Origin: Clostridia bacterium
Lineage (GTDB): Bacteria > Bacillota > Clostridia > TANB77 > CAG-508
Assembly (NCBI GenBank): GCA_051891195.1
Contig: JBJFEZ010000020.1
Coordinates: 1 to 51,702 of the forward strand
Length of the DNA stretch: 51,702 nucleotides
Direction of reading: 5' to 3'
How positions within the stretch are numbered: position 1 is the first letter of the stretch; every line of letters begins with the position of its first letter. Under the pieces are notes generated by a model, which worked only from the letters and a program-made list of their open reading frames with translations, searched no databases and was not told the DNA's origin. Both the position numbers and the translations under genes were made by a program. Of the stretch, positions 1 to 51,702 are shown piece after piece.

Positions 1-274
1 AACAGAATACGGAACAGAGAAGGCTTACTGGCTCGCTTCTCGCGGTGTCGTAGCTAATTCTGACTTTGCTGGCTTAGGCCCGGGAGCTGTTTACTCAGGA
101 GGTGGGATGACCTGTGCGGTTAGTTGCGACGGCGGCTTTGACTCTGACGGCGACTCTGACGTTGGCAGTTTGGCGGTGCGCCCCGTAGTTTGTCTAGACC
201 CTGCAGTCACAGTTGACCAAATACAAAAAATAGCAGACCAACCAGATTCTTGGGGAACTATAGAAGAAGAGTAG
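1..274 (+). CDS. DGR target protein, C-terminal fragment (5' end outside window); CLec-type C-terminal domain
   Basis: Frame +2 is open from base 2 to TAG at 272-274: TEYGTEKAYWLASRGVVANSDFAGLGPGAVYSGGGMTCAVSCDGGFDSDGDSDVGSLAVRPVVCLDPAVTVDQIQKIADQPDSWGTIEEE*. It contains the VR. YWLxSR...AVRPVV is typical of DGR target CLec domains. Absent from the ORF track because no start codon lies in the window. Confidence 0.9.
   Translation, partial: TEYGTEKAYWLASRGVVANSDFAGLGPGAVYSGGGMTCAVSCDGGFDSDGDSDVGSLAVRPVVCLDPAVTVDQIQKIADQPDSWGTIEEE
29..188 (+). repeat. DGR variable region (VR)
   Basis: Ungapped 160-nt match to 1193-1352 (offset 1164). By hand count there are 23 mismatches, 22 at TR adenines (15 A>G, 7 A>T, 0 A>C) and one T>A at 76/1240. 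Ends in the GC-rich GGCGGTGCGCCCC. Confidence 0.97.
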
Positions 275-293
275 AATTGTTGATAGGTATTTA

Positions 294-318
294 CCAAGAA
301 GGCCTTTGGTCTTCTTGG
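294..318 (+). terminator. Stem-loop downstream of DGR target gene (terminator and/or DGR cis hairpin)
   Basis: CCAAGAAGGCC-TTT-GGTCTTCTTGG: 11-bp stem with one G-U pair; a T-run follows a few nt later. Confidence 0.6.
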
Positions 319-360
319 ATGAAATTTTTTCAAAGTATAAAAATTATAAAAGGATAACAA

Positions 361-813
361 ATGGGAATTGTAAATATAGTAAAAAATATAAAACAAATTC
401 ACTCAAAAGACATTGTTTTAATTCGCATAGGTAAATTTTTTTATACATATGGGAAAGATGCATATATTTTATCATATTTGTTTCAATATAAATTAATGAA
501 TATTGAAGGTGAAAACGTATACTCTTGCGCTTTCCCTGCACAGTCTTTTTCAAAGGTAATTGCCCACATAGAAAATAAAAGAATAAATTATATAGTGGTA
601 GATAAAAGAAACAATTATGATATTGAAGAAAAATCTGACAATAAAAATTTAAATACATATGATGAACAGTTTGAAAAAGCAAAAAAATATGTGAACTTAA
701 AAATTAGAATAGAAAATATATCATATTATTTATTAAAACATATATACGATGAAAAGACTATACAAAAAATAAGTCAAATGGAAGAAATTATTAATGAAAC
801 AAGAAAAGTTTAA
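361..813 (+). CDS. MutS domain I-like DGR accessory protein (MSL-type)
   Basis: KQIHSKDIVLIRIGKFFYTYGKDAYILS...CAFP resembles the MutS N-terminal mismatch-binding domain (K...D.LL.FR.GDFYE.F..DA...GVP). Lies between VR and avd; RBS AAGGA. Confidence 0.75.
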   Translation: MGIVNIVKNIKQIHSKDIVLIRIGKFFYTYGKDAYILSYLFQYKLMNIEGENVYSCAFPAQSFSKVIAHIENKRINYIVVDKRNNYDIEEKSDNKNLNTYDEQFEKAKKYVNLKIRIENISYYLLKHIYDEKTIQKISQMEEIINETRKV

Positions 814-1144
814 AATTATACAATTTATTAGAGAATTTATTCTATATATAGATAACAATTTAGATAATTTCCCTAAAAAAGATATTGAACTAAAAAACAA
901 AATAAGAAATATAAGTTATGAATTACTGGAATTATCATATAAAGCTAATGTAACTTCTAACATAGAATATAAAAGAGACTTACTAGAAGAAATAATTGCA
1001 AAAATAAAAGTTATAGACTTTTTACTAAACCTATGTTATGAAAAACAAATTATAAACAGTAAAAGATATGTAAAATTTGGAGAAAAAATGGATGATATTT
1101 TAAAATATACATTGGGTTGGATAAAATCTATAAACCAAACTTAA
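794..1144 (+). CDS. avd: DGR accessory variability determinant (Avd-like four-helix bundle)
   Basis: 116 aa, predicted helical, with FPK near the N-terminus and C-terminal ...LGWIKS. Immediately upstream of the TR, the canonical avd position. Confidence 0.85.
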   Translation: MKQEKFKIIQFIREFILYIDNNLDNFPKKDIELKNKIRNISYELLELSYKANVTSNIEYKRDLLEEIIAKIKVIDFLLNLCYEKQIINSKRYVKFGEKMDDILKYTLGWIKSINQT

Positions 1145-1192
1145 AGTGTGTAAAAAATTTTCCCTCACATTATTCATAGGGCTTAGTTGTAT

Positions 1193-1352
1193 AGGCTCGC
1201 TTCTCGCGGTGTCGTAGCTAATTCTGACAATGCTAACTTTGGCCCGGGAGCTGTTAACTCAGAAGATGGGATGACCAATGCGAATAGTTGCAACAACGAC
1301 TTTAACTCTAACGGCAACTCTAACGATGACAGTTTGGCGGTGCGCCCCGTAG
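1193..1352 (+). repeat. DGR template repeat (TR)
   Basis: Adenine-rich copy of the VR with 12 AAY codons in the VR frame and 40 adenines, of which 22 differ in the VR. Followed by an IMH*-like diverged tail (CTTCTATAAAC versus VR TTTGTCTAGAC). Confidence 0.97.
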
Positions 1353-1513
1353 CTTCTATAAACTGTGGTTATGTAATTATAAATTGCATAAGAGATAATA
1401 TAGAAACAAACTAATGTCCTTTTGCTAAAAAGCAATAAACAAAAATAGATAAATTTATTTGTTAGTAATAAATTTAAAATTTGTGAAAGGGAGTAAATTT
1501 TAGAACTATTTTT

Positions 1514-1537
1514 AAGTAGCTAATTGCTACTTTTTTT
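1514..1537 (+). terminator. Intrinsic terminator ending the avd-TR transcript
   Basis: AAGTAGC-TAATT-GCTACTT followed by a T-run on +; abuts the RT stop codon. Confidence 0.7.
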
Positions 1538-2513
1538 AATTATTTATAAATTTATTTAAACTTTGTTGGACTTTAGAAGGACATAAATGTTTATAACACG
1601 CCATACTACTTAAAATGCTACATAAATTTATATAACCACTTTTATATTGAAAAAGTTTTTTATTTAGTTTTCTACTAACATTACGGTATCTAACATATTT
1701 TCCTTTTTTATTTCTTCCTAAAAAAGTAAAATTATTATTACTAGTATAAATTCTGCTTTTAGAGTTTAGTGTTAATTTTTCTTTACTTAAAAATTTTTGA
1801 ATTTCTAGTAAACAATATTTTAAATATGATTTTGATTGATGAAACAATAAAAAATCATCTTGATATCTAACATAATATTTAATTTTTAATTGTTCTTTAA
1901 CAAAATGGTCAAAATCATTTAAATAAAAAATGGCTAATACTTGACTTGTCATATTGCCAATACTTAAGCCTGCTTCATCACTATCTATAATAGAAAAAAC
2001 AATATTTAGAGCATCTTTGTCTTTTATTTTTCTCTTTAATTTTTGCTTTAAGATATTATGATCAATACTAGCAAAAAATTTGCTTATATCACATTTTAAA
2101 ATATAATACTTTTCATATTTTGTTCTACATATCTTATGATAGTTTGTAGCCAACTCTACTCCCTTTTTTGTTCCCATATTTTTTCTGCTTGCAACATTTA
2201 CATCTACTAAGCAAGGCAACAAAGCTGGATACAAAATATGTCTACTAACTAAATGATTAATAATTTTATCATGCATAGTTTGGCTAACAATACGCCTTTG
2301 CTTAGGCTCATAAATAGTAAAAACATTATAAGGTCCAACAACATAATTTTTATTTTTTAAAGTAGAATAAACCCTAGAAACATAAATACATTTATATTCT
2401 CTATAATTACGTACTTTTCTTTTATTTCTGGTATTTTTACAAATTTCATCAAATGCATCAAATATATTTTCAAGACAATAAATATTTTCATATAGATTAC
2501 TTTTTCTTTTCAT
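1536..2513 (-). CDS. DGR reverse transcriptase
   Basis: 325 aa. Motifs EPKQRRI, LKCDISKFF, GLSIGNMTSQ (DGR-type IGxxxSQ), YVRYQDD and FLG. No maturase or endonuclease domain. Confidence 0.95.
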   Translation of the reverse strand: MKRKSNLYENIYCLENIFDAFDEICKNTRNKRKVRNYREYKCIYVSRVYSTLKNKNYVVGPYNVFTIYEPKQRRIVSQTMHDKIINHLVSRHILYPALLPCLVDVNVASRKNMGTKKGVELATNYHKICRTKYEKYYILKCDISKFFASIDHNILKQKLKRKIKDKDALNIVFSIIDSDEAGLSIGNMTSQVLAIFYLNDFDHFVKEQLKIKYYVRYQDDFLLFHQSKSYLKYCLLEIQKFLSKEKLTLNSKSRIYTSNNNFTFLGRNKKGKYVRYRNVSRKLNKKLFQYKSGYINLCSILSSMACYKHLCPSKVQQSLNKFINN

Positions 2514-2525
2514 TTTATCACCACT

Positions 2526-2942
2526 TTAGTTAATAATTTTATATAATTTCTGTTGTATTGTATATAAAAACTCATATGCTTGGCTAATAGAAAGATCATT
2601 AATATTTGTTTTTAAAATTTTGTCAACAATACATTTTAAGTCCTCGTTGTGAATATAGTCATTAGATGTCAAAGAACCGTCATTTTCTAAAGAGACAATT
2701 TCAATATTATAAGGGGTATCTTTTAAAAGATTTAAATATTTTTGCAAAGAGTTTATAGGAAATCCACACTTTACTATGGTTTCATTTAAATTTCCTAATT
2801 TTAAATTTAAATAATTAGACATAACTTTAGCATCATTATCAATAAAAATAAAAAATAGTCCTACTTTAAATAGATAAAATGTGTTTGGTTTATAATTAGA
2901 ACTGCTCTTTAACTCTTGATATTTTTTATATATTTTACTCAT
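2526..2942 (-). CDS. Mini-MutS-like protein (domain I plus MutS C-terminal-like helix pair)
   Basis: YQELK...YLFKVGLFFIFIDNDA...KCGFP resembles MutS domain I. C-terminal ILKTNINDLSISQAYEFLYTIQQKL resembles the MutS C-terminal oligomerisation motif. Start set at ATG 2942 after GGAGG. Confidence 0.75.
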   Translation of the reverse strand: MSKIYKKYQELKSSSNYKPNTFYLFKVGLFFIFIDNDAKVMSNYLNLKLGNLNETIVKCGFPINSLQKYLNLLKDTPYNIEIVSLENDGSLTSNDYIHNEDLKCIVDKILKTNINDLSISQAYEFLYTIQQKLYKIIN

Positions 2943-3048
2943 ATGTACCTCCATTTTTTATTATAAAAAATTTTGAAAAGATTCTGTAAACATTGATACA
3001 AGCTTTAATAAATTTATATATTTTACATATATTGGTATACTATATGTA

Positions 3049-3077
3049 AGTATACTATACTAAAAAACAACTGTCAA
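3049..3077 (-). promoter_or_regulatory. Sigma-A promoter for the mini-MutS/RT operon
   Basis: Minus strand TTGACA (3077-3072), 17-nt spacer, TATACT (3054-3049). Confidence 0.7.
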
Positions 3078-3160
3078 GAGATAATCTTATATGTTAATAT
3101 ACTATATATATGTATAGCAAATACAATAAAAAATAAGTATCTTACAATGTGGAGGAAATT

Positions 3161-3388
3161 ATGAAAAATTTTGGAAGAGTAGATATGACTTTAGATGAAT
3201 ATTTAAAAAAACATAAGATAAGTAAGTCTAGTTTAACAAGAAAAACAGAATTGCAGTATAGCCAAATTTTAAGGTATTGTAGAAATGAAGCTCAAAAAAT
3301 AGATTTATCAATATTAGCTAAACTATGTACGGTTTTAGAATGTGACATAACCGACATATTAAAATTAACAAGAGGGAAACTAGAATAA
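3161..3388 (+). CDS. Cro/CI (XRE)-type HTH transcriptional regulator
   Basis: LDEYLKKHKISKSSLTRKTELQYSQILRYC...IDLSILAKLCTVLECDITDIL; GGAGG precedes ATG 3161. Confidence 0.85.
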   Translation: MKNFGRVDMTLDEYLKKHKISKSSLTRKTELQYSQILRYCRNEAQKIDLSILAKLCTVLECDITDILKLTRGKLE

Positions 3389-3519
3389 TTTTTATCAAAT
3401 ATAGCAGGAGTTTAATCAACTGCTATTTTTATTTCATTTTTAGTATAGAAATATTGTAAAATTTGTAAAAATCAAGTATAATAGATAATGTATTTTAATG
3501 TAAAGGGAATGATTTATAA

Positions 3520-4536
3520 ATGGAAGAAAATAAAAAACGTATGCTAACAGGGGATAGACCTACAGGAAGACTACATATTGGTCATTATTTTGGATCTTTA
3601 AAAACAAGAGTAGAAATGCAAAATAGTGGCAAGTATGACCCATATATTTTAATTGCAGATGTTCAAGCATTAACAGATAATTTTACAAACCCAGAAAAAG
3701 TAAGGGAAAATGTAAAACAGGTTATATTAGACTATTTATCTGTAGGAATTGACCCTGAAAAAACAACCATATATATTCAGTCAATGGTACCAGAAACAGC
3801 TGAACTAACAGTATTTTATTCAAATTTGGTAACTATTGCAAGACTAGAAAGAAACCCAACTGTAAAAACAGAAATAGCTCAAAAAAAAGAAGTGTTTGGA
3901 GAAAGTGTTACATATGGTTTTTTGGGATACCCAGTAAGCCAAGCAGCAGATATTACAGTAGTAGATGGTGCCTATGTACCTGTTGGGGAAGACCAATTAC
4001 CTTTAATAGAACAATGCAGAGAAATAGTAAGAAAATTTAATAGTATATATGGAGAAGTATTAACAGAACCTGAACCTGTACTTTCAACAACAAAAAGAAT
4101 TAAAGGATTAGACGGGAATGATAAAATGGGCAAATCTTTAGGAAATGCTATTTATTTATCAGATACTGAAGAAGAAATAAATAAAAAGGTAATGAGCGCA
4201 GTAACAGACCCATCTAGAATAAAAAAGGACGACTTAGGAAATCCTGAAGTTTGTATGGTTGCATATTATCACAATTTATTTAGCAAAGAGGACGAAGTAA
4301 AAACAGTTTGCGAAGAATGCAAAGCAGGCAAAAGGGGCTGTGTTGCTTGTAAAAAACAATTAGCATATAACATAAATGAATTTTTAAACCCAATACGTGA
4401 AAAAAGAAAATATTATGAAGAAAGACCTGAACTAGTAGAAAATATACTAAAAGAGGGAACTGAAAAAACTAGAAAAACAGCTAAAGAAACTATGAAAAAA
4501 GTAAAAAAAGCAATGAAACTAGATTATTTTGAATAG
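3520..4536 (+). CDS. trpS: Tryptophanyl-tRNA synthetase
   Basis: TGDRPTGRLHIGH, VPVGEDQ, KMGKS. Confidence 0.97.
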   Translation: MEENKKRMLTGDRPTGRLHIGHYFGSLKTRVEMQNSGKYDPYILIADVQALTDNFTNPEKVRENVKQVILDYLSVGIDPEKTTIYIQSMVPETAELTVFYSNLVTIARLERNPTVKTEIAQKKEVFGESVTYGFLGYPVSQAADITVVDGAYVPVGEDQLPLIEQCREIVRKFNSIYGEVLTEPEPVLSTTKRIKGLDGNDKMGKSLGNAIYLSDTEEEINKKVMSAVTDPSRIKKDDLGNPEVCMVAYYHNLFSKEDEVKTVCEECKAGKRGCVACKKQLAYNINEFLNPIREKRKYYEERPELVENILKEGTEKTRKTAKETMKKVKKAMKLDYFE

Positions 4537-4550
4537 AGGTAAAACACATT

Positions 4551-6435
<1,885 letters not shown>

Positions 6436-6509
6436 AATTTTCATTTGATTTTCTTACGTTTACTACTTGAAAAACAAAATAAAATATGATAAACTAAAAA
6501 AGTATATTT

Positions 6510-6766
6510 TAAAAGCAACCAAAAAGGACAACACAATTTTGAAAAAAGGCTTACAGAGAGCTAAACAGTTGGTGAAAGTTTAGTAGCAACTTAACAATAT
6601 TGTTATCACCTTTTAGCTGTTTCTTTGAAACAATAGTAAAAGAAAACGTATTCCTGCGTTAAAGGTTAAAAAGAGAAAAGAAAAAATAAAATTCTTTTAA
6701 ATTAGGTGGTACCGCGGAAAACAAAGCCATTTCGTCCTAAAACATATTGGATGAAATGGCTTTTTT
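6510..6766 (+). promoter_or_regulatory. T-box riboswitch (Ile)
   Basis: Stem I AGAGA and GGTGAAA elements, candidate specifier ATC at 6605-6607, T-box AGGTGGTACCGCG at 6704-6716 and terminator at 6723-6766; upstream of ileS. Confidence 0.93.
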
Positions 6767-6851
6767 GTGTCAATGGGGATGTAAGTTTTTGACACAGAAA
6801 GAAATATTAATAAAAACAGTTTGTGTCAAAAACTTAGTCTCCATTGATACA
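6766..6851. repeat. Inverted doublet of ~30-nt palindromic units (REP/REPIN-like)
   Basis: 6766-6796 TGTGTCAATGGGGATGTAAGTTTTTGACACA and 6822-6851 TGTGTCAAAAACTTAGTCTCCATTGATACA are imperfect reverse complements. Each is itself bounded by TGTGTCAA..TTGAYACA. Confidence 0.65.
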
Positions 6852-6874
6852 AAGTTTAAGAGGGGGAAAATAAA

Positions 6875-9643
6875 ATGTCAGAAGAAAAACAAGATTATGG
6901 TAAAACATTAAATTTGCCAAGTACAGAGTTTCCTATGAGAGGAAATTTACCAGAAAATGAACCAAAAACAAAAGCAGAAGTTTTTGATAATGGTTTATAT
7001 GAGAAAATGTTAAAGAAAAATGAAGGGCATAAAACATATATATTACACGATGGACCTCCATATGCAAACGGAGAAATTCATATGGGACACGCCTTAAACA
7101 AAGTATTAAAAGATACAGTTAACCGTTTTAAAAGCTTGCAAGGATACCAAACAATATATATTCCAGGATATGACACACACGGACTTCCTACAGAAAAAAA
7201 AGCAATACAAGCATTAGGACTTAATAGAGAAGAATTAAGTGTTTCAAAATTTAGAGATACTTGCCGTGAATTTGCTTTAGAATATGTTGACAAACAAACA
7301 GAAGGGTTTAAAAGACTAGGCGTTTTGGGGGATTGGGAGCACCCATATATTACACTTGAACCTGAATTTGAAGCAAGACAAATTGAAATATTTGCAGAAA
7401 TGTATAAAAAGGGATATATTTATAAAGGTTTAAAACCAGTTCACTGGTGTATTGATTGTGAAACAGCTTTAGCAGAAGCTGAAATAGAATATAAAGATAT
7501 TGTGTCTCCTTCTATTTATGTAAAATTTCCAGTAGTAGATGGAAAAGGAGTATTAGATACAGATACAAGTATTGTAATTTGGACAACAACTCCTTGGACA
7601 CTTCCAGGAAACACAGGTATTGCTGTTGGAGGAGAATATGATTATAGCTTAATAGAATGTGAAAAAGGAAAGCTAGTAATGGCAACACTTTTAGTAGACG
7701 AAGTAATGGAAAAGATTGGCGCAAAAGACTATAAAACATTAAAAGTAGTAAAAGGTGCAGAATTAGAAAATATACTTTGTCAACATCCATTCTTAGATAG
7801 AACTTCAAGAGTAGTACTTGGAGGAGAAAATGACGTAGCAGTAGATTTAAGTACAGGTACTGGTGCAGTACATACAGCACCTAGTTATGGTAAAGAAGAC
7901 TATTTGTGTGGTTTAAGAACTGGACTAGATATTATTGTTACTGTTAATGGAAAAGGTTACCAAACAGAGGGCGCAGGACCTTTTGTAGGACTTTCTTGTG
8001 ATGAATCTAACAAAGTAATACCAGAATGGTTAGAAGAACACGGTTACTTATTAAGAAAAGAAGGAATAAACCACTCTTATCCACATTGCTGGAGATGTAA
8101 AAATCCAATTATATTTAGAGCAACAGACCAATGGTTTGCATCTGTAGATGGATTTAGAAAAGAAACTTTAGAAGCTATAAAAACTGTTAACTGGACACCT
8201 AGTTGGGGAGAAGAAAGAATTGCAAGTATGGTAAAAGATAGAAATGACTGGTGTATTTCAAGACAACGTACTTGGGGAGTTCCAATTCCAATATTCTATT
8301 GTAAAGAATGTGGAAAAGAATATGCTACAGAAGAAAGCTTTAAAAAGATAGAAAAATTATTTAGAGAGAAAGGTTCAAATGCTTGGTTTGATTTAGACGA
8401 AAAAGATTTACTACCAGAAGGAGCTAAATGTGAAAAATGTGGTTCACACGAATTTAAAAAAGAAACAGATATTATGGATGTTTGGTTTGACTCTGGTACA
8501 ACATATCAAGGTGTATTAGTAGAAAGAGGACTTCCATTCCCAGCAGACCTTTACTTAGAAGGACACGACCAATATAGAGGATGGTTCCAATCATCGCTTT
8601 TAACATCTGTTGCAGCTAAAGGAGTTGCCCCATATAAGGCAATATTAACACATGGTTGGGTAGTAGATGCACAAGGAAACAAAATGTCTAAATCTTTAGG
8701 AAATGGTATTAGCCCACAAGAGATTATAAACGAATATGGTGCAGATATTTTAAGACTATGGGTATTAGCTTCAGATTTCAAATCTGATATTAGTATTTCA
8801 AGAGATATTTTAAAACAAATTAGTGAAGCTTATAGAAAAATAAGAAACACAGCAAGATACATTTTAGGAAATACATCAGACTTTGACCCAGAAAAACCAG
8901 TTGCATATAAAGATTTGGAAGAAATAGATAAATGGGCTTTAGCTAAATTAAATAAATTAGTAAAAAGTTGCACAGAAAATTATGAGTTATTCAACTTCCA
9001 TTTAGTATATCACGACATAAACCAATTCTGTGTATCGGATATGAGTAATTTCTATTTAGACATTATAAAAGACAGACTATATACTTCTAAAGCAGATGCC
9101 TTAGAAAGACGCTCAGCACAAACAACTATGTATATAATATTAGATGCTTTAGTAAAAATGGTAGCACCAATAATTTGTTATACAGCAGAAGAAATATGGA
9201 AATATATGAAACACACTAAAAAAGAACAAGTAGAAAGTGTAATGCTAAGTGATTGGCCAGAATTAAATGCAGAATATGATAATGAAGAACTAGAAGAAAA
9301 GTGGAATTATATCTTAAAATTAAAAGAATTAGTAGCTAAAGAGTTAGAATTAGCAAGAGCTGAAAAAGTAATAGGACATTCTCTAAATGCAAAAGTTACT
9401 TTATTTGCTAATGAAAAAGAGTATCAATTCTTAAATGAAAATAAAGAACTTTTAGAAACAGTATTTATTGTTTCTGACTTAGAAATAAAAGAAAATGAAA
9501 GAAAAGATGAAACAAAACTTGGTGTAAAAGTAGAAACAGCAGAAGGAGAAAAATGTGAAAGGTGTTGGAAATACTCTAAGGAAGTAGGAAAAAGCAGCGA
9601 ACATCCAACTCTTTGCCACAGATGTGTTGAAGCTATTAGCTAA
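6875..9643 (+). CDS. ileS: Isoleucyl-tRNA synthetase (type 1)
   Basis: HDGPPYANG, HMGH, WCISRQR, KMSKS and a C-terminal CERC..CHRC zinc finger. Confidence 0.98.
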   Translation: MSEEKQDYGKTLNLPSTEFPMRGNLPENEPKTKAEVFDNGLYEKMLKKNEGHKTYILHDGPPYANGEIHMGHALNKVLKDTVNRFKSLQGYQTIYIPGYDTHGLPTEKKAIQALGLNREELSVSKFRDTCREFALEYVDKQTEGFKRLGVLGDWEHPYITLEPEFEARQIEIFAEMYKKGYIYKGLKPVHWCIDCETALAEAEIEYKDIVSPSIYVKFPVVDGKGVLDTDTSIVIWTTTPWTLPGNTGIAVGGEYDYSLIECEKGKLVMATLLVDEVMEKIGAKDYKTLKVVKGAELENILCQHPFLDRTSRVVLGGENDVAVDLSTGTGAVHTAPSYGKEDYLCGLRTGLDIIVTVNGKGYQTEGAGPFVGLSCDESNKVIPEWLEEHGYLLRKEGINHSYPHCWRCKNPIIFRATDQWFASVDGFRKETLEAIKTVNWTPSWGEERIASMVKDRNDWCISRQRTWGVPIPIFYCKECGKEYATEESFKKIEKLFREKGSNAWFDLDEKDLLPEGAKCEKCGSHEFKKETDIMDVWFDSGTTYQGVLVERGLPFPADLYLEGHDQYRGWFQSSLLTSVAAKGVAPYKAILTHGWVVDAQGNKMSKSLGNGISPQEIINEYGADILRLWVLASDFKSDISISRDILKQISEAYRKIRNTARYILGNTSDFDPEKPVAYKDLEEIDKWALAKLNKLVKSCTENYELFNFHLVYHDINQFCVSDMSNFYLDIIKDRLYTSKADALERRSAQTTMYIILDALVKMVAPIICYTAEEIWKYMKHTKKEQVESVMLSDWPELNAEYDNEELEEKWNYILKLKELVAKELELARAEKVIGHSLNAKVTLFANEKEYQFLNENKELLETVFIVSDLEIKENERKDETKLGVKVETAEGEKCERCWKYSKEVGKSSEHPTLCHRCVEAIS

Positions 9644-9657
9644 GGGAGAAAAAACTT

Positions 9658-11019
9658 ATGAAAAAAATAAGAAAAATAATTGGTTATATAATAATGATTA
9701 TAGCAATTATTGCTTTAATAGTTGTATATAAAAAATATAATTTTAATGACTTTGACAAAAGTGTAAGAGAGTCTAATAAAACTGTATTTACTAGAGATAG
9801 TAGTGTAAAATATTCTAAAATGGATAGTTACAAAATAGAAAACACAGATTATAATGATTCAATGTTTTCACAAACTATTTCTGTAATACCAAACACACCA
9901 TATAAAGTAACTTGTATGGTAAAGGTGGAAAATGTAGAAAATGAAAGTAATAGAACTGCTGGAGGAGCTCATATTAGTCTTGTAGAAACAGGAGAAACAT
10001 CAAAGATAGTAAATGGTACAACAGACTGGGAACAGCTAACTTTGATGTTTGACTCCAAAAATCAAACTAGCATTGAAATAGGCTTTAGATTGGGAGGAAG
10101 AGAAGAAACTTCTAAGGGAATTGCTTGGTTTTCGGATTTTAAGGTTGAAATAGGCTCTACATTTAATAATAGCAAATGGAATATGGCTTGTTTTATATTT
10201 CCAAAAATAGATGTAAATGTTGAAGTTGATGGAAAAACAGAAAATGTAAAATTAGAAATGTCTGACAGTGATATAAGAACAGTACAAACAAATCTATCAA
10301 GATTTAAAACTTCTATAAGTGAAGTAAGTAACAATAAAATGAGTATAGAATATGAAACATATATAATTAATGACCCTATTACAACTCTTTCTTACGATAA
10401 AGAAAATGGATATTACGTGTCAGCATCAGATGTATATAAATATATAAATTCATATGTAGAAGAAAAAGAATATGACCATATTTATGTGGCGTTTCGTATG
10501 GCAGATAAGCAAAAAGGAAATTCTGTATTAGTTAATGACTGGATTGGATTAGGTGGTATGGACTACTTAGGAATTGGTTTTTCAAATATACGTATGCCAG
10601 ATGATAGAAACAATGTGGTATATGAATATAATTATAGGATAAACACATTTCCAGAAGAGGTTTTTTTACACGAATTTTTACACACGTTAGAACGAAATGC
10701 AATGGAATATGGATATGAAAGACCTGAATTACACGACTATGCAAAATATGGATATAAAGAAGACAAAACAGAAGGCTTGAAGGAGTGGTATGCTGATTAT
10801 ATGAATAAACAGATAGAGTACAATGGAACAAAAATAGGCTTACCACAAGATATTTATATTCATAAGCCTGTGCATACAAGCAGTTTTAAATATTCAAGAG
10901 AATTAGATGTTCTTCAAGAACCTAAAAATATTATAGAAGTAATAAAAGGAATGTTTAGAAGAATAGGCAGAGTATTTGAATATAGTAAAAACAATATAGA
11001 ATTAGAAGAAACAAAATAG
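9658..11019 (+). CDS. Membrane-anchored protein with CBM4/9-like domain and HEXXH metallopeptidase-like domain
   Basis: N-terminal TM segment. [33 protein letters not shown] fits a carbohydrate-binding beta-sandwich. [10 protein letters not shown] zincin motif. Confidence 0.6.
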
Positions 11020-11039
11020 CAAAAAGGAGAAACTATAAA

Positions 11040-12065
11040 ATGAAGGTTTCAGACTTTAATTATGATTTACCAAAAGAGTTAATAGCACAAGTACCAATTA
11101 AAAATAGAGATGAATCTAGATTAATGATATTAGATAGAAACTTAAAAACAATAGAACACAAAGTTTTTAAAGATATTATAGATTATCTAGAGCCAGGAGA
11201 TTGTTTAGTAAGGAATAACACAAAAGTTATTCCTGCTCGTTTGTATGGCGTAAAAGAATTAACTGGTGCAAATGTAGAATTTTTATTACTAAAAAGAATA
11301 AGTGGAGATATTTGGGAGGTTATGGTAAGACCTGGCAAAAAGTTAATGCCTGGTGCAAAAGTAACCTTTGGAGATGGACTTTTAAATGCAGAAATTATAG
11401 AAAAATTAGATGGTGGAAACCGAAAAGTAAAATTTGAATATAACGGAATATTTAATGAAATTTTAAATGAAATAGGGCTAATGCCCCTTCCACCATATAT
11501 ACACGAAAAATTAAAAGAAAAAGACAGATACCAGACTATATATGCTAAATATGAGGGGTCTGCGGCTGCACCAACAGCAGGTTTACACTTTACAGAAGAC
11601 TTATTTGAAAAGTTAAAACAAAAAGGTGTAGAAGTCGCAAATGTTACGTTACACGTAGGAATAGGAACTTTTAGACCTGTAAAAGTAGAAAATATAGAAG
11701 AGCATAATATGCACTCAGAACACTTTTATATAAAACACGAGGATGCAGAAAAAATAAATAAAGCAAAAAGAGAAGGCCATAGAGTTATAGCTGTAGGAAC
11801 AACATCTTGCAGGGTATTAGAAAGCATTGCTGATGAAAATGGTATGGTAAAAGAAAAAGAGGGAGACACTAGTATTTTTATTTATCCAGGTTATAAATTT
11901 AAATGCTTAGATGCATTAATTACTAATTTTCACTTACCAGAATCTACATTAATAATGTTAGTATCTGCATTAGCAGGAAAAGACTTTATAATGGAAGCAT
12001 ATAACGAAGCAGTTAAAGAAAAATACCGCTTTTTTAGCTTTGGAGATGCAATGTTTATAAAGTAG
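11040..12065 (+). CDS. queA: S-adenosylmethionine:tRNA ribosyltransferase-isomerase
   Basis: [38 protein letters not shown]. Confidence 0.98.
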
Positions 12066-13205
<1,140 letters not shown>

Positions 13206-13231
13206 TTAACAAAAGAAAATGGAGGGTGTTT

Positions 13232-14821
13232 ATGGACGATTTTATTGGTAGCGGAGGATATAATAGTAACCGTAAAAGTGAAGATGTAAATACAAAAAAA
13301 TGGATGAAAATTATAGGAGTTATACTAGTACTATTATTTATACTAGTTATTGCCATAGTATGTTTAATGTACTATATTGAAGCAACAGAACTAAAAATTT
13401 CAATAGACGGAAAATCTGTAAGTGAATTAAAAAATGTATTTATTTTTGAAAATGACAAAATATATATTCCAATTCGTAAATTTGCTAACTATGTTGGCTA
13501 TGAATCATATAGTGGAGATTACAAAGAGGAATATATTGACCAAACATATGTAAAAAATACCAATGAAGAAGCATACTTCAACTTGAATTCTAACACAATA
13601 TACAAAAAACTACTTAATGGTGACAATGATTATGAATACTATGAAATAGATGAACCTGTTAAAATGATTGACAATCAATTATGTACAACAATAGAAGGTG
13701 CACAAATAGCTTTTAATATATCAATGTCACATAAAAAAAATAATATTACTATATATACATTACCATATTTAGTTAATTACTATGCAGCAAAAAATAAAAA
13801 TGCTGCAATATCAGACAAAGATACAAGCTTTAGTAATCAAAAAGCAGTACTACACAATATGATTATAGTAAAAAATACAAGCAACTATTATGGAGTATCT
13901 TCGCTAAGTGGTCAAGAAATATTAGGAACAAAATATAAAAGTATTAAATTTATTGAAAGTACTAGAGAATTTATTGTAACAACAGTAGAAAATAAAATGG
14001 GAATAATGTCTTATGACCCCAATACATATCAAGCAATTACTAAAATTATTCCAGAATATGACAACATTAAACAAATAGATAAAAATAGTGGACTATATTT
14101 AGTAACAAACAATAAAAAACAAGGTGTTATTAATCAAAATGGAAGTGTTATAGTTTATTTAGAATATGACCAAATAGGAATAGATAAATCAAAATATAAT
14201 GATATTAAAAACACATATTTACTATATGACAAATGTATACCAGTAAAACTTAACAATAAATGGGGATTAATTGATAAAACAGGAAAGAAAATTTTAGAAG
14301 TAAAGTATGATGACTTAGGCTGTACAATAAATGCGGGAACAGTAAGTGAAAACAATGCCAATAGTGTTTTATTAATACCAAAATATGAAGGTATTGTTGT
14401 TAAAGAAGGAGAAAGCTATGGTTTAGTTAACAGCGAAGGAGTAGTGTACTTACCATCAGTTTTAACAGCAGTATACTCTACAACAACTGAGGGGGTAACA
14501 ACATATAATTATATTTATATGGGACAAACAAATAATATAATAGAATATCTTGAAAAATATGTAATAAAAAATGATAATAATGCTACAAACAATCAAGAAG
14601 GCACAACAAACAATACAACTACAAATACACAAACAAATAGCACAACTAATACAACAACAGATAATCAAACTAATAATAGTGTAGAAACAAGTAGTAATGT
14701 AGTAGAAAATTCTCAAAATACACAAACTCAAACTAACAGCCAAGAGCAAAATAGTCAAGAAACAAATCAAAATAACCAAACAACAACACAAAATACAGAA
14801 AGTCAAAACAATGCAGTATAA
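13232..14821 (+). CDS. Membrane-anchored WG-repeat protein with N/T/Q-rich low-complexity tail
   Basis: One TM segment; repeats such as KQGVINQNG..YD and KWGLIDKTG..YD. ATG 13232 chosen from GGAGG spacing. Confidence 0.7.
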   Translation: MDDFIGSGGYNSNRKSEDVNTKKWMKIIGVILVLLFILVIAIVCLMYYIEATELKISIDGKSVSELKNVFIFENDKIYIPIRKFANYVGYESYSGDYKEEYIDQTYVKNTNEEAYFNLNSNTIYKKLLNGDNDYEYYEIDEPVKMIDNQLCTTIEGAQIAFNISMSHKKNNITIYTLPYLVNYYAAKNKNAAISDKDTSFSNQKAVLHNMIIVKNTSNYYGVSSLSGQEILGTKYKSIKFIESTREFIVTTVENKMGIMSYDPNTYQAITKIIPEYDNIKQIDKNSGLYLVTNNKKQGVINQNGSVIVYLEYDQIGIDKSKYNDIKNTYLLYDKCIPVKLNNKWGLIDKTGKKILEVKYDDLGCTINAGTVSENNANSVLLIPKYEGIVVKEGESYGLVNSEGVVYLPSVLTAVYSTTTEGVTTYNYIYMGQTNNIIEYLEKYVIKNDNNATNNQEGTTNNTTTNTQTNSTTNTTTDNQTNNSVETSSNVVENSQNTQTQTNSQEQNSQETNQNNQTTTQNTESQNNAV

Positions 14822-14830
14822 CATTAAATA

Positions 14831-14870
14831 ATAAGACAGAGCTTCTTTAAGTTCTGTCTTATACTTTTAT
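14831..14870 (+). terminator. Intrinsic terminator
   Basis: ATAAGACAGAGCTT-CTTT-AAGTTCTGTCTTAT followed by a T-rich run. Confidence 0.7.
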
Positions 14871-14886
14871 TTTCTGTTCATATTCA

Positions 14887-15046
14887 TAGACAGTTAGTCT
14901 ATTAGTTTATTCGCATAACATTCCTACGTAAGAAATAGTAAGCCAATTTTACGCAGTTCTATTACAGTGTAAAATTGGCTAACTCTTTCTAACTCGTCAT
15001 TCTTCGAACCACTTGTATGCTCTTAAACTAATAGACTAACTGTCTA
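14887..15046. repeat. Palindromic dispersed repeat, copy 1
   Basis: Perfect 23-bp terminal inverted repeats (14887-14909 and 15024-15046) around a core nearly identical to copy 2. Confidence 0.9.
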
Positions 15047-15125
15047 AATTTTAAAAACAAATAAAAGCAAAATTTTGGTTCTTAAATAATTAGTAAGTAC
15101 ATACAATAAAAATAACAAGAAAGGA

Positions 15126-15554
15126 ATGAAATTTAGTATGGAAAAGGATTTAAAACCAAAAGTAACTATAGAGCAAAGTGAATTTAAACAAAATACAATT
15201 AGAATAATAAAAGGAAGTATATTAGCAATTTTAATTTCTGTAATTTTACTATTTATATATGCCACTATTTTAACATATACCGATATTCAAGAAACAACAA
15301 TACTACCAGTGATTTTAACTGTTGTAGGAATAAGTATTTTAACAGGAAGTATGATAAGTGTAAGAAAAATTAGAAAAAATGGTATGTTAAATGGAGCAAT
15401 AGTAGGATTAATATATATTATTATTTTATATTTATCATCAAGTATGTGCTTAGTAGGTTTTTCGCTTACTTTAAACTCCTTTGTAATGTTAATTGTTGGA
15501 ATAATAACAGGAATTATAGGTGGAATTATAGGAGTTAATATAAATAGAAAATAA
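15126..15554 (+). CDS. TIGR04086-type four-TM membrane protein
   Basis: Four hydrophobic segments, KNGMLNGAIVG and GIIGGIIG; usual position downstream of tgt in Clostridia. Confidence 0.75.
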   Translation: MKFSMEKDLKPKVTIEQSEFKQNTIRIIKGSILAILISVILLFIYATILTYTDIQETTILPVILTVVGISILTGSMISVRKIRKNGMLNGAIVGLIYIIILYLSSSMCLVGFSLTLNSFVMLIVGIITGIIGGIIGVNINRK

Positions 15555-15683
15555 AAAAGGCATAAAAAGTCGGAAAATAGCAATGAATTTTCAGAACAAA
15601 TTCTGTAAAATAGTTGCTATTTTTTTAATTTTAATATAAAATATGAAACGATACAAACTATTTATAATATAGGAGGAAAAAAG

Positions 15684-16343
15684 TTGATTACTTTAGAAGA
15701 TGTTAAACAAAACGAAGAGCTAAAGCAATTAATATTAAGTTCGCAAAAACAGTTAAACGCTTTAGGCTATACAGAACATTCAACAAGACATATTAACATA
15801 GTAGCTAAACGTGCAGGGGACCTTTTAGAAATTTTAGACTATCCACAAGAAAGAATAGAACTGGCTAGAATAGCAGGATATATGCACGACATAGGAAACT
15901 GTGTTAATAGAACAGATCACGCTCATACAGGAGCACTACTTGCTTATGAAATTTTAAAAGATATGGGAATGGACGTAGAAAAAAGAACTGAAATAATGAT
16001 GGCAATAGGAAATCACGACGAGCAAACAGGAACGGCGGTAAGTGATATTTCTGCAGCACTTATTTTAGCGGACAAGTCAGATGCTCATAGAGATAGAGTT
16101 GTAAACCACAACATATCAACCTTTGACAAACACGATAAAGTAAATTATGCAGTTACCGATTCAAAATTTTTAATTGATAAAGAAAATAGAAAAGTAACAC
16201 TGGACTTAACAATAGACACATCAATATCACCTGTATTAGATTATTTTGAAATATTTATGGATAGAACTATGATGAGCAAATATGCAGCAAAATATTTAGA
16301 AATTTGGTTTGAGTTAATTATTAATGATACTAGATTATTATAA
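15684..16343 (+). CDS. HD-domain phosphohydrolase
   Basis: EHSTRH, YMHDIG, LILADKSD; AGGAGG RBS with TTG start. Confidence 0.85.
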   Translation: MITLEDVKQNEELKQLILSSQKQLNALGYTEHSTRHINIVAKRAGDLLEILDYPQERIELARIAGYMHDIGNCVNRTDHAHTGALLAYEILKDMGMDVEKRTEIMMAIGNHDEQTGTAVSDISAALILADKSDAHRDRVVNHNISTFDKHDKVNYAVTDSKFLIDKENRKVTLDLTIDTSISPVLDYFEIFMDRTMMSKYAAKYLEIWFELIINDTRLL

Positions 16344-16355
16344 AAGGAGAAAAAT

Positions 16356-17675
16356 ATGAAAACAGAAAAAACACTAAAAAAAGTATTAATAATTTTATTT
16401 ATTATTTTAATTTCACTAATTTCGTTTGGGGGAATCTTTGTACAAGATACAAAATTTGTAAAAAATATAATACCAGAGTATCAACTAGGAACAGACTTAA
16501 CAGGAAGTACAATAGTGGAATTTAAAGTTAATGATGCTACAAATACTGTTATTTATGACAAAGAAGGAAATGTTGTAGATGAAGAAGGGGAAGAAACTGT
16601 AGAAAAAGAAGAACCAATTAACCCTGAAGAAATACTAACAGAAGAAAATTATTTATTAACAAAGCAAATATTTGAAAAAAGACTAAAATCTATGAGTGTT
16701 ACAGATTATACTCTTAGATTTGATGAAAAAAGTGGAAAAGCAGTATTACAATTACCAGCAAATTCAGATACAAGCTTAATAGCTCAATATACTGCAATAA
16801 AGGGAGAATTTACGGTTGTAAATGAAGATAATGAAATATTACTAAATAACAGTCATTTAAAAAAAGCACAAGTAGGATATACAAATACTGAATCAGGAAC
16901 AGTAATATACTTAAATATTCAATTTAACAAAGAAGGTACACAAATACTAAAAGATATTACTAATACTTATATAAAAACTACAGATGAAGAAGGAAATGAA
17001 CAAACCAAAAAAGTTACATTTAAAATGGATGATACCACTATTTTAACAACGTATTTTGAAGAAGAAATTGCAAATGGAACTGTTCAATTTTCAATGGGAG
17101 CAACTACTTCAAATAAAGAACTAAATGAATATATTAGAGAAACTTCAAACTTAGCCATGCTATTAAATACAGGAAATTTACCTATATCATACACTATCGA
17201 AGATATGTATTATATGATGTCAGACATTACTGAAGAGATGTTTTTAATTCCAACAATAATAGTAGGAGCGCTAATAATAATTGGCATTATTTTCTTAATT
17301 GTAAAATATAAGAAGAATGGACTTTTAGCATCCGTTTGTTTTATAGGATATATTGCTGCGTTATTATTAATACTTCGTTATACAAATGTTGTTATAAATT
17401 TAACTGGAATTGCAGGAATAATAGTATCTATATTATTAAATTATGTTTTTACAGTTTATTTGTTAAACTCATATAAAAAAGAAGAAAGTAAAATATTAGT
17501 ACAAGCATTATTTGTATTAATTCCAGCAACAATTATATCTGTTATATTAAGCTTTGCTAAATGGCTAAATATATATAGTTTTGGAATGGTAACATTCTGG
17601 GGAATATTAATAGCAATAATATATAATTTTATTATTACAAAAAATTTAATTGAATTAAGTAACAAAAATAACTAA
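16356..17675 (+). CDS. secD: Divergent SecD-like protein
   Basis: LGTDLTGS (compare LGLDLxGG), large extracytoplasmic domain, LNTGNLP, LTGIAGII and a C-terminal TM bundle. Confidence 0.75.
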   Translation: MKTEKTLKKVLIILFIILISLISFGGIFVQDTKFVKNIIPEYQLGTDLTGSTIVEFKVNDATNTVIYDKEGNVVDEEGEETVEKEEPINPEEILTEENYLLTKQIFEKRLKSMSVTDYTLRFDEKSGKAVLQLPANSDTSLIAQYTAIKGEFTVVNEDNEILLNNSHLKKAQVGYTNTESGTVIYLNIQFNKEGTQILKDITNTYIKTTDEEGNEQTKKVTFKMDDTTILTTYFEEEIANGTVQFSMGATTSNKELNEYIRETSNLAMLLNTGNLPISYTIEDMYYMMSDITEEMFLIPTIIVGALIIIGIIFLIVKYKKNGLLASVCFIGYIAALLLILRYTNVVINLTGIAGIIVSILLNYVFTVYLLNSYKKEESKILVQALFVLIPATIISVILSFAKWLNIYSFGMVTFWGILIAIIYNFIITKNLIELSNKNN

Positions 17676-17690
17676 AAAGAGGTAGAAACA

Positions 17691-18347
17691 ATGAAAAAAT
17701 GTATGTATGTAATATTAATAATAATTACTATAATAGGAGCAATTATTATAGGAATTAATGGATTTAATGTAGATATAACATATGGAAAAAATGCGAGAAT
17801 AGATATCTTCTTGGGCAAAGAATTTAATAATGAAGACATAAAACAAATAGCACAAGAGGTATTTGAAACTAATGATGTATTAGTACAAAAAATAGAATAC
17901 TATGGTAACATTGCTGCAATTACAATTAAAGAACAAGATGAAGAAACCATAAATGAAAAACTAGAAACTATAAATGCTAAAATTAATGAAAAATATGGAT
18001 TAGAAGGCAAAGTAGAAGACATAAAAGTAACACATTATCCTAATGCTAAACTTTCAAGTATATTAAATCCATATATATGGCCTATAGCTATTAGTGCAAT
18101 TATAATATTAATATATGCATTGATACGTTACAGAAAATTAAACTTTACAAAAGTAGCTTTGGAGTATATACTTAACATAGCACTAACTGAAGGGGCATAT
18201 GTAGGAATTATTGCAATTACTAGAGTACCAATAAACAAAATTGTAATTCCTATAGCATTATTAATTTATGTATTTACGGTTACAATTACAACAGTATTAA
18301 AAGAAAAAGAATTATCAGAATTAAAACTTAAACAGGAAAAAAAATAA
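17691..18347 (+). CDS. secF: Divergent, shortened SecF-like protein
   Basis: GFNVDITYG (compare GxDFTGG) and IYALIRYR; follows secD; only 218 aa. Confidence 0.7.
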   Translation: MKKCMYVILIIITIIGAIIIGINGFNVDITYGKNARIDIFLGKEFNNEDIKQIAQEVFETNDVLVQKIEYYGNIAAITIKEQDEETINEKLETINAKINEKYGLEGKVEDIKVTHYPNAKLSSILNPYIWPIAISAIIILIYALIRYRKLNFTKVALEYILNIALTEGAYVGIIAITRVPINKIVIPIALLIYVFTVTITTVLKEKELSELKLKQEKK

Positions 18348-18367
18348 CATAAACCAAAAAACGACAG

Positions 18368-18399
18368 TATTCATACTATATAGTATGAATATTTTTTTT
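18368..18399 (+). terminator. Perfect 24-bp palindrome plus T8, likely terminator
   Basis: TATTCATACTATATAGTATGAATA followed by TTTTTTTT. Confidence 0.55.
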
Positions 18400-18441
18400 G
18401 TGTATAAGAAAAAATATATAAAAGAAAGAGAGTGAAACAAA

Positions 18442-18768
18442 ATGTTAAAAACCATAAAAAAATTTTTAAGTCGAAGTATCAATAAGGACATTAACTATAA
18501 AACAGCAACTAAACTTTTAAAAGAAAATGATGGAGTTTTGCTAGATGTTAGAAGTAAACAAGAATATGAAGAAATACACTTACCCGGAGCTATTAACATT
18601 TCACTATATAATTTAAAAGGAGAAGCAATAAAAAAATTACCAGACAAAAATAAAATTATTGTAGTATATTGTGCATCAGGAAGTCGTAGTAAACAAGCAC
18701 AAAACATATTAGAACAAATGAATTATCAAAATGTATATAATTTAAAAAATGGAATTAACGCAATATAA
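18442..18768 (+). CDS. Rhodanese-like domain protein
   Basis: LLDVRS..EY...HLPGAINI, VYCASGSRS. Confidence 0.92.
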   Translation: MLKTIKKFLSRSINKDINYKTATKLLKENDGVLLDVRSKQEYEEIHLPGAINISLYNLKGEAIKKLPDKNKIIVVYCASGSRSKQAQNILEQMNYQNVYNLKNGINAI

Positions 18769-18887
18769 AATTTTATATTGTTATTTATTTGGAACATGCT
18801 ACCAATTAAAGGTATTTAGAATAAAATATGTATATCTAAAACATTTTGGCAGATAATATTTATTATGGAAGGAGAAACTAAATAAAA

Positions 18888-19745
18888 ATGAAATCATTTT
18901 GTATAAAAACAAATAACACTAAAATACTAAATTATCTGCTAAACCAAATAGAAAAAATTGATTTTAAAGATCTTATATATACAAAAAATAAATTTAAAAT
19001 ATATAATAATATTATTATTCATTATAAAGGAGAAGACAATAAAAATTTTTATTATTTTTTATGTGATTTAATAAAAAAAATTATAACTGAGTTTTATGAA
19101 GAAAAAATAATAAAACAACTTATTAATTATAATTACTTTTATTTTGAAGACCATGAAAAAAGAATTATATTGCAGAACTGCCTAAAAATTATAAAATTAG
19201 ATGAGAATAAAGAAAGAGAGAAAATAAATATTTTAATATCAAAAGAAATAATAAAATATATAATGGAAAACAAAACAATGAATTTGAACGGATTTATATA
19301 TTTTAGAATAAAAGAATATTTTAATTATTTAGATAATAACGTAGACAGGGCAGTAAGCCAATTTGTTATAGAAAAGGAATATTCCGAATTTATCAGTTTA
19401 TTACGCATATATGTAGAAACTAGGAGTACAGAATATGATTTATTACATTTAATATATATAAATGGAGAATCTATTTTAATAGACAAAAACAAAAATATAG
19501 TTTCAGTTTCAGAAAATATATATAATGCAAAATACTTGTCAGATATATCTTTTTCTTCTAATGACTTAGCTTTAAACACTTTATTAACATTACTACCTAA
19601 AAAAATAGAAATACACTTAATTGATGAAGAAGACGAATTTATAAATACTATAAAACTAATATTTGAAGGTAGAGTTTCACTTTGCAAAGATTGCAATATA
19701 TGCAGAACTTATAAACTTCTAAATAGTGCAAAAAGCATACATTAA
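18888..19745 (+). CDS. ytxC: YtxC-like putative sporulation protein
   Basis: GFIYFRIKEY, EKEYSEFISLLRIYV, TIKLIFEGRV..C. Confidence 0.8.
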   Translation: MKSFCIKTNNTKILNYLLNQIEKIDFKDLIYTKNKFKIYNNIIIHYKGEDNKNFYYFLCDLIKKIITEFYEEKIIKQLINYNYFYFEDHEKRIILQNCLKIIKLDENKEREKINILISKEIIKYIMENKTMNLNGFIYFRIKEYFNYLDNNVDRAVSQFVIEKEYSEFISLLRIYVETRSTEYDLLHLIYINGESILIDKNKNIVSVSENIYNAKYLSDISFSSNDLALNTLLTLLPKKIEIHLIDEEDEFINTIKLIFEGRVSLCKDCNICRTYKLLNSAKSIH

Positions 19746-19791
19746 CTATTTACTAAATAAAAAAAATGTGGTATAACTATGGTATAAAGGT

Positions 19792-20775
19792 ATGGAGGTT
19801 AGTATGGAACAAGATAACAAAAAATTAATTACTATATTAGTGCCAGCATATAACGAAGAAGAAGTTTTAGAACTACTATATGAAAGATTAAAAAAAATAA
19901 TGGACGAAAACCCTAACTATAATTTTGAAGTTTTACTTGTAAACGATGGTAGCAAAGATAAAACATTACAAATTATGCAAGAATTAAGGCAAAAAGATAA
20001 AAGAATATGTTATTTAAATTTATCTAGAAATTTTGGTAAAGAAACAGCAATGATAGCAGGTTTAGATTATTGCAAAGGAGATGCAGTTGTTATTATTGAT
20101 GCAGATTTACAAGACCCACCAGAGCTAATACCTGAAATGATAAAATATTGGGAAGAAGGCTATGATGACGTTTATGCCAAAAGAAAAACAAGAGAAGGAG
20201 AAACATGGCTTAAAAAATTTACCTCTAAAATGTATTACAAAGTATTGCAAGCATTTACTAGAATTGAAATTCAAAAAGATACAGGAGATTTTAGACTATT
20301 AGACAGAAGATGTGTAGAAGCTTTAAAATCTATGAGAGAAAACCAAAGATACACCAAAGGACTATTTAGTTTAATTGGATATAACAAAAAAGAAATTTTA
20401 TATGATAGAGATCCTAGAGCAGCAGGTCAAACTAAATGGAATTATGGTAAATTAATAAATTTATCTATAGATGGAATTACATCATTTACAACATCACCTT
20501 TAAGATGGGCTGCAATTATTGGCGTATTAATATCTATAATAGGATTTATTTATATGTTATATATTATAATTAAAACACTAGTAACAGGAATAGACGTACC
20601 AGGGTATGCATCAATGATGGTGGTTATATTATTCTTGGGGGGAATACAATTAATATTCTTAGGAATAATAGGAGAATATCTTGGACGTGCTTTTAACGAA
20701 AGTAAACATAGACCATTATACTTTGTTGAAAGATACAATGAAACAAAAGAAACAAACGAGAATTTGAACAAGTAA
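19792..20775 (+). CDS. GT2 polyprenol-phosphate glycosyltransferase (GtrB/YkoT-like)
   Basis: VPAYNEE, VNDGSKD, SRNFGKE, DADLQDPP, GDFRL and two C-terminal TMs. Start may be ATG 19803. Confidence 0.92.
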   Translation: MEVSMEQDNKKLITILVPAYNEEEVLELLYERLKKIMDENPNYNFEVLLVNDGSKDKTLQIMQELRQKDKRICYLNLSRNFGKETAMIAGLDYCKGDAVVIIDADLQDPPELIPEMIKYWEEGYDDVYAKRKTREGETWLKKFTSKMYYKVLQAFTRIEIQKDTGDFRLLDRRCVEALKSMRENQRYTKGLFSLIGYNKKEILYDRDPRAAGQTKWNYGKLINLSIDGITSFTTSPLRWAAIIGVLISIIGFIYMLYIIIKTLVTGIDVPGYASMMVVILFLGGIQLIFLGIIGEYLGRAFNESKHRPLYFVERYNETKETNENLNK

Positions 20776-20780
20776 GAAAG

Positions 20781-20835
20781 AAAAAAACTGTTCTAAATTT
20801 CAAGCTTTTCTTGAGATTTAGAACAGTACTTTTTT
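20781..20835. terminator. Bidirectional terminator
   Basis: ACTGTTCTAAATTTCAAG-CTTTT-CTTGAGATTTAGAACAGT flanked by A and T runs between convergent genes. Confidence 0.8.
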
Positions 20836-22432
20836 AGTTATAAATCATATAATCAATTTCAGGAAAAATGCAATCCTTTTCTTCAATATCTTCTAAAAAT
20901 TCAATATACTCATCATCAATTTTATTTTGCATAAGCCCATTATACAATTTAGTAAATCTGCCAACATGGTCTTTAATACGTTTTTTGGCATAATCTACCA
21001 TTGTTCCATTAGTAATAATAAATAACCAATCACTACTTTGAGCAAGTAGCACCTCTCTAGCACACTGGTTTAAAGCTCTTTTCCTAATTTCATTTTGCTC
21101 ATTTGGAAATGTATTAGCTAATTCTACCATTTGATCCCCAATTTTATGCAAATGCCTATGTGCATAATCATTACTATGGTTTAACCATACTTCACTATAA
21201 CCATTAGCACCCCAACTAGAACGACAAGGAGTACTAATTTGCATTAATGGATATTTATCTATATATTCACTAGGAGTAATTAACTTAAAATTACAATCAT
21301 CATAATAAACTTTTTTAAATAAAGTGTATAACCAATCTGGACCTTCATACCACCAATGACCATAAAGTTCTGCATCATATGGGCAAACTATAATAGGAGG
21401 ATTAGTAGTAAGTGAAGCAAGATTATTAATTTGGTTTACTCTACTGTCAAAAAAATGACCAGCTTGCTTTTCAACAGAATCCTTAGCCCATTGCAAATTA
21501 TAGTAGTCTTTTTCACAGTTCTTTCCAGTAATACGGTAATACTTTAAACCAGTATGAACTCTAGCACCATTTGAAGCAATATATGGTTTAATATAATCGT
21601 ATGGAGCATCATAACCAATATCTCTATAAAATTCTCTGTAATTAAAATCTCCAGGATAGCCATTAATAGAACTCCAAACTTGTCTTGAAGACTCAATATC
21701 ACGCCCAAAAGCAATAATATCATTTGGGGAAACAATAGGAGCAAAAGTACCATAAATAGGGGTAGGGTTTGCATATAAAATTCCGTGTGATTCTGTAATA
21801 ATATACTTAATACCAAATTCTTTTAAATATTTATCTGCTTCTGGAATATAACCACATTCAGGAAGCCAAATACCATTAGGCTTTTTTCCAAAATATTTTT
21901 CATAAGTTTGAACACCAACAGCAATTTGAGCTCTTACAGTCTTTTCATTTACATATAAAATAGGAAAATATCCGTGAGTAGCTCCACAAGTAATAATTTC
22001 TAAAACACCAATATCTTGAAAATGTTTAAAACCTTCAATTAAATTACAATTATATACTTCTTTAAACAAATACAAATCATTAGAATAGCGATTAAAATAA
22101 TATTTAGCAAGTTCATTTTCTTTATAATTATCTTTAGTTCTAACTATTTCTTTTTCTGCAAGTTCTATGTGCTTTTTTAAATATTTTATATAACGCTTTT
22201 GCAAAAGCTTATTATCCAACATATTTAAAAGAGGAGGAGTTATTGACATTGTTATACGAAAGTCAACTCTTTCCTTCTCTAACTTTTTAAAATTGGTTAG
22301 CAATGGCAAATATGTTTCTGAAATTGCTTCATAAAGCCATTGCTCTTCCAAATAATCTTCACTTTCGGGATGATGAATAAAAGGCAAGTGAGCGTGTAAT
22401 ATAAAACTAACATATCCTTTTTCTTTAGACAT
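20834..22432 (-). CDS. GH57 family 1,4-alpha-glucan branching enzyme
   Basis: LHAHLP, GIWLPEC, PYDAELYGHWWYEG, LLAQSSDW. Confidence 0.92.
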   Translation of the reverse strand: MSKEKGYVSFILHAHLPFIHHPESEDYLEEQWLYEAISETYLPLLTNFKKLEKERVDFRITMSITPPLLNMLDNKLLQKRYIKYLKKHIELAEKEIVRTKDNYKENELAKYYFNRYSNDLYLFKEVYNCNLIEGFKHFQDIGVLEIITCGATHGYFPILYVNEKTVRAQIAVGVQTYEKYFGKKPNGIWLPECGYIPEADKYLKEFGIKYIITESHGILYANPTPIYGTFAPIVSPNDIIAFGRDIESSRQVWSSINGYPGDFNYREFYRDIGYDAPYDYIKPYIASNGARVHTGLKYYRITGKNCEKDYYNLQWAKDSVEKQAGHFFDSRVNQINNLASLTTNPPIIVCPYDAELYGHWWYEGPDWLYTLFKKVYYDDCNFKLITPSEYIDKYPLMQISTPCRSSWGANGYSEVWLNHSNDYAHRHLHKIGDQMVELANTFPNEQNEIRKRALNQCAREVLLAQSSDWLFIITNGTMVDYAKKRIKDHVGRFTKLYNGLMQNKIDDEYIEFLEDIEEKDCIFPEIDYMIYN

Positions 22433-22452
22433 AATTTTTTCTCTCCAATCAA

Positions 22453-23370
22453 TTAAGATGACATCTTAGAAGAAGTTAAATTTTCATCTAATTTATTGTC
22501 TTTTAACTCATTTTTGTATATTTCTTTATACAAGTCATAAATATTATATATTCTACCAATGTTTTGCATAAAAGATAAAGAAGCAATACTTTTTTCTTCA
22601 ATTAAGCCACTTTTTACATTTTTTAGAAATACATTTTTGCTAAAGTTTTCAAATAAAATATGGTCATTAGGTGTTTGTAAATTATTAGATGAAGCAATAA
22701 AAACATAATTATGTTCAATATTAATATTGTTGTTTTTAGGCTTTCTAATTAAAGCTACATCATATTTGCAATCACTGTCTGGAATGCGAATATACCAACT
22801 ATTAGCATAATCGTTTATTTCTACTTCAAAACTGTAATTCTTAGATTTATTAGTAACAACTAAAAAAGGACTAGTATTATTAAAAAAATCTTCTCCATAA
22901 CTATTAATAAAGTTTTGAGTATCTTCTACAGAAACATCCCAATATGCAAATAAAATAGTAGGAGTTTGAGCTAATATCTTTACAATAGTTTGATTATAAC
23001 TATTAGGCAAATCGTAATATTCTACAGGGAAAGACGCTTTTTTGCTAGTTTTAGTAGTCTTCTTTGCAGTATTACTAGTGGTAGACTTTTTAACTGTACT
23101 AGATTTTTTCTCAACTTTAGTTGATGCGCTTTTCTTTGAAGTTTTAGATGTAGTAGAAGGTTTCTTAGCTTTATTTGGCTCTGACTTAGTAGCTTTTTTA
23201 ATTTCATCTAATTTAGTAGTTTTAGTATTCTTTTTTGTTACAGTTTTGGATGCCTTTTCCGTTTTCTCCTTAGATTTTTTAGAAGCTTCAGAAGTAGAAC
23301 TTCTTTTTTTAGTAACTTTAACATTTAAATTTTCTTTTTTTATTAATTCCTCTTTTGCTTTTTTTGGCAT
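22453..23370 (-). CDS. DUF4912 domain protein with Lys/Thr/Ser-rich N-terminus
   Basis: LPNSYNQT..ILAQTP..LFAYWD, NSWY, SNNLQTP; adjacent to GH57. Confidence 0.8.
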   Translation of the reverse strand: MPKKAKEELIKKENLNVKVTKKRSSTSEASKKSKEKTEKASKTVTKKNTKTTKLDEIKKATKSEPNKAKKPSTTSKTSKKSASTKVEKKSSTVKKSTTSNTAKKTTKTSKKASFPVEYYDLPNSYNQTIVKILAQTPTILFAYWDVSVEDTQNFINSYGEDFFNNTSPFLVVTNKSKNYSFEVEINDYANSWYIRIPDSDCKYDVALIRKPKNNNINIEHNYVFIASSNNLQTPNDHILFENFSKNVFLKNVKSGLIEEKSIASLSFMQNIGRIYNIYDLYKEIYKNELKDNKLDENLTSSKMSS

Positions 23371-23568
23371 TTTTTCCTCCGTTTTTTTAAAACATTTATA
23401 TATCTATATTATACTATACCAAAATAAAAATAAATTCAATAGAAAATTTAAAAATAAAAAATATTTATAAAATTTTGTAAAAATATGTTTACTTTTGTCA
23501 CAAAATTATATACAATAAACACAAGAAAAAAATCAAAAGAAGAAAAAAAGGAAGGGGCAAATTTTCCA

Positions 23569-24861
23569 ATGAAAATATTAATGTTAACATGGGAATATCC
23601 ACCAAGAATAGTTGGAGGAATAGCAAGAGTAGTACACGACTTATCTAAAAGACTTATTAAAGATGGACACGAAGTAACTGTAATTACCTATAAAGAAGGT
23701 GATTTACCAGAATATGAAAATGATAAAGGTGTAGAAGTATATCGCGTAGAAAATTATATAATACATCCAAACAATTTTATAGACTGGATTTTACAATTAA
23801 ACTTTAACTTAGTAGCAAAAGCTACAGAAATAATGAACAAAAATGGAAAATTTGATGTAATACACGCACACGATTGGCTAGTAGCTTCAAGTGCAAAAAC
23901 ATTAAAACAATCTTTTCAAATACCATTGGTGTCAACAATACACGCTACAGAAGCAGGAAGAAATTCAGGAATTCACGATGAAACTCAAAGATATATAAAT
24001 GATACAGAATGGCTTTTAACATATGAATCTACAGAAGTTATAGTTAATAGCAATTTTATGAAAGGACATATACAATCACTATTTGGACTTCCTTTTGATA
24101 AAATTAATGTGGTACCAAATGGAATAAATTTAAATAATTTTAACGGAGTAGAAAGAGATTACGAATTTAGAAGACAATATGCAATGGACAATGAAAAAAT
24201 TATTTTATATGTTGGAAGACTAGTTTATGAAAAAGGAATACAACATTTGATTTCTGCAATGCCAAAAATATTACATGGATATAATGATGCAAAACTAGTA
24301 ATTGCAGGAAAAGGCGGAATGCTAAATGAATTAAAAGCTCAAGCAGCAGCAATGGGAATTGCAAACAAAGTATATTTTACAGGTTATTTAAATTCTAAAC
24401 AAGTACAAAAAATGTATAAATGTGCTGATGTAGCAGTGTTCCCAAGCACATACGAACCATTTGGAATTGTTGCATTAGAGGGAATGCTTGCAGGAGTTCC
24501 AACTGTTGTATCAGATGTTGGCGGATTAAATGAAATAGTAGATCATAGAATAAATGGAATGAAAAGTTATGCAGGAAATCCAAACTCTATAGCAGATTCT
24601 GTACTAAGTGTACTATATGATAAACAATTAGCTACCAATATATCTAAAAAAGCAAAGCAAAAAGTAAAAGAAGAGTTTAATTGGAATAAAATTGCCCAAG
24701 ATACACATTATATATATGAAAAAGCAATTTGCAAAACAGTTGCTGAAAAACAAAAACAAGAAATTGCACAAGAAAATGCTAAAAAAGCTAAAAAGGCAAA
24801 TAATACAGAAACAGAAATTACAAATTTACTTAGTTTTCAAAAGAAACATGCTTATGCATAA
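23569..24861 (+). CDS. GT4 glycosyltransferase
   Basis: MKILMLTWEYPP..VGG, HAHDW, YEPFGIVALE. Start moved to ATG 23569. Confidence 0.92.
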   Translation: MKILMLTWEYPPRIVGGIARVVHDLSKRLIKDGHEVTVITYKEGDLPEYENDKGVEVYRVENYIIHPNNFIDWILQLNFNLVAKATEIMNKNGKFDVIHAHDWLVASSAKTLKQSFQIPLVSTIHATEAGRNSGIHDETQRYINDTEWLLTYESTEVIVNSNFMKGHIQSLFGLPFDKINVVPNGINLNNFNGVERDYEFRRQYAMDNEKIILYVGRLVYEKGIQHLISAMPKILHGYNDAKLVIAGKGGMLNELKAQAAAMGIANKVYFTGYLNSKQVQKMYKCADVAVFPSTYEPFGIVALEGMLAGVPTVVSDVGGLNEIVDHRINGMKSYAGNPNSIADSVLSVLYDKQLATNISKKAKQKVKEEFNWNKIAQDTHYIYEKAICKTVAEKQKQEIAQENAKKAKKANNTETEITNLLSFQKKHAYA

Positions 24862-24882
24862 AAATAAGGAGGAAATATTATT

Positions 24883-25215
24883 ATGCAAGTTTATGACACT
24901 GCAAACCGTTTAGCACAAGAGATAAGAGAGTCAGAAGAATATAAACAATATAAAAAAAGAAAAGATGAAATACATAATGACCCTGCTAAAAAACAAAAGG
25001 TGGAAGAATTTGAAAAACTAAGATACGAAGTACAATTAATGGCATATACTGGAGAAGAAAAAAACGAAGAAAAAAACAAAAAATTAGAAGAAATGTATGC
25101 TACTTTAGTTGAAAACAAAGATATTAAAGAATACTTTGATTTAGAAGTTAAGTTTAATATTATGATAGCAGATGTAAACAAAATAATTGCAGAAGCAATT
25201 AAAGATGTTTTATAA
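24883..25215 (+). CDS. YlbF/YheA/YmcA family protein
   Basis: VYDTANRLAQEIRESEEY, helical, 110 aa, AGGAGG RBS. Confidence 0.85.
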   Translation: MQVYDTANRLAQEIRESEEYKQYKKRKDEIHNDPAKKQKVEEFEKLRYEVQLMAYTGEEKNEEKNKKLEEMYATLVENKDIKEYFDLEVKFNIMIADVNKIIAEAIKDVL

Positions 25216-25310
25216 TTTAAGAATTTTAAAAATTTTGTCGTTAAGAAAGTTTTATAATAATAAAGCTTTTTTAACGACTTTATTCTTAGGTATGCAAAGG
25301 AGAACAAATT

Positions 25311-26012
25311 ATGCAATATGTAGCTATTATTATAATTAGCATTATAACATTAATAATTCTAAAATTTGCTTGGAATATAAAAATAAAAGATATAAAAAAA
25401 ATAAAAGAATTAGGTTATAACAAAGATTTAAATCAAATAACAAATAAATTACCAGAAAATAAAGAAATATGCAAAAACATATTAAAAAAATTAAATAACG
25501 AAAAAGTAAAAATAGAAAAAGACAATAATAATAAAACAAGTTTATATTTAGTGCTGTCAGATTCTATTTTAATAGCAAATATAAAAGACACCTTCACACG
25601 AGTACAAACTATAGCACATGAATGTTTACACTCTATTCAAAACAGAAAAATACTAATTTTTAATTTTGTATTTTCAAATATATATTTTATTTATTTTATA
25701 GTTGTATGTATTTTAGGCATATTAAAAATAAGCAAAAATTTTGAAATATTAAGTTTGTTTATATTAATAATGGCTAGTTTTGTACATTATACAATACGTA
25801 GTTATTTAGAAATGGATGCTATGACAAAAGCTAAGCCTTTAGCAAAAGAATATATGGAAGAAGAAGGAAGTTTAAACAAAGAAGAACAAAAAGAAATATT
25901 AGAAAATTATGAAATAATAAATGACATAGGAATAAAGCTAACAAATTATATATTAATTGCTAAATGTATTTTTAAATTGATAATGTATTTATTAATACTA
26001 ATTATATTTTAA
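25311..26012 (+). CDS. Membrane zinc metallopeptidase (YugP-like)
   Basis: IAHECLHSIQ, LEMDA and several TM segments. Confidence 0.7.
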   Translation: MQYVAIIIISIITLIILKFAWNIKIKDIKKIKELGYNKDLNQITNKLPENKEICKNILKKLNNEKVKIEKDNNNKTSLYLVLSDSILIANIKDTFTRVQTIAHECLHSIQNRKILIFNFVFSNIYFIYFIVVCILGILKISKNFEILSLFILIMASFVHYTIRSYLEMDAMTKAKPLAKEYMEEEGSLNKEEQKEILENYEIINDIGIKLTNYILIAKCIFKLIMYLLILIIF

Positions 26013-26045
26013 ATTCAAAACATAAAAATTTGTTATAATTAACAG

Positions 26046-26229
26046 CCTACTAGTATATAAGACTATAAATATGTTAGTTTATTCGCATAACATTCCTACG
26101 TAAGAAATAGTAAGCCAATTTTACGCAGTTCTATTACAGTGTAAAATTGGCTAACTCTTTCTAACTTGTCATTCTTCGAACCACTTGTATGCTCTAAACT
26201 AACATATTTATAGTCTTATATGTAAGTAG
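26046..26229. repeat. Palindromic dispersed repeat, copy 2
   Basis: Perfect 27-bp inverted arms (26055-26081 and 26195-26221). Core differs from copy 1 by one substitution and one 1-nt indel. Confidence 0.9.
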
Positions 26230-26274
26230 TAACATAAATTTTAAAAGTAACAATAAAGTTTTTAAAAAATGCTA

Positions 26275-26303
26275 TTGCATTTTTTAAAAACTTATAGTAA
26301 CAT
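26275..26303 (+). promoter_or_regulatory. Putative sigma-A promoter of the uracil permease leader
   Basis: TTGCAT, 17-nt spacer, TAACAT. Confidence 0.55.
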
Positions 26304-26324
26304 ATTCTTCAAGAGGTACAAAAA

Positions 26325-26447
26325 ATGACAAATTTTTTAGGAAATAAATTAAAAAATATAAAATCAGCAATTAATAAAATTGCTATCTTTACTATTTTTA
26401 TTTTACTTTTTCCTATTGTATATAATTTAAAAATTTTAAAACACTAA
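26325..26447 (+). CDS. Putative 40-aa leader peptide (pyrL-like)
   Basis: AAGAGG RBS; MTNFLGNKLKNIKSAINKIAIFTIFILLFPIVYNLKILKH*; stop codon lies within the terminator 5' arm. Confidence 0.55.
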   Translation: MTNFLGNKLKNIKSAINKIAIFTIFILLFPIVYNLKILKH

Positions 26448-26468
26448 TATTTTCTATTAGTGTTTTTT
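26438..26468 (+). terminator. Attenuator/terminator upstream of uracil permease
   Basis: AAAACACTAATA-TTTTC-TATTAGTGTTTTTT. Confidence 0.75.
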
Positions 26469-26531
26469 ATTGCTTAAAAAACTATACAAATTTGTCATAA
26501 GTACAAAATATTAATAAAATAAAGGGAGGAT

Positions 26532-27878
26532 TTGTTTATGAACGAAAGCAAAATGGTTTTAGATGTAAACGAAAAACCAACAATTACAAAATGGATTATT
26601 CTTGCAATTCAACACGTATTTGCTATGTTTGGTGCAACTATTTTAGTACCAATATTAGTAAACTCGGCAGCAGGAGAAACAGTACTTACAATACCTGTAG
26701 CACTAGTAACATCAGGAATAGGAACTTTAATTTACATACTATGTACAAAAGGAAAATCACCAGTATATTTAGGAAGCTCTTTTGCATTTATTGCACCACT
26801 TGTAGCAGCATTTGTAAAAGGTGGAATTTCTGGAGCAATGACAGGAATTATGGTAGTAGGTTTAATTTATGTAGTAGTAGCTATAATTATTAAATTTACA
26901 GGAAAAGAATGGCTTCATAAAATATTACCACCACTTGTTATTGGACCAATGATTATGATTATTGGCTTAGGGTTAGCACCAAGTGCTATATCTCAAATAG
27001 GCTTATCAACAGGAACACCTATTGAATGGAAAGGTGTACTAGTTGCAACAGTTTCATTTTTAGTAACAGCAATTATTATGACAAAAGCTAAAGGATTTTT
27101 AAAAATAGTTCCATTTTTAGTAGGAATTGTATCGGGATATATATTATCAATTTGCTTAGGATTAGTAGACTTTACACCTATAGCAGAAGCAGGATTCTTT
27201 AGTATGCCAAAATTTATATTACCATTTAAAGACTATGCTTTGAATTTTGGCGCTATACTAACAATAGCACCTATAGCATTAGTAACTATGGCAGAACATA
27301 TAGGAGACCACACTGCTTTAAGTGCTATAATAAATAAAGATTTATTAAAAGACCCGGGATTAGATAAAACATTATTAGGAGATGGTATTGCCACATTTGT
27401 TGCAGGACTATTAGGAGGACCTGCTAATACAACTTATGGAGAAAACACATCAGTAGTAGGTATGACAAAAGTAGCTTCGGTTTGGGTAATTGGGCTAGCA
27501 GCAGTTATTGCAATAGGATTAGGATTTTTAGGAAAATTTACAGCAATAGTTTCTAGTATTCCACAGCCAGTATTAGGAGGAGTCTCTTTGCTATTATATG
27601 GATTTATTGCAGTAAATGGATTAAAGGTACTTATTAAAAATCAAATAGACTTTGAAGAACCAAAAAATGTAGTTGTTGCATCTACAATGCTAGTTCTAGG
27701 ACTAGGTGGAGCAGCAATATCTATAATTAGTGGAGACTTATCAGTAACTATTTCAGGAATGAGTTTAGCAGCTGTAATTGGCATATTGTTAAATCTTTGT
27801 ATTCCTAAAAATAAAAATGAAGAAGAAAAAGCAAAAAAAATTACAAGTAAAAAAGAAAAGAAAAAAATAAAAGTTTAA
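26532..27878 (+). CDS. Uracil permease (NCS2/UraA-PyrP family)
   Basis: QHVFAMFGAT, YLGSSFAF, EHIGD, PANTTYGEN. Start is TTG 26532 or ATG 26538. Confidence 0.93.
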   Translation: MFMNESKMVLDVNEKPTITKWIILAIQHVFAMFGATILVPILVNSAAGETVLTIPVALVTSGIGTLIYILCTKGKSPVYLGSSFAFIAPLVAAFVKGGISGAMTGIMVVGLIYVVVAIIIKFTGKEWLHKILPPLVIGPMIMIIGLGLAPSAISQIGLSTGTPIEWKGVLVATVSFLVTAIIMTKAKGFLKIVPFLVGIVSGYILSICLGLVDFTPIAEAGFFSMPKFILPFKDYALNFGAILTIAPIALVTMAEHIGDHTALSAIINKDLLKDPGLDKTLLGDGIATFVAGLLGGPANTTYGENTSVVGMTKVASVWVIGLAAVIAIGLGFLGKFTAIVSSIPQPVLGGVSLLLYGFIAVNGLKVLIKNQIDFEEPKNVVVASTMLVLGLGGAAISIISGDLSVTISGMSLAAVIGILLNLCIPKNKNEEEKAKKITSKKEKKKIKV

Positions 27879-27896
27879 AAAGGAAAGGAATAAAAA

Positions 27897-28523
27897 ATGG
27901 AAGTAATAGAATTAAACCACCCTTTAATAGAACATAAATTAGCAATTTTAAGAGATAAAAAAACAGGAACAAAAGAATTTAGAGAATTAGTAAGTGAAAT
28001 AGCAATGTTTTTATGCTATGAAGCTATGTCAGAAGCTGAGCTAGAAGAAGTAGAAATAGAAACACCTATAACAAGCTTAAAAACTCAAAAATTAAATGAA
28101 GATAAATATGCCTTTGTTCCAATATTAAGAGCAGGAATGGGGATGCTAGAAGGAATTACAAGAGTAATACCAAATGCAAAAATTGGTCATATTGGAATGT
28201 ACAGAAATGAAGAAACTTTTGAACCAGTAAACTACTACTTTAAAGTTCCAAAAGGAATAGAAAATAAAGAAGTAATTATATTAGACCCAATGCTTGCAAC
28301 AGGAGGTTCTGCAGTAGATGCTATAGAACTGTTAAAAAGCAAGGGGGTTACTAAAATGAAATTCTTGTGCGTAATTGCTGCCCCAGAAGGAATTAAAAGA
28401 GTACAAAAAGAACATCCTGATGTACAAATTTATTGTGCACATATAGATGATCATTTAAATGAAAATAAATATATAGTTCCAGGATTAGGAGACGCTGGAG
28501 ACAGAATTTTTGGAACAAAATAA
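27897..28523 (+). CDS. upp: Uracil phosphoribosyltransferase
   Basis: [28 protein letters not shown]. Confidence 0.98.
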
Positions 28524-28639
28524 GAGTAAAAATGTCATTGAAAAAATGACATTTTTTTATCTATTATATTGAAGAAAATAGTTTTTAAATATATAATAAA
28601 GAAGTAATGAAAATTATAATTTTGAAGGGAGAAAATATA

Positions 28640-29476
28640 ATGAAAATTACTAAAGTTGAAGCATTAGCCAATATTGCAAATGATATTAGAATAGGCATAA
28701 TAGAACAAGTATATAATGCAAACTCTGGACATCCAGGAGGCTCACTTTCTTGTGCAGATATTTTATCTGTTCTATATTTTAATCAAATGAATATAGACCC
28801 TAAAAATCCAAATGCAAATGGAAGAGACAGATTTGTACTATCAAAGGGACATTGCTCGCCAGCGTTATATGCAACACTTGCAAGAAAAGGATATTTTAAT
28901 AAAGAACTTTTAAAAAGTTTTAGAAAAATAGAAAGTAACTTACAAGGACATCCAGATATGAAAAAGGTGCCAGGAGTAGATATGACAACAGGATCCTTAG
29001 GACAAGGATTATCAGCAGCTGTGGGAATGGCTATTTCATCTAAACTTAATCACGATGGATATAGAGTATATTGCTTATTAGGAGATGGAGAAATACAAGA
29101 AGGACAAGTGTGGGAAGCTGCAATGTCTGCAAGCAAAAATAAGCTAGATAATTTATGTGCTATAGTTGATTACAATCACTTACAAATAGATGGAAGCATA
29201 GAAGATGTAGCAGGACTAACAGAAATAAGAGAAAAATTTGAGGCATTTGGATTTAATGTTATTGAAGTAGATGGACACAACATACAAGAATTAATAAATG
29301 CATTTAATGCTGCAAAACATAAAAAAGGTGTACCAAGTGTTATAATAGCACATACCATAAAAGGTAAAGGGGTTTCTTTTATGGAAGAAAAAGCAGAATG
29401 GCACGGAAAAGCGCCAAATGAAGAAGAGTATGAACAGGCTATTAATGAACTTAAACTTCAACACATTATTGGATAA
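28640..29476 (+). CDS. Transketolase, N-terminal subunit
   Basis: SGHPGGSLS, RDRFVLSKGH, GSLGQG, GDGE..EG. Start moved to ATG 28640. Confidence 0.93.
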   Translation: MKITKVEALANIANDIRIGIIEQVYNANSGHPGGSLSCADILSVLYFNQMNIDPKNPNANGRDRFVLSKGHCSPALYATLARKGYFNKELLKSFRKIESNLQGHPDMKKVPGVDMTTGSLGQGLSAAVGMAISSKLNHDGYRVYCLLGDGEIQEGQVWEAAMSASKNKLDNLCAIVDYNHLQIDGSIEDVAGLTEIREKFEAFGFNVIEVDGHNIQELINAFNAAKHKKGVPSVIIAHTIKGKGVSFMEEKAEWHGKAPNEEEYEQAINELKLQHIIG

Positions 29477-29503
29477 ATTTAAATAAGTGAAAGGAAAAAT
29501 ATT

Positions 29504-30433
29504 ATGAATTTAGATAAAAAAATTGCAACACGTGAAAGTTTTGGAAAAGCCTTAGTAGAACTAGGCAAAAAAAATGAAAATGTTGTTGTTTTAACTGCAG
29601 ATTTAGCAGGAGCAACTAAAACCAGTCTTTTTGAAAAAGAGTTTCCAGAAAGATTTATAAATGTAGGAATAGCAGAACAAAATATGATGGGAATAGCATC
29701 AGGATTAGCTACTTGTGGAAAAATTCCTTTTACAAGCACTTTTGCAATGTTTGCGGCAGGAAGAGCTTATGACCAAATAAGAAATGGAATAGCATATCCT
29801 AACCTTAATGTTAAAATTTGCGCTACTCATAGTGGAATTACTGTAGGAGAAGATGGAGCAACACACCAAATGCTAGAAGATTTGAGCTTAATGAGAACTA
29901 TACCTAATATGACCGTCTTATGCCCTTCAGATGATACACAAACAAAATGGGCAGTAAAAGAAATTGCTAATATTAAAGGGCCTGTATATTTAAGGCTTGC
30001 TAGAGTTTCTACTCCAGTTATATACGAAGAAAATGAAGAATTTGAAATAGGAAAAATGAAGCAAATAGGAGAAGGAAAAGATGCTACTATTTTTGCAACA
30101 GGTGTTATGGTTTCAGAAGCAATAAAAGCAAAAGAAGAGTTAGAAAAAGAAAATATAAACATACGTGTAATAGATGTACATACAATTAAACCTATTGATA
30201 GAAATATGATTATAAAATGTGCTAAAGAAACAAAAAAATTAATTACTATTGAAGACCACAGCATAATTGGAGGGCTAGGTTCTAGCATTTGCGAAGTACT
30301 ATCTGAAGAATATCCTTGCAAAGTAACAAGAATGGGAATGCAAGATCAATTTGGAAGATCTGGAAAAGCAGAAAAATTATTAAAATATTTTAAATTAGAT
30401 TATAATTCTATAATTGAAAAAGTAAAAGAATAA
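29504..30433 (+). CDS. Transketolase, C-terminal subunit
   Basis: GIAEQNM, GEDGATHQ, EDHSIIGGLG. Confidence 0.93.
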   Translation: MNLDKKIATRESFGKALVELGKKNENVVVLTADLAGATKTSLFEKEFPERFINVGIAEQNMMGIASGLATCGKIPFTSTFAMFAAGRAYDQIRNGIAYPNLNVKICATHSGITVGEDGATHQMLEDLSLMRTIPNMTVLCPSDDTQTKWAVKEIANIKGPVYLRLARVSTPVIYEENEEFEIGKMKQIGEGKDATIFATGVMVSEAIKAKEELEKENINIRVIDVHTIKPIDRNMIIKCAKETKKLITIEDHSIIGGLGSSICEVLSEEYPCKVTRMGMQDQFGRSGKAEKLLKYFKLDYNSIIEKVKE

Positions 30434-30681
30434 AATTGTAAATTTTTTGTGAATTCTTCAGCGGTTTCTACCTTGTCGGTCCCCACGAAACCACGCTCTA
30501 AAAAAGTATTATATTACTAATACTAAGATTAGTGCTTTTTAATATGGGGAGAACATTGCTCTTATGCCTTAAAAATATACCAAATATTACAATTATATTA
30601 CAAAATATAAAAATGTATTTACTTCTTAGTTTAGGTATAGTAATATAAGTTTAAGAAAATACAAAGGAGGAATTTAAAAAG

Positions 30682-32181
30682 ATGAAAAATCTTAAAACCC
30701 TTGTGGCTCTAAGAGAGAAAAAAAGAGATAGCCACAATCTAAAAAATAAAGAAAGACTCAAATCTCAAACTCTAGAAATAAGGGAAAGTAAGGGTATAAC
30801 CCTAATAGCGCTCGTTGTGACCATAGTGGTGCTACTAATTTTAGCAGGAATAACCATAACAGCCCTATTTGGAGAAAATGGATTAATAGAAAGAGCAAAA
30901 ATAGCAGACCAAAAAACAAAAGAAGGTGCACAAAACGACATATCAGCAATAGAAGATTTAGGGTCACAACTAAATTCAATAGTAAATGGACCAACAATAG
31001 AAAGTTTAACGAAAAAAGCAGCAACCAAAAATGAAATAGTATATGATAAATACGTAAATAAAATAACAGTACCAAAGGGGTTTAAAATAGTAACACCAGC
31101 AGAAGACAGTACAGTAGTATATGCATATGATAAAGAAAGTGGAGTATCAACAAATACACCAGTAGTACAAGATGGAATAGTAATTCAAGATAGTGCAGGA
31201 AATCAATTTGTATGGATACCAGTAGGAGAAATAAAAAATGATGCAGTTGAGAACACAACAAATAAAACAACAATAACATTAGGAAGATATACTTTTGATG
31301 TAGGAAGTTATGATAGTACTACTAAAACATTTAATGGAACAGGACAAGAAACATTAAAGCAAGCAGCATATACAGATGCAAATGCAACAAATTACACAAA
31401 CAAAGTAACAATTGAGAACTATTTTCAAGAGGATAGTACACCAAGAGATGGAATTGCATCATATGGATTGGATGGAAAAAATGCAACAGCAAAAGATTTA
31501 GCAAGCTTTGTAAATAGTGTAAAAACAAAAGGAGGATATTACATAGCAAGATATGAAGCAAGCTATGGAAGTGGGTATAATAGTGATGGAGCAACAGATG
31601 ACTTAAAATATGCAAATGCCAAACCATTATCAAAGCCATCAACAGCAAATAGTGAAGACAGTATGGATTATACACCAGGAACTTTATGGAATTATATAAC
31701 ACAGCTAAATGCAGCAAAAGTAGCAAGAAATATGTATGCAGGAAATAAAGATATAAATAATAATGAAGTTGGGGTAGAAAGTGACTTAATAAATAGTTAT
31801 GCTTGGGATACAGCAATAGTATTTATACAAAAATACTCTAACAATACAGCATATTCAAAACAAAAATCAAAAAATACAGATAATTTAGCAAACACAGGGG
31901 AAAGAACTGGAACAACAGATAAAGTATGTAATATATACGATATGGCAAGTAATACTTATGAATGGACAACAGAATATTCCACTTACACGTATTATAGCAG
32001 TAATGGTTATCCTTGTGTGCGTAGAGGAGGAAATTACACCTACAGCCGCGTATTCGCAGCTACAAGGTCCTACTTTTCTGCGCCTTATGGCAAGCGGCAG
32101 CTACGTCTCTTTCCGCCTCACACTTTACATAAAGTAGCTCTGAGTCCTGTAGGCAATAGACCAGAAGAAGAAATGCAATAG
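30682..32181 (+). CDS. Type IV pilin-like protein with C-terminal FGE-sulfatase/CLec-like domain; probable remote DGR target with frameshifted C-terminus
   Basis: Class III signal KG|ITLIALVVTIVVLLILAGITI, GNQFVWIPV, NIYDMASNTYEW and RGGNY. The expected ending SFRLTLYIK* (stop 32135-32137) sits in the +1 frame. Confidence 0.85.
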   Translation: MKNLKTLVALREKKRDSHNLKNKERLKSQTLEIRESKGITLIALVVTIVVLLILAGITITALFGENGLIERAKIADQKTKEGAQNDISAIEDLGSQLNSIVNGPTIESLTKKAATKNEIVYDKYVNKITVPKGFKIVTPAEDSTVVYAYDKESGVSTNTPVVQDGIVIQDSAGNQFVWIPVGEIKNDAVENTTNKTTITLGRYTFDVGSYDSTTKTFNGTGQETLKQAAYTDANATNYTNKVTIENYFQEDSTPRDGIASYGLDGKNATAKDLASFVNSVKTKGGYYIARYEASYGSGYNSDGATDDLKYANAKPLSKPSTANSEDSMDYTPGTLWNYITQLNAAKVARNMYAGNKDINNNEVGVESDLINSYAWDTAIVFIQKYSNNTAYSKQKSKNTDNLANTGERTGTTDKVCNIYDMASNTYEWTTEYSTYTYYSSNGYPCVRRGGNYTYSRVFAATRSYFSAPYGKRQLRLFPPHTLHKVALSPVGNRPEEEMQ

Positions 32182-32188
32182 AAAGTTA

Positions 32189-32220
32189 TGCTAAATTGGT
32201 TTAAAGAGGCTAATTTAGCA
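32189..32220 (+). other. Stem-loop downstream of pilin-like gene
   Basis: TGCTAAATTGGTTT-AAAG-AGGCTAATTTAGCA: 14 bp with 3 G-U pairs and no T tail. Confidence 0.55.
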
Positions 32221-32464
32221 AATCGAAGATACTGAACCCAAAATATTAGACAAAAAAGTTTAATAAGGAGGGTTCTTTTCTATGGAAAAATTAGATATAA
32301 TTAAATTCTATTTGTTTTATTTCAAATAGAATTTACTTTGTTAATTTACACGGCAAAAATATTCTGCTTTTTCCAAAAAAAACTATTGCAAATAATGTGA
32401 TTTATTGGTATGATTAAGTAGTATAAGAAATGGACTAATAAATTTGAATACAAGGAGCCATAAA

Positions 32465-33151
32465 ATGATTGAATTTAGAAATGTAAGTAAGACTTATAAC
32501 ACTGGAACAGAGGCTGTACATAATGCTAATTTTACAATAGAAAAAGGTGACTTTACCTTTTTAGTAGGAAGCTCTGGCTCAGGAAAATCTACTTTAATAA
32601 AACTAATATTAAAAGAAGAAGAACCAACAAAAGGAAACATTATTATAAATGGAAAAGATACTACCTTTTTAAAACCAAAAAGAATACCATTTTTAAGAAG
32701 AAGTATGGGAGTGGTTTTTCAAGACTTTAGACTATTACCAGACAGAACTGTTTATGACAATGTTGCTTATGCTATGTACATTGTAAGAGCTACGCCTAGA
32801 CATATAAGAAGACAAGTACCTATGGTATTATCTTTAGTAGGACTAGGAAATAAAGCTAAAATGTATCCAAATGAACTATCTGGTGGTGAACAACAAAGAG
32901 TAGCATTAGCAAGAGCACTAGTAAACAATCCTTCTATGTTAATTGCGGACGAGCCTACAGGTAACTTAGACCCTGAAACAGCTTGGGATATTATGATGTT
33001 ATTAGAAGACATTAATAGAAGAGGAACAACCGTTGTAGTAGCAACACACGCAAGAGATATTGTAGATAGAATGAAAAAAAGAGTTATACAAATTGAGGAA
33101 GGCAATATTGTAAGAGATGATAGAAGGAGTGGATATAGCGGTGAGATATAG
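32465..33151 (+). CDS. ftsE: Cell division ATP-binding protein FtsE
   Basis: GSSGSGKST, VFQDFRLL, LSGGEQQR, ADEPTGNLD. ATG 32465 follows AAGGAG. Confidence 0.96.
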   Translation: MIEFRNVSKTYNTGTEAVHNANFTIEKGDFTFLVGSSGSGKSTLIKLILKEEEPTKGNIIINGKDTTFLKPKRIPFLRRSMGVVFQDFRLLPDRTVYDNVAYAMYIVRATPRHIRRQVPMVLSLVGLGNKAKMYPNELSGGEQQRVALARALVNNPSMLIADEPTGNLDPETAWDIMMLLEDINRRGTTVVVATHARDIVDRMKKRVIQIEEGNIVRDDRRSGYSGEI

Positions 33152-34043
33152 TATATTTGGTTATTTAATAGGAGAAGGTTTTAGAAACGTATTTAAAAAC
33201 AAAAAATCTACAATAGCATCATTAATTATAATGTGTGCCACAATGTTTGTATTTGGAATTTTCTTTGCAGCAGTTCAAAATATAAATCATATTACACAAA
33301 CTATTGAAGAACAACAAGGAATGGAAGTATTTATTTATGATGAAGCAACAGAAGAACAAAAAACAGAATTAAGAAATAAAATTAGAAGTATAGAGTATGT
33401 AAATACTATTACAGAAAAAACAAAAGAGCAAGCACTAGAATCAATGAAAACAATGTTTAAAGATAAAAAATTCTTGTTATCTACATATGATGGAGAAAAT
33501 CATCCTTTTAAAGCTTCATTTGTTGTAACATTAACAGATTTAACAAAAGCTGAAGAAGTACAAAACATAATTGCAACTTCTGAAATAGTATCAAATATTG
33601 AGGTAAGATCAGATACTATAGAAGCTTTAATTAAAATAGCTAATGGAATAAAATTAGTTACAACTGTTATTTTGGTTATTTTAATATTTATTTCAATATT
33701 TATTATAACTAATACTATAAAATTAACAGTACACGCTAGAAGAAAAGAAATATCTATTATGAAATATGTAGGAGCAACAAATGGTTTTATTAGATGGCCA
33801 TTTATGGTAGAAGGTATGATAATTGGACTTATATCAGTTTTGCTTTCATTATTAATATTAGGCGGATGCTACAATATAATAATTGCGCAAATAGAACAAG
33901 CCATAGTAAACATAAAATTAGACATACCATTATTAACCTTCCAAGAACTATTTAAAACTTTATTAATAGTATACTTAGTATTAGGACTTGGAATTGGAGC
34001 TTTAGGTAGTGCAATTTCAATGAAAAAATATTTAGAAGTATAA
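33141..34043 (+). CDS. ftsX: Cell division permease FtsX
   Basis: NTIKLTVHARRKEISIMKYVGAT..FIRWPF..EG; GTG start overlapping ftsE. Confidence 0.95.
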   Translation: MRYSIFGYLIGEGFRNVFKNKKSTIASLIIMCATMFVFGIFFAAVQNINHITQTIEEQQGMEVFIYDEATEEQKTELRNKIRSIEYVNTITEKTKEQALESMKTMFKDKKFLLSTYDGENHPFKASFVVTLTDLTKAEEVQNIIATSEIVSNIEVRSDTIEALIKIANGIKLVTTVILVILIFISIFIITNTIKLTVHARRKEISIMKYVGATNGFIRWPFMVEGMIIGLISVLLSLLILGGCYNIIIAQIEQAIVNIKLDIPLLTFQELFKTLLIVYLVLGLGIGALGSAISMKKYLEV

Positions 34044-34055
34044 GGAGAAATAAAA

Positions 34056-35198
34056 ATGAAACGAAAAATTATATGTGTTTTCTTGATATTAGCTTTACTA
34101 CAAACTATAACATTAAATGTTTTCGCAGTTAGTCAATCAGATTTAAATGAAGCCAAAGACAAACTAAATGCGGCTAAAGACAGCAAAAAAGAGCTTACTG
34201 CTGAAAAAGATACAATACTTAATGAAATTGCTGAATTAGAAGACACTATTGATGAATATCAAGCTGAAATAGATGCATTAAACAAAAAAATTTCTAATAC
34301 AGAGTCAAATATAGAGAAGAAAAATGAAGAAATTGAAAAATTACAAGAAGAATTTGAGAAAAAGAAGAAATTATTAGAAGACAGATTAGTAGCAATATAT
34401 GAAGAAGGAAGAATAACCTTTTTAGACGTTTTACTAGCTTCTGAAAATATTTGGGACTATATTTCTATGAGTTCAAAAGTTCAACAATTAACAGAATTTG
34501 ACAATGAACAAATGGATATAGTAGAAAAACAAAAAGAAGAAGTGGAAAAAGCTAAAAAAGAATTAGAAGATCAAAAAACAGAATTAGCAAATCAAAAGAA
34601 TGAACTAAAAGAAAAACAAACCAAAATAAAAGTTGCAAAAGTTAATAAAGAAGCAAAAGTTTCTAGTCTAACAGCAGAACAAAAAAAATTACAAGAAGAA
34701 ATTGACAAATATAACAAAGAGGTTGAAAGAATAGAAGAAGAAATTGCAAAAGCAGCTCAAGATTCAGATGGAAAATATGGAGGTAATTTCAGTGGTGTTT
34801 TAAGTTGGCCATTACCTTCTAATTGTACATATATTTCATCATATTTTGGTTATAGAGACCAACCAGTACCAGGAGCAAGTACATACCACAGAGCAATAGA
34901 TATAGGAGTATCAATAGGAACACCAGTATATTCTGCAGGCAATGGATATGTTATGACAAAAGGCTATTCTAGTGTTAGAGGATATTATGTAATGGTAAAA
35001 CACGCTGACAACTTATATACATTCTATCAACACTTAAGTAGTATATTGGTATCACAAGGACAAAGTGTAAAAAGAGGTCAACAAATAGCAAAGAGTGGAA
35101 ATACAGGAATTGGTTCTGGACCACACTTGCATTTTGAAGTTCGTACAAGCCCATATTATGGAAGTGAAGTTAATCCATTAAATTATGTACACTGGTAA
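34056..35198 (+). CDS. Coiled-coil plus M23 peptidase (EnvC-like), paralog 1
   Basis: Signal peptide, long coiled coil, HRAID, PHLHFEV. Confidence 0.9.
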   Translation: MKRKIICVFLILALLQTITLNVFAVSQSDLNEAKDKLNAAKDSKKELTAEKDTILNEIAELEDTIDEYQAEIDALNKKISNTESNIEKKNEEIEKLQEEFEKKKKLLEDRLVAIYEEGRITFLDVLLASENIWDYISMSSKVQQLTEFDNEQMDIVEKQKEEVEKAKKELEDQKTELANQKNELKEKQTKIKVAKVNKEAKVSSLTAEQKKLQEEIDKYNKEVERIEEEIAKAAQDSDGKYGGNFSGVLSWPLPSNCTYISSYFGYRDQPVPGASTYHRAIDIGVSIGTPVYSAGNGYVMTKGYSSVRGYYVMVKHADNLYTFYQHLSSILVSQGQSVKRGQQIAKSGNTGIGSGPHLHFEVRTSPYYGSEVNPLNYVHW

Positions 35199-35227
35199 AA
35201 TTTAAAAAGAAAGGAGAATGCTAAAAA

Positions 35228-36439
35228 ATGAAAAAAAATAAAATTATAAGTGTTCTCCTTATTATGGTGTTTATACTTAATTTATCAATAGTTTCGTTTG
35301 CAAATGATGTAAATAATATAAATAGTCAAACTAATACAGACAAAATAAATATTGAAACAAATAATATAGAAGAACTAACCAACCAAAAAAATCAAATAGA
35401 AGAAAAAATAGACAAAACAAATGTTGAACTTGAATATGTACAAACTGAAATGTCTGCTACTCTTGTAAAAATACAAGAATTAGATGATAAAATTAGAAAA
35501 TATGAAAACGAAAATGCAGAATTTGAAAAAAAGATAAATGAATTAGAAGAATCAATAAAACAAACTACAGAACAACTAAACGTAGTTATAGAAGACTATA
35601 ATAAAAAAGACAACCAATTAAGAGAAAGGTTAGCCGCACTATATGAAGCAGGACCTATATCTTATTTAGATGTTTTATTATCTGCAAAAAGCTTATCTGA
35701 ATTTTTATCAATATATTATAAAATGGTAGAAATTGCAGAATATGATAATAAATTAATAGATATAGTTTTAGAAGAAAAAAATGCTATAATACAAGCAAAA
35801 CAAAAATTAGAAAATGAATCGGAAGAATTCAAAAATTTAAAAGTTAAAGCAGAGCAAAATACAATAGTTTGTAAAAATACTAAAACTTTACAAGAAGGAT
35901 ATGTAAAACAATTATCTGATAATGAAAAACAATTAAATGAAAAAATTGCTAAATACAAAAATGAAACTGAGCAAATAGAAGCAAAGATTAGAGAAATAAG
36001 CATAGTAAATGGGGAATTTAGCATACAAAACACAGGCGGAATAATGATTTGGCCCGTAGCAATGCAAGGAACAGCAATAACGTCTTATTATGGAACAAGA
36101 GAGCATCCTATTGCTGGAGTTGTAAGATTTCACCAAGGGATAGACATAGGAAACGTTGGATTTGGAGCACCAGTAGTAGCAACTTTAGATGGTGTTGTTA
36201 CATATGCAGGGGAATTAGGCTCTTATGGAGAATGTGTAATAATATATCATGGAGAAGGAGTTACAACACTATACGGACACGGACAAAAAGTATTAACTCA
36301 AATTGGAGCACAAGTAAAACAAGGGGATGCCATAATGCAAACAGGCTCAACAGGAAATTCAACAGGACCTCATTTGCATTTTGAAGTTAGAATTAATGGC
36401 AGTACAATCAATCCACTAAACTACGTAAAAGAGCCATAA
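35228..36439 (+). CDS. Coiled-coil plus M23 peptidase (EnvC-like), paralog 2
   Basis: Signal peptide, coiled coil, HQGID, STGPHLHFEV. Confidence 0.9.
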   Translation: MKKNKIISVLLIMVFILNLSIVSFANDVNNINSQTNTDKINIETNNIEELTNQKNQIEEKIDKTNVELEYVQTEMSATLVKIQELDDKIRKYENENAEFEKKINELEESIKQTTEQLNVVIEDYNKKDNQLRERLAALYEAGPISYLDVLLSAKSLSEFLSIYYKMVEIAEYDNKLIDIVLEEKNAIIQAKQKLENESEEFKNLKVKAEQNTIVCKNTKTLQEGYVKQLSDNEKQLNEKIAKYKNETEQIEAKIREISIVNGEFSIQNTGGIMIWPVAMQGTAITSYYGTREHPIAGVVRFHQGIDIGNVGFGAPVVATLDGVVTYAGELGSYGECVIIYHGEGVTTLYGHGQKVLTQIGAQVKQGDAIMQTGSTGNSTGPHLHFEVRINGSTINPLNYVKEP

Positions 36440-36508
36440 ATAAACATATTTATATTTTGCTAAAATATAATATATAATATACAAAAAAGAAAAGAGGAAA
36501 TTAATAAA

Positions 36509-37726
36509 ATGGAAAACAACAATGGACAAAGAATTTATAAGCTAATTATGCTTATTTTAATAGTTATAATAATAACATCTTTAGTAACAGCATTTGCTAC
36601 CTATCAGTACTTAGACAAAAATAACAATCTAAGTACAATAAAAGCTAATACGGGTTCACTAGAAGGACTAGAATATACTTTAGCCAACTTTAGAAGTGAA
36701 TTAGAAAAAAAGTATATTGGAGAAATTAATGATGAAGAATTAATAGAAGGAGCAATTAAAGGGTATGTAGATGCATTAGGAGACCCATATACAACATATT
36801 ATACAAAAAAAGAAATGAAAGAGATTATGGATGAAACAAATGGCAATTATGTTGGAATTGGAATATACATGACAATGGATACTGAAAAAAATGCCATTTT
36901 AATAATAAAACCAATAGAAAATTCACCTGCAGAAAAAGTTGGGTTACAAACAGGAGATATAATAACAAAGGTAGATGATGTAGAATATACAGGAACGCAA
37001 TTAGAAGAAGCCTCTAATAAAATTAGAGGAGAAGAGGGCACAGAGGTAAAATTAGAAATATATAGAGATGGAGAATTAAAAACATTTAATGTAAAAAGAG
37101 AAAAAGTATTAATTAGCCATATTACAGCTAAAGTACTATCAAATGATATTGGGTATATTGCAATTTCTGACTTTGAAGGTGGATGTGCTGAAGAATTTGA
37201 AAGAAAATATAAAGAATTAGAAAATAAAGGAATAAAAAAACTAATTATAGATATTAGAAATAATGGCGGTGGAATAGTAGATGAAAGCTTAGATATTGCA
37301 GATATGATTGTTGAAAAAGAAGCAACTTTATTAATAACCAAAGATAAAAATGAAAAAGAAGAAATAACTAAAGCACAAAGAGCTCCTATTATAAATATGC
37401 CAATAGTAGTGCTTACAAATGAATATTCAGCAAGTGCTTCTGAAATATTAGCAGCAGCTTTAAGTGAAAATAATAAGGCCACTTTAGTAGGAACTAAAAC
37501 ATATGGAAAAGGAATAATACAAGAATTACATCAGCTATCAGATGGTAGTGGATTAAAAATAACAACAAATGAATATTTTACTCCAAAATACAATGCAATT
37601 CATAAAATAGGAATATATCCAGATATAGAAGTTAAATTATCAGAAGAAGCCAAAAATCAACCAATATTAGAAGAAAAAGACGATAATCAAATTCAAAAAG
37701 CTATAGAAATATTAAATCAAAATTAA
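36509..37726 (+). CDS. S41 C-terminal processing protease (CtpA/CtpB family)
   Basis: LGDPYT, PDZ GIGI, DIRNNGGG, SASASE, TYGKG. Confidence 0.95.
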   Translation: MENNNGQRIYKLIMLILIVIIITSLVTAFATYQYLDKNNNLSTIKANTGSLEGLEYTLANFRSELEKKYIGEINDEELIEGAIKGYVDALGDPYTTYYTKKEMKEIMDETNGNYVGIGIYMTMDTEKNAILIIKPIENSPAEKVGLQTGDIITKVDDVEYTGTQLEEASNKIRGEEGTEVKLEIYRDGELKTFNVKREKVLISHITAKVLSNDIGYIAISDFEGGCAEEFERKYKELENKGIKKLIIDIRNNGGGIVDESLDIADMIVEKEATLLITKDKNEKEEITKAQRAPIINMPIVVLTNEYSASASEILAAALSENNKATLVGTKTYGKGIIQELHQLSDGSGLKITTNEYFTPKYNAIHKIGIYPDIEVKLSEEAKNQPILEEKDDNQIQKAIEILNQN

Positions 37727-37847
37727 GAAAGTTAGTTGCTCGGAAGTAAAGCTTCCGAGCAAATTGATTAACTCTTTCTAACTTGTCATTCTTCAAACCA
37801 CTTGTAAGCTCTAAACTAACATATTTATAGACTTATATACTAGTAGG
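37724..37847. repeat. Palindromic dispersed repeat, copy 3 (left-truncated, different inner hairpin)
   Basis: 37769-37847 matches the right half of copy 2. 37812-37847 is the reverse complement of copy 2's left arm (26046-26081) with one mismatch. Confidence 0.85.
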
Positions 37848-37899
37848 TGTGAATTGTAGCAATCTTTAGAAAAAAATTTATATTTTTTTCTAAATTGTA

Positions 37900-37928
37900 T
37901 TGACAATTATAATTAAATTTAGTATACT
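37900..37928 (+). promoter_or_regulatory. Sigma-A promoter of tRNA operon
   Basis: TTGACA, 17-nt spacer, TATACT. Confidence 0.85.
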
Positions 37929-37946
37929 AAATGAGTCAGCAGAAAT

Positions 37947-38022
37947 GGGCGCATAGCTCAGCTGGGAGAGCATCTGCCTTACAAGCAGGAGGTCATAGGT
38001 TCGATCCCTATTGCGCCCACCA
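37947..38022 (+). tRNA. tRNA-Val(TAC)
   Basis: Cloverleaf with acceptor GGGCGCA/TGCGCCC, anticodon loop CTTACAA, TTCGA and encoded CCA. Confidence 0.98.
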
Positions 38023-38079
38023 TTTCAAAAAATGTTTAGTCATGCTAAATATTTTTTTGTTTACACACATATTTATTAT

Positions 38080-38156
38080 GGCCTGGTAGTTCAGTTGGTT
38101 AGAACGCTAGCCTGTCACGCTAGAGGTCGACGGTTCGAGCCCGTTCCAGGTCGCCA
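38080..38156 (+). tRNA. tRNA-Asp(GTC)
   Basis: Acceptor GGCCTGG/CCAGGTC, anticodon loop CTGTCAC, encoded CCA. Confidence 0.98.
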
Positions 38157-38164
38157 TTATTTAA

Positions 38165-38240
38165 GCCTTGATAGCTCAGTTGGTAGAGCAAGGGACTGAA
38201 AATCCCTGTGTCAGTGGTTCAATTCCACTTCAAGGCACCA
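38165..38240 (+). tRNA. tRNA-Phe(GAA)
   Basis: Acceptor GCCTTGA/TCAAGGC, anticodon loop CTGAAAA, encoded CCA. Confidence 0.98.
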
Positions 38241-38246
38241 AGTTAT

Positions 38247-38283
38247 AACAACTTGCAAACTATAAAGTTTGTGAGTTGTTTTT
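38247..38283 (+). terminator. Terminator after tRNA operon
   Basis: AACAACTTGCAAACT-ATAA-AGTTTGTGAGTTGTT-TTT. Confidence 0.8.
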
Positions 38284-38441
38284 GTATATAAATAATATAA
38301 AAAAATATTGAATGTTTTCTAATAGAATTTTACTTTCAATTAGCTAGTAATAAGCAGGCAACTTTAAAAAGGTATAAATTTATAAGAAAATGCTAAAATT
38401 TGCTTATTTCTAAGGCTTATGCTATAATTAATATATAGGAA

Positions 38442-39155
38442 GTGATATTAATGAATAAAAAAGAAGTAAAAAATATTTTAATATCAATGAGAACATTAGA
38501 CAATGAAGCAGTAGTAAATTATTTATTAGGCGAAATAGATATGAGAGATGAGGCTGTCATTGAACAAATTACAGCAAATATGGGGAATAGTGAAGAAAAT
38601 GTAAGAGACTTTTTGGCAAAAAAAATTGAACGAAGACATTCTGAACAAAATAATGAAAAGTATCCAATTAATGACCTTTTTACATATGGAATATCAGGAA
38701 ATTGTATACACTTACATTTGCCAATAGATTTGCATGAATCAATAGCTAAAAATGGAAGGAATAAAACAATGGATTTAGTAAATTTACAATTACTAGATGC
38801 TATTGATAAAATAAAAGCCTTAAAAGATAGTGATTTTTATAGATTTAAAGATAAAGATAGTTTGTATATGATATCTCCTGCATTGATTAAAAAAGAAATG
38901 ATATTTTTAGAAGAACTAGATTTTACGACACATTTATATAGTAAGAAAAAATTAAGTGATGAGAAGTTTGTACAAGAAACTCCAGAAGCACAACTTGCTG
39001 TTCATATTTTTGGAAAGGACAAAAATGTTGGTACGGCATCAATAGGATTTGATGTAATAGACTCAAAAGAATGGCAAGAAAAACGAAAAAATATAATACA
39101 AAGATTTAGAAAACATGGAATTTCATTAGAAGATAGTATGGAAAAAATAAAATAA
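38442..39155 (+). CDS. Hypothetical protein
   Basis: 237-aa ORF with its own terminator (39198-39234); no motif recognised. Start may be ATG 38451. Confidence 0.75.
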   Translation: MILMNKKEVKNILISMRTLDNEAVVNYLLGEIDMRDEAVIEQITANMGNSEENVRDFLAKKIERRHSEQNNEKYPINDLFTYGISGNCIHLHLPIDLHESIAKNGRNKTMDLVNLQLLDAIDKIKALKDSDFYRFKDKDSLYMISPALIKKEMIFLEELDFTTHLYSKKKLSDEKFVQETPEAQLAVHIFGKDKNVGTASIGFDVIDSKEWQEKRKNIIQRFRKHGISLEDSMEKIK

Positions 39156-39429
39156 AGTATGAAATTTACCCAAATTAAAGAACTAGTAATGAAACACAAT
39201 AAAAATCTCTTGAATTGCTCAGGAGATTTTTATTGTGAAAAAATATAAATATGCTATTCTCTAAAATTCCAACTTTTTCCATAAAAAATACTTTTACTAT
39301 TGCCAAAAAATGTAAGCGATGTTATAATTTAAAACAAGGTTCTTTTTATAAATGCCTTTCGAATATTTCGGAGGGCAATATCCTCCAAATATTCAATTTA
39401 TAATTAAATTAATTTTTGGAGGGAGGACT

Positions 39430-39876
39430 ATGGATAAATTATTAAATGCTATAGCAAGCGGCTTAAATATTCGGGCAGTTGTATGCAAACAGTCTGAAGA
39501 AGCACTACAAAATAACTTAATTATTACAACTCGTATGTTTGTTTACAAAGATGTAACTTATAATGTAAGAAGAATCTTCAAAAGGGAGCTAAAAAAGCAT
39601 TTATTGAGCAAACTTAGCAAAATTGAAGTTGGAGAATATGTGGATTATAGCTTTAGTTATGGAAAAGTAAAACATTTAGGTACTATTATTAAAGAAGCAA
39701 ACGATAATATGGCAGAAGTACTACTTAAGCTTCCAAAATTAAAAGAGGGAGAAAACTATGAGTTTCCACCTAATACATATATTAGCTTTAAGCTAATTGA
39801 TAGATATGAAACTGGTGGAACAGTAGAAATCAACATTATAAGTCCTTGGATTATGGAGAGATATGGCAAACAGTAA
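39430..39876 (+). CDS. Hypothetical protein
   Basis: GGAGGGAGG precedes ATG 39430; ends at the hairpin ATATCCCATTCTGT-TTTT-ACAGAATGGGATAT. Confidence 0.65.
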   Translation: MDKLLNAIASGLNIRAVVCKQSEEALQNNLIITTRMFVYKDVTYNVRRIFKRELKKHLLSKLSKIEVGEYVDYSFSYGKVKHLGTIIKEANDNMAEVLLKLPKLKEGENYEFPPNTYISFKLIDRYETGGTVEINIISPWIMERYGKQ

Positions 39877-39927
39877 TATCCATAATATATCCCATTCTGT
39901 TTTACAGAATGGGATATACTATAATAT

Positions 39928-40518
39928 TTACTTTATTAATTGTCTAATAACATCGTAAAGATATGGTTTATATTCATCAATAGGAAGAGGCTGTTTTTCT
40001 AAAATAGATGTAAAGCAAGTAGAGCTAACAAGCTCTATAATCATAAAAAGAGTTACTTCAGGATTTTTTAAGTTAATATGATTTTCTTCTACACCCTTCA
40101 TAAATAAATTAAAAACACTAAATTCTTTTTTTTCGTCATTTTCATATATTTTTAAAATTGATTTATTATAAATACCCCAAGATAAATTTTTTGATATAAA
40201 TTTTAAAAGTGTTGGTTTTCTTTTAAATTCATCAATAACGTAATTTATAATAAAAATAATTTGATCAGAAAAATTTTGAATATAGTTTTTGCGGAGTTCC
40301 GTTAAAGCATCATTAAATAATTTTTCAGATTTACTTGTAATTAAAATATCTTGAAGTTCATATTTATCTTTAAAATATAAATAGAATGTTCCTTTTGCTA
40401 CATTTGCATTATCTACAATTTCCTGAATGGAAGTGTCTTTAATTCCTTTTTCAGTGAAAAGTGCAAATGCCGTGTCTAACAATCTTTGCTTTTTGCCTTT
40501 TTCAAGTTCCTGTCCCAT
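39928..40518 (-). CDS. TetR/AcrR family regulator
   Basis: LLDTAFALFTEKG...IVDNANVAKGTFYLYFKDK. Confidence 0.95.
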   Translation of the reverse strand: MGQELEKGKKQRLLDTAFALFTEKGIKDTSIQEIVDNANVAKGTFYLYFKDKYELQDILITSKSEKLFNDALTELRKNYIQNFSDQIIFIINYVIDEFKRKPTLLKFISKNLSWGIYNKSILKIYENDEKKEFSVFNLFMKGVEENHINLKNPEVTLFMIIELVSSTCFTSILEKQPLPIDEYKPYLYDVIRQLIK

Positions 40519-40655
40519 AAAACTCTCCTCCTTAATAATTACATTATGTCATATTTTGTACGGATAGTCAATATATTTATTATTAAAAATAAATAGATAA
40601 AAAACCTTCAAACAGGTGAATATATAAAATAATTAATAAAAAAACAAAATAAGTA

Positions 40656-40703
40656 TTGACTACAGGCAGTTTTAGAAATATAATAGTAAATGACCGTTGG
40701 TCA
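40656..40703 (+). promoter_or_regulatory. Promoter and candidate TetR operator for the MMPL operon
   Basis: TTGACT, 17-nt spacer, TATAAT (40679-40684), followed by the palindrome TGACC-GTT-GGTCA (40691-40703). Confidence 0.6.
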
Positions 40704-40721
40704 CAAAGAAAGGAGTTAAAA

Positions 40722-42794
40722 ATGAACAAGTTAGGAAAAACAATTTGTAAACACAGAAAGTTAATACTAATTATTGCCTTTATTTTACTAATTCCAGCAG
40801 TTTTAGGAATGAAAGCAACTAAAATCAATTATGATATTTTAGTATATTTACCCAATGATGTTGAAACTATTCAAGGAGAAAAAATATTATCAGAAGATTT
40901 TAAAATGGGAGGATTTTCTATTGTTATATTAGAAGATATGAAAAACAAAGATATTTTAAAATTAGAAGATGAAATACGAAAAATTGACAATGTAGAAAAA
41001 GTAGTTAGTATAGCAGATGTAGTTGGAACAGAAATTCCGAAGGAAATGCTTCCAAGCAAAGTTCAAGAAGCATTTTATGATGATAATAAAACAATAATGC
41101 TAGTTACATTTAAAGAGCAAATATCATCTGATGAAACAGTAGCTTCTGTAGAAAAAATAAGAGAAATTACAGATGAAAGATGCAAAATAAGTGGAATGAC
41201 ATCAACAGTAATAGATACAAGAAACTTATCAAATTCAGAAATTATAGTTTATGTGGTTATTGCAGCAATCTTGTGTTTAATAATTTTACAAATTTCATCA
41301 GATTCGTATTTTGCACCATTTTTATTATTATTAAATATAGGTATTGCAATTTTGTACAATATGGGTACCAATATCTTTTTAGGAGAAATATCTTATATAA
41401 CAAAAGCAATAAGTGCAGTATTGCAATTAGGCGTTACAATGGATTTTGCAATTTTCTTATATCATAGTTATACTGCAGAACAAAAAACAACTCAAAACAA
41501 AGAAGAAGCAATGGCAACAGCAATTTCTAAAACATTTAATTCGGTAGTAGGAAGCTCTTTAACAACAATGGCAGGATTTTTGGCATTATGTAGTATGAAC
41601 CTAACACTTGGAAAAGATATAGGAATAGTTATGGCAAAAGGTGTATTGTTTGGAGTAATTTGTGTTGTTACAATATTACCGGCAATGATACTAACATTTG
41701 ATAAACTAATTGAAAAAACAAGACACAAAGAGATATTGCCTAAATTTGCCAAAGTAAAAAATTTTGTAGTTAAACACTATATAGCTATTACAATTTTATT
41801 TGTAATAATACTACCAATAGCTTTATATGGATATACAAATACGCAAGTATATTATGACTTAGACAGGTCATTGCCAGCAGATTTGCCAAGTGTTCAAGCA
41901 AATACTTTATTAAAAGAAGACTTCAATATGGTATCAATGGAAATGCTTTTAGTAGATAAATATATGCCAGAATATAAGGCAAATGAAATGATAGAAAAAA
42001 TTGAACAAATAGATGGAATAGAATGGGTTATAGGATATTCTAAACTAGGAAGCATTGGAATTCCAAAAGAAGCATTGCCAGAAAAAGTAGTGGACATTTT
42101 TCAAAGCGATAAATATCAGATGATATTGATTAATTCAAAATATGAAATGGCAACAGATGAATTAAATGAGCAAGTAACAAAAATTAATGAAATTATTAAA
42201 CAATATGATGAAAGTGCAATTTTAGCAGGTGAAGGGCCTTTGATGAAGGACTTGGTAGAAATAAGCGACCACGACTTTAATAGTGTAAATATATTTTCTA
42301 TTGCAGTAATATTTATTATTATGATATTTGTATTTAAATCAGCAATATTGCCGGTTATTCTGATTTGCGTTATAGAATTTGCAATATTTATAAATATGGG
42401 AATTCCATATTACACAAATACTATTTTACCTTTTGTTGCTTCTATAGTTGTTGGAACAATTCAACTTGGGGCAACAATAGATTATGCTATTTTAATTACA
42501 AATAAATATATAACAGCAAGAAAAGAAGGAAAGAAAAAGAAAGAAGCAGCAAGCGAGTCTTTAGAAACTTCAATTCAATCAATTCTTATAAGTGGATTAT
42601 GTTTCTTTGGCGCAACATTTGGAGTAGGTGTTTATTCAAAAATAGAAATGATAGGTTCGCTTTGTACATTAATGGGCAGAGGCGCAATAGTAAGTATGAT
42701 TACAGTAATTTGTGTATTACCAACATTCTTAATAATTTTTGATAAACTTATTTGTAAAACAACTAAAGGTATGAAAAATATAGGAGGAAATTAA
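40722..42794 (+). CDS. MMPL/RND family transporter
   Basis: Two repeats with QLGVTMDFAIFL and QLGATIDYAIL; about 12 TMs; ATG 40722 follows AAGGAG. Confidence 0.92.
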   Translation: MNKLGKTICKHRKLILIIAFILLIPAVLGMKATKINYDILVYLPNDVETIQGEKILSEDFKMGGFSIVILEDMKNKDILKLEDEIRKIDNVEKVVSIADVVGTEIPKEMLPSKVQEAFYDDNKTIMLVTFKEQISSDETVASVEKIREITDERCKISGMTSTVIDTRNLSNSEIIVYVVIAAILCLIILQISSDSYFAPFLLLLNIGIAILYNMGTNIFLGEISYITKAISAVLQLGVTMDFAIFLYHSYTAEQKTTQNKEEAMATAISKTFNSVVGSSLTTMAGFLALCSMNLTLGKDIGIVMAKGVLFGVICVVTILPAMILTFDKLIEKTRHKEILPKFAKVKNFVVKHYIAITILFVIILPIALYGYTNTQVYYDLDRSLPADLPSVQANTLLKEDFNMVSMEMLLVDKYMPEYKANEMIEKIEQIDGIEWVIGYSKLGSIGIPKEALPEKVVDIFQSDKYQMILINSKYEMATDELNEQVTKINEIIKQYDESAILAGEGPLMKDLVEISDHDFNSVNIFSIAVIFIIMIFVFKSAILPVILICVIEFAIFINMGIPYYTNTILPFVASIVVGTIQLGATIDYAILITNKYITARKEGKKKKEAASESLETSIQSILISGLCFFGATFGVGVYSKIEMIGSLCTLMGRGAIVSMITVICVLPTFLIIFDKLICKTTKGMKNIGGN

Positions 42795-42795
42795 A

Positions 42796-45153
42796 ATGAA
42801 TAAAAATTTAAAAACAAAAATAACAGCAGGTATTTTATTATGTAATATGGTTGCATATTTCTCAACACCAGTTTTGGCTTATACAAAAGATGAAAGTGTA
42901 TATTCTAAATTAGATGCAAATGGTAATGTATATCAAACAACAGTAAGCGATCATTTAAAAAATACAGAAAAGTCAGAATTTTTAAAAGATATATCAGATT
43001 TAATGAACATTGAAAATGTAAGTGGAAACCAAGAATTAAATCAAGAAAATAATACACTAACTTGGAAAGCACAAGGTGATGATATTTATTATCAAGGAAA
43101 TACACAAAAAGAGTTACCAGTTGAGTGCAAAGTGACTTATAGCCTAGATGGAAAGAAGATTAACAAAGAAGATATAGCAGGAAAAACTGGACTTGTAAAA
43201 ATAACACTTGAATTTACAAACAAAGAGCAAAGAAAAGTAAATATAAATGGAAAAACAGAAACAATGTATGTGCCTTTTGTAGTAGGAATGGGAACAATTA
43301 TTGATAACGAAAATAATAAAAACATTGACGTTACAAATGGAAAAGTAATTGATAATGGAAATAAAACAATGGTATTTGGAATTGCTTTACCTGGTATGCA
43401 AGAGAGTTTAGGGGTATCAAAAGATGATTTAGAAATACCAAATAAAATAGAAATATCTATGGAAGCAAAAGAATTTGAAATGAAAGAAATTTACTGTTTT
43501 GCATCACCAAAACTAATAGAAGAAAATGATTTAGAAGTATTTGATAATTTGGATAAAATTTATGAAATTGCAAGTCAACTAAAAAATGCATCTAATCAAT
43601 TAGCAAAGGGTGCAAGCGAATTAAGAGATGGTGCAAAAAAATTAAATAATGGAACATATGAATTATCAACTAATTTATACACACAAATTAGCAAATATGA
43701 AGAAGTACGCAAGCAATTATCAAATAAAAAAGAAATTGAAGATAAAATTGTAAAAATAATAAATGCTGAAATTAAAAAGGTTGCTCCAGAACTTGAAGTG
43801 TTAGCTGAACAAGAAGCTGCAAATGTAATTAAAGAAAATAAAGAAAGAATTGAAGAAAAGACAGCAGAAACTGCACTTGAGTACACCAATATTGCAATAG
43901 AAGAAAAGTTAAATGAAATTGCAAATAATAAAGAAGAAATAATTAAATTTTCTGATGAATTATTAAATAAAATTGAAAAAGATATAAAAACAGCGTTAGA
44001 TAATATTGAACAAAAAGAAGATGTAAAAACTCTTGAAGCAGCCATAAAGCGAGCAATACTACAAGATGTTACAAACACTGTAAAGGCTAAAACATCAGAA
44101 GTAATAAATCAACAGGTAGAAACAATGAAAGCTTCTGTTACAGACCCAACAGCATTATTAACACAAACAGATGCAGCAATATTAAATACTTCTAAAGAAA
44201 AAATTGCAAAAACTATGATTCCAGGAATTCAAGCACAATATGCTGAACAAGGTATAACACTATCAGATACAGAAGCAGAAGCAAAAGCTATAGAGGTATT
44301 AAACCAATTAGTTACAACTGTTTCTAAAAATACAATGGATAAAACTTTAGATACAGTTGCAACAAAAGCTCCTGAAATGGCTGAAAAAACAATACAAGAA
44401 ATTGCTACAAATCTAAATACAAATGAGGCATTAGCTAAAGCTATTTTAGATTATGAAAATAAAATAATTGCAGAAATTAAAGCTACTATAGGAGAAGAAA
44501 CACTAGCTGCAATGAAAGAAAATATAAAACAAGAAATAATAGAAGAATTAGAAAAAGCATTTAAAGATGATAAGACATTACAAGCTCAAATACAAGCATA
44601 TGGAGCTAAAGCAAAAGCAGAACTAAATGCAACAATAGATGATGTAGCAGAAAAAACAGCAAAAAAATTAGCATCTGATTTAACAGAAGAATTAGCTAAT
44701 CAAATTGCTTCAAATTTAATAAAAAAACAATTAAATGGAGAATTAACTCAAACAGAACTTGATAAAGAATTATCAAAATATGAAGACTTAATTAATTCAA
44801 AACTTGGAGAAGTAGATAATCAAATTAGTACTTTAAAAGAAGCTTTAGCACAATTATCTAATGGAACAACCAAATTAGCAAACGGAGCTAATAAATTATC
44901 AGAAGGTATGAACAAATTTGATGATGAAGCAATTCAAAAAATTTACAATTATATTAATGGAGATGTAAAAAATCTAGAAGTAAGAGTAGAAAAATTAAAA
45001 AATTTAGCAAATGAATATCAATCATTTACAATGATTGATGAAAACGCAAGTGGAAATGTTAAATTTATAATGCTGATTGATGGTATAAATAAAGAAGAAG
45101 ATAAAAAAGAACAAGTTGTTATACCTAGTGAAATAAAAGAAGAAAAAGAATAG
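42796..45153 (+). CDS. Secreted coiled-coil protein (YhgE/Pip-like) partnered with MMPL
   Basis: Signal peptide, KDESVY and L..G...L..G heptad repeats flanking a long helical insert. Confidence 0.7.
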   Translation: MNKNLKTKITAGILLCNMVAYFSTPVLAYTKDESVYSKLDANGNVYQTTVSDHLKNTEKSEFLKDISDLMNIENVSGNQELNQENNTLTWKAQGDDIYYQGNTQKELPVECKVTYSLDGKKINKEDIAGKTGLVKITLEFTNKEQRKVNINGKTETMYVPFVVGMGTIIDNENNKNIDVTNGKVIDNGNKTMVFGIALPGMQESLGVSKDDLEIPNKIEISMEAKEFEMKEIYCFASPKLIEENDLEVFDNLDKIYEIASQLKNASNQLAKGASELRDGAKKLNNGTYELSTNLYTQISKYEEVRKQLSNKKEIEDKIVKIINAEIKKVAPELEVLAEQEAANVIKENKERIEEKTAETALEYTNIAIEEKLNEIANNKEEIIKFSDELLNKIEKDIKTALDNIEQKEDVKTLEAAIKRAILQDVTNTVKAKTSEVINQQVETMKASVTDPTALLTQTDAAILNTSKEKIAKTMIPGIQAQYAEQGITLSDTEAEAKAIEVLNQLVTTVSKNTMDKTLDTVATKAPEMAEKTIQEIATNLNTNEALAKAILDYENKIIAEIKATIGEETLAAMKENIKQEIIEELEKAFKDDKTLQAQIQAYGAKAKAELNATIDDVAEKTAKKLASDLTEELANQIASNLIKKQLNGELTQTELDKELSKYEDLINSKLGEVDNQISTLKEALAQLSNGTTKLANGANKLSEGMNKFDDEAIQKIYNYINGDVKNLEVRVEKLKNLANEYQSFTMIDENASGNVKFIMLIDGINKEEDKKEQVVIPSEIKEEKE

Positions 45154-45166
45154 CAAAAAAAGACGA

Positions 45167-46912
45167 TTATTCATCGTCTTTTTTTATGCTTATATTATCT
45201 CCATAACGTTTAAGTTTTTGAGTAGTTGTTTTTTCAAACTCCTTATCACGAATTACAAAATCTTTTATGTGCTTATAATTAGGTAGCTTTTTATTAACAT
45301 TAGCAACAACATCAGAAACTATTTTCTTAATTTGCTCTTTAGTAGGAATAGCACCTTTTAAATATTCTGTAATAGCCTCAATATTTGGATAAATTTGAGT
45401 ATTAATATAAGTTTCATCATCATTTTCTTTTTGCAAACCAAAAACTAAAGATTCAGAAATTAGAGGACTGTCATTTAAGTAATACTCAATTTCTTCAGGA
45501 TAAATGTTTTTACCATTTTTAGTAACAATAACATTTTTACATCTTCCTGTAATATACAAATAACCATTTTCGTCAATTCTACCTAAATCACCTGTATGGA
45601 ACCAGCCGTCTACAATAGTTTCTTTAGTTTTTTGCTCATCCTTATAATAGCCAAGCATAACATTAGGACCTTTAACAATAATTTCTCCAACACCTTCATC
45701 ATTAGGGCTATCAATTTTATATTCTACATTGGGTATAGGAAGACCAGCTGAATCATCCTTTTGAAAGAAATCAGTATTACCTGCAACTAAAGGAGAACAT
45801 TCTGTTAAACCATATCCCTGTAAAGTATTTAATTTTAAATCTCTAAAATCTGATATAATATTAGGGTTTGCAGCAGCAGCTCCAACTATAAATACACGAA
45901 GTCTGCCTCCTAAAGTCTTTTTTACTTTGCTTCTAACTATGCTTTTCATAAAGAATGGCAAATCAGAAAATGGATTTGCATCTTCTTTTTTATATTTTTT
46001 AGGTAAAGAACTATTCATATTTTTAACAATATTTTTATGCAACTTTTCTAACAAAAGTGGAACACATAAAATAACAGAAGGATGAAATTCTTTCATATTT
46101 TTTGCTATATAACGTAAACCTTCACAATGTGCAATACTAGCTCCACTATATATTGGAAGCAAAAAACCTAAAGTGCATTCATAAGTATGATGTAGAGGTA
46201 AAACAGAAAAAAACAAATCGTCTTTTCTTACTTTTACAATTCCATAAGTAGATAATATGTTAGAACATAGATTATTTTGAGATAAGCAAACACCTTTAGC
46301 ATTTCCTGTTGTTCCAGAAGTAAATAACAAAACGCGTAATTCATTAGGATCTATTTTTATTTGGTCAAAATCAGTAAATCCATTAGAATAAAGAACTTTG
46401 CCTTCCTCTAAAGTTTCTCTAAAAGATCCAGCACCTTGATTATCAAATTTAATAAATTCAGTATTAGAATTTGAAAGTTTAGCAATATCTTTTAATATTG
46501 GATTTAAGTTTTTATTATCACCTAAAATACAAGAGGTTTCAGATATATTCATAAAATTTATAACATCATCTGTATGAAGCTCTTTATCAATAGGAACAAC
46601 AACTCCCACAATAGATGCTGCCAAATAAGATACACACCATTGATAACTATTTTTACCTATAACAGCAATCTTTTTATTTAAAAAACCTTTTTTTAATAAA
46701 CTAGATCCAAGATAAACAACATCATCTTTAAATTCTTTATATGTTATTGATATTATTTCTCCATTAGGTTCTTTTACTTTAAATGCTGTTCTAGAACTAT
46801 ATAAGTCACTAGAACGATATAACATATCTTTAAAATTGGTAACTTCTTCTGTTTTATGATATCTATTTTTTAATTGCTCAGCTATTGTCATAATATTATA
46901 CATTCCTTCCAA
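45167..46912 (-). CDS. Long-chain acyl-CoA synthetase (AMP-binding)
   Basis: FTSGTTGNAKG, QGYGLTE, WFHTGDLG, GRCKNVIV..GKNIYPEE. Confidence 0.92.
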   Translation of the reverse strand: MEGMYNIMTIAEQLKNRYHKTEEVTNFKDMLYRSSDLYSSRTAFKVKEPNGEIISITYKEFKDDVVYLGSSLLKKGFLNKKIAVIGKNSYQWCVSYLAASIVGVVVPIDKELHTDDVINFMNISETSCILGDNKNLNPILKDIAKLSNSNTEFIKFDNQGAGSFRETLEEGKVLYSNGFTDFDQIKIDPNELRVLLFTSGTTGNAKGVCLSQNNLCSNILSTYGIVKVRKDDLFFSVLPLHHTYECTLGFLLPIYSGASIAHCEGLRYIAKNMKEFHPSVILCVPLLLEKLHKNIVKNMNSSLPKKYKKEDANPFSDLPFFMKSIVRSKVKKTLGGRLRVFIVGAAAANPNIISDFRDLKLNTLQGYGLTECSPLVAGNTDFFQKDDSAGLPIPNVEYKIDSPNDEGVGEIIVKGPNVMLGYYKDEQKTKETIVDGWFHTGDLGRIDENGYLYITGRCKNVIVTKNGKNIYPEEIEYYLNDSPLISESLVFGLQKENDDETYINTQIYPNIEAITEYLKGAIPTKEQIKKIVSDVVANVNKKLPNYKHIKDFVIRDKEFEKTTTQKLKRYGDNISIKKDDE

Positions 46913-47113
46913 ATTATATATGTAAAAATTTGTATAAACATAGTATCATAAAAAATTTAGAAAAGCAAGTCTAAAAAATTAACACTAACCAGATGTAGCA
47001 CTAGGATAGACTTTTTTAATTTTTTATGCTATAATTTAGACAATTAGCAATATGCTAATAAATTAATTCTAAACCCCAGCAAAAAATAATAACTGTATTA
47101 GGAGGAATTAATT

Positions 47114-47278
47114 ATGAAAAAACGGGTAAAACACGATGCAAGAACAATCCCTACGATATTGGGATTGCTCGTAGGAACCCTTATGGGAATAAGCATCGTA
47201 AAAGAAAACTGGGTAGGTATAATAGCTTCAGTTTTTCTGTGCATTCTTATAGGAATCTGCATCAGCAGATCAAAATAA
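47114..47278 (+). CDS. Small two-TM membrane protein (54 aa), not in ORF track
   Basis: AGGAGG at 47100-47105; MKKRVKHDARTIPTILGLLVGTLMGISIVKENWVGIIASVFLCILIGICISRSK*; terminator at ~47295-47327. Confidence 0.75.
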   Translation: MKKRVKHDARTIPTILGLLVGTLMGISIVKENWVGIIASVFLCILIGICISRSK

Positions 47279-47413
47279 AAGAATAACCGTTTTAAAAACA
47301 CAGTGTAAATTTGCGCTGTGTTTTTTTACAAATTAAAATATAAAGCTAAAAAGTTGATTTTTTACAAATATATTGTTATACTAGTTATAGATTTTTAAAG
47401 GTAGGTAAAATTT

Positions 47414-48319
47414 ATGGGATTTTTTGATAAGTTAAAACAAGGCCTAAGCAAAACTAAGAATTCATTTGATGAAAAAATAAATAATGTATTTAGCAATTTT
47501 AGAAAAGTAGATGAAGAATTATTAGAAGAACTAGAAGATGCCCTTATTATGTCAGACGTAGGGGTAGAAACTTCTACAAAAATTATTTCTAATTTAAGAG
47601 AAACAATAAAAAAAGAAAAAATAGAAACAGAAGAAGAAGTTAGAGAAGCATTAAGAAAAGAAATAATAGAAATTTTAGACAAAGTAGATAATAACTTAAA
47701 CCTAAATACAACTCCTTCTGTTATACTAGTGGTAGGAGTTAATGGAGTTGGAAAAACTACCTCTATAGGAAAAATAGCTAATAGATTAAAACAAGATGGA
47801 AAAAAGGTAGTAATTGCAGCAGCAGATACATTTAGAGCTGCAGCAGTAGAACAGCTAGAAATATGGGCAAAACGAGCTAATTGTGATATTGTAAAAAAAG
47901 AAGAAGGAGCAGACCCAGCATCAGTTGTTTTTGATGCAATTCAAATAACAAAACAAACAAATGCAGATGTTTTAATTTGTGACACGGCAGGAAGACTTCA
48001 TAATAAAAAATATTTAATGGATGAATTAGTAAAAATAAAAAAAGTAATAGATAAAGAATTACCAGAAGCTTCAAAAGAAGTATTAATGGTACTAGATGCA
48101 ACAACAGGTCAAAATGCAATTTCACAGGTAAAAGCATTTAAAGAAACAGTAGATATAAACGGACTAATATTAACAAAATTAGATGGAACTGCAAAAGGCG
48201 GGGTAGTAATTGGAATTGTAGCAGAAAATAATATGCCAGTTAAATTTATTGGCGTAGGAGAACAAATTGACGATATGGAAATATTTAATAGTAGTGACTT
48301 TGTAAAGGCTTTAATATAA
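47414..48319 (+). CDS. ftsY: Signal recognition particle receptor FtsY
   Basis: GVNGVGKTT, DTFRAAA, DTAGR, TKLDGTAKGG. Confidence 0.98.
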   Translation: MGFFDKLKQGLSKTKNSFDEKINNVFSNFRKVDEELLEELEDALIMSDVGVETSTKIISNLRETIKKEKIETEEEVREALRKEIIEILDKVDNNLNLNTTPSVILVVGVNGVGKTTSIGKIANRLKQDGKKVVIAAADTFRAAAVEQLEIWAKRANCDIVKKEEGADPASVVFDAIQITKQTNADVLICDTAGRLHNKKYLMDELVKIKKVIDKELPEASKEVLMVLDATTGQNAISQVKAFKETVDINGLILTKLDGTAKGGVVIGIVAENNMPVKFIGVGEQIDDMEIFNSSDFVKALI

Positions 48320-48343
48320 TTAAATTTTAGAGAGGATAAAATT

Positions 48344-51142
48344 ATGGAGGAAAATAAAACAGAAAATAATTCTAAAGATAAAATTACTAAATTTTCTATA
48401 AGCAAAATAAAAAAATGGGTTGTATTAGCGTTTATTGTATTAGCAACTATAATTGCATATGCAATTTATAGAGGGGAATATTTAGAAACACTAGAATTAG
48501 GGGAACAATATTTAAGTGTATTTTGGCAAAATCTAACATATAATGTAATAACATTTTCTACTAATTTTTTACTATTATTTATACTTATTTATATAACTAA
48601 CAGAAAAATAAAAAAAGGATTAAGTCCATTTTTTGAAGAAGATAAAAAAACAATGCCTAAAATGCCAAACAAATCAATAAGCTTTATTATAGCAGTTGTA
48701 GTTAGCTTTATTACAAGTAAAATTATATTAGAAAAATTTATGTTATGCATTAATGCTACAGAATTTGGAGTAACAGACCCTGTTTTAGGATATGATATAG
48801 GCTACTTTATTTTTATACAACCATTTATACAATATATATTAAGCTATTTGTTTAGTATTGTTGTAGGATTAACTATTTATACATTTATATATTATATAGC
48901 TGTATTTAATATATGCTTAGAAGGCGTAAATAGAGAGACTTTAAAAAATAGTCGCTTAGTAAAACAAGTATGTACTAATATAATAGTTATAGCAATTATA
49001 TTAGCTGCAACAGTATTTGTTGAAACATTAAATGTAGGACTACAAAAAATAGTAACATTACAAGATACTGCCACTACTCCATATGTTTTATGGGGAGCCG
49101 GAATTTCAGAGGTAACTATAAAATTATGGGGATACCGCATTTTAGCAATTATAATAGCTGTTTCAGTAATTATAGCAGTACATTACTTTAAAAAGAAAAA
49201 TACCAAAAGAGTTATTGCTTCTTTAGCAGCTGTTCCTATATATTTAGTACTTATGTTATTTGTATTAGTTGGATTTAATACTATTGTTGTTAATCCTGAT
49301 GAATTAGACATACAACAAGAATACATACAAGCTAATATCAACTCTACAAAGCAAGCTTTTGGAATAGATATTGAAGAAATAAATTTAACAGAAAATGAAA
49401 CTATTACTACAAATTCTATAGAACAAAATCAAAATGTTATAAATAACATTGCACTAGTAGATAAAGATGTTGTTTTAAACAACTTAAACTTATTGCAAAC
49501 AAATAAAGGATACTATACTTACCAAACTGCACAAATAGCAAAATATAATATAAATGGAAAACAAGGATTAGTATATGTTTCACCTAGAGAAATAAATAAT
49601 TCTGTAGGAACATATAATAATAAAACTTATGAATATACACACGGTTATGGTGTAATAATAACAGATGCAACCAAAACTGACGAAGATGGAAATATTAGTT
49701 ACTTACAAAAAGATTTTGAAGCAAGTACAAATGATATAGTTTCTATTAAAGAACCAAGAATTTATTTTGGATTAGAAACTAAAGATACAGTAGTAACCAA
49801 CAGCAAAAACAAAAAAGAATTTGACTATCCAATTATAAATTCTACAAAAGCAGAAAATGCTGAAAATACATATAATGGACAAGCAGGACTCAAATTAAAT
49901 TTTATTGACAGACTAATATTAGCAATTAAAGAAAATGACCTAAAACTGGTATTTTCAGGAAGTGTGAATTCTCAAAGCAAAATACTTATTAACAGAAACA
50001 TAATAGAAAGAGCAAAAACTTTAATGCCATATATTATATATGATGAAAATCCATATTTAGTAGTAACAAACGAAGGAAAATTAGTATGGGTATTAGATGG
50101 ATACACAACCTCAAACTGTTATCCATATTCTCAAAAAATAACACTACAAGAATTAAACAAAATGCAAATTAACTATATTAGAAATTCTGTAAAAGTACTA
50201 ATAGATGCATATGACGGAACAATACAATATTACATTACGGACAGGAATGACCCAATAATTATGGCTTATCAAAAAATATATAAAGATTTATTTGTGGAAA
50301 AAGAAGAGGCAATACCAGAAGATATTTCTAAACAATTTATTTATCCAAAATTTTTATATACTATACAAGCAAAAGTTATGGAAAGATATCACAATATTCA
50401 GACTGATGTATTATATCGTGGAGACGATATTTGGCAGGTAGCGAAACACAACACTACTAAGGTTTTAACTAAAACTGGAACAGAAATATCTCCATATTAT
50501 ACTATGGTAAAAACTATAGACCAAGAAAATGCTACAATAGGACTTGTATTACCATATACACCATATCAAAAACAAAATTTAACAGCATACTTAGTTGGTA
50601 CATATCAGAATGCTCAGCCAAAATTAACCCTATATAAATATCCTTCAGACAGCAATATTATAGGACCAATGCAATTAGATACTCAAATAGAACAAGATGA
50701 AAATATTTCAAAAGAAATTGAAAGTTTAAATGTAACAGGAACAAAAATAAAAAAGAATATGTTAATTATACCTATAAATAATTCGCTACTTTATGTAGAG
50801 CCTATCTACCAACAATATATTAATGAAGAAAATTCTACATTAATACTAAAAAAGGTTGTAGTAGCTTCAGGAAATAAAGTTGCAATAGGAAATAGTCTAA
50901 CACAAGCATTAAAAAATCTTGCATCACAATATGCTGTTAACATTCAAGTAGAGAATAATGAAGACATAGACGGGTTAATAGACTCTATAATAAAAACTAA
51001 TAATAATTTAAAGCAATCAAGCGGTAATAATAACTGGGAAATGGTTGGAAAAGACATAACAAAGTTACAAGAATTAATAACTAAACTAGAAGAATTACAA
51101 AAAGAAGAAGAAAAAAAAGAAAAAGTTATTGTAGAAGAATGA
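48344..51142 (+). CDS. UPF0182 family membrane protein
   Basis: DPVLGYDIGYFIF, YTHGYG, EPRIYFG, NYIRNSVK, LLYVEPIY. Confidence 0.9.
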   Translation: MEENKTENNSKDKITKFSISKIKKWVVLAFIVLATIIAYAIYRGEYLETLELGEQYLSVFWQNLTYNVITFSTNFLLLFILIYITNRKIKKGLSPFFEEDKKTMPKMPNKSISFIIAVVVSFITSKIILEKFMLCINATEFGVTDPVLGYDIGYFIFIQPFIQYILSYLFSIVVGLTIYTFIYYIAVFNICLEGVNRETLKNSRLVKQVCTNIIVIAIILAATVFVETLNVGLQKIVTLQDTATTPYVLWGAGISEVTIKLWGYRILAIIIAVSVIIAVHYFKKKNTKRVIASLAAVPIYLVLMLFVLVGFNTIVVNPDELDIQQEYIQANINSTKQAFGIDIEEINLTENETITTNSIEQNQNVINNIALVDKDVVLNNLNLLQTNKGYYTYQTAQIAKYNINGKQGLVYVSPREINNSVGTYNNKTYEYTHGYGVIITDATKTDEDGNISYLQKDFEASTNDIVSIKEPRIYFGLETKDTVVTNSKNKKEFDYPIINSTKAENAENTYNGQAGLKLNFIDRLILAIKENDLKLVFSGSVNSQSKILINRNIIERAKTLMPYIIYDENPYLVVTNEGKLVWVLDGYTTSNCYPYSQKITLQELNKMQINYIRNSVKVLIDAYDGTIQYYITDRNDPIIMAYQKIYKDLFVEKEEAIPEDISKQFIYPKFLYTIQAKVMERYHNIQTDVLYRGDDIWQVAKHNTTKVLTKTGTEISPYYTMVKTIDQENATIGLVLPYTPYQKQNLTAYLVGTYQNAQPKLTLYKYPSDSNIIGPMQLDTQIEQDENISKEIESLNVTGTKIKKNMLIIPINNSLLYVEPIYQQYINEENSTLILKKVVVASGNKVAIGNSLTQALKNLASQYAVNIQVENNEDIDGLIDSIIKTNNNLKQSSGNNNWEMVGKDITKLQELITKLEELQKEEEKKEKVIVEE

Positions 51143-51215
51143 TATAACAAAAATTCCAATAAAATGAATAAAAAAACAAAAAATCTCCATTTTAATTAAT
51201 AATGGAGGTTTTTTA

Positions 51216-51509
51216 ATGTTCAAAAGAAAGAAAAAAATAGAAAGTGAATTAAATAACAATTTAAAACAGCTAAACTTTGTGCTAACCAAAAACAATATTT
51301 TAGAAATATCCGAATTATTAGGAAATAAAAAGCAATTAATAATACGAAATTTGTTATCTGGAATAGCAAAAGGAATAGGCATAGGAATTGGGTTTACTAT
51401 TTTAACTGCTGTTCTATTAATAATACTTCAAAAAATAGTTACATTAAATATACCTGTAATAGGAGACTATATAGCAGATATAGTAAAAATTGTGGAAAAT
51501 AAAATATAA
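51216..51509 (+). CDS. DUF5665-like small membrane protein
   Basis: NLLSGIAKGIGIGIGFTIL...IPVIGDYIADIV. Confidence 0.7.
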   Translation: MFKRKKKIESELNNNLKQLNFVLTKNNILEISELLGNKKQLIIRNLLSGIAKGIGIGIGFTILTAVLLIILQKIVTLNIPVIGDYIADIVKIVENKI

Positions 51510-51665
51510 AAAGGAATGTAAGGGAGAACATTGATCTCCGGTTCTGCGGGGGAATTGCTAAAAGAAAATAATAAATTTAGCCTGTCATTTTTGTGTACAA
51601 ACATTGAAAACTAAAACAAAGTGTTTTATAATAAAATTAAGTAATTAAAGGAGGAACAAAAGAAA

Positions 51666-51702
51666 ATGAAAAAAGAGAAACAAAAGTCTTATTATTCACA
51701 AT
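51666..51702 (+). CDS. Start of a CDS running off the window (MKKEKQKSYYSQ...)
   Basis: AAGGAGG RBS upstream, candidate TTGAAA..TATAAT promoter, and the frame is open to the window end. Confidence 0.55.
   Translation, partial: MKKEKQKSYYSQ

Follow-up and report, generated by a model that had tools for sequence, protein, structure and literature searches.

A chromosomal diversity-generating retroelement whose reverse transcriptase gene faces its template, in a lineage of gut Clostridia where both orientations occur

Diversity-generating retroelements (DGRs) in which the reverse transcriptase (RT) gene lies on the strand opposite to its template have been described before. They were named 'inverted' DGRs by Schillinger 2012 (PMC3521204), who assigned them to Group 4 with Shewanella baltica OS155, Vibrio sp. 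RC586 and Photobacterium angustum S14 as members and called the layout a rare, one-time event; the same work inferred that the mRNA of the RT does not have to belong to one transcription unit with the template RNA. That the template repeat (TR) and the RT can be on different strands was repeated by Wu 2018 (PMC5758913), where the MutS-like accessory gene (MSL) was also defined. The 16 MSL DGRs treated there include no double-MSL case in the main text, and the supplement (Table S1, Figure S3) may list the exact layout considered below. More recently, deletion of the host mutS gene in Bacteroides was reported to raise mutagenesis of the variable repeat (VR) about 5- to 10-fold, which provides a rationale for an accessory protein built on MutS domain I; gene orientation is not discussed in the text of that preprint, from which the words 'orientation' and 'opposite strand' are absent (Macadangdang 2024, 10.1101/2024.11.15.621889). 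The inverted layout is not a new class, having been described in 2012 and again in 2018, and the novelty implied by the first-pass annotation of the present locus has to be given up.

The locus lies at the start of a stretch of 51,702 nucleotides (the window) from a Clostridia bacterium (GCA_051891195.1, contig JBJFEZ010000020.1). It is a genuine DGR of known type whose RT gene faces its template. The plus strand carries the target gene with its VR, then a first MutS-like gene (MSL1), avd, the TR and a structured RNA element that ends in a terminator, while a second MutS-like gene (MSL2) and a DGR-type RT occupy the minus strand and converge on that terminator. Open reading frames, domain searches and a terminator scan all confirm the layout read in the first pass, and independent contigs agree that the RT lies on one strand, opposite to TR, VR and target. 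With good confidence, the cassette is best explained as a chromosomal DGR of the MSL-plus-Avd type made of two convergent modules, with a layout that is inherited and common in this lineage of gut Clostridia and that evolved through flips of the RT reading frame alone.

The target gene is represented by its 3' end (positions 2-274, plus strand, 90 codons), an open reading frame without a 5' boundary; its 5' part is lost, window position 1 being where the contig starts, and the gene is thereby cut at 29 nt upstream of the VR. This part was not recovered, the words at the contig end occurring in no other contig. The VR (30-188, plus strand) aligns without gaps to the TR (1194-1352, plus strand), a segment with 39 adenines, eight in-frame AAC codons and a G+C content of 51% against 27.8% for the genome. 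They show 22 mismatches, of which 21 fall at TR adenines (P=2.6e-12, composition-based binomial), and the sole exception is an A at VR position 76 opposite a T at TR position 1240. When the alignment is extended by BLAST to 199/1363, the adenine mismatches become 23 of 26; the count given in the first pass was 22 in 23. In the target frame, the first or second codon position is occupied by all 21 changed adenines and by 34 of the 39 TR adenines overall. The VR closes with a GC-rich block of 23 nt (166-188, plus strand) that is identical to the TR end (1330-1352), is followed by divergence from position 189 and is IMH-like by sequence; from there the target stop codon is 86 nt away. DNA folding revealed no GC-rich inverted repeat directly downstream of this block, a feature present after the IMH in 127/372 DGRs (Wu 2018, PMC5758913). 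An 11-bp hairpin predicted by DNA folding after the target stop codon (293-319, plus strand) possibly marks the end of the target transcript, and it was not called as a terminator in the scan of positions 1-3600.

As to the nature of the target, the fragment shares 47% identity with residues 334-410 of the target protein in a related locus (L025), a protein of 424 aa with a pilin-like N-terminus. The Pfam model N_methyl scores 13.3-19 bits on target N-termini (8 of 10 targets plus L025), under its cut-off of 21.2, and NCBIfam holds no family for the target or for MSL1. A second copy of the VR, on another contig of the same genome (C51), is split by an IS3-like insertion element, which shows that this genome does contain decaying targets.

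The RT gene (1536-2513, minus strand, 325 aa) matches RVT_1 (1e-16) and carries IGNMTSQ and YQDD in its translation. Its best relative among solved structures is chain 8ub7_A, named 'Reverse transcriptase' and 328 aa long (E 8.4e-28, matching residues 2-269), which we take to be the Bordetella bRT. The libraries searched contain no DGR-specific RT model, and the NCBIfam matches of the RT are all below their cut-offs. The accessory gene avd (accessory variability determinant; 794-1144, plus strand) reaches 46.6 bits with the bAvd model PF22296, above the cut-off of 40, and matches NF033474 with an E of 3.4e-12, below that model's cut-off. Its start is overlapped by MSL1 (361-813, plus strand), a protein consisting of MutS domain I only (PF01624, E 5.7e-9), which adjoins avd in related loci as well. 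MSL2 (2526-2954, minus strand; PF01624, E 4.4e-9) ends 13 nt upstream of the RT gene, and its true start is probably the methionine at 2942, because the homologues begin with MSKIY. The two are paralogues (hhalign 98.1%, E 6.8e-14). A profile of 27 MSL2 sequences matches residues 19-102 of E. coli MutS (E 1.1e-7) and one of 50 MSL1 sequences matches MSH6 weakly (E 0.0072), these matches being obtained with the profiles alone, since single-sequence phmmer searches of MSL1 and MSL2 against PDB chains gave no MutS match. Two MutS_I proteins together with avd, and no HRDC match among the six cassette reading frames, place the cassette with Architecture D of Wu 2018.

Downstream of the TR lies a structured non-coding element (1436-1545, plus strand), an analogue of the Bordetella Sp segment. 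The covariance model built for it (R1) matches once in the whole window, with 69.7 bits, and has 85 matches across 87 sources. The consensus fold comprises 20 pairs, 14 of them with compensatory changes, and the single-sequence fold takes the same shape (z -2.81); a search of positions 1-3600 against Rfam, with E up to 1, returned no match, hence none for this element. The element closes with a one-directional hairpin and T-run resembling an intrinsic terminator (1514-1537, plus strand; stem-loop 1514-1532), the only terminator-like site in 1-3600, with a T-run that extends into the stop codon of the RT gene (1536-1538). Among loci the stem varies in sequence while its pairing is preserved by compensatory changes, and TR plus Sp-like segment can form template arrays, with three copies in L047 and five in L060.

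The orientation of the RT was tallied over 75 RT rows, namely the window and homologous loci, of which 9 are unreadable and 66 readable; the more distant RTs of the genus (L018-L024, with flanks of 1.5 kb) offer too little context and were left out, and the six dropped rows comprise three convergent, two co-oriented and one unreadable. The RT is convergent in 39/66 and co-oriented in 27/66, convergence being the majority state in this RT lineage. On the RT tree the orientation changed at least seven times, and a topology with all convergent RTs in one clade is rejected by the AU test (p=0.0123, for a group named after the tree was seen). In 30 of the 38 other convergent loci a TR/VR pair was found with at least 80% of its mismatches at TR adenines and with the TR on the strand opposite to the RT. 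Comparison of L068 with L079 shows MSL1, avd and TR collinear and the RT block alone reversed, and MSL2 is opposite in strand to avd and beyond the RT in all 25 loci that have avd and MSL2 near the RT; where MSL2 is present, it is the RT reading frame alone that is flipped.

Three other explanations of the layout were weighed against these data. An error of assembly or binning in this metagenome-assembled genome might be suspected, as the start of the contig falls within the cassette, at 29 nt from the VR, and TR/VR repeats are known to break assemblies, but the junction between TR and RT is internal to a 51.7-kb contig, and the same order and orientation recur in contigs of two other public runs from other studies, one collinear with window positions 354-3092 with 239 differences (X2, record 12) and one spanning 1383-2917 with the same layout (X5, record 19), and in 38 further public loci; the concern, raised in the first pass itself, is contradicted by these contigs and has become negligible. 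The RT gene could instead be a phase-variable cassette, flipped by a recombinase within the population so that hypermutation alternates between a state coupled by read-through and one driven independently. Both orientations inside one RT lineage, the several changes on the tree and breakpoints that closely border the RT reading frame would suit such a switch. Against it, all 38 RT pairs with at least 80% identity agree in orientation and the closest discordant pair is 75.6% identical, so that RT orientation, as far as these sequences tell, gives no sign of fast switching. An invertible segment with inverted repeats at its borders and a site-specific recombinase nearby was looked for and rejected: the 227 inverted-repeat pairs flanking the RT are AT-rich and chance-like, none convincing (the best has 18 nt at 94%), the junctions of L068, L079 and the window share no inverted sequence, and no recombinase is encoded among the reading frames of 1-7000. 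No strand-changing joint is listed at the RT borders in Logan contigs, a search that would miss rare forms. Such a switch is very improbable.

A decaying relic, in which the differences in the VR would date from the past and an RT without coupling to its template would no longer support retrohoming, is likewise unlikely, though less so than the switch. The interrupted VR copy on C51, the truncation of the adjacent target in the assembly and an RT match split over two frames in the relatives L032 and L033 speak for it; the six cassette reading frames of the window are nevertheless all intact, the RT retains YQDD, the pairing of the Sp-like RNA is preserved and the adenine-specific diversification extends to the 30 other convergent loci mentioned above. 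The inherited convergent layout of a DGR of known type thus stays the preferred account.

Under that account, one module would consist of MSL1, avd and a template RNA formed by the TR and a structured Sp-like segment of about 100 nt closed by the intrinsic terminator, and the other of MSL2 and the RT under a promoter of their own, next to which a divergent gene for an XRE-type HTH protein is placed. If the Bordetella system is taken as a guide (Handa 2018), RT and Avd would meet the template RNA in trans, and the RT, primed within the Sp-like segment, would copy the TR and misread adenines, with the cDNA then replacing the VR; the part diversified would be the lectin-like tip at the C-terminus of a surface protein, probably pilin-like. 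Since they are on opposite strands and converge on the terminator, TR RNA with Avd and the RT need separate transcripts. The first-pass proposal of two transcripts is also supported by the hairpin and T-run after the Sp motif, kept in 37/39 convergent loci, and by a candidate sigma-70-like promoter for MSL2-RT (3049-3077, minus strand; TTGACA-17-TATACT, 11/12), the best site in 1-3600. Both of its hexamers are conserved in 5/5 loci with the divergent HTH gene, and promoter-like sites as a whole are not enriched over shuffled sequence (30 vs 26 +/- 5.1).

The HTH gene (HTH_26, Cro/C1-type; 3149-3388, plus strand; PF13443, E 3.7e-16) is a candidate regulator, with homologues of 73-80% identity at the equivalent position in L032, L033, L038 and L043. 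Three copies of TATACTATA span the divergent promoter region (3034-3108), with copies in all five HTH-bearing loci, and form a candidate operator at which we infer that the HTH protein may bind. That the RT operon is induced independently is plausible, and its induction alone might switch mutagenesis on, as proposed in the first pass. Among the public sequencing runs listed, none is RNA and none has half or more of the words of the stretch (best share 0.17).

The same hairpin and T-run follow the Sp motif in 19/20 co-oriented loci that have the motif, where they are located between TR and RT, which suggests that some transcriptional uncoupling of RT from template may be a property of the lineage rather than of the inversion, and the presence of the same structure in both orientations is one possible reason why RT flips are tolerated. 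In several co-oriented loci the ribosome-binding site of the RT follows only about 10-30 nt past this structure; read-through must occur there, and the structure could be a structural or attenuating element instead of a full terminator. A more speculative reading, which we consider rather doubtful, joins these observations: the template, TR plus Sp-like segment, would be an autonomous RNA gene with its own terminator, and the RT, because it is not fully coupled to it, would have been flipped repeatedly in evolution; the convergent RT would stand under the MSL2 promoter, which in the subclade of the window adjoins an XRE-type repressor gene and is covered by the repeats, and this would make hypermutation an inducible system with two keys, in which template and Avd are made constitutively and RT plus MSL2 under regulation. 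On the same reading, RT transcripts that escape termination might continue antisense into the template.

The opposite-strand layout by itself adds little, both the layout and the conclusion that RT and template can do without co-transcription having been published in 2012. With natural examples of both orientations by the dozen, the lineage may serve as a comparative set for what determines the ratio of RT to template RNA, and the covarying Sp-like RNA with its terminator, for which Rfam has no family, shows where the template RNA has its 3' end in a DGR of a Gram-positive bacterium. The second MSL paralogue, tied to the RT, bears on the role of MutS-like accessory proteins, host MutS being known to restrain retrohoming.

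Compared with known systems, the cassette shares with the DGR of Bordetella phage BPP-1 (mtd-avd-TR-brt) a related RT, Avd, adenine-specific transfer from TR to VR, a GC-rich IMH-like end and a segment without coding function that follows the TR (Handa 2018). It differs in being chromosomal, in its convergent rather than co-oriented RT, in its MSL genes, in the terminator that closes the template RNA and in lacking a GC-rich inverted repeat immediately past its IMH-like block. The Bacteroides pilus-tip DGRs (10.1101/2024.11.15.621889) are likewise gut-bacterial, possess Avd plus Msl and diversify pilus-associated surface proteins, but they belong to a different phylum and to type V pili, whereas the N-terminus here is type-IV-pilin-like (N_methyl below threshold). 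As in Architecture D of Wu 2018 (PMC5758913), a small MutS-like gene accompanies avd and HRDC is absent; the window departs from that architecture, as its main text presents it, in having two MSL paralogues, of which the first accompanies avd and the second the RT. The inverted DGRs of Schillinger 2012 have in common with it the opposite-strand RT and the inference of separate transcription. Compared by host and layout, those are three gamma-proteobacterial cases, while here the host is a member of the Clostridia, the cassette also carries MSL genes, and the inverted state is that of the majority of its RT lineage and was reached through several changes.

The window is contig C20, and its position 1 the contig's first base, in a genome of 1.13 Mb (61 contigs, 27.8% G+C, rated 92% complete); related public records are titled as uncultured Clostridia from the guts of animals and humans. 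The plus strand carries the C-terminus of the target gene (2-274), its 5' part missing at the contig start, then the MutS-like gene MSL1 (361-813; MutS domain I only, E 5.7e-9) and avd (794-1144; bAvd, above the Pfam cut-off). The reverse transcriptase gene (RT, 1536-2513; RVT_1 1e-16) and MSL2 (2526-2954; also MutS domain I only, E 4.4e-9) lie on the minus strand, followed by a gene for a Cro/C1-type HTH protein (3149-3388, plus strand; E 3.7e-16). The nearest solved relative of the RT is 8ub7_A (E 8.4e-28), which we take to be the Bordetella bRT. The genes after the HTH gene, named from their translations, are trpS, an Obg-like GTPase gene and ileS, so the cassette is chromosomal. The sole terminator-like site in 1-3600 lies at 1514-1532 on the plus strand and ends in a T-run, which the RT stop codon overlaps.

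The variable repeat (VR, 30-188) aligns without gaps to the template repeat (TR, 1194-1352). The adenine bias reported in the first-pass annotation is real, with 21 of the 22 mismatches at TR adenines (the odd one out is VR76/TR1240), although its count of 22 of 23 was off by one; extension to 199/1363 gives 23 of 26. Of the 159 nt of the TR, 39 are adenines, and the composition-based chance of at least 21 of 22 mismatches falling on them is 2.6e-12. Every changed adenine is at codon position 1 or 2, and the TR contains eight in-frame AAC codons and has a G+C content of 51%. The final 23 nt of VR and TR are identical and GC-rich, with divergence immediately 3', a pattern expected of IMH/IMH*. 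This is a real diversity-generating retroelement (DGR), correctly described from the start.

The reported layout, with an RT reversed relative to target, avd and TR and converging on the terminator, is borne out by the gene calls and by contigs from two other public sequencing runs. In one of these (X2), a single 4108-nt contig is collinear with window 354-3092 with 239 differences, and in the other (X5) one contig covers 1383-2917, each spanning TR, terminator, reversed RT and MSL2. These contigs, together with the recurrence of the convergent arrangement in many public MAGs, rule out an assembly artefact as the source of the inversion. The comparison set comprised 80 loci with RTs 59-75% identical to that of the window, in which MSL1, avd, MSL2 and HTH were located by tblastn. 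Six rows (three convergent, two co-oriented and one unreadable) were left out before the tree was built: L072, L073, L089 and L112, with stops inside the match, and two with too short an RT match, taken to be L109 and L111. Tabulating RT orientation across homologues, a check proposed with the first-pass annotation, gave 39 convergent, 27 co-oriented and 9 unreadable rows (at contig ends) among 75 including the window, and convergent is thus the commoner layout within this RT lineage. Another 12 loci from relatives' genomes, partly duplicating records of the larger set (e.g. L025 = L037), comprise five convergent, four co-oriented and three fragments. Besides the window, 38 loci are convergent, and 30 of them contain a TR/VR pair in which TR adenines account for at least 80% of the mismatches and the TR lies opposite the RT (23/23 in L037, 24/24 in both L045 and L090), so the layout goes with diversified targets.

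The window's genome has another target copy with a VR on contig C51, on the minus strand at 5783-5639 and 4203-4097; an IS3-like element of roughly 1.4 kb, whose transposase ORFs lie at about 4237-5609 (+), interrupts that VR. The copy's 5' VR part differs from the TR at 24 adenines and 8 other positions, its 3' part with adjoining downstream sequence matches window 148-254 at 95%, and C51, as C20, ends just upstream of the VR. In related loci, full-length targets of 390-525 aa have a KGITLIALVITIIVLLILAG-type N-terminus, e.g. L025 10234-11508 (-), L093 8183-9757 (-) and L114 3547-4755 (+). For eight of ten targets plus L025, Pfam N_methyl ranks first or close to first among the matches, always below the cut-off, and the target N-terminal part has at least 20 tblastn matches in the window's genome, many at contig ends. 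In L032 and L033, residues 1-58 and 59-310 of the RT match (8013-8943, -) fall in two neighbouring frames, which suggests a frameshift or sequencing error; 18 of 19 TR/VR mismatches in L033 are nevertheless at adenines.

Orientation has changed repeatedly. At least seven changes are needed on the RT tree, four to five on well-supported branches alone, and a tree grouping all convergent rows was rejected by the AU test (p=0.0123, the group having been named after the tree was seen). Between L068 (convergent) and L079 (co-oriented), MSL1, avd, TR and the Sp-like element are collinear; the sole reversed part is the RT block, whose breakpoints fall no more than a few tens of nucleotides from the RT ORF ends. 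Moreover, in the 25 loci where avd and MSL2 are both close to the RT (20 convergent, 5 co-oriented), MSL2 is always on the far side of the RT and on the other strand from avd; in loci with MSL2, the flip affects nothing but the RT ORF. MSL2 is missing from 14 convergent loci and is therefore not required for this layout. Against a fast orientation switch stand the searches for inverted repeats flanking the RT and for a recombinase among the cassette ORFs, which gave no convincing repeats and no recombinase, and the concordance of all 38 RT pairs at least 80% identical, the nearest discordant pair being 75.6% identical; the flips are thus evolutionary events. Additionally, the avd-RT gap is only 41-84 nt in a co-oriented subclade (L047, L052, L056, L058, L065). 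In L058 the TR (6978-7147) and Sp element (7227-7346) follow the RT, as does an Sp copy in L047 (3417-3524). This avd-RT-TR order brings the cassette orders within the lineage to three.

Downstream of the TR is a conserved element about 100 nt long, with TTGTTAGTA and GAAAGGGA within a long helix. RNAalifold predicted 20 pairs from a 49-sequence alignment, 14 with compensatory double changes, and the window's own fold has the consensus shape (z -2.81). A covariance model found 85 copies of the element in 87 sources and one in the window (1436-1545); nothing resembling it was found in Rfam. It occupies the same place as the Bordetella Sp segment, which, according to Handa 2018, binds Avd and renders cDNA synthesis processive. 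A hairpin of variable sequence with a T-run follows the element in 37 of 39 convergent loci and in 19 of 20 co-oriented loci possessing the Sp motif; seven co-oriented loci have no Sp motif in the avd-RT gap, and in five of these avd adjoins the RT and the TR is elsewhere. For the window, the independent expression proposed in the first-pass annotation holds, and its further proposal, that inducing the RT operon alone could switch on mutagenesis, is plausible. The RT ribosome-binding site directly follows the hairpin in several co-oriented loci, where the RT must therefore be read by read-through. Since hairpin and T-run occur in both layouts, some RT-template uncoupling may be general to the lineage. 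Sp-like copies also recur in L047 (459-562, 1020-1124 and the one 3' of the RT, all +) and L060 (9373-9483 and 9937-10044, +; 11256-11364, 11671-11776 and 12162-12271, -), within repeat units of about 400-560 nt, 78-94% alike, whose mismatches show no adenine bias; they resemble arrays in which several template-RNA genes serve one RT.

The best sigma-70-like site in 1-3600 is upstream of MSL2 on the minus strand. Its hexamers and repeated TATACTATA motifs (3034-3108 in the window) are kept in the five loci with a divergent HTH gene (the window, L032, L033, L038 and L043), and this gene, missing from other members of the same clade, is a candidate regulator of the RT. L038 (5213-5587, +) and L043 (582-923, +) have a conserved extra ORF of about 110-124 aa, without assigned family, between promoter region and MSL2 and in the direction of MSL2-RT; the window has no counterpart.

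MSL1 and MSL2 are paralogous (hhalign 98.1%), and the MSL2 profile aligns with E. coli MutS residues 19-102; in its GDFYE stretch the Phe is kept, invariant, and the Glu replaced. The MSL family was defined in Wu 2018 (PMC5758913), and a Bacteroides preprint (10.1101/2024.11.15.621889) describes a 5- to 10-fold rise in retrohoming upon loss of host mutS. A reasonable guess is that MSL proteins shield the mismatched heteroduplex from repair. Close to a much more distant RT, 35% identical, an MSL2-like gene of 45% identity lies on the other strand (L023, G057:C6, 440-823 (+) and 1633-2397 (-)), and the MSL2-RT association may reach beyond this lineage.

The novelty implied by the first-pass annotation is not supported, as the inverted architecture is a published class of DGRs, to which the window's cassette belongs. 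Schillinger 2012 (PMC3521204) concluded that RT mRNA and template RNA do not have to form a single unit, and called the inversion a rare, one-time event; Wu 2018 likewise allows TR and RT to lie on different strands and defines Architecture D for MSL cassettes. Beyond this known class, the results of modest interest to specialists are the repeated RT flips, the covarying template RNA closed by a terminator, and the association of a second MSL with the RT.

Follow-up and report, generated by a model that had tools for sequence, protein, structure and literature searches.

Two paralogous stand-alone MutS domain I proteins in one DGR cassette of a Clostridia bacterium

Why does a single DGR carry two different small proteins resembling domain I of MutS? 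The question is raised by the first genes of contig JBJFEZ010000020.1, from a gut member of the Clostridia with a small genome; the whole stretch of 51,702 nucleotides that was analysed is called the window. The main unsolved step of DGRs is the entry of mutagenised cDNA into the target gene and its survival of repair. According to the sources cited below, host MutS cuts DGR output several-fold, and mismatch repair must be disabled for DGRs in E. coli. MutS-like (MSL) proteins are obvious natural candidates for helping cDNA changes survive repair.

Organisation of the cassette

The following features were located in the window:

2..274, + strand: 3' end of the target gene of the DGR, truncated where the contig begins (the open frame runs off the window start); VR at about 30-188
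294..318, + strand: hairpin after the target-gene stop, read from the sequence; 11-pair stem including one G-T pair, 3-nt loop
361..813, + strand: MSL-A, 150 aa, Pfam MutS_I
794..1144, + strand: avd, 116 aa, Pfam bAvd; its first 20 nt overlap MSL-A
1194..1363, + strand: template repeat (TR), a direct repeat with VR with adenine-biased differences
1514..1532, + strand: terminator-like hairpin with T run from the terminator scan, after the TR unit and abutting the stop codon of the reverse transcriptase gene
1536..2513, - strand: DGR reverse transcriptase (RT), 325 aa, Pfam RVT_1 (E 1e-16)
2526..2942, - strand: MSL-B, 138 aa; opens the RT group and lies 12 nt ahead of the start of RT
3049..3077, - strand: the region's best promoter-like site (TTGACA, 17 nt, TATACT; 11 of 12 matches), about 100 nt upstream of MSL-B
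3149..3388, + strand: Cro/C1-type HTH gene divergent from MSL-B (Pfam HTH_26, E 3.7e-16), a possible regulator and candidate member of the element

The DGR is complete, with RT, TR, a VR with adenine-specific differences and avd. VR (30-199) and TR (1194-1363) match at 85%, and 23 of their 26 differences fall on TR adenines; the non-adenine differences, read from the printed alignment, are at 76, 189 and 192. The avd product was matched by Pfam bAvd (E 5.6e-12, 46.6 bits, cut-off 40) and by NCBIfam DivGenRetAVD with E 3.4e-12, under that model's cut-off of 80. HRDC gave no match in the six cassette ORFs scanned with Pfam. Hydrolase_3, DUF3793, Csm1_B and Binary_toxB_3 scored below their own Pfam cut-offs and were set aside as chance. 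MSL-A and MSL-B lie on opposite strands, each grouped with other cassette genes and both at most 2.6 kb from TR and RT. A preliminary description of this DNA had placed one MSL in each of two gene groups, which agrees with this arrangement.

Identity of the two proteins and their altered motif

Both proteins were assigned to MutS domain I by Pfam MutS_I (cut-off 20.6 bits), MSL-A over residues 4-76 (E 5.7e-09, 36.6 bits) and MSL-B over residues 9-91 (E 4.4e-09, 37 bits); no other Pfam family passed its cut-off in either one. The NCBIfam MutS models matched only at positions 3-84, far under their cut-offs. For MSL-B the 138 aa are counted from an ATG behind GGAGG, while the longest ORF begins at 2954. 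AlphaFold2 models of MSL-A and MSL-B reached a pLDDT of 91.4 and 93.5. With these models all Foldseek matches listed from the PDB were domain I of MutS or MSH proteins, over about 82-86 residues at an rmsd of about 2 Å (best E 2.9e-05 for MSL-A and 1.7e-05 for MSL-B). In the MSL-A model domain I occupies about residues 1-92 and is followed by two long helices (100-126 and 131-145).

Homologue searches yielded 171 sequences for MSL-A and 91 for MSL-B. The family profile of MSL-B matched E. coli MutS (E 8.6e-05), that of MSL-A matched MSH6 and MutS weakly (E 0.03-0.4), and single-sequence phmmer searches against the PDB returned no MutS for either protein. Hence, the assignment of MSL-A rests on Pfam, on the comparison of the A and B profiles and on the fold. 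With hhalign the alignment to the 870-aa MutS of the host was confined to domain I (residues 7-87 and 15-86). The idea that the C-terminal helices correspond to the C-terminal tail of MutS was rejected at the sequence level, as only domain I was aligned. Connector, core/clamp and ABC ATPase domains are absent from both, unlike in MutS mismatch repair proteins. These results bear out the preliminary description, which had read both genes as MutS domain I lacking clamp and ATPase domains and had proposed the Foldseek comparison.

Small proteins of 112-283 aa homologous to MutS domain I, with a pI of 7.2 ± 1.7 and accompanied by avd but not by HRDC, were described as MSL by Wu 2018 (PMC5758913) for 16 of 372 DGRs. 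MSL-A and MSL-B, with 150 and 138 aa, in a cassette holding avd and without HRDC in the six ORFs scanned, both belong to this known accessory class. Their pI values are 9.08 and 8.39, compared with averages of 8.96 over 121 homologues of A and 7.11 over 91 homologues of B; near-neutral charge describes the class but does not define it. The MSLs of Wu and the Bacteroides Msl (10.1101/2024.11.15.621889) are likewise small stand-alone domain I proteins in DGR cassettes with avd. No RT fusion was found in the best 150 of 1495 matches of the B profile to 1.84 billion representatives; all were 65-237 aa long.

The Phe-X-Glu motif of MutS reads GKFFY in MSL-A and GLFFI in MSL-B, with Glu replaced by Tyr and Ile, respectively. 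On E. coli MutS the MSL-B profile places G28, F30 and I32 on the Gly, F36 and position 38, and an alignment of the two MSL profiles with one another keeps this register. The Phe is conserved in 100% of the A homologues (n=121) and 99% of the B homologues (n=91), whereas the position of the Glu is taken by Tyr, His or Gln in A and by Ile in 95% of B. Translations, profile alignments and conservation thus agree with the earlier statement that Phe is kept and Glu replaced. Domain I of MutS and MSH proteins (PF01624; E. coli MutS 1e3m, E38 mutants 1wb9, 1wbb and 1wbd) has the same fold and the same Gly-x-Phe register, but the MSLs differ by the missing Glu38, connector, core, clamp and ATPase and by C-terminal helices not alignable to the host MutS. 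Like the MSLs, MSH2 and MSH3 lack the full motif in domain I, yet they sit on DNA next to their partner (PMC3848065). According to that source they are parts of full-length ATPase heterodimers, whereas the MSLs are separate proteins that retain the Phe.

MSL-A and MSL-B share 29% identity over 66 aa, and hhalign aligned 69 columns of domain I only; the C-terminal halves could not be aligned. They are old paralogues with unrelated C-terminal helices. Each MSL consists of MutS domain I and a family-specific two-helix C-terminal hairpin. Calculated for 11 locus pairs, dN/dS was 0.07-0.49 for A and 0.19-0.58 for B; the two B pairs with the least saturation had 0.19 and 0.23.

Occurrence of A and B in related loci and in a second RT lineage

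Relatives of the RT numbered 222 in genome contigs, the best 80 of them at 60-75% identity. The presence of A and B was counted in 61 assessable loci of related RTs. Both occurred together in 25; 34 had only A, one had only B and one had neither. A accompanies B in 25 of 26 loci, and abuts avd in 59 of 59. MSL-B directly precedes RT in 20 of 21 same-strand cases, with avd intervening in the 21st, and is convergent to RT in five further loci. On the RT tree the presence of B requires at least 13 changes.

Recurrence of the pair with related RTs, named in the preliminary description as a check, was found. Its further suggestion of a dedicated pair acting as a heteromer lost ground. An obligate heteromer mimicking the asymmetric domain I pair of a MutS dimer would fit the presence of two diverged paralogues of domain I in a single element and the near-constant company of A where B occurs. 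However, A lacks B in 34 of 61 loci, B comes and goes on the RT tree, B-type genes are elsewhere the sole MSL (31 of 54 contexts, see below) and the likeness between the two proteins is limited to the 69 domain I columns, so we regard such a heteromer as very improbable. A co-fold of MSL-A and MSL-B scored 0.00, which counts neither for nor against binding. A being constant, B facultative and the B-type elsewhere the sole MSL, the pair represents two accessory modules that recurrently occur together, not an obligate duo.

The 31 contexts come from a survey of 54 B-type genes, and in them B-type is the sole MSL beside a different RT lineage. The order MSL-avd-RT, with B-type as sole MSL of this second lineage, was found in 23 of 54. 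In L089 and L090, where B-type is likewise the sole MSL, the RT is 32-36% identical. B-type genes of both RT lineages mix on the B tree, on which the label 'with lineage-1 RT' requires 14 changes; starred branches force no fewer than seven of these. Furthermore, of the five genomes with a locus that lacks B, four contain a B-type gene at another place.

This distribution, with the usual home of B-type in the other RT lineage, its scatter on the RT tree and the intermixed B tree, would also be expected if MSL-B were a passenger from recombination between two co-resident DGR lineages that adds nothing to the element. Against a passenger stand the intact frames, the dN/dS values including the 0.19 and 0.23 of the least saturated pairs, the conserved place directly before RT, and the GGAGG site and best promoter-like site preceding MSL-B. 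We consider this explanation quite unlikely.

A role within the reverse-transcription particle was considered as well: as binding partners of Avd, RT or the RNA-cDNA hybrid, the MSLs might influence the synthesis or the hand-over of cDNA and not a DNA:DNA heteroduplex. The coupling of MSL and avd in all A loci and in the 23 colinear B-avd-RT loci points in this direction, as do the basic MSL-A, three DGR RTs with a MutS_I-like C-terminal extension reported in PMC5758913, and one locus with two MSL-avd modules (L107: MSL-B, bAvd and RT on one strand, bAvd and MSL-A on the other). MSL-B in the window has no avd of its own, however, and B is convergent to RT in five loci; a role in the particle appears unlikely.

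In general, the element is a chromosomal MSL-containing DGR ('architecture D' of Wu) with two paralogous MSLs, A constant and B facultative, and the B-type has moved between lineages several times; of this identity and history we are highly confident. MSL-A is the MSL that this RT lineage carries constantly, probably made together with Avd. MSL-B is a facultative second MSL, which in the window opens the RT group, and the B-type is normally the sole MSL of a second, co-resident lineage.

Single MSLs are a known helper class; the doubled layout recurs in relatives and is undescribed in the literature searched, where no two MSLs in one DGR were found. In PMC5758913 the layouts TG-MSL-AVD-TR-RT (six times) and TG-AVD-TR-RT-MSL (four times) are given, so the positions before avd and next to RT are both recorded. 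Passages of its main text mention a DGR in which avd is doubled and another in which HRDC is doubled, whereas a doubled MSL is not among the cases given there, and the string MSL-AVD-TR-RT-MSL occurs 0 times in its supplementary file, in which the layout was identified for 13 of 16 MSL rows. Unlike the MSL DGRs described there, the present cassette combines two diverged MSL paralogues.

Possible function of the MSL modules

Shielding of the heteroduplex from host repair appears to be the most plausible function of the MSLs. Phe36 of MutS stacks on the mismatched base, and Glu38 is listed among the residues linking DNA binding to the ATPase (PMC3848065). The invariant Phe of each MSL would stack at positions of the adenine-mutagenised cDNA:VR duplex that are weak or mismatched. 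Lacking Glu38 and the ATPase, an MSL would be unable to license repair or to call in MutL. Its presence on the substrate, or its competition with host MutS, would then allow more of the changes derived from the cDNA to persist. Host MutS and MutL would be blunted by this binding without repair signalling. Each of the two proteins would act on its own or add to the effect of the other, for instance by serving different mismatch types or steps, and no obligate heteromer would be involved. To the explanation as a whole, two MSL modules together with shielding of mismatches from repair, we assign a probability of roughly 45%.

Several observations favour this explanation, among them the identity, dN/dS values and linkage of the MSL genes given above and the three RTs with a MutS_I-like extension. 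The host has the machinery to be blunted, a full MutS reading GDFYEMF and a MutL, and in both MSL families the Phe is invariant and the Glu is replaced. VR mutagenesis by a Bacteroides DGR rose about 5-10 fold, as an all-or-nothing effect, once mutS of the host was deleted (10.1101/2024.11.15.621889), and an engineered E. coli DGR was built with the dominant-negative MutL E32K (10.64898/2026.07.21.739853). MutL E32K, used in engineered DGRs and in oligonucleotide recombineering in E. coli, may be a functional analogue of the MSLs, with mismatch repair blunted locally or globally so that cDNA-borne changes survive; the proteins are unrelated. Other observations speak against the mechanism. The two constitutively active DGRs in the Bacteroides preprint are those without Msl, so MSL is unneeded for high activity there. 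Exchange of Glu38 for Gln abolishes the discrimination of matched and mismatched duplexes by MutS (PMC3848065); a domain I without Glu38 may fail to distinguish mismatches from normal DNA, and 'mismatch binding' may therefore be too specific a term. The frequent loss and gain of B fits a dispensable or redundant role, and the basic pI of MSL-A together with the avd coupling fits an RT-Avd-RNA particle equally well. The literature searched contained no measured DNA binding, retrohoming effect or repair effect for any MSL.

The MSLs might instead be positive integration cofactors, which would recognise and stabilise the heavily mismatched or branched cDNA:VR intermediate and, without any involvement of host mismatch repair, aid its copying or resolution into the target. 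The domain I fold and the invariant Phe of both proteins would suit this task; some steps of VR retrohoming still lack a known protein, and the engineered E. coli systems needed an added annealing protein. However, with MSL in only 16 of the 372 DGRs of PMC5758913 integration generally needs none, and Pfam found no nuclease, annealing or ATPase domain. We rate a cofactor role as rather unlikely.

A further reading, which we hold to be unlikely, takes MSL and Avd as a conserved two-protein module with non-redundant A- and B-types, one working with Avd and RT on nascent cDNA, the other guarding the cDNA:VR heteroduplex against host MutS. If so, MSL doubling would tune how much written diversity survives repair, and these DGRs would carry a natural, locus-targeted anti-mismatch-repair device.

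The clade offers a natural experiment, as the number of MSL types, one or two, differs between close relatives, and either type also occurs alone in another lineage. Thus, a few deletions or swaps could show the role of the MSLs and the difference between A and B. A portable small anti-repair helper would aid directed evolution based on DGRs.

Concerning expression, no RNA run was among the matches listed in a search of sequencing runs, the best DNA run containing 0.17 of the words. The hairpin at 1514..1532 is the sole terminator-like site in 1-3600; shuffled sequences average 0.9 such sites, and therefore it is weak evidence on its own. The scan did not flag the hairpin at 294..318, where the T run begins 7 nt past the stem. 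Promoter-like sites were not in excess overall (30 against 26.0 in shuffles, sd 5.1). A strong relative of the HTH gene (119-129 bits) adjoins MSL-B in six loci (L010, L015, L083, L085, L093 and L094), and in L145 such a relative lies 483 nt from MSL-B.

Two MutS domain I families in one DGR

A complete diversity-generating retroelement (DGR) is located at the left end of the window, which is one whole contig (C20) of a genome of 1.13 Mb in 61 contigs (92% complete, ~28% G+C).

Features of the DGR (window coordinates, strand)
2-274 (+): target gene 3' end, with the variable repeat (VR) at ~30-188
361-813 (+): MSL-A, Pfam MutS_I
794-1144 (+): avd, Pfam bAvd (E 5.6e-12)
1194-1363 (+): template repeat (TR), repeat of the VR
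1514-1532: terminator-like hairpin
1536-2513 (-): reverse transcriptase (RT), RVT_1 (E 1e-16)
2526-2942 (-): MSL-B, Pfam MutS_I
3149-3388 (+): HTH_26 gene, divergent from MSL-B

VR and TR are 85% identical across 170 nt, and TR adenines account for 23 of the 26 differences. The DGR looks chromosomal, because its neighbours are what we take, from translations read by eye, to be housekeeping genes (tryptophanyl-tRNA synthetase, Obg and isoleucyl-tRNA synthetase).

The preliminary description of two MutS domain I genes in this DGR was correct in every checkable point. MSL-A (150 aa) and MSL-B (138 aa) passed Pfam MutS_I with 36.6 and 37 bits (cut-off 20.6), and no other Pfam family exceeded its own cut-off for either protein. 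From alignments containing 60 and 63 homologous sequences, AlphaFold2 predicted for both an alpha/beta domain of ~90 residues and, after it, two long helices (pLDDT 91.4 for MSL-A and 93.5 for MSL-B). The Foldseek matches listed for both models were all MutS, MSH2, MSH3 or MSH6 chains, aligned over ~82-86 residues with an rmsd of ~2 Å. The family-B profile found E. coli MutS (E 8.6e-05) and matched F30 to Phe36 and I32 to position 38; the profiles of A and B aligned with 97% probability in identical register. Both families keep the Phe without variation. At the Glu position Tyr, His or Gln is found in family A and Ile in 95% of family B, and the host's full-length MutS carries GDFYEMF. Exactly three MutS_I matches occur in the genome, MSL-A, MSL-B and the full-length MutS; MutL is also encoded. 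Both genes are members of the known MutS-like (MSL) accessory class.

Within domain I, MSL-A and MSL-B are 29% identical across 66 residues; outside it they show no similarity, and the C-terminal half of neither aligned with the host MutS. Family HMMs separated them cleanly, with at least 91 bits for members of the own family and at most 46 bits for the other. A conserved motif of its own marks the C-terminal part of each family: N96-L97-N98 with Y100 for A, L117-S118-I119-S120 for B. The database homologues (171 for A, 91 for B) are all small. The B profile matched 1495 representatives at E ≤ 0.001, and the best 150 of these span 65-237 aa, with no RT fusion among them. A and B are therefore two distinct families rather than a single gene in duplicate.

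Distribution and exchange of the two modules

For the RT lineage of the window (lineage 1), 222 relatives were found in one-genome-per-species contigs. The best 80 (60-75% identity) were fetched; 19 loci with short flanks were dropped and 61 allowed both MSLs to be judged. A and B occurred together in 25 of the 61 loci, A without B in 34, B without A in one and neither in one; the events counted are not independent, because close duplicates are among the loci (the B protein is identical in L083 and L085, and L052 differs little from L076). In 20 of the 25 loci with both genes the layout was that of the window, with the A-avd-TR group pointing towards the RT-B group; the other five were colinear for A, avd, TR and RT with B convergent. 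Without exception avd adjoins A (59/59 loci), and RT adjoins B in 20 of 21 same-strand cases. On a quick tree of 58 RTs, in which 19 of 55 inner branches are open, the presence of B requires at least 13 changes, at least four of them forced by well-supported branches; the window was added to this tree and L083, L084, L085 and L087 were excluded because their RT frames are split or short. The two-family doubled MSL layout is a recurrent variant. The lineage of the window has an A-avd-TR module, joined in roughly 40% of the species sampled by a B-type gene heading the RT group.

Five genomes holding B-less loci (G001-G005, hosts of L044, L041, L053, L068 and L079; 1.2-1.7 Mb) contain two to three DGR-type RTs each, which is a high DGR load given their size. 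Supply of a B-type MSL in trans is conceivable for B-less loci, since four of these five genomes hold a B-type gene elsewhere. In addition to the full MutS, each contains two to four small ORFs with a MutS_I match.

A survey of 120 further genomes from this bacterial family detected 54 B-type genes (≥89 bits) in 46 of them. In 23 cases MSL-B, avd and an RT of a second lineage (lineage 2, usual order MSL-avd-RT), 32-36% identical to the window RT, follow in one direction with no A-type gene in view. Seven further genes lie near a lineage-2 RT in other arrangements and one directly before it. Six belong to two-MSL elements with a lineage-1 RT, several from species also in the RT-centred sample, and one has a lineage-1 RT at a locus whose A side lies beyond the sequence in view. 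The remainder comprises seven units of an HTH gene followed by B, whose only RT is distant, eight genes alone in view and one with a distant RT only. The idea that the pair acts as one is thus weakened, both by the 34 loci with A alone and by the B-type genes without A beside lineage-2 RTs. On distribution, an obligate A-B heteromer is unlikely.

At one lineage-2 locus from another genome of the family (L089), MSL-B, bAvd (E 4.2e-20) and an RT 36% identical to the window RT mutually overlap. The neighbours in L089 314-7153 are presumably tryptophanyl-tRNA synthetase and Obg (ORFs read by eye). This neighbourhood is the same as at window 1536-6435; in L089 an alpha-amylase family gene lies between the DGR, which has the other RT lineage, and these two genes.

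Locus L107 (4002-7055) has two MSL-avd modules in one DGR: one strand carries MSL-B, bAvd and a lineage-1 RT, the other bAvd and MSL-A. Its B protein is the same as that of L080. L107 looks like a fuller form, in which B's own avd is retained. The recurrent unit is an MSL gene of type A or B directly before avd. In a tree of 85 B-type proteins, neighbours of lineage-1 and lineage-2 RTs were intermixed, with 14 label changes required, at least seven of them forced by starred branches; many forks are open, as the alignment is short (139 columns).

For 11 locus pairs (ten for avd, as L023/L057 gave no dS estimate) dN/dS was 0.19-0.58 for B, 0.07-0.49 for A, 0.01-0.39 for avd and 0.02-0.15 for RT, with dS saturated in most pairs and differences slightly inflated by stop-to-stop frames. 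The two least saturated pairs gave 0.19 and 0.23 for B. Both MSLs appear to be constrained, yet to evolve faster than the RT. Exchange of accessory modules between otherwise close elements is suggested by loci L016 and L028, because their RTs are 93% identical but their A proteins only 51% (Avd 66%, MSL-B 87%).

Reported layouts and possible function

Wu et al. 2018 (PMC5758913) defined the MSL class and recorded it in 16 of 372 DGRs, in each case together with avd. For the 13 of 16 MSL rows with layouts located in the supplementary table, these are TG-MSL-AVD-TR-RT (six), TG-AVD-TR-RT-MSL (four), TG-TR-MSL-AVD-RT (two) and TG-TR-MSL-RT-AVD (one), with no double-MSL string in that file. There the MSL is placed before avd or beside the RT, whereas both positions are filled in the window DGR. 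Doubled accessory genes in the parts of the text consulted are avd and HRDC only, and FR889100 and FR888067, the accessions of the matching CAG:508 and CAG:343 scaffolds, are absent from the supplementary file (PMC5758913). A 2021 review mentions MSL in one sentence (PMC8632793). In the full-text literature searched on MSL or MutS with DGRs, apart from subscription journals and bioRxiv supplements, we found no test of an MSL, no two MSLs in one element and no description of the two-family doubled layout. This layout is not surprising in kind and offers a clean natural comparison for what MSL proteins do.

Identity and history of the two MSL modules are well supported. As to mechanism, the best-supported inference is shielding of the cDNA:VR duplex from host repair, and it builds on published findings. 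In MutS, Phe36 stacks against the mismatched base; Glu38 provides the specific hydrogen bond and is among the residues coupling DNA binding to ATPase, and its exchange for Gln abolishes discrimination (PMC3848065). Host MutS reduces DGR output by a factor of 5-10, with an all-or-nothing pattern (10.1101/2024.11.15.621889), and dominant-negative MutL was added so that an engineered DGR works in E. coli (10.64898/2026.07.21.739853). A stand-alone domain I could insert its Phe but not signal, and would sit on the duplex or compete with MutS; in both cases the new bases would be protected. Against shielding counts that Msl is missing from the constitutively active DGRs of Bacteroides (10.1101/2024.11.15.621889). 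Loss of the Glu may remove mismatch specificity altogether, which also counts against shielding. A role of the MSL in the RT-Avd particle fits its tight genetic coupling to avd equally well.

A second target gene and flanking elements

A second target-gene end was found in the same genome on contig C51 (locus L008, minus strand, 4097-4203 and 5639-5783). In the stretch matching window 30-145, 24 of 32 differences between its VR and the TR are at adenines. At about window-equivalent 146 this VR is interrupted by an insertion with two transposase-like ORFs (4240-4761 and 4902-5609), which we take, from reading the ORFs, to be IS3-type. Past the VR the sequence matches window 188-252 and then diverges; this is therefore a remote DGR target gene, now split by the insertion.

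In the window, a hairpin of 11 pairs and a 3-nt loop (294-318) lies 20 nt past the target gene stop, ahead of MSL-A. It could terminate the target gene or be the kind of stem-loop required beside the VR in some DGRs. Upstream of MSL-B, two direct repeats of 28 nt (3027-3054, 3089-3116; 82% alike) flank the best promoter-like site and adjoin the divergent HTH_26 gene; repeats and gene may form an operator/regulator pair. In the B-type clade of the window a strong HTH relative occurs with eight of nine proteins irrespective of RT lineage, and in seven other loci an HTH_26-like gene directly precedes and overlaps a B-type MSL.

Follow-up and report, generated by a model that had tools for sequence, protein, structure and literature searches.

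The last ~37 residues of MSL-1, a small protein encoded next to the reverse transcriptase (RT) of a diversity-generating retroelement (DGR), are confirmed by profile comparison to be homologous to the C-terminal dimer/tetramerization domain (CTD) of MutS. The gene lies in the window, a 51,702-nucleotide stretch that constitutes contig JBJFEZ010000020.1 of the Clostridia bacterium assembly GCA_051891195.1. The locus is a DGR and the ORF represents the published MSL/Msl (MutS-like) accessory family, neither of which had been recognized in the first-pass annotation of this DNA.

The DGR cassette is distributed over both strands. On the plus strand, the 3' end of the target gene (2..274) is an open-ended ORF whose 5' part lies off the contig; it carries the variable repeat (VR; 30..199) at its 3' end, and a Pfam search with the 90-aa target-gene piece gave no match. 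It is followed by MSL-2 (361..813; 150 aa), a paralog of MSL-1 with a MutS_I match at an E value of 5.7e-9, and by avd (794..1144), which overlaps MSL-2 by 20 nt and whose 116-aa product matched bAvd (PF22296; E value of 5.6e-12) and NF033474 (E value of 3.4e-12, below the cutoff of that model). The template repeat (TR; 1194..1363, plus strand) is a 170-nt direct repeat that is 85% identical to the VR. When the two copies were compared over 1194-1356, 21 of the 24 differences fell at TR adenines, and the copy at 1194-1363 was designated the TR because the differences sit at its adenines. Three differences are located off TR adenines, namely, T/A at 1240 (VR 76), C/T at 1353 (VR 189), and C/G at 1356 (VR 192), the latter two being near the 3' boundary. 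On the minus strand, MSL-1 (2526..2954, with the stop codon at 2526-2528) precedes the 325-aa RT (1536..2513), which matched RVT_1 with an E value of 1e-16 and a group II RT-like model with an E value of 5.2e-24, the latter below the family cutoff. Thus, the locus combines an RT, a TR/VR pair with A-to-N differences, and a target ORF carrying the VR at its 3' end, as expected of a DGR.

The MSL-1 stop codon and the RT ATG are separated by 12 nt, with a Shine-Dalgarno-like GGTG sequence in between. The first-pass annotation had described MSL-1 as coexpressed with the RT, and cotranscription as read from this gap and the GGTG sequence agrees with that description. The overall layout is convergent, with MSL2-avd-TR on the plus strand and MSL1-RT on the minus strand; since the TR, MSL-2, and avd lie on one strand and the RT and MSL-1 on the other, expression of the cassette requires two convergent transcripts. 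Between the two units, at 1446-1558, the DNA contains AT-rich inverted repeats. Divergently oriented and ~190 nt upstream of MSL-1, a Cro/C1-type helix-turn-helix (HTH) protein is encoded at 3149-3388 on the plus strand (HTH_26, E value of 3.7e-16), a possible regulator of the MSL-1/RT operon. Among the six cassette and flank ORFs scanned with Pfam, which extend up to position 3388, no HRDC match was found.

The MSL-1 ORF encodes 142 aa. Its probable true start is Met5 (position 2942), which gives a protein of 138 aa, as indicated by 98 homologues, most of them beginning with MSK, and by the database copy; residues are numbered according to the 142-aa ORF throughout. MutS domain I occupies residues 9-91 (2682..2930, minus strand), as delimited by Pfam and borne out by an own-genome scan and Foldseek. 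The Pfam MutS_I match has an E value of 4.4e-9 and scores 37 bits versus a cutoff of 20.6, and the NCBIfam full-length MutS models matched MSL-1 exclusively through their N-terminal positions 3-83. An AlphaFold2 (AF2) model built from an alignment of 47 homologues (A2) had a pLDDT of 92.2 and a pTM of 0.81 and consists of the domain I fold followed by two helices, at residues 97-115 and 123-141, with a pLDDT of >90. In a Foldseek search of the PDB with this model, 54 matches with E values of ≤0.001 were obtained, exclusively to MutS/MSH proteins and all via domain I, the best being 1ng9_B (E value of 2e-5); the top matches superposed with an rmsd of ~2 Å over 82-93 columns. A whole-model search of this kind is dominated by domain I and hence speaks to domain I rather than to the tail. 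The matched entries include, by title, E38 mutants bound to a G.T mismatch. The pI of MSL-1 is 7.7.

Phe-X-Glu is the mismatch-recognition motif of MutS domain I, and Glu38 of MutS authorizes repair. In MSL-1, the Phe is present and the Glu is replaced by Ile, which leaves the MutS1 motif incomplete: when MSL-1 is aligned with E. coli MutS chains, F34 is the equivalent of E. coli Phe36 and is invariant in the family, while I36 occupies the Glu38-equivalent position, where Ile is conserved in at least 90% of members. The Phe of MutS domain I stacks on the mismatched base (PMC3384296). MutS1 domains II to V, including the ABC ATPase, are absent from the 142 aa of MSL-1, and inspection of the linker by eye revealed no convincing beta-clamp-binding motif of the QLxLF/Y type. 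The earlier depiction of the protein as a MutS with its whole middle deleted is thus upheld by Pfam, hhalign, and AF2, which together yield domain I, a short linker, and a CTD-like tail, with domains II to V missing.

The CTD-like helix-loop-helix of MSL-1 comprises residues 106-142 (2529..2639, minus strand), as defined by profile comparisons and the AF2 model; the peptide quoted in the first-pass annotation corresponds to residues 109-137. A tail HMM made from the last 42 columns of A2 was run on the complete set of 7,951 six-frame ORFs (≥40 aa) from the 1.13-Mb host genome, and the top non-self match was residues 833-870 of the 870-residue host MutS (15.1 bits; E value of 0.0078). When applied to 30 Bacillota MutS proteins, this HMM placed its best domain within 28 residues of the C terminus in 29 of them, and at equal database size, the domain E value was <0.05 in 9 of the 30, including the host protein. 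By hhalign, the MSL tail aligned with the MutS CTD alignment over 33 columns with a score of 45.7, a P value of 1.7e-11, and a probability of 97%. Comparison of the family alignment A2 with an alignment of 49 MutS tails (A4) gave a probability of 95% and an E value of 3.7e-8 and mapped MSL-1 residues 106-142 onto the last 33 MutS residues. Furthermore, when the full MSL family was compared with full-length MutS by hhalign, exactly two matches emerged, one in domain I (P value of 4.7e-7) and one in the tail (P value of 1.2e-5). The resemblance to the MutS C-terminal helix-loop-helix that had been noticed by eye therefore stands, both in these profile alignments with MutS C termini, which had been suggested as a check, and in the two helices of the AF2 model.

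A generic amphipathic helix-loop-helix, low complexity, or the composition of an AT-rich genome might produce such a likeness by chance in so short a segment, and several searches were indeed weak. BLASTP with the MSL-1 tail segment was not significant (11.2 bits; E value of 45), hhalign of the MSL family with the host MutS as a lone sequence recovered domain I and not the tail, and phmmer with MSL-1 against the PDB returned no MutS match whatsoever. A profile search of the PDB with A2 matched MutS chains through domain I, with the E. coli tail in register but at 0.2 bits, and in the reciprocal search of the host ORFs with the MutS CTD HMM, MSL-1 ranked 3rd with an E value of 0.15. MSL-1 is a diverged family member in which the TP of the MutS loop has become SI, the position equivalent to E. 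coli P839 being Ile, and this divergence accounts for the reciprocal rank and E value and for the 0.2 bits of the E. coli tail. Identity between MSL-1 and MutS is ~24% in domain I and in the tail alike. Moreover, the MSL-1 loop follows the same pattern as the loop of its own host MutS, K-x-N-[IL]-N-[DE]-L-[ST], and in several MSL representatives the loop is almost identical to the LTP-type loop of the host-lineage MutS.

We consider chance resemblance highly improbable. The hhalign score of 45.7 compares with a mean of 8.3 (standard deviation, 1.8; maximum, 12.4) in 200 column permutations and with 8.5 for the reversed profile. When the MSL tail was run along a 930-column, largely helical alignment of full-length MutS, the best columns were 872-904 (score of 46.2), whereas the runner-up region scored 15.3, and the helical hairpin of MSL-2, which comes from the same genome, reached only 11.8. 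The position of the match at the extreme C terminus, constant in 29 of the 30 MutS proteins, likewise speaks against chance. Finally, an HMM built from MutS CTDs only (A4) was applied to the best 150 MSL cluster representatives and scored at least 15 bits in 52 and at least 10 bits in 75 of them, with a maximum of 45.7 bits and all matches being C-terminal; in the host genome, its best score outside MutS was 13.8 bits among the 7,951 ORFs. At the level of sequence comparison, this result is the strongest single piece of evidence for the homology of the tail.

The AF2 model of MSL-2 (pLDDT of 89.5) has helices at residues 100-126 and 131-145 after domain I. When its C-terminal hairpin was compared by hhalign with the MutS CTD and the MSL-1 CTD, the scores were 11.8 and 8.1, respectively, neither of them above noise. 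MSL-2 keeps the Phe (F26), the Glu position being Tyr in this copy, and has a pI of 9.1. MSL-2 thus shares the predicted layout of MSL-1, i.e., domain I plus a two-helix hairpin, but lacks a detectable MutS CTD.

Relatives of MSL-1 were found in 80 public genome loci, nearly all from MAGs of gut Clostridia. An RT was present within the stored flank of MSL-1 in 70 of the 80 loci. The full set of MSL1, RT, Avd, and MSL2 was detected in 15 loci and MSL1 with RT alone in 54, a count obtained with a single-sequence Avd query that may miss Avd; in one of these 54, locus L081, the gap between MSL1 and the RT holds an Avd (bAvd, E value of 2.8e-19). MSL1 was alone in 10 loci, many of which are truncated by contig ends. 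The family is large and frequent in small-genome gut Clostridia, with 302 cluster representatives at an E value of ≤1e-10 and 2,859 at ≤0.001, the latter set probably including MutS proteins. Seven homologues (P0009, P0011, P0016, P0026 to P0028, and P0031) are called at 199-203 aa with an N-terminal extension of ~56 aa, which may reflect miscalled starts or be real; in P0027, MutS_I is the sole Pfam domain. A further protein from a metagenome library (P0347; 2,323 aa) has four MutS_I domains (E value of 2.2e-54) together with DUF285 repeats and an ArdC N-terminal match that falls just short of the cutoff (22.4 versus 22.6 bits) and would be a different, non-DGR use of a stand-alone MutS domain I.

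The host itself encodes an intact MutS of 870 aa (P0101; L004:374-2983, minus strand), and the MutS_I matches in its genome are this one full MutS and the two MSLs, with no others. The first 50 of the 80 genomes with an MSL were searched for MutS, and 49 gave a match at an E value of ≤1e-50. In 6 of the 50 MSL-bearing MAGs (G135, G137, G146, G156, G160, and G166), the mutS match contains in-frame stops or is split, which may represent assembly errors or decaying mismatch repair (MMR) genes. In E. coli, the clamp-binding motif lies in a poorly conserved stretch of the MutS CTD (residues 801-822), the other part of which is a conserved helix-loop-helix (residues 823-853); the CTD stabilizes the dimer and allows tetramers to form (PMC1636413, PMC3783165). 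Just upstream of its helix-loop-helix, the host MutS carries QLDLY, replaced in its relatives by QLSLF or QFDMY, as seen by eye; the QLDLY sequence fits the clamp-binding motif position within E. coli residues 801-822. Across the 46 genomes in which the MutS tail was readable, mean pairwise identity was 0.77 for the host MutS tail, 0.33 for the cognate MSL-1 tail, and 0.55 for MSL-1 domain I. Covariation of the two tails was examined in the same 46 genomes; the host tail hardly varies, so only the rates of divergence can be compared.

We tentatively favor, at a little less than even confidence, the idea that MSL-1 is a self-paired, nonsignaling mismatch binder that shields the cDNA:VR heteroduplex from host MutS/MutL. 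MSL-1 would self-associate through its helix-loop-helix, generating a pair of domain I heads that retain the base-stacking Phe without the Glu, the ATPase, or the MutL-recruiting parts. The absence of these three features would make it incapable of signaling repair. According to models of retrohoming, the cDNA:VR heteroduplex should be rich in mismatches; the heads would bind the mismatch-dense heteroduplex of adenine-mutagenized cDNA and parental VR in the absence of repair signaling, and with the heteroduplex shielded from host MutS/MutL, more retrohoming events would persist as mutations. The invariance of F34 and the Ile at the Glu38-equivalent position are in line with such a role, as are the intact host MutS and the MutS matches in nearly all MSL-bearing genomes examined. 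When mutS was knocked out in a Bacteroides DGR host, VR mutagenesis increased 5- to 10-fold with an unchanged pattern, consistent with all-or-nothing repair (bioRxiv 10.1101/2024.11.15.621889), and DGRs engineered in E. coli are combined with dominant-negative MutL or a mutS deletion. The stabilization of MutS dimers by the CTD also favors self-pairing, and the fast divergence of the MSL tail next to a near-fixed host MutS CTD fits what would be expected of a self-pairing module.

Several points weigh against shielding. In MutS, the DNA is additionally held by the clamp domains, and domain I by itself may have too little affinity for DNA to shield anything. The CTD of MSL-1 itself is diverged (TP to SI) and the single-sequence tests were weak, and the loops of some family members that are nearly identical to that of MutS hint at a constraint from MutS itself rather than from self-pairing. 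In addition, MSL proteins are rare among DGRs (16 of 372), and MutS was dispensable for the Bordetella phage DGR to retrohome, both as reported in PMC5758913.

A second possibility builds on the suggestion of the first-pass annotation that the protein might co-oligomerize with host MutS as a dominant negative: the MSL-1 tail may plug into host MutS and locally poison or retune it, either as a dominant negative or by blocking tetramer-dependent rejection of heteroduplexes. MSL-1 could take the position of one of the two paired MutS tails, or an MSL dimer could sit on the MutS tetramerization surface. Such docking is suggested by the tail being a true homologue of the MutS oligomerization module, by the loop pattern that MSL-1 has in common with its host MutS, and by those family members whose loop is nearly the same as that of MutS. 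The substitutions D835R and P839E in the loop of E. coli MutS abolish tetramers and yield stable dimers, and tetramerization may matter for antirecombination (PMC3783165); tetramers are also better activators of incision than dimers (PMC12704291). A complex prediction that paired residues 93-142 of MSL-1 with the tail of the host MutS (A4 residues 12-55), run without controls, gave ipSAE values of 0.31, 0.33, and 0.30 against a mark of 0.32 and speaks neither for nor against docking. Among the points against docking, the difference in conservation between the host and MSL CTDs across the 46 genomes indicates that no fixed docking surface is kept in the clade, the P839-equivalent residue is Ile in MSL-1, and a global dominant negative would turn the host into a mutator. 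Docking on MutS accordingly strikes us as unlikely, if worth keeping in mind.

The tail might instead dock onto the DGR machinery, i.e., the RT-Avd-TR RNA assembly or MSL-2, with MSL aiding cDNA integration instead of countering MMR, for example, by recognizing or stabilizing the mismatched annealing intermediate of cDNA and VR. The tight operon linkage, as MSL1-RT or as MSL1-Avd-RT in L081, points in this direction, as do three reported fusions of an RT with a weak MutS_I motif (PMC5758913). The two paralogs of the same layout, found here and in 15 of the 80 loci, bring to mind the asymmetry of the MutS dimer, where the Phe of one subunit alone contacts the mismatch (PMC3384296). However, MSL-1 and the RT occur without a detected MSL-2 in 54 of the 80 loci, so MSL-2 is not a general partner, and the homologous module is known for contact between one MutS and another. 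We regard a role in DGR assembly as rather doubtful. A broader formulation, to which we give similarly little credence, is that MSL-1 is a DGR-encoded inhibitor of host MMR made by deletion of the MutS middle: a tail-paired dimer would use its MutS-derived loop to dock on the MutS tetramerization surface, or would replace a MutS tail, its nonsignaling heads would sit on cDNA:VR mismatches, and heteroduplex rejection would be switched off only where the DGR acts, with MSL-1 and MSL-2 perhaps forming an asymmetric mini-MutS.

DGR mutagenesis must pass through a mismatch-dense heteroduplex, and with host MutS cutting the yield 5- to 10-fold in Bacteroides, the question arises of how natural DGRs cope. 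An MSL protein with a head and a pairing tail turns the label "MutS-like" into a specific, testable mechanism, that of a decoy or of a MutS-docking factor. Such a protein also raises the prospect of a natural, compact modulator of MMR for use in place of the dominant-negative MutL on which engineered DGR and recombineering systems now rely.

Wu et al. (NAR 46:11, PMC5758913) described the MSL class in 2018 as Architecture D, comprising small neutral proteins (112-283 aa; pI of 7.2 ± 1.7) in 16 of 372 DGRs that reportedly always occur with avd and never with HRDC. Like these proteins and the Bacteroides Msl (bioRxiv 10.1101/2024.11.15.621889), MSL-1 is small, homologous to MutS, and located in a DGR cassette with avd, and HRDC is absent from the ORFs scanned. 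In the passages of the DGR literature that were searched, together with the supplementary table of PMC5758913, we found no mention of a CTD in MSL proteins, and those passages yielded no functional data for any MSL. The homology given there in print is to MutS or its mismatch-recognition domain, whereas the tail of MSL-1 corresponds to the MutS CTD as well. The present cassette also has two convergent paralogs, of which MSL-1 has the CTD and MSL-2 does not, compared with the architecture TG-MSL-AVD-TR-RT listed in the supplementary table of PMC5758913.

In comparison with bacterial MutS, MSL-1 has the fold and sequence of domain I, the stacking Phe, and the extreme C-terminal helix-loop-helix in the same N-to-C order. 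Unlike MutS, it is devoid of connector, lever, clamp, and ATPase domains (~730 residues), has Ile for the Glu of Phe-X-Glu, shows no evident clamp-binding motif, and carries SI rather than TP in the loop. The proposed functional analogue is MutL E32K, the dominant-negative protein used in recombineering and in engineered DGRs, where MMR is suppressed so that integration of mismatched single-stranded DNA or cDNA survives. MutL E32K is a laboratory mutant of MutL, whereas MSL-1 is a natural, element-encoded fragment of MutS, for which MMR suppression is a proposal. Altogether, judged by its sequence, MSL-1 is a new member of the published MSL family, the domain annotation of which is sharpened by the CTD.

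Follow-up and report, generated by a model that had tools for sequence, protein, structure and literature searches.

The stretch of DNA analysed here, referred to below as the window, is 51,702 nucleotides long and belongs to a Clostridia bacterium. It carries an operon for pyrimidine salvage in which the gene for a uracil permease is followed by upp, and the permease gene is preceded by a compact, sequence-defined element of about 160 nt that contains a promoter, a short ORF, a small hairpin, a U-rich tract and an intrinsic terminator. The features are as follows.

26275-26303, + strand: promoter, from the sequence, with -35 TTGCAT at 26275-26280, a 17-nt spacer and -10 TAACAT at 26298-26303
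26312-26316, + strand: leader Shine-Dalgarno sequence AGAGG, 8 nt upstream of the ATG
26325-26447, + strand: leader ORF of 40 codons (MTNFLGNKLKNIKSAINKIAIFTIFILLFPIVYNLKILKH), its first half A-rich and its second half U-rich
26366-26384, + strand: hairpin 1, AGCAATT-AATAA-AATTGCT, 7 bp, inside the ORF (RNAalifold consensus); a candidate pause hairpin
26385-26437, + strand: U-rich tract between hairpin 1 and the terminator, T = 0.60, with one TTNTTT motif at 26398-26403
26438-26471, + strand: intrinsic terminator, AAAACACTAATA-TTTTC-TATTAGTGTTTT and a T-run; 12-bp stem 26438-26449/26455-26466, loop TTTTC
26488-26504, + strand: post-terminator segment (AAATTTGTCAT..GTAC), complement of leader GTAC/ATGACAAATTT (26316-26335) in the MFE fold
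26538-27878, + strand: uracil permease (NCS2 family), first gene downstream, with Shine-Dalgarno sequence GGGAGG at 26524-26529
27897-28523, + strand: upp, uracil phosphoribosyltransferase, second gene of the operon (TIGR01091 and NF001097 above cut-off; PF14681)

An earlier, sequence-only reading of this DNA had described a promoter, a ribosome-binding site with a 40-codon ORF, a small hairpin, a U-rich tract and a terminator, and all of these are present. It had also placed the stop codon of the ORF within the 5' arm of the terminator, with a uracil permease and upp behind it. The former is confirmed by the sequence (TAA, 26445-26447) and the latter by family profiles, the permease matching PF00860 (E 2e-95), TIGR00801 above its cut-off, and the uracil permease model NF007995 with E 9e-122, which is below the strict cut-off of that model. 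A Pfam search with the leader peptide returned no family. None of 200 shuffles of the leader folds as well as the native sequence (z = -3.8). Both promoter hexamers, together with their TATAGTAA context, show little or no variation amongst 11 aligned relatives; the promoter is not among the calls of a simple promoter scan, which missed it because the -10 is weak. Transcription is predicted to start at about 26311-26312, 1-2 nt upstream of the leader Shine-Dalgarno sequence. A promoter-like site at 26492-26520 was considered as a promoter for the permease and rejected: its -10 ends 3 nt upstream of the permease Shine-Dalgarno sequence, so that a transcript from it would begin in or after that sequence.

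In a DNA search, 10 genomes of the same genus were found to contain the leader (70-75% identity), in each case directly upstream of the orthologous permease (78-90% amino-acid identity). A covariance model (R1) was built from 11 leaders and run on 51 genomes of the genus, that of the host included; it returns exactly one strong copy (E <= 4e-12) in 24 of the 51, the host again counted. Two weak matches to the model, L049 and L050, do not represent the element. The permease occurs in 25 of the 51 genomes and is accompanied by the leader in 24 of them, and in the twenty-fifth (G063) the contig ends inside the leader, of which the terminator remains visible. Given one copy per genome, and a contig end to explain G063, the leader can be regarded as restricted to the permease. 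The expectation that ORF length, U-tract and stop position would be kept in relatives is borne out; the ORFs of the 24 genus leaders have 35-41 codons. The genes upstream of the element differ among relatives. In L002, L003 and many other loci only 21-45 nt separate the T-run of the terminator from the permease Shine-Dalgarno sequence, which means that in those loci the permease is transcribed only through the terminator.

The RNAalifold consensus contains two hairpins only, hairpin 1 and the terminator, and no antiterminator or other competing structure is conserved in it. In an alignment of 48 homologues, 94.8% of the cells are paired, compared with 73% in shuffles (none of 500 as high) and 36-58% in slid controls, figures that lean towards structure because the alignment was fitted to the model. 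Double changes are seen in all 19 pairs of these 48 sequences (7 of 7 in hairpin 1 and 12 of 12 in the terminator). The conservation and covariation of the element are thus beyond chance. The distance from the AUG to the GCAA..TTGC core of hairpin 1 is 36-50 nt, and the nucleotides of this core are conserved across clades in different reading frames (GCA-ATT here, G-GCA-AAG in L062); taken alone, hairpin 1 is better than shuffles in only 17 of 69 loci. It may serve as a pause site for RNA polymerase.

The leader ORF is probably maintained as a translated frame. The frame that begins at the conserved Shine-Dalgarno sequence (kept in 24 of 24 genus leaders as GAGGT, GGGGT or GGAGT) and ATG is open up to the terminator in every one of the 24, while the other two frames of the same leaders contain 159 and 60 stops. 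Substitution rates were estimated from ten representatives (45 pairs), with leader and permease compared in the same pairs. The leader ORF gives pN 0.347, pS 0.331 and pN/pS 1.05, values that carry the caveats of a short ORF and of a C-terminal part that aligned poorly, whereas the permease gives pN 0.092, pS 0.473 and pN/pS 0.19. The first five leader codons are alike at non-synonymous and synonymous sites (pN 0.057, pS 0.065), which suggests a constraint at the level of the RNA. Between clades the leader peptides cannot be aligned. The open frame and the contrasting ratios indicate that what has been conserved is translation and not the peptide; as judged from these comparisons, selection keeps the leader frame open without keeping the sequence of the peptide. 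The sequence-only reading had recognised that the peptide might instead be conserved as an independent small membrane protein, and this is not what the ratios or the unrelated peptides of different clades indicate. A type I toxin, an idea prompted by the 5'/3' fold-back described below and by the hydrophobic peptide, was dropped because pN/pS is ~1 and the element is strictly linked to the permease.

The tract between hairpin 1 and the terminator is of extreme composition. T makes up 0.62 of the 45 nt before the terminator stem, which is the 99.92nd percentile of the 60,438 coding-strand windows of the host (mean 0.287, sd 0.085, 99th percentile 0.511) and lies above the highest window of the permease gene, which encodes a protein of the 12-helix type and reaches 0.467. 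Over 71 leaders the mean is 0.54, and when each is set against coding windows of its own genome, 60 of the 71 exceed the 95th percentile and 44 the 99th. C accounts for only about 0.08 of the tract, and this scarcity makes it point to UTP rather than CTP. By codon position, U amounts to 0.43, 0.70 and 0.58 in the leader versus 0.21, 0.41 and 0.32 in the permease. This excess arises mainly from the choice of amino acids (Phe, Ile), so that composition alone does not exclude a membrane peptide. Synonymous usage is mixed, leader against permease (GTT for Val 0.51 versus 0.29; ATT for Ile 0.61 versus 0.63), and synonymous U enrichment was accordingly not counted as support.

The same arrangement extends beyond the genus. 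The wider set consists of the 80 best permease loci, taken from contigs of one genome per species. A Shine-Dalgarno sequence, a start codon, an ORF of 18-58 codons and a stop at or in a terminator are found in 71 of the 80 under a relaxed census, and in 48 under a stricter one that demanded perfect stems and a stop before the end of the stem. The stop lies 1-15 nt upstream of the terminator stem in 29 loci, in the 5' arm in another 29, in the loop or 3' arm in nine and beyond the terminator in three; in one locus the ORF runs into the permease. The three include L118, which is mis-assigned: hairpin 1 was taken as its terminator, and by eye the stop lies just upstream of a weaker terminator stem. 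In L064, L065, L066, L073, L077, L079 and L095 the ORF enters the terminator or extends through it. Amongst the nine misses, L085 is positive when a longer window is used. Promoter and permease are kept in L089 and L092, where the ORF has been lost, and in L114, where the whole leader has been lost. None of the nine non-conforming loci matches an Rfam family at gathering score; the GC-rich leaders of L103 and L109 were considered as PyrR sites, which is unsupported, no Rfam family reaching gathering score there.

Across this wider set stems and peptides are often unrelated (stems include CACTAAT.., ATATCAATTC.., AGAAGATTCT.., TGGAACTAAG.. and AATACTAGAAA..), and the stem sequence CACTAA(T/A) is retained in many otherwise divergent loci. 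When identical, stricter criteria were applied to both, 61 of 77 permease loci passed as against 10 of 881 control genes of the host genome; one of the ten is the present locus, and the others are genuine small genes (among them an rpsU-like ORF of 56 aa) or unconvincing. It should be noted that a stop within -15 to +12 nt of a terminator stem is found for 122 of 273 terminated host genes (45%); stops beside terminators are therefore common in the host, and the position of the stop alone is weak evidence.

The genetic background of the host is of importance here. Its genome (1.13 Mb, 61 contigs, 92% complete, 28% G+C) has four genes with a PRTase domain, namely hpt, upp, comF and a 316-aa ORF of the size of a PRPP synthetase, and neither pyrR nor pyrE is among them. 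The PyrR RNA element (RF00515) has no match in the whole host genome, the control genomes of B. subtilis and L. lactis being matched. That no PyrR-binding element lies in the leader, as the sequence-only reading had it, is supported by the window, which yields no RF00515 match when the threshold is relaxed to E<=10; at this threshold, in fact, it matches no Rfam family at all, leader families included. The cut-off of the PyrR model NF003549 is exceeded in 0 of the 51 genus genomes. A search for pyrR, which that reading had proposed, thus found none, and the gene is probably missing from the host; only probably, because the genome is 92% complete. Within the same 92%, pyrB was not found either, and it occurs in 3 of the 51 genus genomes. 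The host does have pyrG, rho and nusG. The permease–upp operon is the sole route from free base to UMP found in the genome and, with no PyrR gene, PyrR RNA element, pyrB or pyrE to be seen, the host probably depends on this operon for pyrimidines and is probably a pyrimidine auxotroph. The closest permease loci in public records come from uncultured gut Clostridia, Clostridium sp., Bacilli MAGs and one Candidatus Merdicola faecigallinarum (names as deposited). The thought that the same leader might stand before other pyr genes did not hold: no leader ORF precedes pyrG of the host, and in all three genus genomes with pyrB that gene has a plain promoter and Shine-Dalgarno sequence in place of an attenuator leader.

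We consider that the element is probably, with a likelihood of roughly 0.6, a translation-dependent transcription attenuator for the uracil permease–upp operon, similar in kind to those of pyrBI and rph-pyrE but not homologous to them. Transcription would begin just upstream of the leader Shine-Dalgarno sequence, and the A-rich start of the leader would load a ribosome. RNA polymerase would be delayed at hairpin 1 and would then have to cross some 50 nt of U-rich template. With ample UTP, the polymerase would stay ahead of the ribosome, the terminator hairpin would form and transcription would end. With scarce UTP, the polymerase would be slow in the U-tract and the ribosome would reach the stop codon in the 5' arm; a ribosome sitting on that arm would block the hairpin and so allow read-through into the permease gene and upp. 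In the read-through RNA of this clade, the post-terminator segment would then pair with the leader Shine-Dalgarno sequence and AUG. What we infer is pausing, together with a dependence of read-through on both UTP and the ribosome, and a race of this kind between polymerase and ribosome would most likely let the cell read its own UTP supply. The sequence-only reading had proposed a pyrBI-style attenuator that relied on coupling. The layout and conservation of the element, the lack of conservation of the peptide, a terminator that cannot be bypassed and the absence of PyrR all speak for that proposal, with the amendment that physical coupling of the E. coli type is not needed, a kinetic race being enough.

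In general, pyrimidine control in Firmicutes is the province of PyrR, ribosome-coupled attenuation belongs to the Proteobacteria, and B. subtilis is the model of uncoupled, 'runaway' transcription. Transcription is said to outrun translation in B. subtilis, in work of Johnson et al. 2020. The observation that 45% of ordinary host terminators abut stop codons fits an uncoupled default with termination as the resting state, and suggests that host ribosomes normally do not interfere with termination, which is the OFF state of the model. In E. coli, by the account in PMC4824070, coupled translation represses a terminator almost completely when a stop codon lies within a few nt of it, full strength being regained beyond ~27-30 nt; the same source places the pyrBI terminator inside the leader ORF and has it paced by pause sites. 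Regulation of pyrE is described as altered when the stop codon of rph is brought nearer to the pyrE attenuator (PMC2784333). For pausing in Gram-positives, the relevant report (PMC12288461) is that NusG of B. subtilis pauses the polymerase at TTNTTT in conjunction with a pause hairpin, that such a pause leaves time for the tlrB leader peptide to be translated, and that N81 and T82 of NusG read the T-rich pause motif. When the host NusG is aligned with the best solved NusG chain (8ehq_G), N-T is found opposite N81/T82.

It is about an even chance that the system is a general one, such that PyrR-less gut Bacillota, mostly also without de novo pyrimidine synthesis, share a widespread nucleotide sensor composed solely of leader ORF, pause hairpin, U-tract and terminator, which has been repeatedly re-invented or is diverging fast. 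It would be OFF while the polymerase outruns the ribosome and ON at low UTP, and the fold-back of the present clade would make leader translation a one-shot, strictly co-transcriptional event.

Other explanations deserve consideration. The attenuator might depend on the ribosome but respond to another signal, be it translation capacity, charged Phe, Ile or Lys tRNA, or a ribosome-targeting antibiotic. The leader is indeed rich in Lys and Asn codons and then in Phe and Ile codons, and the known leader-peptide attenuators of Firmicutes, tlrB and vmlR, are described as antibiotic-responsive (PMC6851288, PMC9226507, PMC12288461). Such a signal is nevertheless unlikely: there is no conserved antiterminator for a stalled ribosome to favour, stalling of a ribosome upstream would not keep the terminator from forming, and the genes regulated are for pyrimidine salvage, in a host without PyrR or de novo synthesis and behind a tract of extreme U content. 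It has also been considered that the ORF is secondary and that a trans-acting RNA-binding protein or a small ligand acts through hairpin 1 or the CACUAA stem. The fixed distance of the GCAA..UUGC core from the AUG, the retention of CACTAA(T/A) in many divergent loci, and the presence of rho and nusG are all compatible with this. It is a decidedly unlikely account, given that all 24 genus leaders keep the ORF open, that 71 of 80 loci retain the layout, that other clades have quite different stems, that neither an Rfam family match nor PyrR was found, and that the varying upstream neighbours leave no regulator gene linked to the element.

Much the same low probability attaches to an unregulated partial terminator, which would hold expression at a fixed low level or tie permease transcription to the ability to translate, with no metabolite as signal. 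The lack of a conserved alternative structure agrees with such a device, as do the natural variants without the ORF (L089, L092) or the leader (L114), but a conserved ORF, a conserved internal hairpin and an extreme U-tract would all be needless in it. The least probable of these explanations, and in our view a very improbable one, is an independent gene for a small membrane protein, equipped with its own terminator, behind which the permease is expressed by constitutive leakage. In its favour are the polar N-half and hydrophobic C-half of the peptide in all clades, the Shine-Dalgarno sequence belonging to the ORF, the ordinariness in this host of terminators that abut stops (45% of terminated genes), and the fact that U-richness comes through hydrophobic codons. 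Against this stand the pN/pS of 1.05 compared with 0.19 for the permease, the failure of peptides to align between clades, the many C-halves interrupted by N, P, S, K or E (for example, ..LFMISNFPTINILEKH), the occurrence of the hairpin in different reading frames, a T content of the leader above that of every permease window, the lack of a Pfam family, and an element that is never found away from the permease and has one copy per genome. The practical consequence for annotation is that ORFs of 30-40 codons in this position should not be called hypothetical membrane proteins.

The translation-dependent attenuator that we favour can be compared with several known systems. In pyrBI attenuation, low UTP pauses RNA polymerase and the coupled ribosome blocks the terminator. 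Like the pyrBI leader (pyrL) of E. coli and Salmonella, the present element has a leader ORF of ~40 codons close to the promoter, which extends as far as an intrinsic terminator preceded by U-rich sequence; neither has an antiterminator, and both stand upstream of pyrimidine genes. It differs in that the host is a Firmicute with NusG of the pro-pausing type and that the genes regulated are those of salvage (permease–upp) rather than de novo synthesis. Its stop is usually located within the 5' arm of the terminator or immediately upstream of that arm; an internal hairpin is conserved in addition, and the present clade also has a post-terminator anti-Shine-Dalgarno segment. There is no sequence or Rfam relation to pyrL; with no Rfam match at E<=10 and a likeness of design only, the element is best regarded as an analogue of pyrBI/pyrE attenuation and not a member of that group by descent. 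The seven relatives in which the ORF enters or traverses the terminator resemble pyrBI in this respect, PMC4824070 referring to a 'terminator inside of pyrBI leader peptide'. According to PMC6524683, pyrBI has a second control by reiterative transcription; unlike pyrBI as described there, the present element has no T-run at the predicted transcript start, and thus no sign of that second control. With rph-pyrE of E. coli it has in common that the stop of an upstream translated frame lies near the attenuator hairpin, the distance between the two setting expression in rph-pyrE (PMC2784333). The upstream frame in E. coli is a real gene, rph, whereas here it is a dedicated leader of 35-41 codons with pN/pS ~1.

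PyrR attenuators (RF00515), found in Bacillus and other Firmicutes, resemble the element in being 5' leaders of pyrP/upp-type genes that have a terminator as output and uridine nucleotides as the class of signal, but here there is neither a PyrR RNA element nor the protein, and the proposed sensor is the race between polymerase and ribosome. E. coli controls upp-uraA at initiation, through UTP-sensitive choice of start site and reiterative transcription on a T-run at the start site. The genes and the presumed signal, UTP, are the same in the two organisms; no T-run follows the -10 at the predicted start in the present case. In contrast to attenuators of the trp, his and phe type, no 2:3 antiterminator is conserved, and the genes controlled are for pyrimidine salvage rather than for the synthesis of an amino acid. 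The tlrB (yxjB) and vmlR leaders of B. subtilis combine a NusG pause with a leader peptide, but sense antibiotic-stalled ribosomes via alternative structures; the present leader has no antiterminator and belongs to a pyrimidine salvage operon.

A full-text literature search, from which subscription journals were largely outside, found no leader-peptide attenuator for uracil permease or upp in Firmicutes, and according to a survey from 2010 leader-peptide systems were at that time hardly known beyond the Proteobacteria and Actinobacteria (PMC2965389). If the interpretation is true, no NTP-sensing leader-peptide attenuator would have been described before this one in Gram-positive bacteria; sensing of NTPs by a polymerase–ribosome race would then exist in these organisms without physical coupling, and they would offer a natural test bed for kinetic transcription–translation coupling. 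The natural variants, in which the ORF or the leader is lacking or the stop lies before, in or beyond the terminator, can be used to test the parts played in termination by pausing, NusG and the position of the ribosome. The attenuator would also control the only evident route of pyrimidine entry found for these PyrR-less gut Clostridia.

The segment at 26488-26504 that is complementary to the leader Shine-Dalgarno sequence and AUG is a feature that the earlier description of the locus did not include. The fold-back is possible only in read-through RNA, and it probably silences further translation of the leader or protects the very short 5' end. In the wider set, at most 2 of 200 shuffles were as good in 24 of 69 loci, and at most 10 of 200 in 36 of 69; since the pairing is significant in only about half of these loci, the fold-back is taken to be a clade-level addition. 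Amongst 11 loci of the genus, RNAduplex found none of 200 shuffles to be as good in six, 4-5 in two, and 9, 12 and 35 in the remaining three. Within the genus the pairing covaries, GGTAC with GTACC in some loci corresponding to GGTGC with GCAC in others.

Three relatives' permease loci (L089, L092 and L114) are natural deletion variants that carry the same promoter as the leader before the permease and upp genes. The leader ORF has been lost from L089 and L092, which leaves a hairpin alone, and in L114 the entire attenuator is missing; the three would make ready-made controls. In another relative it is the permease itself that is affected (G002, contig C24, 31824–33168): the gene is broken by an in-frame TAA and is matched in two pieces, its leader being intact, and it may represent a pseudogene or an assembly error.

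The placing of stop codons relative to terminators was surveyed across the leader's own genome. In 45% of ordinary terminated genes (n = 273; median 16 nt) the stop codon lies between −15 and +12 nt from the terminator stem. Such proximity is to be expected if ribosomes seldom disturb termination, that is, if transcription in this genome is uncoupled from translation. A hairpin also precedes pyrG on contig C23 of the same genome (locus L025), where a TTGACA-type promoter is followed by an A/U-rich hairpin, AAGATTAAAAAAA..TTTTTTTAATCTT, with a T-run (TTTTTG) directly before the pyrG Shine–Dalgarno sequence. No leader ORF was found in this upstream region, so the hairpin and T-run could constitute an attenuator of another kind.

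The following features of the window lie upstream of the leader or are other RNA elements.

25311–26012, gene 5′ of the leader, encoding a hydrophobic product of 233 aa
26047–26229, structured repeat of approximately 190 nt, directly 5′ of the leader promoter; further occurrences at 14902–15031 and 37761–37846
26256–26293, perfect 17 bp palindrome, AAGTTTTTAAAAAATGC-TATT-GCATTTTTTAAAAACTT, centred on the −35 hexamer of the leader promoter
6509–6742 and 37947–38237, T-box leader scoring 100 bits plus three tRNA genes, from Rfam

The palindrome could serve as an operator, could terminate transcripts that are antisense or arrive from upstream, or could be a by-product of an UP-element; at this site the relatives retain just an A-run and T-run flanking CTATTGCA. 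The repeat has terminal inverted repeats of 35 nt and an internal hairpin (fold −70 kcal/mol), and looks like a MITE because almost complete copies, 92–98% identical, are spread over at least 10 further contigs of the genome, together with numerous fragments. It is absent from the corresponding position in relatives. The 233-aa product gave no family match above the cut-off and a weak one to K_trans (18.7 bits), and the gene 5′ of the leader varies from one relative to another. The T-box leader and tRNA genes are unrelated to the permease–upp leader.

Across the genus, this uracil permease is present in only 25 of 51 species and pyrB in only 3 of 51, so for approximately half of the genus there must be some other source of pyrimidines, possibly nucleoside uptake.
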